From Entomortierella parvispora E1425 (taxonomy: Eukaryota > Fungi > Mortierellomycota): 64,000 nt of DNA. Below the pieces are notes generated by a model that saw only the letters and a program-made list of their open reading frames with translations, made no database searches and was not told the DNA's origin. Shown piece by piece: positions 1 through 64,000 of the stretch. Position 1 is the first letter of the stretch; each line of letters begins with the position of its first letter. The translations under genes and the position numbers were made by a program. The stretch covers positions 248,001 to 312,000 of the forward strand of contig BQFW01000002.1 in NCBI GenBank assembly GCA_020891255.1. Reading direction: 5' to 3'.

Positions 1-976
1 TGTCGTGTTTTCTATATATTACTAAACGGTGGCTGATTGCCCCATCCTACATCATTTGTGCCTAAAGCCATGTGGCACCTCTCTTCCCTTTTATGAATGT
101 GATCGGTACCTCGCCCGGTATACGAATTACCATCTTATAGGGCTCATGAAAGCGTGATCTCCTGAACGTTACCATCGAGCAGCAGTGGGCCAGAAAACAG
201 GATATGTTTGTTAATAAGGGCGGGCTGTGTTTAAAACATAACCATGTCCGAGAGAAAAAGTGAGATACCGTTTGCCCGGTAGGTTGAATCCACCCGAGAG
301 TGAGGTGACGGATGGGATTGGGCGCATCCGAGTGTCATGGCCAAGAAAAAAAAAGCACTCAATCTCCAGGAATAAACCACAGGTGTGCTTGGGGGGGATT
401 TGTCAGATGTGGTGAGGCAATTTCATTTATATTGACAGGTCGGGCGTCGAAAGAAGTTTGAATGGGTGACTTTCTTTCATTGTCAAGCTAGTGGGCGGGC
501 TGTGCGACTTGCTATGGGGGAGGGATAAATATGCCCATTTTTGGGACTGAGCAAGAGAGCACTCAATGAAAAAACAAATGTCATGGCGTTCGCGGCTGTT
601 GGTACCAATTGCCCCCAAGGTACAACCAGCCCAGAGCTCGTTTTTCTTTTCCAGAGGCAATTCGAAGAGATTCTATTTTGGTCGCACCGCCACGCCTCCA
701 GGGACAACAGGCGGTGAAGCCAAGGACAGCGATCAAGGCCGAGGGTCGCTCCTCTGCGCCTTGTACCTGGCTGTCTTGGCGGGATGGTCAACGGGATGAG
801 AAAAAAAACCATATAAAAGTCGAACGAAGGTCGCACATCTTGGATTCCTTTTCTCTCGTTCTTTCCTTCCTTTCTTCACCCACTCTCTCCATCCAAACAA
901 CGCTCGTCAGCTTCACCGCGTCTCGCTCTTCTTTTCCCCCTCCACCTTCACCTTCACCCACACTCACACATAAACA

Positions 977-1793
977 ATGTCGGCCGCTCTTCCTCCTGGC
1001 TGGTAAACGCTCTCCCCATCCTCCAATTCCCAATGCTTGACGAGCCACTTTGGCTCGTCTCAATTGCACAGCCTACTCACCTCGACCTACCTCTGTTTGC
1101 ATCCTCTGATTTCTCCCTACAGGACTTCGCAGTTCGACCCCCAATCCCAGAGATACTTTTACATTGGTAGGTTCCTCTATCGGAGGCAGTTAGTAGTGTT
1201 GCACCCACGCTTTCAACGAAACCACACTGTAGCCCCAGCCCATGTTGTTGTTTTCTGACGCCCTCTTCAATTGCTCACTGTGCGTCTGTAGAAATTGCCA
1301 CCGGCCGGAGAGAATGGGATCACCCCTCGCGATTCGTCGCCATGGGTGCAGCCTACCCTCCTCCTTACCCCCAGCCCTACGGAGCTCCTCAACCTGTTTA
1401 TGGCGCTCCCCCCGCTCCATATGGATCGCCCTACGGAGCTCCTCAATATGGCATGCAGGCCCCAACGACAGTGATTGTGGAGGAGGGTCGCCACCATCAT
1501 CACCATCATCACCGATATGACAACGAGATCATCATCCAGGAGCAGGTCATTGTTCCCCAGCCTCAATATGTCATGCAACCTCAGGTGGTAGAGGTCGATG
1601 TTATCCGTCCCCACCACCACCATCATCATCATCACGACCTCGTAAGTGAGCGTTTTTCGTTGTCTATGGACTTTGCCTTTCACATTTTGTGAAGAGGTGA
1701 CCTGATAACCCTGGCGTGTTTTGAAACGTGCTCAAGGAACTTACCACGCTATTTCTTTTTGACCATTTTTCGTAGAACATCGAGTTCTTTTAA
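977..1793 (+). CDS. WW-domain protein with PPxY motif, Pro/Tyr/Gly-rich region and two poly-His tracts (about 145 aa, 4 exons)
   Basis: Exons 977-1002, 1123-1166, 1292-1641 and 1776-1793, all with GT..AG introns, join in frame (438 nt) to MSAALPPGWTSQFDPQSQRYFYIEIATGRREWDHP (WW consensus W..YF/Y..W.P), then YPPPY, H7 and H8. The last exon is the least certain. Confidence 0.85.
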
Positions 1794-2327
1794 AGGAAGT
1801 TGACAAGTAGCCTCGGCATGGATTCCAAGATCGCTGTTCCGGAGTAGTCAATCTTTATTTCTCGGTTCGCTTGTTCATCTGGCAATCTGGCGCCGTCAAC
1901 CATTCGCTCGCAGAAACCAGTTTCCTTGCAAAAAAAAAAAAAAAAAAAAAAAAAAAGGAAAAAAAAAAGGATAAACCATCCGCCTTGCCCGCTCAAGGTT
2001 AACTCAATCTCTCAAAGTTCAAAAACTTCATACCCCCCACCCCTCTTTGGTAGCAAGAAAAAATAAAATAATTTGTTCAAATCAACTCATTTCATCCTGC
2101 AGAGCCACCATCTTTTGTGGTGAACCGAGATATACAAAACGCCTCGATTTGTGCATTCCCTGGCGAAACGTTTTACCGCAACTGCGGTTTTCGTCCGCCT
2201 GTCGGAAACTCCACGCCCACGCGACAGAAGATACGGTGTAGCGTTGTCGCTCATACAAAGACAGGTGCTGCTGATCCAGAATTGCAAATCATTCTATTAC
2301 TTTAATACTTTGTAAAAAGAAAAGGAC

Positions 2328-3790
2328 TCAAAAATCAATGACATTCCTGAGTGCCATGTCCTGCAGGAGCTGCGGCCGTGGCCGAGGGGCGGCCTTGCAG
2401 GCAAATGTAGAATACTTTCTCTTTTGCTGAGCAATCTCTCCTCCGTTGTCGTTTGATTGACCGAACAGTGCTGTAATCCTGGGCTGCGATTTACTTTCAT
2501 CATCATCGGGCCTAGCACACGGTTATTTGTTAGAGAATCAGACGTATTGCACGAGTTTGCAGTTAAAGTGGTGTACAAGAGGGGGGTAGGGGTGTACACC
2601 TACCAGCGCACAGTCTTTCCTGAAGTTTCCAATAGCGTTTTGCAGGTTGCCCAGCTGAATCGCACGATGTTGGGGTATCCAAAAATGGGGTCAATGTTGG
2701 CCTTCAACCAAGAGACAGTCTTGGGGTCTAGAAGGATTGTAGCAAAGAAAAGGTCAGTAGGGAAAGGACGTCTTCACCTCATCGCCGTACTTTGAGTTGA
2801 CTATTACCACTAGGGTATCCAGAACCGAATTGACGTGATATGGTGTCTTCCATCCCGCTCTCAGCAAAGACCCAATGCCTGAGCACATCATCGCGTGTGA
2901 CCTTGGCACAAATACTGGCTGCAGAGACAATAGGGTATTTGGAATCGGCTTTTTTGGCAACAACAATCTTGGTGACAGAAGGGAACAGCCCCTCAAGCTT
3001 TCGTTGGTAGGTTTCTGGAGGCCCAACTGTGTCAACATAGATCTGTTGATGTTTTTGAGAGAAGGGAGTCGGATTGTCAGTTTACTTGTTCTATCGATCA
3101 ACCCTGGATTCCATGTTGGGGAGGACATACCTCTCTCAAGTTAACTCCTGATGCCAATGTTTCCTTGATAAGCTGAATCGTGGTATCGTGAGCCAATGCA
3201 TTGAGGTTATATTTGTCCCTGATATTTCCATGCACAAAAGAAAAAAGGATCAGCAAACTGTCGTAAGGTCCTGTCAGCTTCGATGTATCTCAAGACTTTG
3301 ATTGCTTACTTTCTGAGCATGCTGTTGGAGATATCCATTGGGGACAATACCCGTACGCTCCATCCAATCAAGTCTGGTCTCGACTGAATGACCTCAAGCA
3401 AGTTGTCTCTCTCGTCCTCCTTCAGTGTTTTTGAGTCTAATGGGGAAAAGAAAGAGATTGATCAGGCACATGCAGATAGACACGCTTTTGATCCAGACAC
3501 GCCATCATACCTGCAAATCCAAGGTCGGCCAACTCGTCCTTTTTGGCAAGAGGGCAGTAGCAGATACCGTAGACCATGGGTCCCAAAACCGGTCCACGTC
3601 CAGCCTCATCGACTCCGAGGATGCATTCCTGATCCTTTTCCAAGCCTGTGGGCAATGGGGTGGCGTAGGTATATGACTTGAGCAAGGCCGATTGGATTCC
3701 CGAAGGAGGTCGTGGCACGCCTTCGCGGATGGCCAGGTCGACTGCCTCCATCTCGAGGGAAGCGGATTCGTCTTCGTGGTCCAGGCTCAT
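2328..3790 (-). CDS. RNH201: Ribonuclease H2 catalytic subunit A
   Basis: Motifs [52 protein letters not shown] and IVRFSWAT across 6 exons with canonical splice sites; ATG at 3790, TGA at 2330-2328. Confidence 0.95.
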
Positions 3791-4037
3791 TGTTGATGGC
3801 AGTGATGGCAGTGCAGTGATGGGCAGGGTGGGTGGTGATGCAGAAAGAGAAAGCGACCGACCCATCCGCGCCCACAAACAAACAACGCGCGCGAATCCCA
3901 GGTTGGTGGCGAAAATAGCCAGTCACTGCTCTCGCTCCCTCCCTCTGTTGCAAAAGCAAGCATGTGCGTGCACCGCTTTCACATGCCTCTTTGCTCCCAT
4001 CCATCCAATCCCGCCAGTCTCATGCCGTGAGTCTCTA
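3791..4037. promoter_or_regulatory. Bidirectional promoter shared by RNH201 and MCM8, with MCB/E2F-like CGCG elements
   Basis: 247 bp between divergent ATGs; ACGCGCGCGAA at 3885-3895 and GGCGAAAA at 3908-3915. The regulatory role is inferred. Confidence 0.45.
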
Positions 4038-5009
4038 ATGCCACCGGAACAATCCAATCCGCGAGGTTATGCGCGTCGAGGATCTGCTTGGCGCGGACGC
4101 GGCCGAGGAAGAGGTGCAAACAAGCAGTACCCTGGCCAGTCTCAGAACCCAGACGACAACGAGACAAATGATGCCAGGCAATGGGAACGACCGAGGACTT
4201 CGACTCAACGAGTCTCTCAGGATGGAAGAGGAGCTGCTGCTACTACTGGACTGAACACGCCCATGGTCCAGGTGGATGAAATCCCGGCCCATATGATGCA
4301 GACCCAGCGATCGGCGCAACCCAGGACTCGACAAGTGGAAGGTTGCCCCTGGATTGACTGGGATCTATATCTCCCCCAAGAAGGTAAGGTTGATATTGTT
4401 TTGTCCACCAAAGTAAATTCAATGTACAGACAGGCTTTCTCATACATTGGAAACTGGTGTGTTAGACTACCACCCTGATCATGAGTACATGCAATGGATA
4501 AACGAATTCCGCAAGTTTCTTCAAATAACTCTTGAGGGCCAATCAAAGGTTTGTTGAAAAAGCCCATTCGGTCATCATTATTCGAGGATTAAATGCAACT
4601 CGGCACTCATCTCTGTTCATGCTCTCGGCCCGTTGATATTAGAAAATGCAATCGGAAATTGAACGACGGGGTGTAGTGGTTGTCAACTACAAGCTTCTGA
4701 TTCAAGAATGCCAGATCGATCGGCTGGAGGATCTGGTAGTCCACAGACCTATGACTGTCATGGGATGCCTATCATTGGCAGCCTTGCAGGTAGAGTAGAA
4801 ATGATCTGGTGTTTGCTGTATATGATCAAAAACCGAGTTGAAATTAACCAATTTATACCTCCAGATCGTCTTTGGTACCGAGGCCGCGAAGACACAGACA
4901 CACAAGAGGCTTACCATCCGCTTTATACGATTTGATAAACTGACTTCTGGGAAAGAGCTGAAGGCAAATCTCATTGGTAAGTTGTACCATTTTTGCGGTT
5001 GAGATACCC

Positions 5010-5040
<31 letters not shown>

Positions 5041-7321
5041 CAAGGTACTAATTGCAACTTATTTTAGATAAACTTGTTTGCATGCGAGGAACTATCGTGA
5101 GAACTTCTGGAGTGAGGCCCTTGGCGACCAAAATGTCTTTCACCTGCAATACCTGCTTAGGCGTACAAACTCTGGAGTTTCCGGATGCACGATTCGTACA
5201 GCCTACAAAGTGTCACGAGGCAGGATGTAGGAGCAAGCAGTTTTCTCCGCAGCGTGGAGTCGGATACGAAACTGAAACCGTGGATTGGCAAACGATCCGG
5301 TATGTAGGCACGCCGGTGTAGTGCTCTTGCTTTGTTGCATTGCTAATCTAAACACGCACCTATGAAATTAGTCTTCAAGAAAAACTGCCAGATGATAGAA
5401 TGGACTCTGGTCGAGTGCCCAGGACGATTGAATGCGAGGTCACGAGAGAACTTGTGGATAGGGTTATCCCTGGGGATGTCGTTGAGATAACTGGCATCGT
5501 CAAAGTGGCACCATCTGAAAAAGGTATCGAGTTTGAGTAAAGTGCTTTTTTTCCTGTTGAAATTCTACGGATCTAACAATGTCCAACATTTTCTAGTGTA
5601 TTCACGAGCCAAGACCGGCAACACCATGTACCTGCTCTATATCGACGTCAACTATATCACAAAGGCTACAACCACCAAAGAAGTGGACGATGTCTATGAG
5701 GAAGAAGAAGCCGACTCAAAGGAGTCCTCCAAAGACAGTATCCAGATCACAACGAAGGACCTTTACGCGATCGAAGATGTTCATAGGCAACCTCAGCTGT
5801 TCAAGCTGATTGTCAACTCTTTCAGTCCGGCAATTTTCGGTCACGAGATGGTCAAGGCTGGGATACTGTTTGCTCTCTTTGGGGGACGCAGACGGAGCAA
5901 GACCGCATTGGACAGGACAGCCATTCGATCGGATCCTCATGTGCTAGTTGTAGGAGACCCAGGTCTTGGAAAGTCACAAATGCTATCAGCAGCCGTCAAG
6001 GTTGCTCCTCGAGGGGTCTATGTTTGCGGCAGCAGTGGAGTTTCGACAAGTGGTCTTACTGTCACCCTTGTCCGTGGAGCTGGATCGGACTATGCTCTAG
6101 AGGCCGGTGCACTCGTTCTGGGAGATCAGGGCTGCTGCTGCATTGATGAGTTTGACAAGATGACTACGGACCACAATGCCCTCTTAGAGGCGATGGAGCA
6201 GCAGTCGATCAGCATTGCCAAGGCCGGTATTATCTGCACGCTTCCGGCGAGAACAAGTGTGATTGCAGCGGCCAACCCTGTCGGAGGTCACTACAACACA
6301 TCGAAAACCGTGGGCGAGAATCTGAAGATGAACTCTGCTCTACTCTCTCGCTTCGACCTCATCTTCATTCTAATGGACAAGCCGGATGGAGAAATGGATC
6401 AGTTTCTATCGAGACATGTTATGGCCTTGCACTCTGGAAATACTGCCGATCTATCTGCTTTCAGGCCTGGTCATTCGCAGGACACCAATATGGATCTGTC
6501 ACAATTGTCTCAGAGTCAAGGCGGCCAGCGCGGAAGAAGCATCGTAAAGCCGGAAATGGATCGCCCCCTGTCCGAACGCTTACGTCTTACAGATGACGAT
6601 GACTTGGAGTTGATCCCGCTACCATTGCTTCGCAAGTATATTGCATATGCTCGGAAGTACGTGCATCCGAGACTATCACCAGAGGCCGCTTCCACACTCC
6701 AGGACTTTTATTTGATGATGAGGGCCAAGCACCGATCTCCCGATGGGACTCCAGTCACTACACGTCAACTCGAGTCGATGATCCGCATGGCGGAAGCCAA
6801 GGCTCGCATGGAACTCCGGGAGACTGTTACAAGACGGGATGCCATGGATGTGATCGAGATAATGTAGGTTCTTCCGAATACGTATTGGCGACCCCACTTT
6901 TAGTATTCTCTTATTGAGTTGCTCTCTGTTCTGACAACTCTCACAGAACCTTTAGTTTGCAAGACGCCTTCACACCTGTGGGTGGTGTCGATCGCGAGCA
7001 GAGAGGCGGCCCACCTGGGCGTGGAAAGAGCGCCAGTCTCAAGAAGTATACTTCGCTGGCCATTGCGAATATTCTGTCCCTGTTCTTATTTCTGAGCCTG
7101 ACATCATATATTTGTATTGTAGATATGTGGCGGAACTGCAACGGATTGCGCACGCCAATTCCAACAACATGTTTTCGTACGATCACCTTTACCAGGTCTT
7201 CCAGCAGCTGCAGTTGCCTGGCATCGCGGGCGGATTTCAAGGGTTTCTGGATTCCCTGAACTATCAAAACTTTTTGCTGAAGAAGGGCCCGAGATCGTAC
7301 TGTCTGGCCACAGCAATGTAA
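4038..7321 (+). CDS. MCM8: DNA helicase MCM8 (multi-exon)
   Basis: DPHVLVVGDPGLGKSQML (Walker A), CCCIDEFDKM (Walker B), LLEAMEQQSISIAKAG, GGHYNTSKTVGENLKM, LLSRFDL (Arg finger), N-terminal C4 zinc region and C-terminal winged-helix exon; this motif wording matches MCM8 rather than MCM2-7. Confidence 0.9.
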
Positions 7322-7569
7322 AGCGTCAGGGATTGCCGGCAGTGATGTCGAACCACAAGACCAAGAGGGATGGGACAAGGAGTCTGACAAAGATGAGCCT
7401 TTTCCATGTGCAAAGTTGCGTGCGTAGCTGCATCGAAATCCGATCGAGCGGTAAATCGGACGAACCGACAAAAAAAAATAAAATAAGTTCGGCTTGCAGG
7501 ACTCCTTCAACTCCTCTTCATTGCTCTCTTCTCTTCATTTCATCTCCAGTTCTCACTCTCTCTACTACC

Positions 7570-9084
7570 ATGACTCACTCCAAAAAGATTGTTCTCGTCA
7601 CTGGATGCACCACCGGTGGCATCGGCTACGAGACCGCCAAGGCATTTGAGAAGGTATGGTCTGAATCTGGTCTGAATCCCTCATGCAATGACGCGTCGAA
7701 TGCATCACGGAGCCGAGTTGCTGTTAACCCTGCCTCCGTCAATACAGAGTGGATGCAAGGTCTATGCTGCTGCCAGACGCTTGGATGCCATTACCGGAAT
7801 CGAAGGTACAGACCAAAACTGAAGTGCTGCTTGAGGGATGAAGCCAGAGAAGCATCGTACTGACCGTTTCGGGGTCACAATGCAACCCATTAGGTCTTGA
7901 TATTGAGAAGGTGTACATCGATGTCCTGGATGAGAAATCTATCAAGGATGCTGTGAACGTGAGTGAAATGACTCTCCTAGATATTCCGGATGTCCAGTTC
8001 TCCTAGGCTGTGCATTTAATTCTCTTTCTTCTGCTGCTCGCCCATGCTCACCATCTTCCCCCTCGCCTTCAGCACATTATTTCAAAGGAAGGCCGCATTG
8101 GTAAGCTACTTGGGTTGCATGCTATTAGCTGACGATGTGGCATGTTGTATTCCAGTCCTCCGTGGTTTAACAAGGGTCTCGCTCTCGATAGATATTCTGT
8201 TCAACAATGCCGGAATGGGTCTTGCATGCCCTATCATTGACATGTCGGTAGGTGCCGCGATTAACAAGTGGGTGCGGCCGTACAAAAAGACAGAGTCAGC
8301 GTTGTTAACACATGTTCTGTGGTTTGTCGATGAAAACAGATCGAGACCACTCGCAAGCTGCTTGATACCAATATTACCTCGGTGGTCCTGGTGTCCAAAG
8401 AGGTTGCACCCCATATGATCCGTCAAAAGTCGGGCCTGATCGTGAACGTGGGTTCAGTCACTGCGTACTTGGCCACGCCATGGGGAGGGCTCTACGCTGC
8501 CAGCAAGGCCGCTGTGCACTCACTGTCGGATGCCCTTCGCATGGAGTTGGCGCCATTCAATGTCAAGGTCTCGGTGGTCGCCCCTGGAGCCATCAAATCC
8601 AACATTGGAGACAACAACCTGAAGGCGTTCCACCTTCCTGAGAGTAAGAAGGAGAGTCTGGCTTTTGTCCAGAGGAATTGAACTCGATTGACTCAATTTT
8701 TATTTTTTCTTATTTTTTTTAGATTCCTTCTACCAGACTGTTATCAAGTACGTCCTCTCCCGCGCAAACGCATCTCAAGGTAACGCAACAGATTTCTTGA
8801 TTCTGGCAACAACAGTTCGGTTGAGACGCTCCCTAACCACATGTTTTTATTGACTTCTTGGACAACAATCAGCCCCCGGATGCACCCCTACTGCCAACTT
8901 TGCAAAATACGTTGTTGCAAAGTGCCTCAAGTCCTCGCCTCCAAAATACATCGATTACGGCACTCTGTCGAACCTCTTCCGCGTCATTCGATATGCTCCC
9001 TGGATCATTTCGGACTTCATCTTTGCAAAGAGGTTCGGGTTGGACGTGCTCCGCAAGGCTGTGAAGGACGGCAAAGTGATTTGA
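7570..9084 (+). CDS. Short-chain dehydrogenase/reductase, Ayr1-like (acyl-DHAP reductase family)
   Basis: LVTGCTTGGIG Rossmann motif, LFNNAG, VGSV and catalytic YAASK; many short exons with GT..AG introns; TGA at 9082-9084. Confidence 0.88.
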
Positions 9085-9361
9085 ACAAACGTCAGGAGGA
9101 ACAAGAATCTCCAGCATGTTCAATAAAAAAAAAGTGCAGACACCCATTCACTTTGCAACAAAAAGGTGCACACCCCTTGTCGCTGCAGGGGCGCGGGAAA
9201 GAAAGGAGATTTGTGAAAAGGGGGCTTCTGTTTTCGTCTGCCTTGAACAAAGCCAGGGACATCATCATTGCACGTTTCAATTCTCCAATCTTCGCTTGTT
9301 TCTTCTTCACCAGCGACGCTCTCTCTGTCACCCATACATTTAGAAGACAGTTTTTGTCACC

Positions 9362-10469
9362 ATGAGAATCTTGTCCCTTTCCCTTGGTCTCGCTGTCGTT
9401 GCACTTGTTGCCGCTCAAGGTAAGCTGCCCCCAGATCCCCTGTTCTTGCTCACGCTTGGCTCCACAAGCTTATTCCCTTTCAATTGAATATTCTTCCGCT
9501 TTCATTTCCAGCCGATCCACTTTCGGCTAATGGCCCTCAATCCACCTACGAGTGGGCGGGCGAGAGTGATCTTGAAAATGCTCTTGATCTACAATATGAT
9601 GCTCTCTCAGAGCAGCAGTTCCGCGCCTTTTTCTTGACCTCTCACCAGGTTGCAGATTTCCAAGCAGAGGGATGCGAGAGTATTATCAACGACATCTCCA
9701 AGACGATCAAGACAGCGCTTGACGCCGCTGCAGCGATTGTCTCTCCTATCCCTGGTGTGGGTGTAATTGTGCAGTATATAAAGACTTCCTTGCATCCGTC
9801 CCTGTGGCGCTGGTCATCAGTACTCTCCGAGCCGTGATTATTGGTCTTTCTATCACTGGTGCTGGCACGGCTCTTCAGCCCATCTCCACCATATTTAATA
9901 CAGTGGAGCCACTGTTAAACAGTCTGGTCGCTTGCCGCGGTGGCGGCACCGGTCGATTGGAGATGGACGTGTCTCGATGCAGTTCCTTGGCGGATCTTTA
10001 CCGATTGACCTTGGAGGATTCGATCAAGATCAATCCAGCTTCGAACCTTCCCGCGGACGCAAGCGAGGAATTGAAACGGTTGACGACCGGTTCTTTGGCG
10101 CTTTTGGATTTGTTGTCCAAGACATCGATTGCCAAGACCAACGATGCTCTGTTGGCCATTCGACCCATCTTTGCGGGCGATCTGTTGGGAGACTACAGAG
10201 CCGAGCTGTTGCGCCTGAATCCCTCGGAGGACATTCGTAACTATGCCGAAATCTCGTTGGGTTCGATTGTGGGCTTTTCCAACTCCTTGGAGGCTTGTTT
10301 GCACGTGGCCGCAGACCCCGTGGTGGCGTTGGAGGAGCTCAACGAGGAATTGGCTGCTCAAGCAGAGGGGGATGAGTACGAAGACGAAGATAAAAAGGAC
10401 GACGAGGAAGATGATGATGAGGAGGAGGATGAGCAGCAAGTCATATGTCTGTTACAAACGAGATATTAA
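9362..10469 (+). pseudogene. Secreted acidic-tail family, copy 1 (frameshifted near 9780; ancestral stop read through)
   Basis: Signal peptide MRILSLSLGLAVVALVAAQ plus the family intron; ORF 9484-9837 and ORF 9804-10469 are in different frames; the central segment is shorter than in the paralogs; the TAA of the other copies is CAA here. Confidence 0.7.
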
Positions 10470-10870
10470 ATATATCTCACCCCATTCCGCGGCCTCTTTT
10501 GCCGCTCATCTCTCTCCGAGCTCCTTGGACCATCACGGATATGATCGTCAAAAGCTGTTTGTGATCAAGGGCAATGGTCGATCTTGGGAGGAGTAAGAAT
10601 TCTGACGTTCAGCCTAATAAAAAAAAAGGTATAGATTTTTCTGTGTTCGCAAGAAAAAAATGACACGCCCCTTGCGTCTCTACAGGGGTTGGATTGAACG
10701 GAGATGTTGGTGAAAATGTTGGAAAAGGGGGGCATTGACCTTGGTCTGTTCACACAAGGCAGGACGTCTCCTCCTGTTCATTTGTTAATAGTGTCACTCT
10801 CTTGCCCGCCTCTTATTTACCTCCTCGCTCATCATCTCTCCAAATCCATCATCCGCCTCGCCTTACTATC

Positions 10871-12068
10871 ATGAGAATCTTGTCTATTTCCCTTGGCCTC
10901 GCTGCCGTTGCACTTGTTGCCGCTCAAGGTGAGCTACCCAGATCACTTCTCATTGTTCATTCTTGCCGCCACATACTAACCCTTTTTTCAATTGCATTTT
11001 TTATTTTTTTTACTGTATCCACTTTCAGCTGATCCACTTGCGGCTAACGGACCCCAGTCCACCTTCCAGTGGGCGGGCGATAGCGATCTTGAAAGGAGTC
11101 TTTCTTTTCAATATGACGCTCTCTCGGAGCAGAAGTTCCGCGCTGCTTTCTTGGCCTCTCTTGAGGTTGCGGATTTCCACGCGGAGAGTTGCGACAGCGT
11201 TGTTTCCAGCTTCGGCGCTGCGATCAAGAATGCCCTCAGCGTCATAAGCACGTTTACCTCACCTGTCCCTGGAGTGGGTGTAGTCGTCACCTTTGTCCAG
11301 GGAATCTTGAACCATATTGTGGATATCTTGACAGGCACCTTGGTTAACGTGTCTGCATCGGCCCTAGAGCTGTTGGTCGCTACGATTCAAAGGGTGATGG
11401 CGATTGTCTTTCTCACTAATGGAGTTAGTTCAGTGCCAAACGTTTCCGCCGCGTTGGATCTTGTGATGTTCGAGCTGAAGAATGTGATCAGTTGTGAGGC
11501 CAGCGGTACCGGTAAATTGGAGGGCACCAGTATCGGACGATTGGAGGTGAACGAGGCCCGATGCAGTTATCTGGCGGATCTCTACCGAGCGTCCTTGGAG
11601 GATTCGATCAAGATCAGCCCAGCCTCAAACCTGCCCGCGGACGCGAGCGAGGAATTGAGACGGTTGATGACCGGGTCTTTGGCGGTTTTGGATTTGATGG
11701 CCAAGACTTCTATTGCCAAAACAAACGATGCTTTGTTGGCGACTCGGCCCATCTTTGCCGCCGATATTTTGGCCGAGTACAGATCCGCGCTGTTGCGTTT
11801 AAAGCCCTCGGAGGACATTCGAAGCTATGCCGATGTCTCCTTGGGTTCGATCGTCGCCTTTTCGAACTCTTTGGAGGCTTGTTTGTACGTGGCCGCGGAC
11901 CCTGTGGTGGCGTTGAAGGAGCTCAACAAGGAGTTGGCTGCTGAGGCAGCAGAGGATGGGTATGAAGACGAGGATGAAGAAGACGAGGACGAGGACGAGG
12001 ACGAGGATTACGATGAAGATGAGGATGAGGATGAGGATGAGGATGAGGATGAGGAGGATGAGCAGTAA
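10871..12068 (+). CDS. Secreted acidic-tail family, copy 2 (intact)
   Basis: ATG 10871, signal peptide MRILSISLGLAAVALVAAQ, one intron (gtgagc..tttcag), open to TAA 12068; D/E tail. Confidence 0.9.
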
Positions 12069-12443
12069 GTCCTACGTCTCTAGCAGGTGAGATGCTTCAT
12101 CTGTCTCACCGCCATATCTGCAGCCTCTTCTACCTTTCCTCTGACCCTTGAATCGCCACGATTTTCATCCTCAGAAGATGTGGAGCTATTTGTGATCAAG
12201 GGCAACAAAGTGGGGTAGGATGATCTTGGGAGGAATAAGAATCTTGACGTTCAACCTAAAAACAGGGATTAGAAAGAAAGGGGATCTTCACGAATATGTA
12301 GAAAAAGGGGCCTTTGTCCGCCCACATAAATAAAAAAAAAATCCATGGACAGAGTTTACCCTCCTGCATTTTTCTTCTTTGCACCCCTCTTTACACCCCT
12401 CTCCACACCCCTCTCAACAAACTCTCCGCTTCCCCTTGTCATC

Positions 12444-13561
12444 ATGAGAATCTTGTCTGTTTCCCTTGGCCTCGCTGCCATTGCACTTGTTGCCGCTCAA
12501 GGTGAACTACACACATTGCCTCTCTTTGTTCATGCTTGACGCCACAAACTTACGTGTATCAATTGCTTTTGTCACTACATCCACTTCCAGCTGATCCACT
12601 TGCCGCCAATGGTCCCCAGTCCACCTTCGAGTGGGCAAGTGATAGTGATCTTGAAAAGACTCTCGCTCTTCAATATGATGCTCTCTCGGAGCAGCAATTC
12701 CGCGCCACTCTCTTGAGCTCTTTTGAAGTTACAGATTTCCAGGCGGAAGGTGGTTGCGGCACCATCATTGCCGCCCTGACAACTGCGATCAACACAACTC
12801 TCACCGAAGTAGGCAATTCCTTAAATGCCATCCCTTTGGTGGATCCAATTTTGAAAGCTGTCGCCGGTAGCTTGACTCAAATCTTGAACGGCGTGGCCGG
12901 CACCGTGTCCCAGGTGACTGCGGCGGCCCTGGGGTTCGTGGTCACCACGCTGCAAACCGTACTTGGAGTCATCGGCGTAGGATCACTCGGGCCCGTGGCC
13001 GCTGCGTTGAACGCTGTGGTGTCATTGGTGAATCAGCTGGCCGGTTGTCAGGGCACCAATGTCGGACTATTGGAGGTGAACGAGGCCCGATGCGGTAATC
13101 TGGCGGATCTCTACCGATCGACCTTGGAGGAATCGATCAAGATTAACCCTGCCTTGAACCTGCCCGAGGACGCGAGCGAGGAACTGAAGCGGTTGACGAC
13201 CGGCACCTTGGCGCTTTTGGATCTAATGTCCAAGACCTCGATTGCCAAGACAAACGATGCTTTGTTGTCAATTCGACCCATCTTTGCCGCCGATCTGTTG
13301 ACCGAGTACAGATCTGCGCTGTTGCGTTTAAAGCCCTCGGAGGACATTCGAAACTATGCCGAAATCATCCTGGGAACGATCGTGGGCTCTTCCAACTCGC
13401 TGGAGGCTTGTTTGCGCGTGGCGGCCGATCCAGCGGCGGCGTTGGAGGATCTCAACGAGGAGTTGGATGAGTACGAAGACGAGGATGAGGATGAGGATTA
13501 CGATGATGAAGATGATGAAGATGATGATGATGAAGATGATGAAGATGAGAGTGAGCAGTAG
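12444..13561 (+). CDS. Secreted acidic-tail family, copy 3 (intact)
   Basis: ATG 12444, same signal exon and intron, open to TAG 13561; conserved QYDALSEQQFRA and GSSNSLEACL blocks. Confidence 0.9.
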
Positions 13562-13882
13562 GTCATATGTCTGTAACAGATGAGATAATAAATATATCTC
13601 GCCCCATACCCATGGCCTCTTCTGTCCCTCCTCTCTGAACTCCTTGAATCATCACGGTCTTCATCCTACAAGATGTGTGGCTATTGTGATCAAGGGCAAC
13701 AAAAGGGGAGTTGGATGATCTTGGGAGGGGTATGAATCCTGACGTTCAGAAGAGATCTTCACAAAAAAGGGCCTTTGTCTGCCCACATTAAAAAAAAGGA
13801 AACGGAGTTACTCTCCTGCATGTCATCCTTGAACCACCTCTCCACCTCCTTTGAACAAACTATCCTGCATTACTTTGTCATC

Positions 13883-14961
13883 ATGAGAATCTTGTCTATT
13901 TCCCTCGGCCTTGCTGCCGTTGCGCTTGCTGCCGCTCAAGGTGAACTACATCTCTCTTTGTTCATGCTTGAAACCAGACTTACGTCTTTCAATTGCTTTT
14001 TTTTTATTACCTCCACCTCCAGCTGATCCACGTGAAGCCAGTGGCCCTCAGTCCACTTACGAGTGGGCGAGTGATGGTGATCTTGAAAGGACTCTCTCTC
14101 TTCAATATGACGCTCTTTAGGAGCAGCAGTTCCAAGCTACTCTTGACCTCTTTTGAAGTTGCAGATTTCGAAGCAGAGGGTGGTTGCGACATCATCATGG
14201 TCACCCTGAAAACTATGATCGACACCAAACCCTCATCACTCTAGGCGGTGCACTGAATATCCCTGTTGCGGATCCAATGATAAAATATTTCGGCAGTGCC
14301 ATGACCTCCACCTTGAATGGGGCGGTCAACACCTTGGCTCAGTTTTGATTGCGGCTTCCCTGGGGGTGGTGCTCAACGTGGTGCAAACCATATTTGGGAC
14401 CATCGGCGGAGGGGTACTCAAGCCCGTTGCCGACGTGGTGAACACCGTGGTGTCATCGGTGAAGCAGCTGACCGGTTGTGCGGGCACCAATATCGGTCAA
14501 TTGGAGGTGAACGAGGCCCGATGCAGCAATCTGGCAGATCGACCTTGGAGGAAGCGATCAAGATCAACCCGGCCTTGAACCTACCCGTGGATGCGAGCGA
14601 GGAAGTGAGACGACTGATGACCTTCCCCTTGGCGCTTTTGGATCTGATGGCCAAGGCCTCGATCGCCGAGACAAACGATGCTCTATTGTCAATTCGATCC
14701 ATCTTTGCTGGCAATCTGTTGGCCGAGTACAGAACCGAGCTACTGAGTTTAAAGCCCTCAGAGGACATTCGCATCTATGCCGATATCACTCTGGATTCGA
14801 TCACGGGCTCTTCCAATTCTTTGGAGGCTTGTTTGCGCGTGGCGGTCGATCCCGCAGTGGCGCTGGAGGAGCTCAACGGGGAATTGGATGCAGAGGCAGA
14901 GGTGGATGAGTACGAAGACGGAGATGAAGAAGACGACGAGGAGAATGGCAGTACGCTATAG
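13883..14961 (+). pseudogene. Secreted acidic-tail family, copy 4 (nonsense codon and frameshifts)
   Basis: TAG at 14118-14120 where the paralogs have TCG/TCA; the homologous coding sequence is spread over ORFs 13993-14244, 14345-14578 and 14317-14961 in different frames. Confidence 0.85.
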
Positions 14962-15311
14962 CAGACGGGATATTAAATCTATCTCGCCCCATACCTATGG
15001 TCCCTCATCTCTTAACTATATCAGAAGGTGTTTGGCCATTTGTGATGATCAAGGGCAACAAAAGTGCGGTTTGACCATGTTGGGAGGAATAAAAATCCTG
15101 ATGTTTAGAACAAAGACACGCACCTTGTGTCTGTGCAGGGGTCAGAGAGAACAGAGATCTTCGCGAAAATGTTGAAAAAAAGGGGCGTTGACCTTGGTCT
15201 GCTCACTCAGCTCTGTTGTTGACGAAGTTACTCTCTTGTTTGTTTTCTGTTCACATCCTCGACTCCCCTCTCAACATCCCTCTCAATAAACTAACCGCAT
15301 CCCCTGTCATC

Positions 15312-16452
15312 ATGAGAATCTTGTCTATTTCCCTTGGCCTCGCTGCCGTTGCACTTGTTGCCGCTCAAGGTGAGCAATCTCTATCGCTTCTCTTTTCTTT
15401 GCACCTGCTTGCCGCCACAAACTTACGTGTATCAATTGCTTTTTTCACTACATTCACTTCCAGCTGATCCACTTGCCGCCAATGGCCCCCAGTTCACCTT
15501 CGAGTGGGCAAGTGATAGTGATCTTGAAAAGACTCTCGCTCTTCAATATGACGCTCTGTCGGAGCAGCAGTTCCGCGCCACTCTCTTGAACTCTTTTGAA
15601 GTTGCAGATTTCCAGGCGGAAGGTACCTGCGGCGCCATCATTGCCGCCCTTACAACTGCGATCAACACGACTCTCACCACTATAGGCAGTACCTTAAAGG
15701 CCATCCCTTTGGTGGATCCCCTTCTCAAAGCTATCGCCGCTAGCTTGACTCAAATCTTGAACGGCGTGGCCGGCACCGCGTCCCAGGTGACTGCGGCGGC
15801 CCTGGGGGTGGTGGTCACCACGCTGCAAACCATACTTGGAGCCATCGGCGTAGGAGCACTCGCGCCCGTTGCCGCCGTGTTGAACACCGTGGTGTCATTG
15901 GTGAAGCAGCTGGCCAGTTGTAAGGGCACCACTATCGGAAAATTGGAGGTAAACGAGGCCCGATGCGGTAATCTGGCGGATCTCTACCGATCGACCTTGG
16001 AGGAATCGATCAAGATTAACCCTGCCTTGAGCCTGCCCGAGGACGCGAGTGAGGAATTGAAGCGGTTAACGACCGGCACCTTGGCGCTTTTGGATCTAAT
16101 GTCCAAGACCTCGATTGCCAAGACAAACGATGCCCTGTTGTCAGTTCAACCCATCTTTGCTGGCGATTTGTTGGCCGAGTACAGAGCCGAGCTGTTGCGT
16201 TCAAAGCCCTCGGAGGACATTCGAAACTATGCCGAATTCACTCTGGGTTCGATCATAGGCTCTTCCAACTCGTTGGAGGCTTGTTTGCGTGTGGCGGCCG
16301 ATCCTGTGGCGGCGTTGGAGGAGCTCAACGAGGAATTGGCTATTGAGGCAGAGGAGGATGAATACGAAGATGACGACGAATACGAAGATGACGATGACGA
16401 TGAGGAGTACGATGATGATGATGATGATGACGAAGATCAGAATGAGCAGTAA
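15312..16452 (+). CDS. Secreted acidic-tail family, copy 5 (intact; closest to copy 3)
   Basis: ATG 15312, signal exon and intron, open to TAA 16452; central segment nearly identical to copy 3. Confidence 0.9.
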
Positions 16453-16868
16453 GTGAAATATCTGCAACAGACGAGATATTAAATCTATCTCGCCCCATAT
16501 CCATTCTGTCCCTTCTCACTCGGAGCTCTGCCAAAAGATGTTTTGGCTGTTGTGATCAAGAACAACACAAGTGGAGTTCGACCATCATGGGAGGAATAAA
16601 AATACTGACGTTCAACCAAGAAAAAAAAAAAAAAAAAAGAAAAGCAAAACGTATGACTACTACGGCCAAAAACAAGCACACATACGCACATATCTTGTGT
16701 CTCGGCAGGGGTCAGGTAGAACGGAGATCTTCGCGAAAATGTTGACAAAAGGGGCATTGACCTAGGTCTGTTCACAAAGACAAGGACTACCACCCCTCTT
16801 CATTTTAGTTCTGATTTGTTTTCCTATCAACATCCCTCTCAACAAACTATTCGCTTTCCCTTGTCATC

Positions 16869-17230
16869 ACGAGAACCTTGTCTATTTCCCTTGGCCTCGC
16901 CGCCGTTGTACTTGTTGCAGCTCAAGGTGAGCTACCCAGATTGCCCCTGCTTGACGCAACAAACTTTCGGGCTCTTCCAACTCTTTGGAGGCATGTTTGC
17001 GCGTGGCGGCCAATCCCGCGATGGTGCTGGAGGAGCTCAATGAGGAGTTGGCTGCGGAGGCAGAAGAGGACGAGTATGAAGATGAGGATGATGACGATGA
17101 AGATGTGGATGATGACGATGAAGATGTGGATGATGACGATGAAGATGAGGATGATGACGATGAAGATGTGGATGATGACGATGAAGATGTGGATGATGAG
17201 GATGAAGAGGACGAGCAGGGCGGGCAGTAA
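16869..17230 (+). pseudogene. Secreted acidic-tail family, copy 6 (ATG changed to ACG; large internal deletion)
   Basis: tcatcACGagaacc replaces tcatcATGagaatc; intron 1 sequence (acaaactt) is fused directly to GGCTCTTCCAACTC (GSSNSLEA), so most of exon 2 is missing. Confidence 0.85.
17081..17206 (+). repeat. 21-bp minisatellite x6 encoding D(E/V)DDD(D/E)E
   Basis: gatgWggatgatgaSgatgaa units start at 17081, 17102, 17123, 17144, 17165 and 17186. Confidence 0.9.
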
Positions 17231-18217
17231 GTAACGGCATCGGTACCAAGCAGACATGATACCTGGAGTCGTGTCATCTATATGTACGCTTGCACTGCCC
17301 AACCTCTTCGACCGCCATGTCTTTTTCTCTTGAAGGATACCAGGCAAAAAAAAAAAAAAAAAAAAAAAGGACGAACACACAGATCTCTCATCCCCCTGTT
17401 TCCTAACTGTACTCCAACGTGAAGGCGCACTGCATTCAATGTAGGCATGCGTAAATGATATCCATATTCCATCCAACTTCTCTCCCGAACACTTGAAGAG
17501 GGGGAAGAAGTCAGAAGTCTTTCTCATGAATAAACGTCGACCAACGCGTTGACGCGCTGCGCTGGACAATCATAGATCACGTGATTCAGATCGCCTTCCC
17601 CCCCCCCTTTCAAAAGATTGCGCCCCGTGTGATTTCTGGTCCCTTCTCTCAAACACTTTGATTCTTCGAGGTAGTGATCTGAGGCCACGTCACTCCGCTG
17701 GATGTGCCGGATTGCACCCATCGATCCATCAATCCATCGATCAAACCATGGAGCCCTGCAACCCGCCATTTGACATCGATTCCCCAGGACTGGACCTGAC
17801 TGGACTTGTGGAGGCTTCCGGTCATTTTTTTCGCCCATCGGCCAAACTGCTGCATCAGGACACAATCCCAATGGCTACGATTAAGAGCTGAACCCAACAT
17901 CCAACATTTCAAATCAGGACAAGAGAAAGGGAATGAATCAAAATCATCTTTGACCCAGGATCTGATAATTTCATGGCATCAGGGAGCATCATTAATCTTC
18001 ATTTCCATCGATTTATTCAATGGGGTGCCTTGTTCACTGCATTCGACTCATTGAGCAGGGAGGCCATTCAACACCCCAATCCCAACAACACGACAAACGA
18101 CATATTTGGACCAACACCTAGCAGGACATAGGACTCATCGCAACACCAAGATCATATAAGCATGATGAATCTAACGTCTTTTTCGTGCCGTTTTTGCCGT
18201 CTCTGTAGCTTATCAAA

Positions 18218-18828
18218 ATGGCCAAGTCTAAGAACCACACCAACCACAACCAGAGTATGTGACCCGGAATGGACCCTGTTATCTTTTTTTTTTGTTGCTG
18301 TCGACTATGGAGTGATATGGACCAGTATCTCTGCAGTGGTGTTGACTTTGGACATCGTGGATTGTCGAGAGACATCAAAAAGCTATTACCAGCTATGAAC
18401 ACAAAGACAGGACTTTCCTTCCGTGGAGATGAAGGGATATCTCTGAGGTGCTCCTTGCGACATGAGACGAGACCCTCTTTTCAATGTTTGCAAAGGCCGC
18501 TATTGAATCGAGGAAGCTCGGACCATGATCGTACATGTAGCGAAGGGCTATCCGACAACTTGGAAACGAGCCTTTGCATGTGGCGATTGCTTTGGATCAA
18601 TACCCACGGAAGAGGACCATCAAATGTTGCCAAAGGACTCGGACGCTGACCGTGTCTTTCTTTTTTTTCTGCATCTTTTCCAATTTCACAGACAAGAAGG
18701 CTCACCGCAACGGAATCAAGAAGGTGAAGTCCCAGCGCCACCCCAACCTCAAGGGTGTCTGCCCCAAGTTCATCCGTAACCAGCGTTTCGCCAAGAAGGG
18801 ATCTGCTGATGCCCTCAAGAAGGAGTAA
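18218..18828 (+). CDS. RPL29: 60S ribosomal protein L29 (eL29)
   Basis: [12 protein letters not shown]|[27 protein letters not shown]; intron 18255-18691 (gtatgt..cacag); an acceptor ctgtag just before the ATG implies a 5'UTR intron. Confidence 0.97.
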
Positions 18829-21800
18829 ATCTACGGAACGAGTTGTTTGACTTTTTTTTTACTTTCCCTCTCGGTCCTTCGGGAGGAAATAAAAAAGAAA
18901 ACAGGACTTGCACTATAACCTCTACCTTACTATTTCGTATGTTGGCATCATGAAAGCGACTTTGGTTGAATGCGTCGTGGAGAGGGTTTATTGAGACGCG
19001 TTCACGAGGTTCAACAACGCGACTTTCGATAAGGACAAAAAAAAAAAAAAAGGCAGGGCGAAGGAGATCAAAAGAGGAGGGTGTAGTTTGTAGTTTGTAC
19101 GCAGTTGTAGAGGACTCTGGCTTGTCCTGAGTAATGTATTAGCAAGCGCATCAAATTGTGATGGGATGCGATGTAAATGTCAGAGCTTTTGAGGGACTAG
19201 GAGGTGTGTCATCTGGCGACTTTGCTCCTGCCACTTGAACCTGAAGGACTGTCCTCCACATCCTCTGCCTTTTCTCCGTCGCGAAGAAGAAAATATGAGT
19301 AGGAAAACGGGGGAGAGAGAGAATAGGTATACGAAGACCCATCCATACGCTGACTGAATAAGAGTCGACGATGTCTCCTTGAAAGAACGGACGAGTTGAA
19401 AGAACGGACGAGTGGAGTTGAAAGAAAAGATGGGCGATTTTGATGAGAAGAGCGCCACCAATTTTGAAATTTGATTTTGGTGGCGCACCTCCCCCACAAA
19501 TCGATGATTATTCCCCTGTTGAGCAAAACTCAAGAGTGAGGAGAGAACAACGCACTGGTCTGACCACCTTTTTTACCTTCCCACCTTTAACTCGTTGTCT
19601 TCCTGCACTTTCCGAACTTGAGACTTGCGGTTCCTTATTTTCCCATGCCTCTTAAGCTCGAAAATGAACAGGAATGTGTCTTCCGAACATTTCCTTTAGG
19701 TGGCTTTTTCCCTTTCTCTCGCTCTGTCTTGCGCTCTAAAGCATCCATGCTACGGGCACAAAAACCTGCTCAAATTCCTCATGGATCGTCGCCCATGTCG
19801 CCATTGAGTTGCCCTGATGGAGATTTTAGAGTTCCCGAGTGCGAAAGAGGAAGGGAAGGGGAAGGCTTTGAAACTCAGCCCCGCATTTTTTTTTCCTTCT
19901 TCTGTCGTCTTTCATGTGGGCAAAGCAAATCGAGGACGGGCGAAGGGAAAGAGAAGGAAACCTTGATCTGCTCGAGCATCAACAAAACGTTTGGCTGAGA
20001 GAACGTGGGGAAATGAGAAGGCGCTCTGGCTCACCTGCCATAATCATCCACTGACCAACCAAACAAAAGGAAAAAAAAAATTGGAAGGTGGACAATCACA
20101 ATCTGCTGGCAGGGACGGGGGCCAACTTCCTCCCCCGCACAGGCACCAGTAGAAACTCAACCGGGCAAAGCGCTCAAACGACAGAAAGGTGGGGGCGAGA
20201 GAGAGAGAGAAAGAAAGAGAGATAATAATATGATTATGGCCCCATTCCGATCATTCCTCGCGTCTTCTCAGGCTCACTCACACCTTCATTTTGCCTGCGC
20301 CTTCCGGGACCACCGAACCACATATTGTATGGAGTGGAGTATACAGCTCTCTTTATCTTTTGTTCTGGTCCATATCCCCCCCCCGCGTTATTCGATTCCT
20401 GTTACGATTTGTGAAGGTGCCAGGATTCTTTTTTTTTTCCTTCTCTGTTGTTACATCATGATAGGTAACTGCAACATACCTCGGAGCTTTGGAACAAGAG
20501 TACTGTTGTATCGCGGCTGTGGGGTTCTATTATTCCCCATTGACCCACTACAGCTTCTCAAATGGCGCGAGCCCGATGTCGTATGATTCGCTTCTACAGG
20601 TGTACCCACCAAACAATCCTCCGGGGTCTCATTCCCCATATTATACTCACCCACTTCTGGCTCTGAGAGATCCTGGCACGCAAGAGACGGAAATAAACTG
20701 CAGTGGGTGAGTGATGGGAAAGAACGAAAAGGTACATTATGAGAGGAATGGGTACCTGTTTGGTTGCATCATCGCGTTGAACCACCTGGATCAGAGTAAA
20801 TTTCTGTGGTCCAGGGGGGAGAGAAAATAGATACGGTTGGACTCATCTGCAGTCAAAAGACTCTCATTGAAGATAATGATGACTCCTTCTGCACCTTGCC
20901 TCCCTCTATCAGAAACGAATGAAAAAGGCAACGGAGAATATCGATTTCATCTCTGCCCTGCTATGGAGATGATCTCCCAGGAACAAAAGTCTACAACAAG
21001 GTCTGAGACCAAGAGAACTACCGGCAACAGCGGCGACCAACCGCCAAAACAACAACAACCACAGCGTTTTTTTTTCTTTTTTTTTTCTGTTTGTCTGATC
21101 AGAGCGGCCAATCGTCCAAACCGTAGATCAAAAACAGAAGAAAACGAAAATGCGGGGGAAGTTGTTCAACCCTCCACCCCTGCGGCCCTTGCCCATGCAC
21201 ACACACACAGATACAGACTCAAAAAACCAAAAAAGAAAAACTCAAAAAAAAAAAAATTGCAATGTTGTGAGCAAGCGATCCATAACACTTTCTTGGATAA
21301 ATTAAACCAGATTCACTCCCCCTCATCCTTCGGAACGACAGGAAGGGATCGGAAGAGGTGTAGGGCCCTCATTCGCTAGAGGGGTTTTAAACGGGGTGTC
21401 GGTCTTTGGATTTCCAATGCCCGTTCTTTCCTGAGTGGTGGACCATTTTGATCTCAGCCAACACGCGGGTTTCGTTGATGGATCGTTTCGAAAGTCAGGA
21501 GAGAAAAAAGAGGGGAATATCGAAGGGAAAGAGGGGGGAAAAAAGAGTGGGAACCCTGCGCAGGCAGGGAAAAGATAAGAGGACATCAAATTATTTTACT
21601 TGAAGTCCGCGCGTCAACCTACATGGGGATAAAATAAACGATGATAAAAAACACGGAGATTTTGACAAGGGATCGAGAAAGAGAATGTCCTACATTCCTG
21701 TCAACGATCAAGGACGACAACTTGCAAAGGAAAGTGCGCGCGCGCCCACCTTGTGCTGCACCGCGAGCGTGGGCAGGAACGGAAGGGAGAGGAGGGCCCT

Positions 21801-23545
21801 GGTGGGAACAAACGAGGCCCACACAGCACAAACTCATCTCTCCCTTGTGAAAACAACAACGCGTCGAGTGTAACGGCTGGCAAGGGCCCCAAACAAACAA
21901 GTGGCACGTTCTCCGGATGAAAAAGAGCAAGGAGATTAGAGTGATTGTTGATATTTGTTGCGAATCGTCCCTCAATTGCTCGTGGAAATTCTGCTCAGGG
22001 GTGGTTGGCCCACAGTCGATCAGATGTTCCCGAGTGGACCCGAACAGCTTTGGTTCATTGGGTTTCCCCAAGAATCATTGAGGCTGAGGAATAAAGGAAA
22101 GGGGCTGAACAGCCCTTTATAATTCTCTGTCACCGAGCATTAGTTGCTCTACAAGATAAAAAAAAAGAGGTGCGATTGGTGTTGAATTCCATAATCAGTT
22201 CAAAGGAAAGAACAGGAACCAAGAATTGCAAAAGATTGGCCAAGGAAGATATAGGGACGAAGTTACTTTCCCCTCACTATAGTCTTGTCCTTCGTAAGGC
22301 TCTATCGCGCTCATTGTCACAAAAGCACGGGCGAGAAACAAAGAAACAATGTAACCGAGCACACCATATTTTATTTTTGAACATACAAAAAAAAGGAAAG
22401 TCTCTGGAGCGCTCTTTACTTCAGGTGCGAATGGACCCGGGTGGGGTCTTTCTTTGCACTCAGTGCCAATGGAAGTGATAAGGGTTATTTGTAGAAAAGG
22501 AGAACGGACATGGTTAACAGGTTAAGTCAGCAGGAGGAGGAAGAGGAGGTGCATGCACAAAAGATAAAGAATAGTGTGGTGAAAGGAATGCGGGCATCGT
22601 CTAGGCGCCCGCAGCCTGCAAATAATCATTTTGACCCATCGTTGACAACAATCATTGCAATGCTAACGCGTGAAAAAAGACATGGCCGAGGATCACGGGA
22701 AGAGCACAACAATGACGAGCAACAGGCACACAACAATAACCATAACAACAACAAATAGACGAATGAATGCTGTGAGATATCAAAGATGTGGTTGTTTGAT
22801 CGAGTAGGACTCATTGGAAAGAAACCAAAAAAAAGAGGGGAAATACGGAGGGACATGGAACAAGAGCGATTTTTGGCCCGTTCTCTGCGCAAGAGATCAA
22901 CGGAAACAAAGAGAGTATTTCCTGATCAGGGAGAGTGGGGAAATGAGGGAGATTTGGTCAATCCCGCATGTCTGTCAGTCAACGGGGAGAAAGTGAAGCA
23001 CAGGGTCTACTTGCCCTTGCGGGGCGAGCACTCAAGGAAAAAAAAGATGGGCCAAGCTAAAGGGGTTTAGTGCTGCAAGGGCGGCTCCCCACATTCCGAT
23101 TTGCAGCTATTCCAGGTTTATTTTATCCCAGTAAATCCCTTCAACGTTGAGAGCAATTGAGTGAATCGGCCGCCCCGGATGCATTCAATTCAATCGCAAC
23201 AATAGGCGAGATAACACCGGCACTGAACCCCTCCTCCGCAACTCTGTCCTGTTAACCTTGTTCGTCTCCACTTTTTTTCACCCCTCCCGTCCCATTGCGG
23301 ATGGCGTCTTGTTTTGGTTCTCATATAAAGCCGGGCCTGAATCGTGCCCATCCTCTACTTTTTTTTTCCTTTTTCTCTTCTTTCACTTTCACTTCCAATC
23401 GCACACAACTTTGCCGCCTTTTCTTCTTTATCTCGCTCTTTTCTCTCTATCTCTCTCTGTCTCTTCGTGATCCAGTCTTCAACAACAGCAACATCGACCA
23501 TCCACCACAACAACAACCGTTGCTCTCCTTCTTTACCACTCTTTC

Positions 23546-24511
23546 ATGTCTTCTCTCCAAGCAGCCGCCAGTTCACTTTTGTCTCTTTCGTCCACTTTTT
23601 CTTCCACCGACATGTCTTCTACCACCTCCACAGCTGTGCCCCGCAGTGGCCAGGATGCTCCTCGCCCTTACAAATGCCACATCTGCCCAAAGTCCTTCCA
23701 CCGACTTGAGCACCAGACCCGCCACATTCGCACCCACACTGGAGAACGCCCCCATCAGTGCTCGTTCTCGACTTGCCAAAAGCGCTTCTCGCGCTCGGAC
23801 GAATTGACGAGACACATGCGGATCCACTCGACCACAAAGGCCAAGAAGGAGCGCTCCACCGCCCCTCCTTGCCATATCTCGATCAAGCCCTTCATGAAGG
23901 TCGTCATGGTCGCCTTTGATGGTGATCGTGCCTCCTCTTCGGTTTCGCCCATCTCCCCTTCTTCCCCTTCCCCTTCTCCTTCCCCTCGCCAGTCGTCGGG
24001 ATCGTTGAAGCAGCAACGTCAGCAGTCTCGGGCATCGCCCTACCCTTCGGTCCACGACCACCATCGTCTCCACAAGCAAGAGTCGCCTGTGAGGATGGAA
24101 TACAGCCACCAGCACCCCTCTCCACCCCTGACGGCCAACTCCTCGCCTCTGTCTCAGCTCATGTCCGACTCTGAAACGGATGCTACTGCTTCTCCGCTCT
24201 TCACCCCCGAGTCCTCCCCTGTGCCTCACAATTCTTTCCAGGGTCAACAACACCTCTTCCACCAGTACAGCAACCAACAGCAGCAGCAGCAACAGCAACA
24301 GCAGCCTATGCAGTTCCAGTTCCAAAACACTGACAGCAGCTTTTACCAGCAGTCCAAGCCTCAGTTCTCGTCTTTGCCCCCACTGAGCCCCGCCCCCAAG
24401 GTAGTGGCGGCCCCTTCGATGTTGCCTCCTCCCGTCTTGGCACCCTTCCGTCCCAACCACGGAGTGACCTTGCCCCCGATCTCGGCCATCATGAACTCTT
24501 TGTTTGTTTAA
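23546..24511 (+). CDS. creA: CreA/Mig1-type C2H2 carbon catabolite repressor
   Basis: [49 protein letters not shown] zinc-finger pair and C-terminal LPPI effector motif. It could be one of several paralogs. Confidence 0.85.
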
Positions 24512-25944
24512 ACGATACGACGAGCAACTCTTACTACCCCCCGAATACCACCCTTTGCTTGGGTCTTTGAGCAAAGGGATATCTGCTGCTGTTCTTTTAC
24601 CCCTTCCTTTCCTCTGTACATATACCTAGAGATAGTTCCGTTTTGCCCTTTTTTTTTTATTTCCTTTTCGCAAATTTGCTACATTACACTCCCCTCGTAT
24701 CATAGCCCCTCATCCATCCTCCTACACCCTTTTAGAAGGACAACGAAAAACAATGTATAAAAATATAATGATCCACTACTTTCGTTTCTACAAAAAAAGA
24801 ATGGTGCACAAAAGCTGACGAATATTTTGTTTCGGAGGGAAATACCAAGAAGGTTGTGCTGAAAAAGAAACAAGGCATGCATGGAGAGCGCTTCTGCCTG
24901 TGACTGAAGTGACTCTGTCTCTACTATCATGATACAGTCTCGCTTTGCCCCCGTTGTGTTGTTTGGGGTTCGGCTTGACTCTTTTTGCTTGTTTGCACAA
25001 TCAACAAAATCCTTCCATCCTCCCCACACAGCAGCGTCCCCACTTTCGTCATGCCCAGGGTAAGCCAAAACAAGAAGAGGGAAGAAAAGAACAAAAAAAA
25101 AGAAGAAAAAAAGGGATTGAATCTGATCAACCGAGGGCCGCAGGTGTCGTGATGCCAAAACAACACAAAAGCACGCTACGACACATGCCCATGCACAGAC
25201 GGTCAAGGTGCGTGAGTGTTGTGTGCTCCATTCCCTTGTTGTTGTTGCACAACCGTGGGCAGCTGAAAGGGCCTCTCTTCCCCGCATTTCCTTTTTCTGT
25301 CAAATCAACTTTTTTTTTTCTTTTCCATGGGCCTGAAAGATTATCTTTGATGTGGTGTCCCTCTTTGGTTCAGCCCTCCCCCCTCCCACCCCACAATCTC
25401 GAGCGAATCATAAACAAACGTTAATTGACCAAAACAAAACGGCACAAAATCATACACAGGCACGCAAAAAGAAAAACGCAACCCAGTTTTGTCGGCCCAT
25501 TTGGACGATTCACAGCAGTGGCCAGAAACAAAAACAAAAAAAAAAAAGAGTTCAGGTTCGGAAGGAAAGCGACCCAAGAACGACCCAAAAAAAAGTGGGT
25601 CCCAATTCCTGGGCCTGAATCCAAAGTGTTCTTCACTCCCCCGCACTTTTCCGGAGATCATGTGACCTGGAGTTGTCCGAACTTTGGAGGGTTTTCCTTC
25701 TCGGGCCAGACGGGATGCGATCTTTATCCACTTTTTTTCACTTTTCGGTCATGGTTGCACAAGGGTTCACCTGACGCTCAGAAGCTCATTGCCCCACTTT
25801 TCTTGACCTATGATCCCTTCACCCAGGAAGGCAAGTCTCCACTTTTCACTCTTTCATGGATCCTGCTTGTTCGTTGAGCTGGGTCAAAAAAAAGTGGGGT
25901 ATGGGTTTGGTGCCTGTGGAGAGCGCGTTGCCTTGACCGCACGT

Positions 25945-26208
25945 CCCCAGTCTCCAGTCTCCAGTCTCCAGAGGCGTCCTTTTTTTTTCTTTATCTGATC
26001 CTTCCAATTGAGGCATACCGAGCTGTTCTACAGTTCTACTCACTTTTTAGTCTTGTTTTTGTATCCTGAGAATTATCCCAGCTTTTTTTTTTCTTTCTTC
26101 AAAGTGGGTGGGGCTTTCCTTGACGACTTTGACATGTTCAAAAAAACTGGAGACTGGAGACTGAAAACTGGAGACTGGAAATTGGAGGCTGGAAATTGGA
26201 AACTGGGG
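25945..26208. repeat. Two oppositely oriented heptamer arrays: (TCTCCAG)n at 25945-25971 and (CTGGAGA)-like x9 at 26147-26208
   Basis: Read directly; the two arrays are reverse complements about 175 nt apart. Confidence 0.85.
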
Positions 26209-26424
26209 TCTATCGATCTAGGGAGTGAGGTCTCTAGTCGACATTGTCTGCACTTTCCTGATGAAACCATGTCGCGTCTGCCCGAAAGGGTTCTTAGAAT
26301 GCAAACGAAGTTCCAAACTGCCTTTCAATCTAGCTATGAAACAAAGGTGCTTTTGCTTTTTATTTCCAATGCCACCTCCCTTGAAGAGGTTACCTTTTTT
26401 GTTGTTGTTACAGTTGTTTTGCGC

Positions 26425-28420
26425 TCAAACGACTGCTGCTGCTGTTGCCTCACTTGCGCTTTGATTCTTTGCTGCTGCTGCTGCTTCCAGGATCGCTAAT
26501 GTTTTCGTCAAACTGGGTTGGGGGGCAGGCGGTACTGTTCCCTTATCCTCTGCCAAGGGCAAAAATGAAGCTTGTGGCCTGAACGCTGAAGCTTTCTTCA
26601 GAACCATCATCCAGACCCAATTGGGGAGATTCTTTTGAAAGAATCGAGCAAATACACCTTTGAAGCTCTGTAGAGATCAAGTGTGAGGAGAATGCAAAAG
26701 AAAAAGAAAAAAAAATTAGTCGGAAAGTCGACGGGGAAAGATGGGGTACGTACAGTGTGTGGTTGTTGCTAATGCTGCTCTTACCGCGGCACTCGTTGAC
26801 GCGTAATAGCGACTCTTCCTGAAGCCTGCAATTGCCACTGGGTGTCGCTCTGTATGATACTCTTTGAAAACGTTTTCGATCGTAGCCACATCGTCCGTGG
26901 AAGACAAGGTGTTGATCCAATTGGCAAGGCACACTGCATCTTGCATGGCTGTAGCAGCACCCACAGCTCCGAATGGACTCAGTTTGTGACAAGCTATAGA
27001 AAACAAGAGAGAAACTAATTAATCTCCAAGAATCCAACGTCTCTTGACTCGAAGTGCAAGTTTGGTCAGATGCCCTTACCATCGCCAATGAGTACGGTCC
27101 GACCAGAGTACCATTTCTTGAAGACCTTTTCTTCCAACGCGACTTTGGAAATCAGCTCCTTGGGCGTGAGGTCGATCAAAGTTCCAAGAGTCGTGCCTGA
27201 GCCGGGCAATCCATGAGGCACAGCAAAATCACGGACTTGATTGGCCATGGCCCCCACGGCCTCAGGGCCCCATTCCGAAGTCCTGAATGTGTCGTGTTCC
27301 TTGAGAGTGGTCTTGTCCAGATATTGAATGACCATCCAACACAACGTATTATACTTTGTGGTGAAGGTGATCCACTAGACGATATAGGAATGCCAGTGTT
27401 AGTCTATAGACCAGACTTGTCATGTGCGAAGGAAAAAAAAGTCTTTTTCTCCATCTTACCGTGTACATGTTGCCGTTCATGGTATTGCATTGGCACTCAT
27501 CCAACAGCAATTCTGGGTACAACTCAGGGTCCAGTGGACCCGTTTGACCGACAAGGCAGACACAGTTGTAGGGCAGGGGTGTATCGTCCGAAGGCGGCAA
27601 CGTTCCTTGATCCTTCAAGAGTTTGAAGATGCCCTGCCTGACAGCAGAGTTTGTTCCATCGGCGCCCACGAGCAAATGTGCATCGTGCTCGGAACCATCG
27701 GAGCAAGTCAAGCGAACACCGCTCATACCACGACTGTCCTTGTCACTCTCCTCCACGTTCTTGAAGGTCAGGACGCGTTTGTTGAAAAGGATCTTTTCTT
27801 TTGGGATCTGGCGGTAGAGGATTTCGTACATGGCTGGACGGGAAAGAATTCTACCCTCGGCTCCGCCCCTATTCATTTTGTATCCCCAAAAAGTGGAGCG
27901 AGAGTTCGTGTGTACATCGTATCAGTAAGAGGGTCCAAAAGGGCGCTACTGCTTTTTACCGACATTTGAATGGATTGATAGAGTGAAAGCTTACAGAACC
28001 GCACGCGGTGAAAAGTCAACGCTAAAGTCTAGGACCGCCTTCTCGTCTCTCATCATGACCTTGTTGCTCACCAGCGACGCATTGACAAAGTCCTCATAGA
28101 TGCCTATTTGACGAAAGAGTCCTGCGACATTGTCGCCAAGGGACAAAGCCGAGCCTAGAGGATTCAACCGCCAAAGGTTAAAAAAAAGGGGCGAGGTTCA
28201 GTTTAAAAGGTTCCAATGAGACGTCCAACAAATTAACTGCACTCAAGAGATACGTACCCAAGGGCTTTACGGTGGGAGAGCGTTCAAGGACCTTGTAGGG
28301 GATCCCGGCCTTCTCCAGGAGGATAGCGAGAGTCAGGCCGCCCAGACCGGCGCCGACAATGATGACGGTTGGGCGATTTGAGGCTGGGGAGGGTAGTTGA
28401 GAAGAACTTGAGGTGGACAT
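26425..28420 (-). CDS. FAD-dependent monooxygenase (FAD_binding_3 family, multi-exon)
   Basis: IIVGAGLGGL dinucleotide motif, LVGADG, LIGDACHKLSPFGAVGA (GD motif); exons join in frame to the stop at 26427-26425. Confidence 0.92.
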
Positions 28421-28977
28421 GCTTTTTTTTTTTTCAAAGCCTTTGGGAAGTAGGAAGGTGACTGTACGATTTGAAATGGAGAACAAGAGAGGAAAGAGAT
28501 GATGATGATCCATTCCACCCTCTTTTTCATCCCATTGGCAATGCTCTCATCTCTGTCCATTCTCCATTCCACGAGGGTGTCCCCCACCCCCGACTGAGTG
28601 CTGTGCGACGGAGCTAGTAAAGGGGTGCAGCATGAAAAAAAAAAGAAAGAGACGTTGGTTGCTGAGAGCACATGCATGCACAAACAGTTATTAAAAGGGT
28701 GAGGACACCGTGTGGTGAAAAAAAAGACTTGATGTCCCCTTTTTTCCTTCTGCTTGTTCATCAGAGTCGAATATCGACAATCTGGAGACTGACCCTTGCT
28801 GCAGGTCAACCCCCACATACCTCTCTATTGTCACCACCTTTCCTGCCCCTAGTTCGATCGTTTGCATCAGGAGACAAGTTTTTCTTTTATTGTGGAGTTG
28901 AAAAAAAAAAAAAAGCTGTGGTGAGGATTGCAAGGCAAGGGAGAACCTGAATTGGACACGGTAAAAGAGAAAAGGGT

Positions 28978-30094
28978 CTAAGCACGGTGGGGCTTGAACG
29001 CGTCCTTCTCCTTCTTCAAAAAGTCCTTGATGGGTCGACCGTGATGTCCCAGGATCTTTTCCAGATCGTGCGAGACAAAGCCCGCCTTCTTCTCCTTGAC
29101 CAACTCAAACTCGTCCAGCAACAACTTGATCATGGCCTCGTTCGGGGCAAAGTGATGGTGTCCCTCTCGCTCACCTCCCACGATCTTGCTCATCGTGGCT
29201 GCTGCAGTCGCCGCCAAATGGCTCGCACTTCCGGTCACCGCTGGTCGCAAGAGGCTCTGACAGCTCTCCACATCGAGCTCTTCGTCCCAATCGGCACGGT
29301 TCTTGAGCGACTCCAAGTACTTCTTGAGCTCCTCTCGGCTGATGTGCTTGAACTCGATCTTCTCGCCAGTGGCCTCCTGCAGCTCCTGGCAAAGATGCTC
29401 AGGCGTAATGGTCTGAGGGCCAGTCAAGGTATAGGTCTTGTTATGGTGCTTTCCAAAGCCGATGGCCTCTTCTTCCGTCAACTGAAGCTGCTGATCCTTT
29501 TCAAGTTCCTCCGTCAGGCGTTCACCTTCGCGGACACGACGACAGTGCTCGACAATGATTGTCTCGATGGCACAGACAAGGTCGCAGGCATCCAAGGGAG
29601 TCATCTCGCAGGTGCGATCACAGGTCAGCGGGAACTCTTTCTTCTCCTGGACGATGGAGGACCAGAGCAAGAAACATTGGTCCAAGATGCTCTTTCGCAG
29701 GATCAAGTAGCCCTTGTCACATTCCTTCTCGACCATCTTTTCAATCTCGTGGAAGCCCTTCAACTCGTGCAGACCACCGCTGGGACCGGCCTCGTTGGCG
29801 CCCTGGACCGAGATCATCATACACTTCTGGACCCTTTGGTTCTTCATGGCGGAGAGAAGATGCTTGGCCTGCTCGACCCGACGTTCGTCCATTTCGGGGG
29901 TCAGGATGGTGGCGCAGACCTGGTGGAGGGCCTTCTCGAGGGTCTCCTTCTTGTCGTAGCAAATCTCGTGCAGACGGACGTTCTTGAACTTTTTGAGCTT
30001 CTCGAGATGCTGGGTCTTGCGGGCCAGACAGATGAGTTCGACATCCTTGCACCTCTTCTCGAGTTCTTGGGCCAAATGGAGGGCTACACAGCAG
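28978..30094 (-). pseudogene. NmrA-like NAD(P)-binding protein, 3' part (codons 30-401), cut off by the retrotransposon
   Basis: Removing the element and one CTCGG copy gives a continuous ORF ..IAITSVDSWLG|CCVALHLA..; a Rossmann-like start and TYTLTGPQTITP..I.F..IS.EE resemble NmrA/atypical SDRs. Confidence 0.8.
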
Positions 30095-30099
30095 CCGAG

Positions 30100-30210
30100 T
30101 GCAATAGGAGTATCGAGGGTGGAGTGGAGACAAGAAGTGAGTTTTATTATATTGCAAGTTTCTAGCTTTTGTAGGTACACATCGCGTGATGTCACCGTAT
30201 TCCTGTTACA
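30100..30210 (-). repeat. 3' LTR (111 bp)
   Basis: Minus strand TGTAACAGG...CCTATTGCA; identical to 35056-35166. Confidence 0.97.
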
Positions 30211-30222
30211 CCTTCCCCTTTT
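30211..30222 (-). other. Polypurine tract
   Basis: AAAAGGGGAAGG on the minus strand directly 5' of the 3' LTR, overlapping the pol stop codon. Confidence 0.9.
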
Positions 30223-33124
30223 AAAAAATGATACCGTGCTGCTCTTTGAAGGTTGTGACCAAGTCCATGCAGTTGTCCAAGTTGCTTACTGGAAGCCATT
30301 CGTCAGCTTCTCTGCCGTAGCCTTTGAATGACACTAGGAACTGGTGTTGTCTGCGGTAGAAGCGGTACTTTAAAATTTCGTCCACTTCATACTCCTCTTC
30401 GCCGTCAATTACAGTGGGATCCACGGGGGCAGGAGCTCGAATGCCGAGTGACTCCGGGGACGGCAAGTAGGGTCGAAAAGGTATCAACGTGGAAGACATC
30501 ATGGATTTTGTAGAATGGTGGCAGCTCGACGCGGAACGTGACAGGTGAGTGTTGCTCCAAAAGTGTGAACGGGCCAAGGAACTGGGGTCGAAGCTTATCG
30601 GCTGGTCTGATACTGTCGGCAGGGATGGTGATATTGGTGGCACGCAGCAGGACCTTATCGCCAACCTTGTACTTGTGATCCCGTCGTCGCTTGTTTGCCT
30701 GTTGCTTCTGATGATCCTGAGCACGCTGCAGAGCATCCTGGGCCAGGGCAAGGGTGGTCGCCTGCTCAGTCAGGAAGGTATCGACAGTGGGGACTGAGCT
30801 GCTGGGTTTACCGAGGAGAGCGGTGGGGAGACGAGGGTGCTGGCCAGAGTTGAGGAAGAACGGCGAGTATCCCGTGGATGCATTGACAGCGTTGTTATAG
30901 GCGAATTCCAGCGACGGAAGGAGCTGGTCCCAGTTAGACTGTTTGTTGTCAATAAACGCTCTCAACATAATCTTCAGCGTCTTGTTCATAACCTCTGTCT
31001 GCCCATCCGTCTGTGGGTGGTAGGCGGTTGACAGTGCAAGTTTGACATCCATTAGCCTGTGCAACTCTTGCCAGAATCTACTAGTGAATCGAGTGTCGCG
31101 GTCCGAGATGATGGATGTTGGTGTGCCATGCAGCTTAAAGATGTTGTCAAAAAACTGGTGGGCGACGTCGACGGCTGTGGCAGAGGTAGTACTGGGGACG
31201 AAGTGAGCTTGCTTGGTCAGCTTGTCGACAAACACTGTGATGGCGTCAAAATTTCTAGCTGTGGGCGGAAGAGGGCCGATGAAGTCCATGGTGACTACCT
31301 CCCAACGTTGCGAAGGAATGGGTAGCGGTTGCAAGAGTCCAGCTGGTCGATCCTGTGAGTCCTTGTTCCTTTGACACTTCTCGCAGGTTGCTACATACTG
31401 CTGGGTATCCTTGGCGATGTGGGGCCAATATACGAAACGGCGCAGGTTGTCGTAAGTCTTTTGAAAACCAAAGTGTCCAGCAGTGGCAGAGTCGTGAGCG
31501 TCGTGCAAGAGAGTGAGGCGGATCGGGGAGTGCCGAGGGATGGCCAGGGTGGTTGCTCCACGTCGGGTAAAGTAGAGGAGGTTGTTCTGAAATGAATATC
31601 CATTGGCAACTTTCCCATCCAGGCAATCCTTGTAGATAGGTCCAAGTCGAGGATCGTCGTTGTAGTCCTGGACAAGCTGGTCACGGACGTCCGGGGACAA
31701 GGAGACGCTGAGGTTGTATAGCTCAACAGGGTCAGGCTCGCGGTAGTCCGGTCGTCGGGAGAGAGCGTCTGGGACGATGTTGTCAACTCCTCGCTTGTAC
31801 TTGAAGTCAAAGTCGTATTCCTGAAGCAACTCCATCCAGCGAGCCTGTCGACGAGTGAGTTTGGGCTGTGTGGGGAAGTGGCGGAGGGTGGCGTGGTCGG
31901 TGTGGACGCTGAACTTGGTTCCATCGAGGTAGTAGCGCCAAGTGCGGAGTGCATGGATGACAGCCAACAGTTCCTGCTCATGGACAGGGTAGTTCCGCTC
32001 AGCTGACTGCATTTTCCTGGAAGTGAATGCGATGGGATGGGTATTCCCTTCCCGGTCAGTCTGCAGCAGCACTGCACCGATGGCGAAACCGGATGCATCT
32101 GTTTCGACAAAGGTGAGAGATCAGGGTCGAAGATGCGGAGGACGGGGGCGGAGCAGATGGCGCGTTTGAGCTGAAGGAATGCAGATTGTTGTTCGTCGGT
32201 CCATTTGAAGGGAGTGTTGTTGGCGAGGAGGGAAGAGAGAGGGAGGGCAATCCCTGCAAAGCCCGATACGTACTGTTGATAAAATTGCGCAAGCCCCAAA
32301 AATTGCTGGACGTCCTTTGTGCTCTTGGGGGTGGGCCAGTCACTGATGGCTTTGCTGAGCCCGGCCGATGTTTTGATCCCGTCCTTCGTGATGGTGTGGC
32401 CCAAAAATTCAGTTTCGTCTTGCATGAAGGAGCACTTGCTCAATTTCGCGTACAGACCGTTCTTGCGGAGGAGAGCCAGGACGCTTCGGAGATGCTGCAG
32501 GTGTTCTTTCTTTGTCTTGGAGTAGATCAACAGATCGTCGAGATACACGACAACCCATTTGTCCAAGACTGGATCGAGTACTCGCAACATCATATTGGAG
32601 AACGAAGCAGGAGCGTTAGTAAGGCCAAAGGGAACAACATTGAACTCAAAGTGACCATAGCGACAACGGAAGGCAGTCTTGTGTGTGTGTGGTTCAAAGA
32701 TACGCTGCTGATGATAACCGGATAACAAGTCCAACTTGGAGTAATAGCGTGCTCCACGGAAGCGGTCAAGTAGCTCGTCGATACGGGGCAACGGGTGTCT
32801 GTTCTTCCTGGTGATCTTGTTGAGGCCACGGTAGTCGACGCACATTCGGAGTGTGCCGTCCTTCTTCCGCACAAAGAGCACGGGGGCGCCATAGGGAGAG
32901 GTACTGGGTTTGATAAAACCTGCTGCTAGCAATTGGTCCAGTTGTTTGCGAAGTTCGTCAAGCTCGGCGATTGAAAGTCTAATGACAGGGCGGAAGGGTG
33001 GGTCGGCTGTCGGGTCGGTCTCGATCTTCATAGCATCACCACGGTCTGGGGGCAGGCCGTCCGGGAGTTTCTCCGGAAAGACATCAGCGAACTCTTCCAT
33101 GACAATGGACCGCACCTCTGGGGG
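30221..33124 (-). CDS. pol: Retrotransposon pol (RT, RNase H, integrase, chromodomain), with two internal frame breaks
   Basis: VVYLDD (RT), ETDASGFAIGAVL (RH), H..H/CEKC, TMDFI/SDRD/GQTE (IN), GPF, and EYEVDEIL..FLVSFKGY..DEWLP (chromodomain); frame breaks near 32117 and 30477. Confidence 0.92.
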
Positions 33125-34016
33125 TCATATCGGGAATTGTACGCGGTTGGTCAGTTTCTTCAGAGGGCTCTGGGGTGTTGCGAATAAGGGCCAGGAACAC
33201 CTCCGAGCCGGGCAGGGTTGCCATGGAATGAAAGTGCATGTGTGTGAGGAGGAGTCCTTTGGTGCGGCTTTGGATGTGATCGGCCTTGAAGCCGCGGCAG
33301 CTCCATTTGACATCGATTCCATTGTGAGTGAAATGAAGATCGTTGGTGCGCCAATTGATGCAAGGGTTAACTTTGGTGAGCCAGGGTTTGCCAAGGATGA
33401 GGTCGTATTTGTTGAGAGGATAGAGAATAGGGTTGAGCGAATCGGAGTAGTCGCTGCGGTTGAGGGTGATGGGGACGGTGTGTGATGTGAGGGAGGAAGA
33501 GCCATTGGGGAGGAGGATGGGGATGGGCAAGCATTCAGTGCGGAGGAGCTGGTGTCGCTTTTGAAAAGACGAACTGATAATATTACCTTCTGCACCACCA
33601 TCAATCAGGATTCTGGCAGCGTGGCCATTGACAGAACCGATGAAAGTGAGCAGTTGGCTCTCTGCCTTTTGGACAGTGAATTCGTGTAGGCGAATCGCAC
33701 GACGCTTCAACTTCTTCAACTGACTTTTGGACAGAGGTACACTAGGTGCCGGCGGTACAGCGAGAGGGTCCGGTTCATCTGTATCGGAGGATCTAGGTAG
33801 AGGAGCGGACAGGGCAACTGGAGCGGGCGAGGCAACAGGTTTTTTGGTTTGGTTTTGGTTTCGGTCCGATAGAACAACCAGAGCATCGTGGATGTGAGTT
33901 CGCTTGTCATGATTGGAGTCATGTTTCTGAGGTGTAGAATCAAGTGAAGTTTTATTTGAGGTACTTAGCTCAGGGTTGTTGGCTACAGTTTCGACAACTG
34001 GGGGTCCGGACCGACC
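33084..34016 (-). CDS. pro: Retrotransposon protease ORF, in frame with gag behind a single UAG
   Basis: No stop in the gag frame from 34016 to 33087 (checked codon by codon to 33720, ORF track beyond); ILIDGGAEGNII active site and YDLILGKPWL motif. Confidence 0.88.
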   Translation of the reverse strand, partial: GRSGPPVVETVANNPELSTSNKTSLDSTPQKHDSNHDKRTHIHDALVVLSDRNQNQTKKPVASPAPVALSAPLPRSSDTDEPDPLAVPPAPSVPLSKSQLKKLKRRAIRLHEFTVQKAESQLLTFIGSVNGHAARILIDGGAEGNIISSSFQKRHQLLRTECLPIPILLPNGSSSLTSHTVPITLNRSDYSDSLNPILYPLNKYDLILGKPWLTKVNPCINWRTNDLHFTHNGIDVKWSCRGFKADHIQSRTKGLLLTHMHFHSMATLPGSEVFLALIRNTPEPSEETDQPRTIPDMTPRGAVHCHGRVR

Positions 34017-34937
34017 CTAGTTGCCGGAGGCTTTTCCCGAATCAGGGGATTCACCCGCGGTTACTTGATTAATTCCTCGGCTGCCGTTGCCGTACTTAGG
34101 GCAATTGGGACTGATGTGACCCAATTCGCGGCAGCGGAAGCAGCCACCGTTACGTACAAGGTACTCTCGGTCGGCGGCGGTCAGGGGTGCGGGGCGATCT
34201 CGAGAAGGGTTGTTAGTACCGTTGGTGGGGCGGTTCTGTAAGGAGCGGTGAAGGGTGCCGAGTTGCTTGTGGATATTGTTGAGTTGGATATGAATATTGT
34301 CCACTTCCATTGCGTTGGGGTCGGTGATACCAGCAGAGGATCCCGAGGCAGCCAGTGCTTTGGCACCGAGTGATGGGTCTTCAGTGTGGAAGATACGACC
34401 GAACTCCTCCGCGGCCTTAAAGAGTCTGGGCAGATCTATGGTGTCGTTGCCTGCATTAACAATGGCCACTTCCAGCATCTGGCGAAGCTGGGTAGGTGCA
34501 CCACTGAGAAAGGCAGTACGGATAGTATCGTTGAGAACTGCGTTGTCGGCGTAGTAAGACTGGAGGAGCAGGTGGTATTCACGGGCTTTGGTAATATAGG
34601 CCATGACGTTGGAGATGTTCAGTGGCAGTGTCATTTTCATTTGCATTGTGAGGGCGAGAATGTGCTCCTTAAACTTCGCAGGGCTGAACTCGGCGGCAAG
34701 GAGCTCGCTGAAATCCGGGAATGAGGTGTCGGATGGCTTGTTTAAGAGTGCCCACCAGCCGATAACCTCATCGCCGGCAAAGGCAAGGGTGACCCCGACT
34801 TTGCGAGATTCGGCAATTCCAGCGCCATCGAAGAAAAAGGTCATGCGTTTCAGAAAACCGAGAACAGAGAATCCGTCGCGCTTGCCGTTGAACGGTGTTG
34901 GATGAGGGAATTTGAATGACGGTGTCGCGGAGTCCAT
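34017..34937 (-). CDS. gag: Retrotransposon gag (306 aa)
   Basis: P..FNGKRD start, retrotransposon-gag-like helical region, CX2CX4HX4C knuckle CFRCRELGHISPNC. Confidence 0.92.
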   Translation of the reverse strand: MDSATPSFKFPHPTPFNGKRDGFSVLGFLKRMTFFFDGAGIAESRKVGVTLAFAGDEVIGWWALLNKPSDTSFPDFSELLAAEFSPAKFKEHILALTMQMKMTLPLNISNVMAYITKAREYHLLLQSYYADNAVLNDTIRTAFLSGAPTQLRQMLEVAIVNAGNDTIDLPRLFKAAEEFGRIFHTEDPSLGAKALAASGSSAGITDPNAMEVDNIHIQLNNIHKQLGTLHRSLQNRPTNGTNNPSRDRPAPLTAADREYLVRNGGCFRCRELGHISPNCPKYGNGSRGINQVTAGESPDSGKASGN

Positions 34938-35026
34938 GTTGGGTAAATTGTCGAGGGAGAGTTGATCGAAGAGAGATACGAGGGGGTCCAGGGTGTGAGT
35001 GTGTCGGAGGGTCAGTGGGTCAGTGA

Positions 35027-35055
35027 GGTCAGTGGATCGAAAACCTTTGCTACCA
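35027..35055 (-). other. Primer binding site, probably for tRNA-iMet
   Basis: TGGTAGCA directly after the 5' LTR, followed by GGTTTTCGATCCA; both resemble the complement of the eukaryotic initiator tRNA 3' end and T arm. Confidence 0.7.
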
Positions 35056-35166
35056 TGCAATAGGAGTATCGAGGGTGGAGTGGAGACAAGAAGTGAGTTT
35101 TATTATATTGCAAGTTTCTAGCTTTTGTAGGTACACATCGCGTGATGTCACCGTATTCCTGTTACA
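35056..35166 (-). repeat. 5' LTR (111 bp)
   Basis: Identical to 30100-30210. Confidence 0.97.
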
Positions 35167-35255
35167 CCGAGCCAGGAATCGACGCTGGTGATGGCGATGC
35201 GCTTCAGCTTGTCGCCACCGAGAGACGTGGAGGAGGTGCCGGAGACAGAGGACAT
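35167..35255 (-). pseudogene. NmrA-like protein, 5' part (codons 1-30)
   Basis: ATG 35255: MSSVSGTSSTSLGGDKLKRIAITSVDSWLG, which then runs into the LTR and stops after VTGIR. Confidence 0.85.
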
Positions 35256-35746
35256 GGTTTGGTTTTGAAAGAGAGGTGTTGTTGTTGGTATGTGGAAGGC
35301 TTTTTACCAGTTCACGAGGAGAGGGTGCGGAGAGAGAGAGGAGGAGGCAGATATATGAGATGGCAGCGAGGGTCCTTTTTATAACAATAAAGGCAACAAA
35401 GACCTGTAGTTCTATCAGTGCGGCAGAGGGAGGAAAGGAAAAAAGACCCCGGATGGCTGATGGGTGAGGGCAGATGGCATCATGTCTGCCCACAGACTGA
35501 TGGCAGCACTGGGAAGGGCCAAGCGACCATGGCCACGTCAACCAAGCCAGGCCATTGCGACGCGTTCCGTAGTCGAGAGAGGGCCATTCCGCACGCGTCC
35601 GGGCCTTTTGTCGCCTGCGCAAATCGGAGTGCAGCAAAGCCACTGCGGGAATGGGCCGTTGGCTGGGAAAGCAGATCGCATTCATTTCCTCGCCCTCATT
35701 TCCCTCCCTCTTCATTCCGTTCCTCCATCCTACAACCCTTTATACC

Positions 35747-36459
35747 ATGCACATTCTTACAAGAGCCGAAGAGGAGGTCCTCTTCAAGACCCTCAAGGCT
35801 AATGCCCTCAAGGAATGCGATCCCATCGTCAAGCGTAAAAATAACCCCCGACAAACACTCAGAGATCCAATGGACTCTTTGTTGCTCATTGTCTTTTTTT
35901 TCTTTTCTTCATGCTGTTCTTCAATGCCATCTCCATTTCTTGTTCTGACCTTTACTTTCCTCTATAGAATTTGTCGAATGTACACATGGAAAGCTCGTGA
36001 CCGTTCTCTGGGCTTGCAGGAAGCAGCACAGAGCCATGAACGACTGTCTGATGGCTCTGTAAGTGTCCATCTATCTTCAGCATGGAGCAAAAAAAAAAAA
36101 AAATCTATAGAGTACTTCACAGGGAACCTCTTGTTGATCGGAACTAACCAAAAAAACCCCGTCTCCCGTCTCTCTTGTTCTTTTCTTTCTTTGCCTCTCC
36201 TTTGTCACCGACTCTCTCTCATTGGACTCCAACGAAAAATAACCCGACATTTTTCGACACGATACGAAATCGCAAATCAAAAAAAAACCATCAAAAACAA
36301 AACAGGACGACACAAGCGGATATGGACAAGCTAAAGATTCAATACTTGAACGATCTGGCCGAGGGCAAGGTCGACCATGCTCAGATTCAAAGAGAACAAA
36401 AGCAAAAGGAAGAGGAACTCAAGAGGAAGAGCAAGAGCAACGCACCCGGCGTACATTAA
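35747..36459 (+). CDS. CMC1: Twin CX9C mitochondrial cytochrome c oxidase assembly protein
   Basis: Three exons give MHILTRAEEE..ECDPIVKQFVEC..WACRKQHRAMNDC: two exact CX9C motifs. Confidence 0.9.
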
Positions 36460-36899
36460 AAACACCGCTCGAAAAGAGACAGCAGGACCATCGTAATAAA
36501 CGGACAATCATGTTTTATAGACCACTTTGAAACTCCCGGGGGACACCTTCTATCTGGAAGCTTGCTAGGGGAAAAAAAGGAAAAAGAGAATGTATGTACA
36601 ACTTGGTGATTTTATTGTCTTTCAAATAGAAATGTGTTTTTTTTGGGTCTCTGAAGAGATTTGAGGGGGTTTTCTGGTCAGTGCGTTTGAAAAAAAAGGA
36701 AATGAAAAAGAGAGAGAAAAAAAAGTCATGATACAATCTATTGAAAGAAAAAAAAAAGCAAAAGAAATGAAAGCAGCGGAGGCAACAGTGGGCATAACAA
36801 AAAGAACAAGTTTTGGATGACTGGGTAACAGGGTGGTGAGGAGGGGAGAGTAGGGGAGAAAAAAAAAAGAGTCCAGACGTGATGAGGATGCAAACCATT

Positions 36900-39800
36900 T
36901 TACATCCACAAGGGACCAGCTCCAAATTGTTGATCGGCTGCCGTTGTGGCAACGGGGGCTATCCGGAGAGAGGCATCCTGCTCCAAACCCGCAGGGTTGA
37001 TGGTTCCCTGGGATCCAGCCTGACCAGCACCCGAAAAGTCAACCCAGAATCTCGATGGGTCGTACGACGTGTTGGCAAACTCGTCCGAGAGACCAGAGGA
37101 CATGGCACCGAGCTGGAAATCTTGGTTCATCTTGTTCTGAGCCTCCATGGTCAAGGCAGTCATGGTCATGGTCATAGGCATGTGGGCCTGTCCATGTTGG
37201 TGATGGTGCTGTGGTTGCTGCGAAAGATGGTGCTGTTGCTGCTGCTGTTGCTGCTGCTGTGCCAGGATCTGCATGGCGTAACGATGGCTGGGAATAACAG
37301 GCGTAGCCATGGTAGTGGCCTGGGCATTCATGGCGTTCGAATGGGCTACAGCGGCAGCAGTGTTGGCGTCCTTCATCTCCATCTCCATCTGTTGACGTTG
37401 TTGTTGGCGTTGCAACTGTTGTCTCATCAATTGCTGTTGTTGTTGCTGCTGTTGCTCCAGCTTTTGTTGCTCGCTGTCGGCCTTGGTCTCGGACTTGACA
37501 CCGGTGCCAAAGGTCTGCATTTGCTGGTACAAGCGATGGTGCTGCTGGATCTTGAGCTGCTGTTGCTTCTGTTGCTCCTTCAAGTCAACTGGCTGCTGTT
37601 GTGAGCGCTGCTGGTTGTAGTCGTAAACGAGAGAGGATGGGTTGATCGAGCCAGAGGCAAGATCGGGCGAGGTCATCATGGACAAAGTACTGGGTGTCAT
37701 CACAGTCGAGAACTGTTGGCCGGCAGAGGCCATTGCGTAAGCGTTGGAGGCGTGTTGTTGCTGAGTATGAGTCGTTGCCGAGGTGTCCATGGCGAGGATT
37801 TGCTCTGGAGTGGCAGGGGCACCCATACCCGAAGCCTCGACTTGGCGTCTCTTGCGCTTGGGCAAGCCCTCGGCCTGCTCCATGGTGACCTCATCTTGCG
37901 CATCGTGATCACCCACCTCGTCCGCAGCGGCCTTGGTGGTGGAGGCCAAGAACTGCTCCAGGACCTATACAATAAATCGAAATACAAAAAAAAAGAGGGT
38001 GTCCATCAGCAAGTCGGTCTTCAGAATAACAAACAAACTGAAACAGAATCAAAAACCCAAAGCTAATCATCGATCAGGCCCCCTTCTTACCTTGATGCCC
38101 TCTGCGACTCCGCCAGAGGTGCCGGGTGACCGCAAGAATCCTTCCAGCACACGGACGGTGCGTCGGTAGTAATCCATAGCAATCTCAGAGCCTCTCTTGT
38201 CGTAGACAGCGTTCATGGCATGAATGACTCCCGCCTGCAAGAGTGCATACAGCGTAAAACGGTTCACGACGTAGGAGCAGTGGTCCATATCGAGCGTGAC
38301 GGCAATGTCCGTGATGGCACGGCCCGACCCTGTGCAAATGGTGTTGGACTGGGCCGCAGCCGGTGAACCCGCAGCACCGACAATGTAGGGACGATGCAGC
38401 AGGATCAGCGTGGCGTTATAGACAATGTAGAGATAAGCCGGGTATATTTCGCCAGCTTCCCTGGCCAGGCTGGCAGCGTTTTTGGCATCAGCGACAACGG
38501 AGAGAGGGTGGGGCGAGCGCAAGGGCGAGGCAGGGGAGCCTCGTCTTTGAGCAGACCCGTTCGGGTTTTGCCAGCGCATCTCTGGGGTCAGGTTGCTCAA
38601 CCAAGAGGTGAGCGAGCCCTCAATGTACGAGACCATGGAGTCGTGGCCACCAAACTGAGGAGGCAGCGACTGGGTCGAGTACGAGTGCTGGAGAACACTG
38701 CCAAGGATCTAGATATAGCCACAAGAGCAGAGTTAGGTTAGTAGCCTGCTAAAAAGGTTTGCAAAAGGCTCTGCGCTATTCAATTGCGGTTGAATCATTA
38801 CCTTGATAAGACGAATCATGCAGATGAAGCCTCGGAAATCTTGAGAGGACGGGCCATCGACAATGGGCAACTCGACGTTGCTTTCTTTGCCGTGCATCAA
38901 AAGACCCAGGCCCAACCATGCCGAGAATTGATGGTCCTACGAGCGGGAAAAGATTTTTTTTTTTTTTAAAAAAAAAAGTCAGTCGGTCAGTCAGTCATTC
39001 GTCTTCAAAGTGGTCAGGTTCCAGATTCTTACCAGGATGAACATGGACCACCACAGGTACCGGAGAGCGTCGGCCTCGGGACCGCTGACCATCTCTGGGT
39101 CGCGATTGAGTCCGAGCTCGTGAGCCATGCGAATGGCAGAGGCAAGGTAGCCGCTGCTACGAGTAGCCTTCCACTGGCCTTGGTGATGGTACTGCGACAT
39201 CAAGCACAGCGCCTGCACCGTGCTCACTCGAGGGACATCCAAGAACTCGTCCAACATCAGTCTTGCGGCGTCAAAGAACCCCTGGGTCATGGCGGCAATT
39301 CTCTGACGGGTCTCTGGGTTCGTCTTTGCGACGCCTGGAGCCTTGGAGGCCACGGCCAAGAGAGCGTTCAGGAGCAACGGAGACAGTGCAGGGACTGGGT
39401 TCTGGAGATGTTCTTGGTGACGCTCAGTCTCTTGTGGGCTGTTTCTGTTCTTTGCTGCACCATTAGCCGTTGCAGCACCGGGTAAACACAACGAGCAGGT
39501 CGCTTGTTGCCACTGCGCCATAAAAGTGGGCTTGTGGATGACGGGCAAGAACGAATTGATGTCTTCAAAGTAGGCGTTCAAGAGCTCCAGGATCGTGTCG
39601 GGGGCCAGATTGACGGGGAAAGTGCGAGAGAGAGCGGGGAGAGGGGGCTCGAGGCTCTGGGCAGAGAACTGAAGGTAGTTGCGCCCGTACTGACGCGACT
39701 GCTCGGGCGTGAGCCAAGGGAAAGGCACGGTGGTGCGCACCGATGTGGTGCCCAATTTGTCAAACATGTTTGTGAGAGCAGCCATATCCGACTGTGAGAC

Positions 39801-40451
39801 GGGGCCGGGGTACTCGCGCTGGGCGGCCAGCTGGTGCTGGAGGTGGCTGTCATTGGCAAAGGGGAGGAGCGAGGTGAGGGAGCGGTTGCGGGAGACAAGA
39901 GGCGAGTGGCGGCCCAGAGGCGACGCCGTGACCGAGCCCGAGCGGGCGCCGCGGCCAGAGATGGAAGTGTTGGCGGGGGTACTGGGTCGGAGAGCAGGGG
40001 AAGCTGGGGGTTGTTTCTTGACTTCGACGAGGTCGCCAAACTCGCTAGCATGACCAAAATCGTCGTCGTCGTCGTCTTCGTTGTGGTTGTGGTTGTTGTC
40101 GTCGTCTTCGTGGTCAGAGTGGGCATGGGCCCGGTCGGAGGAGCGGTGTGCAGTAGAGGAGGAGGAGGAGGTCGAGGGGACGACGACCTGCTTTTTCTTG
40201 ACAATACCGGCAAGCATGTTTTCAATCTTGCCGAGTCTGTCCTCGATCACCTCCACGTAACCCTTGGGGGGGCCACGCTTGGTGTTGCTGGTGGTGTAGA
40301 CGCACTGGGTCTTTGCAGCTTTGCATCCGCCACAGCCGTCGGGCACACCATCGCATTTGACTCTGCGTCGCCTGCAGTTATCGCATGCCTTTGTGATTTT
40401 GGATCTCTTTGAGTTGCTATTGAAGTCCAACAGCATTGGAGAGTTGAACAT
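36900..40451 (-). CDS. Zn(II)2Cys6 transcription factor with fungal-specific TF domain and poly-Q tail
   Basis: KACDNCRRRRVKCDG..CGGC..QC cluster, YF..IN..LP.IH..TF, ASAIRMAHELGLNR, LWWSMFIL; Q-rich last exon. Confidence 0.95.
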
Positions 40452-40930
40452 GTTGGGCAGTCAGCGGCACCAACAAGGGTGAGGGTGGATGGAGAGAAGG
40501 GGAGATTGACAGGACCAAGCAAAGGCGGGTTGCAGAGGGAGTTGAAGGGAGAGAGGGGGGGAAATGAAAAAAGATAAAGATAAATATAGCCGCGGGGGGG
40601 AAAAGACTGGCGGTGACAGAGGCGGGAAGAGATGATGGGAGGAGAAGGAGATGGAGATCAATCAATCCCAAGGATGGTGGTTAGGATGGGAGAGTTGAGG
40701 GGTGGAGGGAAAAAGAAAAGAGAGACCCACTAGGAAGAGGTGAGGGAGGAGAAGGGAGGATTATCCAGGACAGACGTGGTTTGTGGGGAGACAAGAGGCA
40801 GAGGACGAGAGGATAGACAGGCGAATGGAGAGTATGAGGGAGAAAGAGAGAGATGAGGGAAGGAAGGCAAAGAGAATGAAGAGTGACTAGAGCAGAGTGA
40901 ACAGAGAGAAGGGATGATGATGATGAAGGC

Positions 40931-41019
40931 AGACAGAGAGACAGAGAGAGACAGAGAGAGAGAGAGAGAGACAGAGAGAGACAGAGAGACAGAGAGACAG
41001 AGAGAGACAGAAAGAGAGA
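40931..41019. repeat. (AG)n/(AGAC) compound microsatellite upstream of the Zn2Cys6 gene
   Basis: Read directly. Confidence 0.9.
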
Positions 41020-43370
41020 AGGTGATGGGTGTCGATAGTAGGAGGGAAGAAGGGAAAGGGAAAGAAAGAGAGAGAGAAAATGAGGGAGGGATGACAAAAG
41101 CAGAAAAAAAGAGCACAAGGGAAACAGAAGAAGGGGACCACTCACACTGGACAGAGGCAGGCGGGCGGGGCGCTGGTTCGCTGGTTTGTTTTGAGTTGAT
41201 TGGGGGGTCTGCTGGGTGGTGCCCCTCTCTCTCTCTGTGTCTCCTCTCTCTATCTATCTCTCGCTGGTGGTCGTCCTTATACCTCTCTCTCTCTCTCTCT
41301 TTCTGGGTCTGTCGATCTTGACGTTCTCTCTGTAGGTACTGTAGGTACTGGCCAGTACAGTACATCTGCCGGTACCTTCTTCCTTCTTCCTCTCTTTCTT
41401 CCAGACGAGTTCATCCTTTCCATCTGCCCATCCCGAAATAAAATGAAATAAAGAAATAAAAAATAAAAAGAGAACAGGGCGTCGCGCTGCCTGCTGGACT
41501 CCTTTCGTCTCTGTCTCTGTGCTGAAATAAGAACAGCGCCCTCTCACAAAAAGTCAAAAGGGTCGAGACTGCAAACGACCGGACCACAGCCCACCCGGCA
41601 GGTGTCCACGGCTGTCACGAAACGACTATTGACTCCCCCTAGTTCTTCCCTCCACCTTTTTTGTCACCTTGTCATTCTTCCATCCTGGACTGGATGGGTC
41701 TTCCTGCGACCTGTGCCTTGGGAAAGTGAACAAGTGCAGTGAACAAGAAAGTTCACGTCGGGGGCGTTCTGTACCTTTTTGTTTTTTTTTTTTTTGTTTG
41801 GGTTGCGCTGCTGTCGGGTTCCCCTCAGTGCCTGCCCGTGTCTCTCTGCCCGCCCTGTTTGTTGCCCTGTGGTGAACGATGATGCTCCGACGATTGCAAA
41901 CACACCACCGAGGGAAGCGAAAGAGCGTGTGCCCACAGAAGAGACGCTGACCCAAACAGAGCATAAACAACAAAGAGAGCACCCTTCCCACGGAAGGATG
42001 GTTCAGCACTGGCTCCAACCGTTTCTTTTGTCATCTTGTCCCTCCAAGCCCACTTTTTTTTTTTCCCTCATTCGACTGCACTCTGCATTCATCTGTTGAC
42101 AGTCAGGACTTTTCTTCTTTGGCCACTCCTCTATCTGTCTCTCTGGCAAGAGAGACGCAGTGTTTGTGCAGACAAGGTGAAGACGGCACTACTGTGTGTC
42201 CAGAACACAACGTACAACAACAACAACAACAACAAAAACGACAAACAGGCGCCCATCTGAATTATACTTTTTTTTTTTTTTTTTTTTATTTTTTTTCTGT
42301 TGTCCGCTTGTTTTTGGCCCAGGGACCAACAGGCAAGCGCAGCGTTGGATTCAAAGAGCAGAAGCGCCACCTTCCCTGCTCCCCCCTCTGTTTTGAGCCA
42401 TGACCCAAAAACAAGAAAAAGTGCGCCAAAGAACAGGGTGCATGCCACAGCAATTGCAGGAGGCAGTTGCTCAATTAGTCTTGACTGACGAGGCCGCGTG
42501 CAGCAAGCAACACGGTCCTCTGTTCTATCCCTCAGTCGCTATCGCAACTGCACTTCAAAAAGAAAAAAAAAGTCGTCATTCTTTTCGATTGTCTACTCGT
42601 CCGCTCAAGAGCAAAAGGCTAACAAGAACTATCTTACAAGACCTCCCATCCCCCTCCCTCCCCCAATTGTCAAGGAGAAACAGAAAAACCTTTTGTCCGA
42701 TCATGTCCACACCTCGCTCCGGAAAAAAAACTGGGTGAGAGACAACGCGGACTCAGACTCAATTGAAATCACTCGTCATCATGACCTTTCTGCCTTAATG
42801 AAGAACCTGTTGCCGACCCTGGGGACACCTGTCGGGCCAGATGGACCGTATTTTGACCGACCTGGAAAAGAGAAACCAAACTCTTTTCTCTTTTCTTCAA
42901 TTCCTCGTCTTCTGCACCTTCGAAAAGGGTTTTTTTTCCGAAAATCCTGTTTGGATAAGGTCAGCAATCGGCCATTTTTCCCTTTCTCCCTGTGGTTTTG
43001 CTGTATGTAGTCATGGTCGTGAAATCAAAGAAGGACGCAGTAACAATTTTTTGGAGGACAATTTTGACTGTCTCGACATGGTTGGAGAGGCCACATTGCT
43101 TCCCCGGGTCAGACAAGAGGCAATTTACAAAACATTGATATGAATTTAGAAGATCTCACCCCTTCTCCCATCTCTCTCTCAATCAAAATGATGAATCCAA
43201 GTCCCGCTGCTCCTTTCGACGACATCATACGAAGCAGAGGTACCTAAACTGAAAAAGTTGATTTTTTTTCTCCTAGAATTCGTACACCTGTACGTGAAAA
43301 AGGTACCCACGAGACCCTGTGCGCCCTCTGAGCAGCCTGTTATGGTCTAATGCACTTTACTACTGGACGT

Positions 43371-44780
43371 CTACATATCGTTGATCCATCCTCCGACCAA
43401 AACCCCCATAGCTTCGCCATGTCCCAGTACGAACGCATGGGCCATGCCCTGGTTGCAGAGATGTGCTTGGACCTTGGGGAAGAGTTCCTGCATCTCGTAA
43501 TAGTTTTCAATTGGACTCCACTCGTCCGTCTTGCCGTAATAAAAGACAAACTTGGAGATGTGCTCTTCAATTAACGCCTTGTCCATATCCTTAATTGCCT
43601 CCATCTCCTGGCCTGCCAAGAAAAGACAATTCTTGACCACAGAGCTGTGCAGCAATTCTTGCGAAGTGACTTTTGCCATGTCTTTCTCCTGCCCTGTCAA
43701 CAGCCCAACGATTGAAGACAGCACGGGGGGAGCAGAAAAAATAAATCTCAGGGTGCTCACCAAGCCCCCGACTACCGATCGCGCCGCAGGCTTGAACATA
43801 TTCTATCGATGATTGAAGTGTGCGGTTTGAATAAGAGTTTTGTCCGCACCCAACGACTCGATCTCAAACACAATTGCAATGCCATCCATTTAAAATCTCT
43901 CAAAAACCAAATTTCATTGAATTGTTACCTTCATTTTCCGTCCATTGGGGGTATCAGCGATCCGGTGGAGGGTAGGGAACAATCCAAACACACGCTCAAT
44001 GCCATGGTTGGGACGCGCCTTCAAGACACGAAGAGCCAGCCAAGAACCCATTGAATGTCCAGCAATGACAAAACGTGTTCCAGCCGGGTATATTTCCCGC
44101 AAGCGGTCAAAAATAGCCACCTTGTTATCAACTTGCTCCTCCAAACTGAACAACTTGCTCGGATCTGTAACATGACTTCCTGCAGAATGACCAAGATGGG
44201 ATGCTAAAATAAAATAAAAATAAAAATAAAAAAGCCGCAGATGAGGAAGGCAGGGGGGAATTGGTCAGTATTGTCTGTTACATCTGCACATTTGCGCATC
44301 CCAAGCACTCCTGCACAGCTCTACACTCCCAACAATTGCTCGATCCGGGGCTATTTTGGTCCACATGCCCCTCCAATTTACCTCCAAAGATGTCAATCTT
44401 GCCCTGGCAGGTATCATGGACAGATTGCAGGAAGGGGGTATAGTAGTCGATCAAGCCCGGGTTGCCTATTTATTAATGTTTTTGAGCACAATTGAGCAAT
44501 TCGTGGATTTGAGAGTGTTGTGTTAGCTGCACATGGTCTGTACTGATAACGTTGCCTTTGCATCGGCTCATTTCTTTTTGGGCAGCTTTGAGACGAGATT
44601 GTCAATACCTGGAAGCATGAAGAGGACGGTATGGGGCTCTGAGGGTTTGAGTGTGGTTTGGTCCGCAGGAGTCTTTGCAGACCACCACAGCGTAGGCACA
44701 TTTTCACCCTGGACATTCCAAATGGCACGGACCGGACTCTTGAAGAGTGCAGCAGGGTTAACGGTTAAGGGGGTGGTCAT
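43371..44780 (-). CDS. Lipid droplet-associated hydrolase (LDAH/YPR147C-like alpha/beta hydrolase)
   Basis: LFMLPG, FSLEEQVDNK, IAGHSMGSW nucleophile elbow, LFPTL..IADTPNG, FYYGKTDEWSP, HAFVL. Confidence 0.88.
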
Positions 44781-45300
44781 GATGGGTCTTGTCGAGACAG
44801 AGTGGAGAAAGAGACGGCTGGACGAGCTTGTGGGCCGTAAATGAGCGCTTGCTACAGTCGGCAAGCAGGAATGAGAGAGTCGATGATGTGAGGATGGAAA
44901 GAGAAGAGAGGAGATGGACCGGTTGAGCATGCAGAGCGATACAGTAAGCAGATGCCGACGGCAGAGTGAGGTTGAAGGGCCGAAGGTGATCCGGTCGCCC
45001 GAATTGAACAATTGGGCTGACCGATCGTGATCTCCGTCCTCCGCCACCAAACGACGAACGTGCTGTTTCTGCTGTCTTCAGGGGGTGACACATAAAAGGC
45101 AGGCAGGCACGCACACAGACCGACCGACACCCCGCCTGACCGACCGACTCACGGCCACATGCCCATGATTCCAATGCATGTTTGCACAGCTGGGCCAACG
45201 ATGACAGAGTTCCATTCTCATTCTCTCATTCCTTATCTGCATCTGCATCTGCATCCCTCTTTGCTTCCTCCATTCTCTCCCCTTCTTTGCTTCCTTGCCC

Positions 45301-46621
45301 ATGGACAACTGGGTCGTTGCCCCTGTTGCCCGGTGGCTCCACCGCCAGGATCCGCCCGTCCTTGCCACCAACCTGGATGTGACTGTGGCCGACCCATCGT
45401 TGCCACCCTTGTTGGCGAAAGACGCGCAAGGGTCTGAAGAGCCTCTTTTGGACACAGGCACGCAGGATGAAGGCACACACGCATTTAGTCAGTCCGTTCT
45501 AGACAGCGATCCTGTGGACACACACTTGCAGGCACCTCGGGATGAACAGCAACAACAACAGCCCTTCAGCGCAAACACGGAGGATACAGTTCCGACAGCC
45601 GCTGCAACCACACCTCCGCGTGCAGAGGACAATGCCGATCAGTCTAGGGTAAGTTGTCATGGTCGCTGACGTTTGACCAGAAGTATGAAGGCCGAACCAT
45701 GACGCCATAGCCGATGCACGCCCAATTCCCCGGCTGGGTCAAGGCTGGTCATCAAAAGGACCATCAACAAACTAACGGGAAGAGAACAAACACACACCAA
45801 TGGACACTATTCGTCTCTGACAATCTCATCATGCCTTTTTGCCTCTATTGCTTTCTCTCGAGTTCAGATCTCGAACGCGATCAAGGGGCTCTTTGGTGCT
45901 TCACCTTTGTCACCTGAGGGAATGCGGTCATTCGCAGACAGCGATCCGACCTTTTCGTTAGATCATGGCCCAGTAGCGGATGATACTGCCGCTCGGATAG
46001 AGGCAGATCCTGGTCAGATGCCGCACTGTCAATATCAACAACAACAACTCCAAATCCTGCAACCTTCTCAGCAACCAGCTCTGCAACAACCACCTGAAGT
46101 GCAACTTGAACTAGAACCTTTGAAATCCCTCCAAGACATACCGGCTGTCGTGATCACAACAGAAACTGTGATCACAGAGCAACCTGCACCGATGCCAGAA
46201 AACGTGGCTCCTCAGTATGACGAGGCCCCTCCGTTGGGACCGTTGGGTCTTGAAAATGCCCCGAATCACCGCAGGATGAATCTTCAGACCATCGTCAGGG
46301 CTATCCAGTGGTTGGTGAGCGGTATCAAATCACCAGAAGGTTCCACCACCTCGGATGAGAACAGTCAAGAGAATGTCAACCTGGCCCGGGAGAAGGGCGA
46401 GACCACCGACAACACCCCGCGCACCAGAAGATCATCCAAGAAGAAAAGAGATCGATATCGAAGAAAGTCAGCTGCCGAAATTCGACTGCCACGGCCCACC
46501 ATTTCAAGGACTAGACTTAAGGTCTTTGTCGGCACCTGGAACATGATGGGTCGGATGCCTGATATTCAGGAGGGTCTCACGGGGTTTTTGGACGTTCGGG
46601 ACCTCAAAGAGCGACAGGACC

Positions 46622-46658
<37 letters not shown>

Positions 46659-49600
46659 GCAACAGCAGCAGCAACAATCGCGGCCTGACCACCAGCACCC
46701 GCACCCTCTTAATCACCCTCATCAAAATTTGCCGGGGACTTATACACACCCCCCAACCTTGGGATCTTCCTTGTCTGTACCCAATTTAGCCATGCCGACT
46801 CCCACGGAGAGATCTAGTGACACTCCAAGCCTCAGTTCCTACACCAACATTGACAAAAGTCAGCCCAGCCCTGCGGGAAAATCCCGCAAAAGGAGAGCGA
46901 GTGATCTTTTGAAAAAGCTGCGACATCTTTCTCGGAAGTCTTCTCCAGCAGTGAACAGCCTTGCTACTGAAAACAATAGTGCTCAATCAACGGAGCGCGA
47001 ATATTCATCATCGCCAGCCCTCATGACGCACGGTGTATTGCAGCAGCCGTTTCTGGAGATGAACGCGAAGGCGCCGTATCATATTATTGCAATCAACACT
47101 CAGGAATGCGAGCGCGAGATCCGCGAAGCCGTTCTGTTCCCATCCAAGAGCGCCTGGGAAAAGCATTTGCAGACAGCACTAGGCCCAGACTATGTTATGA
47201 TCAAAACTGAGACCATGGCGGCACTTCATATTGCCGTATTTATCTGGAAGCCGATTGAAGATCTTGTGAGTGGTAAGACCAGCTTCAGTTTTAGGAGAAA
47301 ACGACAATGTTGACAATGGGTTTGGTTAGGAAGAGGATGGTACCTAACTTTTCTGTTTGCTGTTGATTTAGCGGTGGATTCTTCAATGGTCGCAACAGGA
47401 ATCGGTGGAATAGTGGGCAACAAAGGAGCAGTGGCAGTCTCCGTGTATCTAGGCAGCATGTCATTTCTGTTTGTGAATGCACATTTGACCGGTAGGTATT
47501 ATCAAGAGTTCACATTTACGTCGCCAACTTCTTGTTTCTAACATTTATTTGTCGTCTTTTAATATGCATTGGATAGCCAATCAAGGAAACACCGTGGCTA
47601 GGAACAATGACTATAGACGGATTATACACGAGCTACAACTCAACGATGCTCCAAAGACCAATCCTCGAGGTTGGCACTTCAAAGGTGACATGAAACTCCG
47701 ACGCTACTACGACCATACTCCACAATTACAACCCCAAAAGTCCTTTCTAATGGACGTTAATCTTGACAACAAGGGGCTGCATCCAAATTCAATCAGCAAT
47801 GGCAATAGTAGTCAAGGCAGCAACCCCCAACACCTTCCCTCTCCTGTATCTGACTCGGCCGCTTCAGATCAGCCTGGGAGTAATCCTAGCAATGGCCAAC
47901 AAGGCCACCAGCAGGAGCATCACGGAGACAGCAATGGCCAGGCACACTCGCCTACATTAGCAGTCGATATTACCGACCAGTTTGACTATACCTTCTGGGC
48001 GGGAGACTTGAATTATAGGGTAGACCTTCCGAGGGCAGAAGCGGATGAGTACATCGCCCAAGGTGATCTTCAGGTAACGACAAACTTTTTTTTTCTTTTT
48101 TTTTTTTTTGCCAGGTCCACTTTTCTGATGGAGAAAAACAAGCTCAACTGGCTGCATTCATTATAGACTCTGCTGGAGCATGACCAGCTGTCAGCGCAAC
48201 GGGCCACAGGCGCCGTATTCGATGGATTCATGGAGGCTCCTATTACCTTCAAACCGACATACAAGTTTGATCCGCTTGTTCCACTCTCAGACAGCCGACT
48301 CCGTCGAAGGCGCCAAAAGACTCTAGGTCGACCCATGTCCATGATGAACATCTATGGGAGCCTTACAGGAACACTCTCTCCGCTTGCGGCACCCGAAAGC
48401 ATCGGAAGCATCAACCGACCCGCCTCTATATATTCGGCTGAAGGCAACAAGTCCTGCCCGGCCTTGATGCTGGAAGCCAATATGGGGGATGTCGGACCGC
48501 TGGCTTGGAGGTTACCACGATCTCCTGCCCCATCGACCGCGCAGGCTGATTTATCCGCTCATAAGACGACATTAGCGGATCCTGCTGAAAGTGTGACTAC
48601 AACAGACAGTTCCGACCAAGAGCCAGTATTCGCCAATATTCTCGAGGACAGTGTTTCTCGCCAAACCCATCATCGGGGCCTGTCCATGTCAAGGGCTATC
48701 GCGTCTGTCCGCCGTCGAAGGCATTCGATAATAGATGCCATCAGTCCAAAGCATCATTCTCCGGAGCATGAGCAAGAGCCAGGGCATGGATTAGAACAAG
48801 GACAGCAGCAGCCTCACGACCGTTGTGATTCTGGAGATCTTTTGATCCGGGTTCTGGATCCCAAGTGTAAATCCAGTGATGGCACCATTCTTGATGCAGA
48901 TGAAGAGCCGGCTGTGAACACTATCATCAAAGGCGACCGATATCCAGCGTTTGAGCGTGATGCGAAGGATCTTGAGCAACAATGTGCGTTCTATGGCTCG
49001 GCCACGAGTATTGCCAGTCCCAAAAAACTGTCACCGGCATTGAAATTGCCCTATAATCTGGACGCACCTTTGCCCCTTCTTCCTTCCCCAGCCCCTTCTC
49101 TGTCGCCTGCACCGTCATCTTTTGGACCGGATGAGAATCAGGGCGGTCCGTTGACCAATCGAATCACCAGCGATGAACAACTGTCAGTGGAGCAAGAGCG
49201 TGAACTGGAGAAGCAGCGATTATTGAAATTAGTCCGCTATGACACCTCGAGCAAGCAACGGGTACCCTCTTGGACGGATCGAATCCTGTGGAAGGCTACT
49301 GGAGGCAATTTTTATCTCCCTGCAGAGATTGGAGATGATACCAGGAGCGGCTCTCCGCCTTCCTCTATTCGGTCTGGAAGGGGTGGTGCTAAAGGGTGGA
49401 GTCTCTTGAGAAAGAATCGAACGCGACTTGCGAGTGCAAGTGGAGAAGGTGGAAGTTCACAAAGCCCGTTGAAGCAGACATCGCCGGAACTTGAACGGGA
49501 GACTACTCAAATCACGCCGGGATCACCCAGCGGTGGCATACGCGACTTTTGGCCATTCCGACTCAACACTGAGAGCCAAAAGCTGTCAAAGCTGTCGATG

Positions 49601-50053
49601 ACCAATGGGCATGGTCACAGTTCCAAGCTTCAGAACCCTCAACATCAGTCCGCGGGGGCGTCCTCTCACCGACCAAGCTTGTTGGACAGCCTAAAGTTTG
49701 ATTTCAGTTCCAAGAAGCGACATCACCGCGGACAGTCCAACGAACTGGGTGCCTCATCATCCACTTCGACCGCCAGAAGGAATCTACTGTCGGTAGAGGA
49801 TGAAGACCGGGCGGCGGTGATTGTTAAAGAGTATACAGCCCACCATGAAACGGGATTGTTCTCGGACCATCGCCCCGTTACGGCTGTGTTTGCCGTTCGA
49901 TTTGACTGGAACATGACGGACCGAGGTGTTATTGGCGGCAGTAGTGACCCTCTTGAGGCACTGTTGCAGCGAGGAGGACATTATGGTACTGCGGCTTTTG
50001 GTGCCAATCGATGGGGACCTTTGGACAAAGTATTGGAGAAAATGGGAAAATAA
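45301..50053 (+). CDS. Inositol polyphosphate 5-phosphatase (EEP fold) with long low-complexity insertions
   Basis: VFVGTWNM, INTQEC, GGIVGNKGAV, FVNAHL, FWAGDLNYRV, FKPTYKFD, YDTSSKQRVPSWTDRILW, SDHRPV; poly-Q near 46620-46676. Confidence 0.93.
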
Positions 50054-50258
50054 AGATCGACCCATCGCGCTCCTCATTTTCTCCCCCCATAGATTTAAGA
50101 ATATCATGACTCCAATTAATCTATTCCTTCCGATAGAAAGAACCAATGGATAATAAAAGTATCGGATGTCCAGCTTGCAATGCTGGAGGCCTCAAAGTAA
50201 GAGGTTTGTTTTCTGTTGTTTTTGATTGTTTTTATCTATCAAAAACAAAAAAGCAAAA

Positions 50259-50832
50259 CTAAACGAAAGAGGCAGATGTAGAATGACCAAGGGTCAGGGC
50301 CAAGGTGATGATTCCCCATTTCCAGAACCCATGCCCTTCCTTGCTTCCCAGAAGGAGATAGTCAGCTTGGTTCTTTACTGCGGTGCTGCCGTTGGTATCG
50401 GCAGCGCATTGAAAGACCAAGCTCTGGGACTTTAATTGGTCCAGCAGGGACGCGAGATCAGGATCGGAGCACATGTTGGGTCGTACACAGTCCTTGGAGG
50501 CCCAGGTTGGGTCCATGAAGGCCAACTCGGCCCAGGCACAGGAGCATTTCTTGCGGAAAGTGTTCATGGCGGTGTTGGACATGCCCGCCGGTGGGGAGGA
50601 GAGGATGTTTTGGCAGGCGGGTATGTTGGAGAGGACTGTGTTGACACATTGACGGCATGCAAAGCTGATTGTGGCAGGCGATAGCGGCGGCGATGGCAGG
50701 TCGTTCAGACTGTTTCCTTGCTCCAGAGCCGTGCGAAGGGTGCGGGTGGAGGGAACACTTACGAAAGCTGACGGAGGGAAGCGGAGAGCGGTTGATTTGA
50801 TGTAGCGAGAGGCAGTGCTTAAGGTAGAAGGA
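50259..50832 (-). CDS. 8-Cys putative cell-surface protein, paralog A (5' exon unresolved)
   Basis: C-x2-C-x10-C-x22-CxC-x16-C-x5-C-x20-C and a hydrophobic C-terminus; branch point ctaac and acceptor taccag near 50833 suggest an upstream exon. Confidence 0.65.
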
Positions 50833-52359
50833 CTGGTATTGAAGAACATGACATGTCGCCCCGAGGTCAAGGGTTAGAAGGGATCACTCTTCACGCAAGA
50901 AGAATGTAGAAATAACGAAAAAACAACAGAAAAAAAGAAAAAAAAATCGCGCAGCGGGGATGTGAGAGGAATCTCACTCTTGCAGGAGCTCAAAAAAAAA
51001 AAAAAAAAAAAAAAAGCACGGCAAGGCCATCCGAAGTTTGCCAAGAGAGAAAGAAGAGAAAAGCTGTGCCCTCTGGTCTCCAAAAAAAGAGTGATTCAAA
51101 CCCGGGTTCTTGCCCCGAACTCAGAGGTTTCTTGTGTCACCCAAGGATATTTGCTGCAGAGGGGGCGGGTTGTGCCATGAGAAACAGCTTCACCCCTTTT
51201 TCGCGTTCGATTCGCGCCGTTCTCGCGTGTCGCGGTGGAGCAACCAAAAACAAAGGGGCACGGTTAATATCTCTTCCCGGTGAGCTTGTAATCGCGGGTA
51301 GCAACCACCCAGTACGAGGCAGGCATGGATCCTTTATGGATCCACCCTTTCAGGACTTTCTATCAGGTTTACAGACTTTGAAGTCAGGTCAAGTCAGGTC
51401 CAAGCCGCGTCCATGGGACTGACAGTAGCAGAGCGGCACGTTCTTGAGCTCAAATTCTTTTCTCAATAACGTTTGCATCTCCTTTAACTACATACCATTC
51501 AGCTGAGAGGGCCGTGGGCACGACCCCTTGGATGAAAGAGGGGATGCCGACAAACCGGTATCTCATCCATGCTCATGTTTTTGGCTGTTGTAAACATGCC
51601 CAAGAGGAGGAAAGCAAGCATTGGCGCGCGCAAGAGAGGATTCCCACGCGTTGTGCGCGTGTTTACTCATGGTCGTGCAAAGGGTCAGGCGCTTGAGGAC
51701 GTCCTGGGGTCCGGCACAGACCGCGACCTCAGATGAGCCGGGCCATGTGGGCCATGTTTTTTTTTTTTTTTTTTTTTTTTTTTGGAACAGGACAATGGAA
51801 TGAAGAAAGGAGGGGGAGCCATTCGCCCAAAAGGAAAACTTGCATCGGCAAGTTTTGCCCGTTCTCAACATCAACAAAAAAGGGTTGCAATGGCGTCCCC
51901 AAACGATTGGGACCCTTTGACTTTACTTCTTTGGCGTGCTTGTGGAACCATGGGCTGACCCTTTTTTTTTCTTTTCTTCTTTTTTCTCATCGGAGGATGA
52001 CGGCCTGAAAGCTTGAGAGGCACGCAAATGACCAAGCTCCGAGGAGATGGATCCACAACTCAACGCCCCATCCCTTGCCCATCCATGCCTTTTCCCAACC
52101 AAGTTTCTCTCGATTGTATCGTTCAAGTTGCACAAAACTCAACGTGTTTTTTTTTCTCGCACTTTGTCATCTTGTTCGAAGCGTGTCAGCGTGTCGTGCG
52201 AACTGGGAGGTTTGGTCAGTCAATTAAATCCTTGAACCAAACCTTGAGTATCAAACAGGGCTCCTTTGTTAATTCTTCCAATTGCGAGTTTGAGAACTGG
52301 GTCACCGAGTCAGGAACAAAGTAATGTATATAAGGCAAATGTAGTTTTTTTTTTATTCC

Positions 52360-52612
52360 CTACGACTGGGGTTGGTGATTTAGGATGGTGAAAGACCAAT
52401 GGGTATCGTCCATGACTTTGCTGTGTGGGTGGGGTTCTGATCTCGCTCCAGCCTCAGATTTGAGGCAACCAACCCTGACAGGTTCGAATCAAAAGTCTTT
52501 TTTACTTGGGAACATCCTCGACGGAGCCGGGCTCGGGCTTGGGCTGGGCCGAGACGGTGGAGATGGCCAAGACGGCAATGAGGGCCAAAACGGAAGCGAT
52601 CTTGAAGTTCAT
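52360..52612 (-). CDS. Very small secreted peptide (about 55 aa, 2 exons), absent from the ORF track
   Basis: MNFKIASVLALIAVLAISTVSA signal peptide then QPKPEPGSVEDVP; intron 52505-52421 (GTAAAA..CAG); TATAAAAAG about 100 bp upstream. Confidence 0.6.
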
Positions 52613-53897
52613 TTTCGTGTGTAAGATTGGATGGATTGGAGATGTGAAATGGGAAGAGGAGTTTAGTGGAGAGGAAGAGGGAAGAGAGTGGCGTCTCTAC
52701 TTCTCGAGCAGTTCTTTTTATACTCTAAAGCCCGAAAGCGAAGCCAAAAAGCGAAGCCCTTTGCCATTGGGAAAAAAAAAGTTCTCAATCCTCCATCCTC
52801 CATCTGTCATCCGCCGCGCCGCCTATAGTCAACCTATCTTTTGCCTTTTTTTAAAAAAAACTTGACTTTTTTTTCTTTCTCTGGCGTGCTTGTGGAACCA
52901 TGAATCGGACGCCGCTACGTCAGATTGAAATGGTTGGACAAGCAAAGAACAGTCGGTTGAAAATAGCAAATATCTCTCGCGATCCGGTCCCTCCGCGCCC
53001 CCAGGCCCTTTTCTTTTTCAACCATCAAGAATCGAATGGACAAGTAGTGGGATAGAGGAAGGATTGTGATTCGACTGTGCTTTAACGTTTTGTTTCCTGG
53101 GCCGTGAAAAAAAAAGAGCGGCGTCCAGCCCGGTGTCAGCAGCAGTAGAACGAGCCGATAGAGAAGGAAGAGGATTGGGAAGAAAAGGTGAAAAGGCTCA
53201 TCAGCTCAAAACCTACTTTTGACTACCCTTCTTGAGCAGCAAGAGCACCGTTGGTCCACGTCCAGTTCGTGAGAAAAGAACAGAGATGTAGAACATCATT
53301 TTCAGTGGACATGAAAAAAAAAAAACAATCTGAAGACTGTCTGCCGACAGTATGCAGAGATCGATCAAGGCCTGCTTGGAACAGTGGCGCCGATTTTCTT
53401 ATAATTTGCTGTTTCTGCGTAATTCTGCGGGCTGTGCTCCGATGTGATCTGCAGGGCAAGATAACCACAGGTCAGGACGGCCAATGGAAGGCTTCGGAGA
53501 TAGCTGGAGGCGTCGAGGGAAACAAATTTAGACGGTGGCAAACGAGTCGTGGCAAAATGACGGGTGTAATAGAGGCGGGCTGAGCAAAGGAACATTGCCG
53601 CCGAGGAAGGGCCGTCCCACCCTGGCAATGGCTCAGTCTTTTCTCCTCGGAGCAGCAAAAACAAAATACAAGTCGCCGAGCTCTCTTTGAATCCTTGAAT
53701 TGAAGCAATCGGAGGTCAGGAACAGCACGTCAATTTGCCAGTTGTTCTATTCAAAAGCAGTATCCACTGGTCCTGAAGACTGGGAAGGATAGTTCTACCT
53801 TTGATATCGTGTCAGTTGACCCGAAGGTGCGGTGATAAACATTAATCTCCATCCAGTTACTCGGGCGTGTTTTTGACCAAGAGTCCATGTGAATTTA

Positions 53898-54362
53898 TTT
53901 TGAATCCGGACAGAATCAGTTTGTTCTTCATCCGGATTCCAAAAGTACGACTAATTTAATCGGGCTCGCACTCCGCAGGGCCCGTTGAATCCGGACAGAA
54001 TCAGCATGTTTTCATCCGGATTTCAAAACTACGAGTAATTTAATCAGAATAAAAGCTCTCACACTTGACATGCGGTGTTTACCGTGTTTTTTGAATCCGG
54101 ACAGAATCAGCATGTTTTCATCCGGATTCCAAAAGTACGAGTAATTTAATCAGAATAAAAGCTCTCACGCTTGACATGCGGTGCTCACTGTGTTTTTTGA
54201 ATCCGGACAGAATCAGCATGTTTTCATCCGGATTTCAAAAGTACGAGTAATTTAATCAGAATAAAAGCTCTCACACTTGACATGCGGTGCTCACCGTGTT
54301 TTTTGAATCCGGACAGAATCAGCATGTTTTCATCCGGATTCCAAAAGTACGAGTAATTTAAT
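53898..54362. repeat. Tandem array of five ~60-bp palindromic cores, period 106 bp (first spacing 85 bp)
   Basis: GAATCCGGA..TCCGGATTY cores at 53902, 53987, 54093, 54199 and 54305; three near-identical 46-bp linkers and one unrelated 24-bp GC-rich hairpin linker. Confidence 0.95.
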
Positions 54363-54681
54363 AATATTATACGCTACGGCCTTCGCTTTTTTCGACATGA
54401 TCATTTCGGCATCGTGTCTTTTCGCGCTTCGCTTGAGTGATTCTGTTTGGATTCATAAAAGTTCACGCTGCCAAACAATCTACCTTCATCATTGGAGTCA
54501 ATTGCTGTTTTTTTAAAAAAAAGAACAAATATTTCCCAACTCTCAAGTCTGTCTTCTAGATTGTCGCGTGCTTCAAGAGTAAAGAGATGACGGTTGACTG
54601 AGATGAGAAGGAAAGGAGGGCATATTTTGAAAGGACTATGGTACAATTTTATTGAATGAATATACGCGGAGATCCATCGAT

Positions 54682-55251
54682 TTAGAACATGGCGGCAGCA
54701 GCGACCACGGCAAGAGCAACAGCAGCGATAGCACCTCCATTGGATTTCTGTGCGACGCCTGCGACGCCATTTTTTTGAGCATTAGAACCGCTGGGTCCAG
54801 AATTGCCACCAGAAAGTCCAGGGGAGGGCATGGGGAAATTGTTTGCAAGGCAAGTCTGAGGCTCGAGAAGGACCAGACCCGAAGATATGTAGTTGACGAA
54901 CGCTTGACTGCAGAGCGAAGCAGAGACACAGCCCTGGGACCAGGTGCTAGAGGACGTCTTGGCCCAGGTGCAAAAGCACTTCTTCTCCACGTCCGTCAAC
55001 TGAGAGATGGATGTCGCTCCCTGAGTCAGTGGGATGTTGTGGCAGTCCGGAATGTTGTTGACGTTGGTGTCCAAACAGGCATCGCAGGCCGCAGAGTGAT
55101 CAGGAGCGACTGCGAAGGAATAGCCGAGAGGCTTTGATGAGCCACCCAGTGACTGCAAAGTCTGGAAGATGTTGGACGTAGGCTGCGCTGTGACCATGCT
55201 TGAGGAGGCGAATGCCATGATGGCCAATGCAGAGGAGGTTTTGATCATCAT
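54682..55251 (-). CDS. 8-Cys secreted, probably GPI-anchored protein, paralog B (189 aa)
   Basis: Signal peptide MMIKTSSALAIMAFASSSMVTA; C-x2-C-x10-C-x21-CxC-x13-C-x5-C-x19-C; Gly/Ser linker; C-terminal GAIAAVALAVVAAAAMF. Confidence 0.88.
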   Translation of the reverse strand: MMIKTSSALAIMAFASSSMVTAQPTSNIFQTLQSLGGSSKPLGYSFAVAPDHSAACDACLDTNVNNIPDCHNIPLTQGATSISQLTDVEKKCFCTWAKTSSSTWSQGCVSASLCSQAFVNYISSGLVLLEPQTCLANNFPMPSPGLSGGNSGPSGSNAQKNGVAGVAQKSNGGAIAAVALAVVAAAAMF

Positions 55252-55978
55252 AGCGATTTCTTGTATAGTAAACTGGAGAGGAGAGGGATAGCGAAGAGAA
55301 GAGCGAAGAGAACGTGGAGTGTTTGGGTTTTTTTGATACCAAAAGCTGAAAGCGACAAGGGTATTTATGGTTATCCCACGCACGTTTCATTAGAGCGCGT
55401 ACCTTTGTTTTTTGGGCTGTTGGAAGGCATCGTCGGTGCTCAGAGGGCGAAAAAAGAGGTTTTCAGAAATTTTCGACCCAGGTTTCTTCCTTGTGTGACT
55501 AGGGTGGTTTCGCCCTATGACGAAGGTCTGTCTTTATCGACTCTTCACCAAGCATTCTTCACCGAGCAGATGAGGATTTCCCGGTAAAAAAAGGCTCAAC
55601 TTGCTTGCTTGTTGATGTTGCTTGTGTCAACAAGCGAACAAGTGAGTGTTTTGTCTTGCCACAATCGCGTGGTGGTTCATCGATTCTTTTTTTTTTTTTT
55701 TTTTTGACTGTCAAAATAACATCTGCTGGGGCCACGGCTTTCACTCTTGAGAGAATTCTCTGGATTCTGTAATGAAGCCGACAAATACAATGGCCAATAG
55801 GATGTAGCTGCATCAATAATCGCTAGATAGAAAGGGCGTCACCTCACTAGCATGGCAAAGTTGGCTCAGGATGAAGAAATACCATTGTGACCAAAAATGA
55901 TCGATGAATCGACAGTGTTTATTGTGCGGATCCATTGACGACTTAAGTTACAACGAAACGCACCAGAGTGCGACACCT

Positions 55979-57316
55979 TCACTTTACCAGACTGATATTG
56001 ATCAGATCCGCTTGGTCAGGGGCAGTAGCACTATTGTTTTCTGTAGAGTCCTCCTTCATATCAGAGTCTTTTGAAGAGGTATCTCTCGAGTCTGATTCCA
56101 TGACTGCAGGTAATGCCGTAACTGCCTCCGTCTCCGTTTCTATCACAGCTGGTACCACGTCCACGACCAAATCGTCCGCTTCGATATCCATGCTCATGCT
56201 GACATCGCCCAGCGCCTCCTCTTCTGCTACAGCCTGTGCCTTCTCCTTTGCTAGACGTAATGATTCATCTACTTGAGCTGTCCTCGTCTGATCTGGCGAG
56301 TCGGTAATAGCGCCTCGAGCGGCGATATTGTTGCGTCGATCAATTATACGCTGATCCTTCGCCTTTTGTTCTTCCAGTTTTTGACGCAAGGTCTCATTCA
56401 AGACTTTAGGCATATATCTCAGACGTGGGCGTGTCTCTGTAAACAAATAGTCGCCTTCCCATTTCGCCCTATTGTTCTGCTGATGCCTTTGGTTCCATGG
56501 ACTCTGGCGATCCAATGGACCAGCCCTTCCTGGTGCAGATGCGATGGGTCGAGAGATTCCGAGGGCTCGCTGCTGCTGACGTTCCTCCAGGGTCTGCTGA
56601 CGAATCTTTTCATGGATCTCATGCTCCCTCCGCAGCTTTTCTCGGACGCGTTCCTGAACAGCCTCTCTCGAAGCCAATCCTGCAGCACCATTTAATACTT
56701 TGGGCCGTGAATCGGAATCTGTTGTCGAAGCCAAAGCATCTGCAGAGACGGGTGTTGGCTTGGGCTGTTCCTTTTTGAACTGAGTCAAGGTACCGAGGAT
56801 CATGCCCATCATCCGCCGACCACGCTTGGCATCCTCGGGTGCCACGGATGTCCGGAGGCGTTTGTTGCTTCTGTCATCGACCTCTGCCGTCTCTGATTTT
56901 TCGGTTTTATCCGAGGGCCGAGCGGACGAAACCTCGCCTGCGGGGTCAGTCGCTGTTGCTGTGGATGATGTGCCCTCGTTCTCTGCACCGTTGGTGGCGG
57001 TTGAGTTTCCTTGAGGACGCCGCCGAGGTTCATGATCATCTGTGGTGTCCATGTCCTTGGCGCTTCCTGAGCTGCCGAGACGAGTGTGGTCGAACGATCG
57101 CTTTGTTCCTGAGGTCGCGTGGACAGCTGGTGACTCGGGGAGGACGATTGTGGAGGAAACGATTCTATTAGATTTAGGAAGCAGAGGGAATTAAAAAAAA
57201 AAAAAAGGGCCATGGACATTGAGTTAGCTGCCTTGTTTGTAAACATCGATATTGAATGAGCACGAGAGTCGTTTTCCGAAAAGGTCCAGCAGTGAGGCGC
57301 ACCTGTTGTTCGCCAT
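55979..57316 (-). CDS. Pinin/SDK/memA family protein (EJC/splicing-associated)
   Basis: KRGRRMMGMILGTLTQFKKE and YLFTETRPRLRYMP pinin motifs; 14-nt first exon 57316-57303 spliced to 57164 gives MANNRIVSSTIVLPE. Confidence 0.85.
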
Positions 57317-57653
57317 TGTCGTTATGGGCGTGGGCCTTGCACGGGGAAGAGAGAGAGAGGAGAGAGGGAGGCGTTGAATGTGGAAGGATTGATGTTCATG
57401 ATCTTTCGAAAGGTGTGGGTGCGAAAGAGACCAGGGCGAGGATTAAGGGTCTATCTGCACGTGACTGAGAGAGACTTCCTCTTCCCGCCAAGCCTGCGGT
57501 CTACTGGTCAGGCGGGGAAAGACTTGGTGCGCATGCACATGGACATGCTGCCATGGTCAGTCGACCTTTTTTTCTCTTTTCCTCTTCCTCCTGTTCTTCA
57601 TTCTCCCTCCCCCCTTCTCTCGCTTTTACCTTATCCCCTTCACATAGACCACA

Positions 57654-59598
57654 ATGGGTGCTGCCCTAAGTTGCATCGCCCTGCCCGCCTTGGGCGGCGT
57701 CGGATCCATCCTCGCCTCTTGCTTCTCCGCTGCTGCATGCTCACTCGCTTGTCGTTCATGCAACTGCAACAACTCGATTGCTACAAGAGTCGGATACGCC
57801 GTACGAACCCCTATCTGAAGGATATTTGATTGCTGTCATGGAGGACTGTTTGTCTACTCCTGTTACTAACCGCTTGCTGTTTTTTCTCGTTGCTGAATTA
57901 GCTTATCATGCTAGTCAACTCACTTGTAAGGACTTTACTTTTTTTCGTCTCTCGACCTTGGTCTCCTAGTTCTTACCAGCAACACGAGTTTTGTCTTCTA
58001 ACACGCCTTGGTTTCTACATTATCTAGATTGCTTGGACTCTGCTCTCGGATTGGGCTTCAAAACAGCTCGAGAATATCACGCACGGCTACCTTAAACTCA
58101 ACTGCAAGGATTCTTCCTGCTACGGAAGCTTGGGAGTAAGCGCAGATGGTCGCTAACGGACGTTCATGCCACATCAGGCCTTCTTATACGTGGACTGCGT
58201 GGACTGCGTGGACTGCGAAGAGGGCATCAGGACTGACTCTTTCGCTTCTGTTTTACTTAGGTCCAAAGGGTCGGATTCGCTCTAGCACTGTTCCATTTCA
58301 TTCTTGGCGCCTTGTTGATTGGTGTCCATGACTCTCGCTCCAAGCGCGCTGCCATCCAGAACGGGTATGGAGCCAGTGTTTATAGATCTGTCACTTGGAC
58401 CATGAGGTGAAATGCTCAAAAAATGTGGTTTTCTGACATCATTTTTTCATATATATCGAAATAGATGGTGGGGACCTAAAGTTATTGTCTGGATGGCGTT
58501 GGTGGTCGCTTCATTCTTCATTCCCACTGGATTCTTCATGTTCTACGGAAACTACGTGGCTCTGATAGGAGCGGGCGTCTTTATTCTCTTTGGATTGATT
58601 CTTCTCGTCGATTTTGCACATACCTGGAGCGAGAGCTGCATTGCCAAATGGGAGCAATCCGACACCAACAAGTGGCAATTCATTCTCGTGGGATCGACCT
58701 TGATCATGTACATTGGAGCTGTGATCCTGACTGGAATCATGTACGGCTATTTTGCGGGCAGCGGATGCGGGATGAACATTTTCTGGATCACCTTCAACCT
58801 CGTCTTGGCTATTGCCGTCACCGTCATTGGAATTTTGCCCGCAGTTCAGGAGGCCAACCCGAGATCTGGATTGGCTCAGTCTTCGATGGTCGTTATTTAT
58901 TGCGCCTACCTTGTGATGAGCGCTGTCGCCAACGAGCCCAATGACGAGAGGGACTGCAACCCGTTGAGCAAAGCCAGAGGCACCAGGACCACTACAGTGT
59001 TGATGGGTGCCGTCTTTACATTCTTGGCCGTTGCTTACTCGACTTCGAGAGCTGCTACCCAGGGTGGAAAGGCTGGTATCAACCAGGGTGACTATGCACC
59101 ACTCAACTCGGACTCTGCTGTGCCACTGATCAGTAGTCCTCCTAATGGCTCATCCATGCGCCGGTCAGATGCTCTTCTTGCTGCTGTCGAGAGCGGGTAA
59201 GTTATTTTTATTGTTGGCATTCTGTTGTAACATTGGACTTTGATCATATCTGATTCTTGTATATTTTTTTTTATAGTGCCTTGCCTGTTTCTGCATTGGA
59301 CGAGGATGATGACGATGACGATGCGGAGTACGACACTAAAGACGACGAGAAGAATGGATGCCAGTACAACTACACATTCTTCCACCTTGTGTTTGCACTT
59401 GCCGCCATGTACATCTCCATGGTTTTGACCAACTGGAACACATATCAAACAGAGGAGGGCAGTGATCATCTCATCTATATTGGCCAGAGCTGGCCTGCAG
59501 TCTGGGTCAAGGTCGTCTCTTCCTGGATCTGCTACGGACTCTATGGATTCTCACTTCTTGCTCCAGTTTTGTTCCCTGACCGCTTCCTGGACTATTAA
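57654..59598 (+). CDS. TMS1: Serine incorporator / TMS1 membrane protein (SERINC family)
   Basis: MGAALSC..CSLACRSCNCNNSIATRVGYA, WWGPK, LVDFAHTWSE, GLAQSSMV..AYL, YNYTFFHLVFALA, WVKVVSSWICYGLY. Confidence 0.95.
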
Positions 59599-59809
59599 TT
59601 TCTTTTTCCAACTAGAATAAAGTATCGTTATCTATCCGTCAAAGACCTTTTTTTTGTTTGAATGTATCGCAATTATGAGGAGGGGATGCCATCGGGTTTC
59701 GCTCATCTGCGATAGTCCTTCTCTGCTTTTGTGATATCTACCCTTCAAACTTCTTTCTCAATTACCGCAATGGGTTTATGAATTAGAACCAGGGAACATG
59801 ACCGACGTG

Positions 59810-61230
59810 GTGTTGTCTGTATATCCTATCCTTGGGACCTGTTCTACCCGATTTTGAACTGACACGGGCAGCTATATAGCTGCTGCTGCAGGTACATGGT
59901 GAGAGAGAGGGACTGAGCGCAAAAAGGGGCAGGGGAGCCCAATAAGGTTTGTTGCTCAACTGAAAAATCGGTGGATAGCAGTGGAAATCGGTAGCGGCCA
60001 CTGAAAAAGTCGGTTGACAACCTGAATGTCGGTTGACATACAGTAGAGTTTGAAAACGGTGGGGGTCAGTGCAAAGTCGGTAGAAAACGATGGAAACCGG
60101 TGGGACATCAGTAGACAACCCATAAATGTCGGTAGAAAACGATGAAAATCGATAGAAAATCGGTGGACACTCAGTAGAAAACGATAAACATCAGTGGGAA
60201 AAACGGTGGGCATGTTCAGTAGTTTTATCGGTCTTTCGCGTGAAGGGAGCAATGAGTGAAACCCCAGAAATCGATTTCTCGATGAATACGCGGCTGGAGT
60301 TGCGCTGCCAAAAAAAAGGCACGTTTCTCTGTCCCTCTCCTCTTCCTTTCGCACTCCCAGCTCTCATATCAACAAATATAACAGAAGAAAACCTCGCCAC
60401 AGTCATCACCACCACCACTTCCTCACCGACTCCCCGTCCAGACCATGTCGTTCAAACCTCTGTATTAAGTGTTGCAGAAGACTTCGAAGAAGAGCCTTTG
60501 ACATGGACACACACAACCCAGGGCTCACCGCTCTAGAGGACATGCTGGTGGAAAGCAGGCGCTCGGAGTACCTGGACATACACCGCAGCACCTTTGGCTT
60601 CAATTCGAGCAACAGTTCCAGCAATTGTACCAGTGGCACCAGCAGCACTGCGAAGGGTGGAGAAGAAAGACTTGAAATACACGTAAAATAATGAGAAATC
60701 ACCGCAGACATCGTTTACTTTGATTTTTCTCTTGCACTGCTGCACCCATTGCCCAAAAGCACCCTTCACCACGAAAAACCGATCCTCCAGAAAACCGATT
60801 TCTTAAAACTGAGCTCGGATATTGTCTACATATCGTGTCGTGTCCTTGGGACTTGTTCCATCCATTTTGCACTGATGGAAACAAGCAGCAGCAGCTTCAG
60901 GATCAAGAAGGGACTGAGCGCACAAAAGAACCCAATAAGGTTTTGTTGCTCTACTGAAAAATCAGTCAAAAATCGGTGGATGGCAGTAGAAATCGGTAGC
61001 GGCCATTGAAAAAATCGGTTGACAACCTGAATATCGGAGGACACATACAGTAGTTTGAAAGCGGTGAGTGGCAGTGAAAAATCGGTGGATGTCAGTAGAT
61101 GTCGGTAGAAAACAATGAAAATCGGTGGATGTCAGTAGATGTCGGTAGAAAACGATGAAAATCGGTGGAAAATCGGTGAACATCGGTGAACATCGGTGAA
61201 GACGATGGATGTCAGCAGAAACATCAATGG
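59810..61230. repeat. Diverged direct duplication (about 59810-60230 and 60820-61230) rich in ~10-bp ATCRGTRG subrepeats
   Basis: Shared blocks gggactgagcgca, cccaataaggttt, aaatcggtagcggcca, cggttgacaacctgaat and cggtagaaaacgatgaaaatcg, about 1 kb apart. Confidence 0.85.
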
Positions 61231-61478
61231 CTATCGTGCCTCTTTCATCACCTCTCTTCAAAACGTTGTATGTAGCCAATGCCATTGCAGGTTCATCATC
61301 ATTGGGAACAGTTTTAAGTTCTTGGTTTTATTCAGAAGTACAGATTGGTAAAACAAATCGAGATAGATAGCGATAGAACCCACAAACACACCTAGCTACA
61401 AGTACACCCCCCCCCCCCCTCACCGCTCGCAAATCTCCCTCACTCCCCTCGTTTCTCCTCAGCGTTTAATGTCTAGTT

Positions 61479-64000
61479 TTAGTTTCGAGGATGATTGTTG
61501 CTGCCATGCAAGGACGACGTCGATCCAAAGTTGGGAGCATGCTTCGGGAGCGTCTTTTGGGCCTGGAATTTGAACTCTGCGAGGATGGGGATATGGTCAG
61601 AAGGGAAATGAGCGTTCGGGAACCCGACTACACGACTCATGTACTCCTTCTCTACTCCTCCCAAGAGTCCCAGGATGGACAACGAATTGGAGGTATAAAA
61701 GATGTAGTCAATCAGCTCTACATACGACGGCGTAAAGTTGGAGAAGGGCAGCTCCTTCTCATGACTGTACGCGGATCGCAGCGAGAGTTTGTGGGCCAAG
61801 CCCTCCGTGGTATAATGGCCATAGGCGTAGCTCATGAAATCCTCGTGGTCCTGTGCCGCCACGCCCTTGACCAAGAACTCGTACACGCCCGAGTTTCGCT
61901 CTGAATTAAAGTCGCCCAAGATCAACGTTGGCAGCTTTCCGGACGTTGAAGAGGAGGACGAACTATTGTTACCACTGGCGCTGTCGCCTTTGGAGGGCGT
62001 GGACGAGACGGGCAAATGAGCCCATTGCGTGGAGAGCTTGTCCAGTTCGTCCAGCAACATGGCCACCTGGACCAACTTGACATCTCTGAAAAGTGGGTCC
62101 CAGCAAAGGTGCGAGTTGGAAACTACCAATCTGTTTTTGGTTTCCTTGTGCTCCAGCAATGCAATCACCGAAATATTGTCCTTGGTCATGACACGATTGA
62201 AAATGTCCTCTGTCTTTCTGAAATCCGGTCTCTGGAGTGCAAGGTGATTAAACTCGACAAGGTGCTTGTCAATCAAGGAGAACCTAGAAAAGTGAGGAAA
62301 AGGAACAATATGATAAACACAGAAGGGTAAACAGCATGAGCAGTACACAAGAATCGAGGTGTATAGACTTCATGTAAAAAATAAAAAAAAAGAGTATGGC
62401 GTGGATGTCAACTCATACTTGGATGCCTTGAAAAAGATCGCGCACCCATCCACCAGTCTTCGCTCCTTTTCAGGCATGGTTTTCGCTCGAGTCTTTGGAT
62501 AAAAGACTCCTTCATAGTCCGCCTGGTGCTTCATTTGCTCCTTGAAGTAGTCTTCGAATTGACCCATCTCTACTTCCTATTAGGATATATTAGGATACAA
62601 AAGAGACGATATCAGCAATCCCCCGAAAGTGTAGGTCGGTTCAGCCTTCTGGCCCCATACCTGGAGACAGACAATATCTGCACTGTACGCCAAGATTTCT
62701 TGCAAGATGAGCTCCTTGCGGTAATCCCATGTCAGTGCCCAGGACGGCGTGTATCCATACATCTGGGGTGTCGCGTAACTCTCTGCAAGGATGTTGTAAC
62801 TAAAGGTCGTAAACGTATCCTGTCCTGCCAAGGTTCCAGAGTCATCCTCGATCGTGATCCATTCTCTCTCTGGCGGAGGAAGTGGAACTACAATCAAAAG
62901 AGAGAGAGAAAAACAGAAAAAAATGAGAAGACCATGTCAAACGTTGGTGCACCAGCTTTCACCATTGGTTCTTCTGCCTCCTTTTTCCACCTGCCGCCAT
63001 TCCACCTTTCCATTAATCGCACTCTTTGGACGCAAAATGTGGGCTCTGTCCAGGGCACGTTACCTGTGCAATTCTCACGCAGATAAACGATAACCGCCGT
63101 CGTTCCTTCCTGCTGCAGCAGGGTTTTGAGACTCTCGTTCAGCGGATTGCCCTCCAGTGCCAAGATTTCAAGCTGGAAGAGCGTGCCCAGCTCTGCGGGC
63201 AATGTCACCAATCCATTGTCCACCAACAGCAGCTCCTTCAGGTTCACCAGCATGCCCAGCTCGGGTGGGATCAGTGTCAGTTTGTTGCCAGACGCGTCCA
63301 GGACTGTCAGGTTTCGAAGATGACGGACCTCGGGCGACAGGTAATGCAGGTTGTTGTGATTGATGTACAGCGCCGTCAAGAACTCGTATCGGAACAGGCT
63401 CCCGCTGATGTTCTTGAGACCCATGCCACCCATATCCAGGGTGGTCCACTTTGGAGCATTCGGGCTAGAGGTCCCATTCTTGTCGGCACCTTCGCCAATC
63501 GTCGTGGTGGACCCAGTCTTTGACGAGGTGCCGCCGTTGGGGCTCATGATGCTCACTGCAGAGTTCATGCCCGTGCTCCTAGCCACAGCCGCTGCCGCCC
63601 GAGCCCGGAAGTGAGGTGTGGCGGATTGGCGAGAGAGATTCGCAGCATGGATCTGCTGTTGATAAGGGCCCGAGTCAGCTCCTAGTTGGGGTGTCAGCGA
63701 GGCCGGGATCGTTGCTGGGGAGGAGAGACCAGAGGGCTGACGGAGTTGGGGCTGATGGTGGTGTTGCTGTTGTAGGTGAGGGTGGGTCAGGGGCTGCTGC
63801 TGAAACTTTTGCGAGATCTGTCTGGAGTAGACGGGTATGGCGCCGTTGTTGTAGGAGGTGACGCCATGTTGTTGGTAGAGTGGATAGAGACCATTGGAGG
63901 CACCCCCGCCTAGGGACCCAGGCGAGGGCTGTGTGGGCGAGTAGAGAGGATTTCCGTTGGCCAGGGTCTGGTAGAGGAGAGGGTTGTAGTGCTGGTCAGA
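61479..64000 (-). CDS. CCR4: CCR4-NOT deadenylase CCR4 (LRR plus EEP domain), 5' end outside the window
   Basis: QQQIHAANLSRQSATPHFRAR, LRRs, FSYNILAESYATPQMY, LCLQ, VDGCAIFFK, WDPLFRDVKLVQ, GDFNS, IDYIFY, HFPSDHIP; the frame stays open upstream of the ORF-track start. Confidence 0.96.

Follow-up and report, generated by a model that had tools for sequence, protein, structure and literature searches.

The window analysed here, a 64,000-nt stretch of the genome of the soil fungus Entomortierella parvispora, contains a tandem array of genes whose putative secreted products could not at first be assigned to any family. Each combines a conserved scaffold with a central, highly variable cassette. 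The locus raises the question of what these proteins are, how their cassettes have diverged and what role they could play outside the cell. Mortierellaceae, which rank among the most common fungi in soil and in association with roots, host endobacteria, and to our knowledge almost nothing is known of their secreted proteins.

Organization of the array

The array (positions 9362-17230, + strand) consists of six head-to-tail units of about 1.5 kb (approximately 1.43-1.58 kb each; Table 1). The six copies announced by the original prediction are all present as tandem units; just three of them (copies 2, 3 and 5) are intact, and copies 1, 4 and 6 are decayed. Each unit is composed of a 58-nt exon encoding the signal peptide (MRILSISLGLAAVALVAAQ), a GT..AG intron of 90-100 nt and a single exon encoding the entire mature protein. 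The separate exon agrees with the signal peptide predicted for each copy, and the exon join is identical in the public model EMPS_00941 (342 aa), which corresponds to copy 3. The splice sites are intact in the five copies that retain both boundaries (5/5), the acceptor of copy 6 being gone.

The decayed copies differ in the type of damage. The reading frame of copy 1 shifts near 9799-9803, at a deletion that leaves its cassette about 12-16 codons shorter than that of its nearest relative (metagenome L018), and its TAA stop has become CAA, so that the frame continues to 10469 and gains 10 residues. Copy 4, with DNA 60-90% identical to copies 3 and 5, carries at least three frameshifts plus in-frame stops. 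An internal deletion in copy 6 joins the signal exon, together with the first part of the intron, to the final ~80 codons (SNSLEAC... plus the tail), and a tandem repeat with a 21-nt period (6.3 copies, 17076-17208) has enlarged this tail. The array has expanded by unequal crossing-over and undergone birth-and-death turnover, with three live genes and three dead ones. Two more loci of the same protein family are located elsewhere in the E. parvispora genome.

Table 1. Coordinates of the six units and of the segments of copy 3 (positions in the window).
Feature	Position	Strand	Structure or basis
Copy 1, probable pseudogene	9362..10469	+	exon 1 9362-9419, intron 9420-9511, exon 2 from 9512
Copy 2, intact	10871..12068	+	exon 1 10871-10928, intron 10929-11028, exon 2 11029-12068
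Copy 3, intact (EMPS_00941)	12444..13561	+	exon 1 12444-12501, intron 12502-12590, exon 2 12591-13561
Copy 3 variable cassette, Cys55-Cys152 of the mature protein	12755..13048	+	AlphaFold2 model, hydropathy
Copy 3 conserved C-terminal bundle, Cys167 to LNEEL	13091..13465	+	family alignment, model
Copy 3 poly-acidic tail, D/E with interspersed Tyr	13466..13558	+	predicted disordered
Copy 4, pseudogene, cassette type C	13883..14961	+	three-frame translation
Copy 5, intact	15312..16452	+	exon 1 15312-15369, intron 15370-15463, exon 2 15464-16452
Copy 6, truncated remnant	16869..17230	+	ACG replaces the ATG start

A secreted protein family of the Mortierellaceae

No Pfam family could be assigned to copies 2, 3 and 5 or to 36 family members, and searches of Pfam, PDB sequences, Foldseek, VIA and ESM Atlas returned neither a described family nor a specific match among solved or predicted structures, in agreement with the initial failure to recognise a family. 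Homologues are nevertheless numerous: a word search led to 53 matches and an exhaustive profile search to 124 (86 cluster representatives at E ≤ 1e-10), with best non-self E-values reaching 1e-72. Every source-named member is a hypothetical protein of Mortierellaceae. The family spans about ten genera and its members often occur in tandem, e.g., in a three-gene array in L. hyalina. From these sequence comparisons, we read the array proteins as members of a previously undescribed, lineage-specific secreted family of Mortierellaceae. The "undescribed system" first proposed is indeed undescribed but is better termed a Mortierellaceae-wide protein family, since it is not unique to E. parvispora.

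The family is defined by a signal peptide, a DP.AA.G.Q..Y.W motif, a Cys-bracketed variable bundle of 91-104 aa, a C..ADLYR ... RPIFAADLL ... SNALEACLRVAADP block and an acidic tail. Copies 2, 3 and 5 align over their full length with 34 orthologues and paralogues, with the four Cys and the motifs conserved. In the intact proteins, the signal peptide is followed by the N motif, the variable bundle, the conserved bundle and the poly-D/E tail. The N block described earlier was found again (ADPLAANGPQSTF/YEWA..QYDALSEQQFRA), as were the C block with its two additional Cys (EARC...SNSLEAC) and the D/E tail. The four Cys, kept at ≥90% in the family alignment, lie at the two ends of each bundle, as C55/C152 and C167/C273 in mature copy 3 (spacing of ~97 and ~106 residues).

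The cassette between the first two Cys comprises 100 residues in copy 2 (type B) and 96 in copies 3 and 5 (both type C). It is rich in Ser/Thr and contains sequons, two of them (N-x-S) in copy 2. Its description as nearly uncharged fits the window copies (3-8% charged residues; three residues in copy 3) but not the orthologues (9-19%); across the aligned members, charged residues make up 3-19% of the cassette and 19-26% of the C block. Most family-invariant residues are located in the C-terminal bundle, in the motifs C..ADLYR, NLP.DAS, RPIFAADLL, YR.E.LR and SNALEACLRVAADP. The poly-D/E tail is retained across the family with variable length, although a few paralogues, C11 and the one at the second C2 locus, nearly lack it. 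Among the intact copies, it is longest in copy 2, and in copy 3 it is encoded by a GAT/GAG/GAC triplet repeat.

Evolution of the variable cassette

The six units carry three types of cassettes, one in copy 1, one in copy 2 and one in copies 3, 4 and 5. Identity between types is 23-31% in the cassettes versus 72-78% in the flanks, as expected from the divergence noticed initially. Within type C, the cassettes of copies 3 and 5 share 80% identity, and the substitutions between them are conservative (V/I, A/T, S/T, G/A).

The original prediction would have been contradicted by a cassette dN/dS no higher than that of the flanks. The NG86 ratios range over 0.57-1.17 for the cassette, apart from one saturated pair at 0.42, and over 0.15-0.42 for the flanks, and the cassette ratio scaled to four-fold degenerate sites is ~1.2-1.6. 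Judging from these ratios, the scaffold is under purifying selection, and the cassette is changing at about the silent-site rate, confined to a small aliphatic/hydroxyl alphabet and to a fixed length. Despite this rapid change, it retains its length, helicity and low charge. Diversifying selection on the cassette, as initially suggested, is plausible from the sequences: the cassette changes much more rapidly than its flanks, but its mean dN/dS is around 1 and the contrast with the flanks gives a Fisher p = 0.095 in the youngest pair. A ratio near 1 could equally reflect a weakly constrained spacer.

The distances at four-fold degenerate sites are equal between cassette and flanks. The cassette is therefore of the same age as the flanks, which argues against cassette swapping. 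In each of the 36 aligned family members, the cassette is also collinear, with a length between 91 and 104 aa. The idea of an interchangeable module is accordingly not supported.

Predicted structure

AlphaFold2 modelling of mature copy 3 (pLDDT 77.6, pTM 0.76; pLDDT 86 for the C block alone) gives 13 helices and predicts two up-down four-helix bundles of a generic kind. A Cys pair brackets each bundle, and the D/E tail at the end is predicted to be disordered. The model includes the four-helix bundle that had been proposed for the cassette, with predicted helices at 55-77, 81-101, 110-127 and 133-150 in copy 3. The Cys at the start and end of each bundle could form a disulfide stapling its first helix to its fourth; the model places Cys152 in a bridge with residue 50, which adjoins Cys55. 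We infer both these disulfides and signal-peptide cleavage from the sequence and the topology of the model. Cassette helix 3 matches membrane helices in hydrophobicity (KD19 of 1.92 in copy 3 and 1.8-1.9 in the window copies). In most aligned members, the most hydrophobic 19-mer lies within the cassette, most often at helix 3.

Both halves of the model align with many up-down four-helix bundles at Z 9-12. All structural matches fall inside the noise range for helical bundles, so that the fold yields no function.

Comparison with known families

The proteins of the array resemble HsbA and Mp1p-type proteins, which are secreted fungal all-alpha bundles of ~100-150 residues, often multi-copy, with a hydrophobic ligand or surface as likely target. 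Unlike them, the array proteins comprise two bundles, carry four conserved Cys and end in an acidic tail. The HsbA profile (PF12296) gave no match at E ≤ 1 in copies 2, 3 and 5 and none at E ≤ 0.1 in the 36 members, although this profile does detect a true HsbA gene elsewhere in the E. parvispora genome.

With exchangeable apolipoproteins (ApoLp-III, ApoA/E) and Baculo_PEP_C repeats, the cassette shares an up-down bundle of amphipathic helices of low complexity (A/L/V/T/S/Q/N), and its profile weakly matches proteins of these types. These matches are subthreshold and scattered over unrelated bacteria, archaea and fungi, and so reflect shared composition rather than homology. Apolipophorin III and apolipoproteins (PF07464, PF01442) gave no profile match, and 1aep was retrieved only at a Foldseek E = 1.2; ApoLp-III is a five-helix bundle that lacks a disulfide staple, whereas the array family has four helices per bundle and a Cys pair. 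For Baculo_PEP_C (PF04513), copy 3 scores 10.6 bits (E = 0.62) against a threshold of 38 bits, and one of the 36 members reaches E = 0.031.

Plant pectin-methylesterase/invertase inhibitors of the PMEI family (PF04043) are also secreted four-helix bundles with four Cys, paired as two disulfides. Two PMEI-type structures, 1x8z and 1rj1, rank near the top of the structural alignments of both halves (Z 8.8-10.1, not above the bundle background; ESM Atlas TM 0.61 by target). There is no PF04043 profile match, and the Cys are located at the start of helix 1 and the end of helix 4 of each bundle, unlike in PMEI, where one disulfide closes an N-terminal hairpin and the other lies inside the bundle. 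Saposin-like proteins were rejected, their ~80-residue domain being built on three nested disulfides made by six Cys; the mature array protein contains four Cys and gave no saposin profile match. Hydrophobins (PF01185, PF06766) require an eight-Cys pattern, as opposed to four Cys and an all-alpha model here; class II hydrophobin-like genes are present elsewhere in the E. parvispora genome.

Possible functions

A slowly evolving base, a bundle changing at the silent rate and tandem amplification are usual for molecules acting at interfaces between organisms or at surfaces. We tentatively favour, with odds still somewhat against it, a secreted protein that would attach through its variable bundle to lipid, membrane or hydrophobic surfaces, in a tandem, Mortierellaceae-only family with a constrained scaffold. 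The protein would be exported from the cell, and the conserved bundle and acidic tail would keep it soluble and/or tether it to a cationic partner (the chitosan-rich wall or Ca2+). The variable bundle would bind lipid, membrane or a hydrophobic surface by its bulk amphipathic/hydrophobic character rather than by specific residues, perhaps opening like an exchangeable apolipoprotein, and paralogues with differing cassettes may cover differing targets or evade recognition. Since the genome already holds class II hydrophobin-like genes and a true HsbA, a role in surface activity is not required to fill a gap. The family is a defined, testable candidate for surface conditioning, lipid carriage or attack on competitors in Mortierellaceae and offers a natural series of four-helix bundles tolerating near-neutral sequence change. 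If it is a loosely constrained structural protein, it would be an ordinary lineage-specific family.

An unlikely alternative is a membrane-inserting toxin or antimicrobial, in which the bundle would hide a hydrophobic hairpin (cassette helices 3-4) that would insert into competitor, grazer or host membranes in the manner of colicin-type or ClyA/Hbl-type alpha-pore formers, the cassette diversity reflecting an arms race. The colicin pore domain and the ClyA/Hbl/Ahl/Xax alpha-pore-forming toxins are likewise soluble helical bundles that bury a very hydrophobic helix or hairpin and diversify rapidly; the ClyA/Hbl/Ahl/Xax toxins are elongated, bear a hydrophobic head or beta-tongue and assemble into oligomeric pores. 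The membrane-like helix 3 (KD19 1.8-1.9 in the window copies), a cassette dN/dS at or above 1 among diversified tandem paralogues and the similarity of the cassette profile to heptad-repeat fusion and coiled-coil sequences are all consistent with this proposal. Weak alignments were obtained with AhlC, XaxA, AhlB and Hbl-B (Z 7-9.7), but these scores lie inside the helical-bundle noise, the equivalent helices are charged in many orthologues, and a cross-bundle Cys staple would limit large refolding. Furthermore, the array protein is much smaller than ClyA-type toxins and matches no toxin family profile.

We regard as rather improbable a variable wall-coat protein, whose tail and conserved bundle would sit on the chitosan-rich hyphal or spore wall, the exposed variable bundle altering the surface or avoiding recognition by predators, mycoparasites or plant receptors. 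Variant surface proteins typically combine a conserved base and a distal helical bundle that varies, and the family-wide poly-D/E tail (though of variable length), the sequons and high Ser/Thr content of the cassette and the tandem birth-and-death also fit. Zygomycete walls are chitosan-rich, but binding to chitosan is a conjecture from this general knowledge; moreover, both a GPI signal and known wall-anchoring motifs are absent, and the paralogues C11 and second C2 locus are nearly tail-less. Similarly doubtful is a broader proposal, a so far unrecognised type of fungal surface or secreted diversity module in which a conserved helical base with a polyanionic tail would attach to the chitosan-rich wall or to a target and display a disulfide-stapled hydrophobic four-helix bundle under diversifying selection among the tandem paralogues. 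If true, Mortierellaceae would meet bacteria, grazers or plants with a helical counterpart to variant surface proteins or polymorphic toxins.

The conserved half could instead be the active one, the C bundle binding a defined partner (an enzyme, in the manner of PMEI/invertase inhibitors, or a metal) and the cassette being a near-neutral accessory domain free of diversifying selection. The many invariant polar or charged residues of the C block (R175, R200, K214, N221, R228, R240, E242, R245, N268, E271, R275 and D279) suggest a specific partner beyond what our preferred reading, binding through the variable bundle, explains. The best structural matches of both halves include bundles of the PMEI/invertase-inhibitor and copper-storage types (Z 9-10), and the cassette dN/dS is ~1, not clearly above it. 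We nonetheless give this possibility little weight: the Cys pattern is unlike that of PMEI, PF04043 gives no signal, the Cys-rich copper-binding core is absent, and cassette length, helicity and composition are kept over ~10 genera, which would be needless for a mere spacer.

Finally, three of the six units are dead, but it is very improbable that the array is a decaying, largely non-functional repeat whose copies are annotation-level ORFs without present function, given a scaffold dN/dS of 0.15-0.42 between paralogues and versus the metagenome relative, the reading frames that copies 2, 3 and 5 have kept open over silent distances of 0.1-0.7, the maintained splice sites and the conservation of the family throughout Mortierellaceae.

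Array organization and state of the six copies

The window corresponds to C2:248001-312000 of the soil fungus Entomortierella parvispora. The array consists of six head-to-tail units on the forward strand, at 9362-17230 and spaced by 1.43-1.58 kb; the observation is real and beyond chance, and the units encode a protein family that is undescribed yet widespread in Mortierellaceae. Exon 1 of each unit (58 nt) codes for MRILSISLGLAAVALVAAQ and the first nucleotide of an Ala codon and is followed by a GT..AG intron of 89-100 nt and by an exon 2 that carries the whole mature protein, from ADPLAANG to the stop codon. The NCBI protein EMPS_00941, whose stored public model (P0001, 342 aa) has the same exon 1-exon 2 join, matches exon 2 of copy 3 at 100% identity. 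In the protein analyses, P0001 stood for copy 3 and exon 2 alone was used for copies 2 and 5.

The original prediction counted six copies, which is correct for the units, but only three of them are live genes, one having been recently disabled and two being wrecks (see the table). Compared with its nearest relative, on the metagenome contig L018, copy 1 lacks about 12-16 cassette codons exactly at its frameshift site (the cassette being the variable segment bracketed by two Cys). Because this codon loss coincides with the frameshift, copy 1 is probably a genuine pseudogene rather than the result of a polishing error in the genome assembly, which was made from Nanopore/Illumina reads (PMC8759367). 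In the tail of copy 6, a 21-nt tandem repeat (6.3 copies, 96% matches) encodes DEDVDDD units and recently lengthened the acidic tail of this dead copy. The tails of the live copies are GAT/GAG/GAC microsatellites, and their length is therefore free to slip. The array reflects the ordinary birth-and-death of a tandem family.

Long antisense open frames, rich in Ile, Leu and Ser, run over the acidic tails; we rejected them as genes, since they are by-products of the GAT/GAG repeat. Two conserved non-coding blocks (65-75 nt, 65-83% identity) are repeated after several copies, about 120-250 nt beyond the stop codon, and may be 3'-UTR/terminator elements or elements located upstream of the next copy. 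The immediate upstream neighbours of the array, which code for an MCM helicase and a short-chain dehydrogenase (intron-split; 5533-6867 and 8044-8681), are housekeeping genes with no apparent link to it and give no clue to its function.

Coordinates of the array copies and of other features. Positions without a prefix are window positions; C2, C5, C8, C11, C15 and C16 are E. parvispora contigs.
Feature	Position	Strand	Description
Copy 1	9362-10469	+	frame change near 9799-9803; stop mutated to CAA, +10 residues
Copy 2	10871-12068	+	intact
Copy 3	12444-13561	+	intact
Copy 4	13883-14961	+	needs at least 3 frame changes; in-frame stops present
Copy 5	15312-16452	+	intact
Copy 6	16869-17230	+	ACG for ATG; deletion fuses intron start to last ~80 codons
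21-nt repeat, copy 6	17076-17208		
Non-coding block, first set	12187-12251, 13682-13746, 15041-15105, 16548-16612		
Non-coding block, second set	10657-10731, 15110-15184, 16680-16754		
Antisense frames	9915-10439, 16201-16467, 16882-17569	-	
Family locus, E. parvispora	C11:1963536-1964297	-	broken neighbour at 1965326-1965715
Family locus, E. parvispora	C2:3974723-3975457	-	
L. hyalina three-gene array	L013:10001-14677 (JAHRHY010000003)		346, 335, 404 aa
PF06766 matches	C5:1617035-1617226, C16:28539-28703, C15:166452-166616, C8:2982455-2982565		class II hydrophobin profile
PF12296 match	C11:265834-266172		HsbA profile, E = 5.5e-16

A family distributed in Mortierellaceae

No Pfam domain scored above threshold in the three intact copies or in 36 family members, in agreement with the original impression that no known family could be recognised. 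A word-indexed search retrieved 53 relatives, and an exhaustive profile search of 1.84 billion representatives gave 124 matches at E≤0.001, including 86 at E≤1e-10. Every relative with a named source is a hypothetical protein from Mortierellaceae (Entomortierella, Linnemannia, Podila, Mortierella, Dissophora, Haplosporangium, Actinomortierella, Gamsiella and Lunasporangiospora). At the weak end of the list (E 1e-6 to 1e-3), only the cassette matched, in helical-repeat proteins of 600-2400 aa with Baculo_PEP_C/apolipoprotein-like signals from bacteria, archaea and among unrelated fungal proteins. Sequence searches of the PDB with whole, cassette and C-block profiles yielded heptad-repeat or designed bundles only, or nothing, the matches being to coronavirus HR1 constructs and designed bundles. 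We rejected both sets as homologues, as they share a heptad-like composition.

Adjacent locus tags indicate tandem genes in L. gamsii, L. zychae, Podila humilis, A. wolfii and Mortierella sp. GBA35. The three-gene array of Linnemannia hyalina is flanked by a YEATS-domain gene and a zinc-finger gene, without synteny to the flanks of the window. Two further loci of E. parvispora, on contigs C11 and C2, encode proteins that keep the C block and have almost no acidic tail; the C11 locus has a decayed copy next to it, and small clusters in tandem thus occur more than once. Two short soil contigs of JGI metagenome sample 3300029943 also carry close relatives, whose C blocks are 64-77% identical: in L018 the signal exon and intron are the same but the N block contains a frame break, and exon 2 is intact in L017. 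These two contigs point to a similar array in an uncultured Entomortierella-like fungus.

Protein anatomy and predicted structure

An alignment of the window copies with 34 relatives confirmed the proposed architecture, i.e., an N block, a variable stretch between two Cys, a C block with two more Cys and a D/E tail. The conserved N-terminal motif DP.AA.G.Q..Y.W, then SE.EFRA, precedes the cassette, which in mature copy 3 is bracketed by C55 and C152. A short linker leads to the highly conserved C block, which contains C167 and C273 and the motifs C..ADLYR, PALNLP.DAS, K.SIA.TN.ALL..RPIFAADLL..YR.E.LR, SNALEACLRVAADP and ELNEEL, and the D/E tail follows. The four Cys are kept in 90-100% of the aligned sequences. 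Cassette length is 96, 100 and 96 residues in copies 3, 2 and 5, respectively, and 91-104 in every aligned relative. The cassette had been described as nearly uncharged, which applies to the window copies (3-8% charged residues) but not to the relatives (9-19%); both values are below those of the C block (19-26%), so that the near-absence of charge is a local extreme of a low-charge trait common to the whole family.

AlphaFold2, run on the family alignment, predicts mature copy 3 to be all-helical (pLDDT 77.6, pTM 0.76), with the first 15 residues and the acidic tail disordered; the C block modelled alone reached a pLDDT of 86. The cassette is predicted to form four helices (55-77, 81-101, 110-127 and 133-150), as anticipated. 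The topology of an up-down bundle brings the beginning of helix 1 and the terminus of helix 4 to the same end. Since each Cys pair occupies these two positions, and the model bridges residue 50 and Cys152, the C1-C2 and C3-C4 pairing initially proposed is topologically reasonable. Sequence and model together support a secreted protein in which one bundle is conserved, the other is variable and exposed, and the tail is polyanionic and disordered. An origin of the two bundles by internal duplication was not detectable (hhalign probability 0.06).

In a wide VIA search, both halves matched many unrelated up-down four-helix bundles, including designed bundles, copper-storage proteins, PMEI/invertase inhibitors, talin rods and Tsi6, with Z of 9-12 (maximum 11.7), which is the background range for helical bundles according to the tool itself. 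We thus rejected these generic bundles as specific structural kin. Foldseek gave no match in the PDB at E≤0.001 for the whole model or the C block, and in the ESM Atlas the best hits reached a TM by query of 0.37 (shape search) and a cosine of 0.79 (feature search). The combination of AlphaFold and Foldseek suggested at the outset, extended with VIA and the ESM Atlas, hence gave no specific match to solved or predicted structures.

Fast evolution of the cassette

Among the window copies, the cassette has a Nei-Gojobori dN/dS of 0.57-1.14, compared with 0.17-0.35 for the N block and 0.21-0.42 for the C block. Against the intact L017 sequence, three of four copies give 1.10-1.17 in the cassette and 0.15-0.28 in the flanks (N and C blocks). 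The expectation that the cassette would exceed its flanks is therefore borne out (0.57-1.17 versus 0.15-0.42), except between copy 1 and L017 (0.42), for which cassette dS is saturated at 1.90. The best explanation for the higher NG86 dS of the cassette is that sequences of about 28% identity align poorly. The youngest pair, copies 3 and 5, has uniform silent distances (0.10-0.17), and its replacement versus silent changes number 22 versus 8 in the cassette (ratio 1.12) and about 24 versus 21 in the flanks (Fisher p = 0.095). Nearly all of these replacements are V/I, A/T, S/T, G/A or A/V, and the constraint thus bears on length, on helicity and on a small hydrophobic/hydroxyl alphabet rather than on individual residues.

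DNA identity between copies 2 and 3 in sliding windows is 47-60% in the cassette, 75-85% in the intron and 80-92% in the C block, a pattern that could fit either fast protein evolution or an older cassette within gene-converted flanks. FastTree trees of the cassette and the C block are discordant and hinted at the older cassette: the cassette of copy 1 groups with a metagenome protein (P0006), and the window copies form a monophyletic group in the C-block tree. Nevertheless, trans-species cassette lineages combined with concerted evolution of the flanks are not supported: a more careful cassette tree was unresolved, the AU test did not reject monophyly of the cassettes (p = 0.285), and at 4-fold sites of residues identical in both copies the cassette distance equals that of the flanks (0.57 versus 0.57-0.61 for copies 1-2; 0.70 versus 0.68-0.97 for copies 1-3). 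Therefore, the cassette is as old as the flanks and no swapping is needed; its original description as interchangeable is not supported.

Replacements in the cassette occur at about 1.2-1.6 times the silent rate, on small counts (10-45 sites per cell). A domain-wide ratio of at least 1 in a still-foldable domain fits a mixture of constrained and positively selected sites, and diversifying selection on the cassette is plausible, if unproven. The regional dN/dS values and the predicted helices support the picture of a fast-evolving four-helix cassette on a conserved scaffold.

Possible functions

When the fitness of a domain depends on its bulk amphipathic character, the protein is typically a binder of lipids, membranes or hydrophobic surfaces, as are exchangeable apolipoproteins and fungal proteins of the HsbA/Mp1p type. 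We favour a reading in which the variable bundle would be the working surface, binding lipids, membranes or hydrophobic surfaces, and the conserved bundle and tail would provide solubility and/or docking on a cationic partner. In the window copies, helix 3 of the cassette attains membrane-helix hydrophobicity (KD19 1.8-1.9), and the hydrophobic maximum lies within the cassette in most relatives, most often at this helix. The protein could alternatively be a membrane-inserting toxin, which would draw on the same features as the lipid- or surface-binding reading and better account for the fast evolution, but the structural support for a toxin is at noise level. A variable wall coat, or a specific binder, would give more weight to the numerous polar residues that are invariant in the C block. 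The family is a good candidate for bench work and would qualify as a new kind of system only once a function is demonstrated.

Since the genome encodes class II hydrophobin-like proteins and a true HsbA protein, there is less reason to see the family as a substitute for missing hydrophobins. The class II hydrophobin profile PF06766 has four matches in the genome (best E = 1.4e-20). Hydrophobins are often said to occur in Dikarya only, which makes these matches in E. parvispora worthy of attention.
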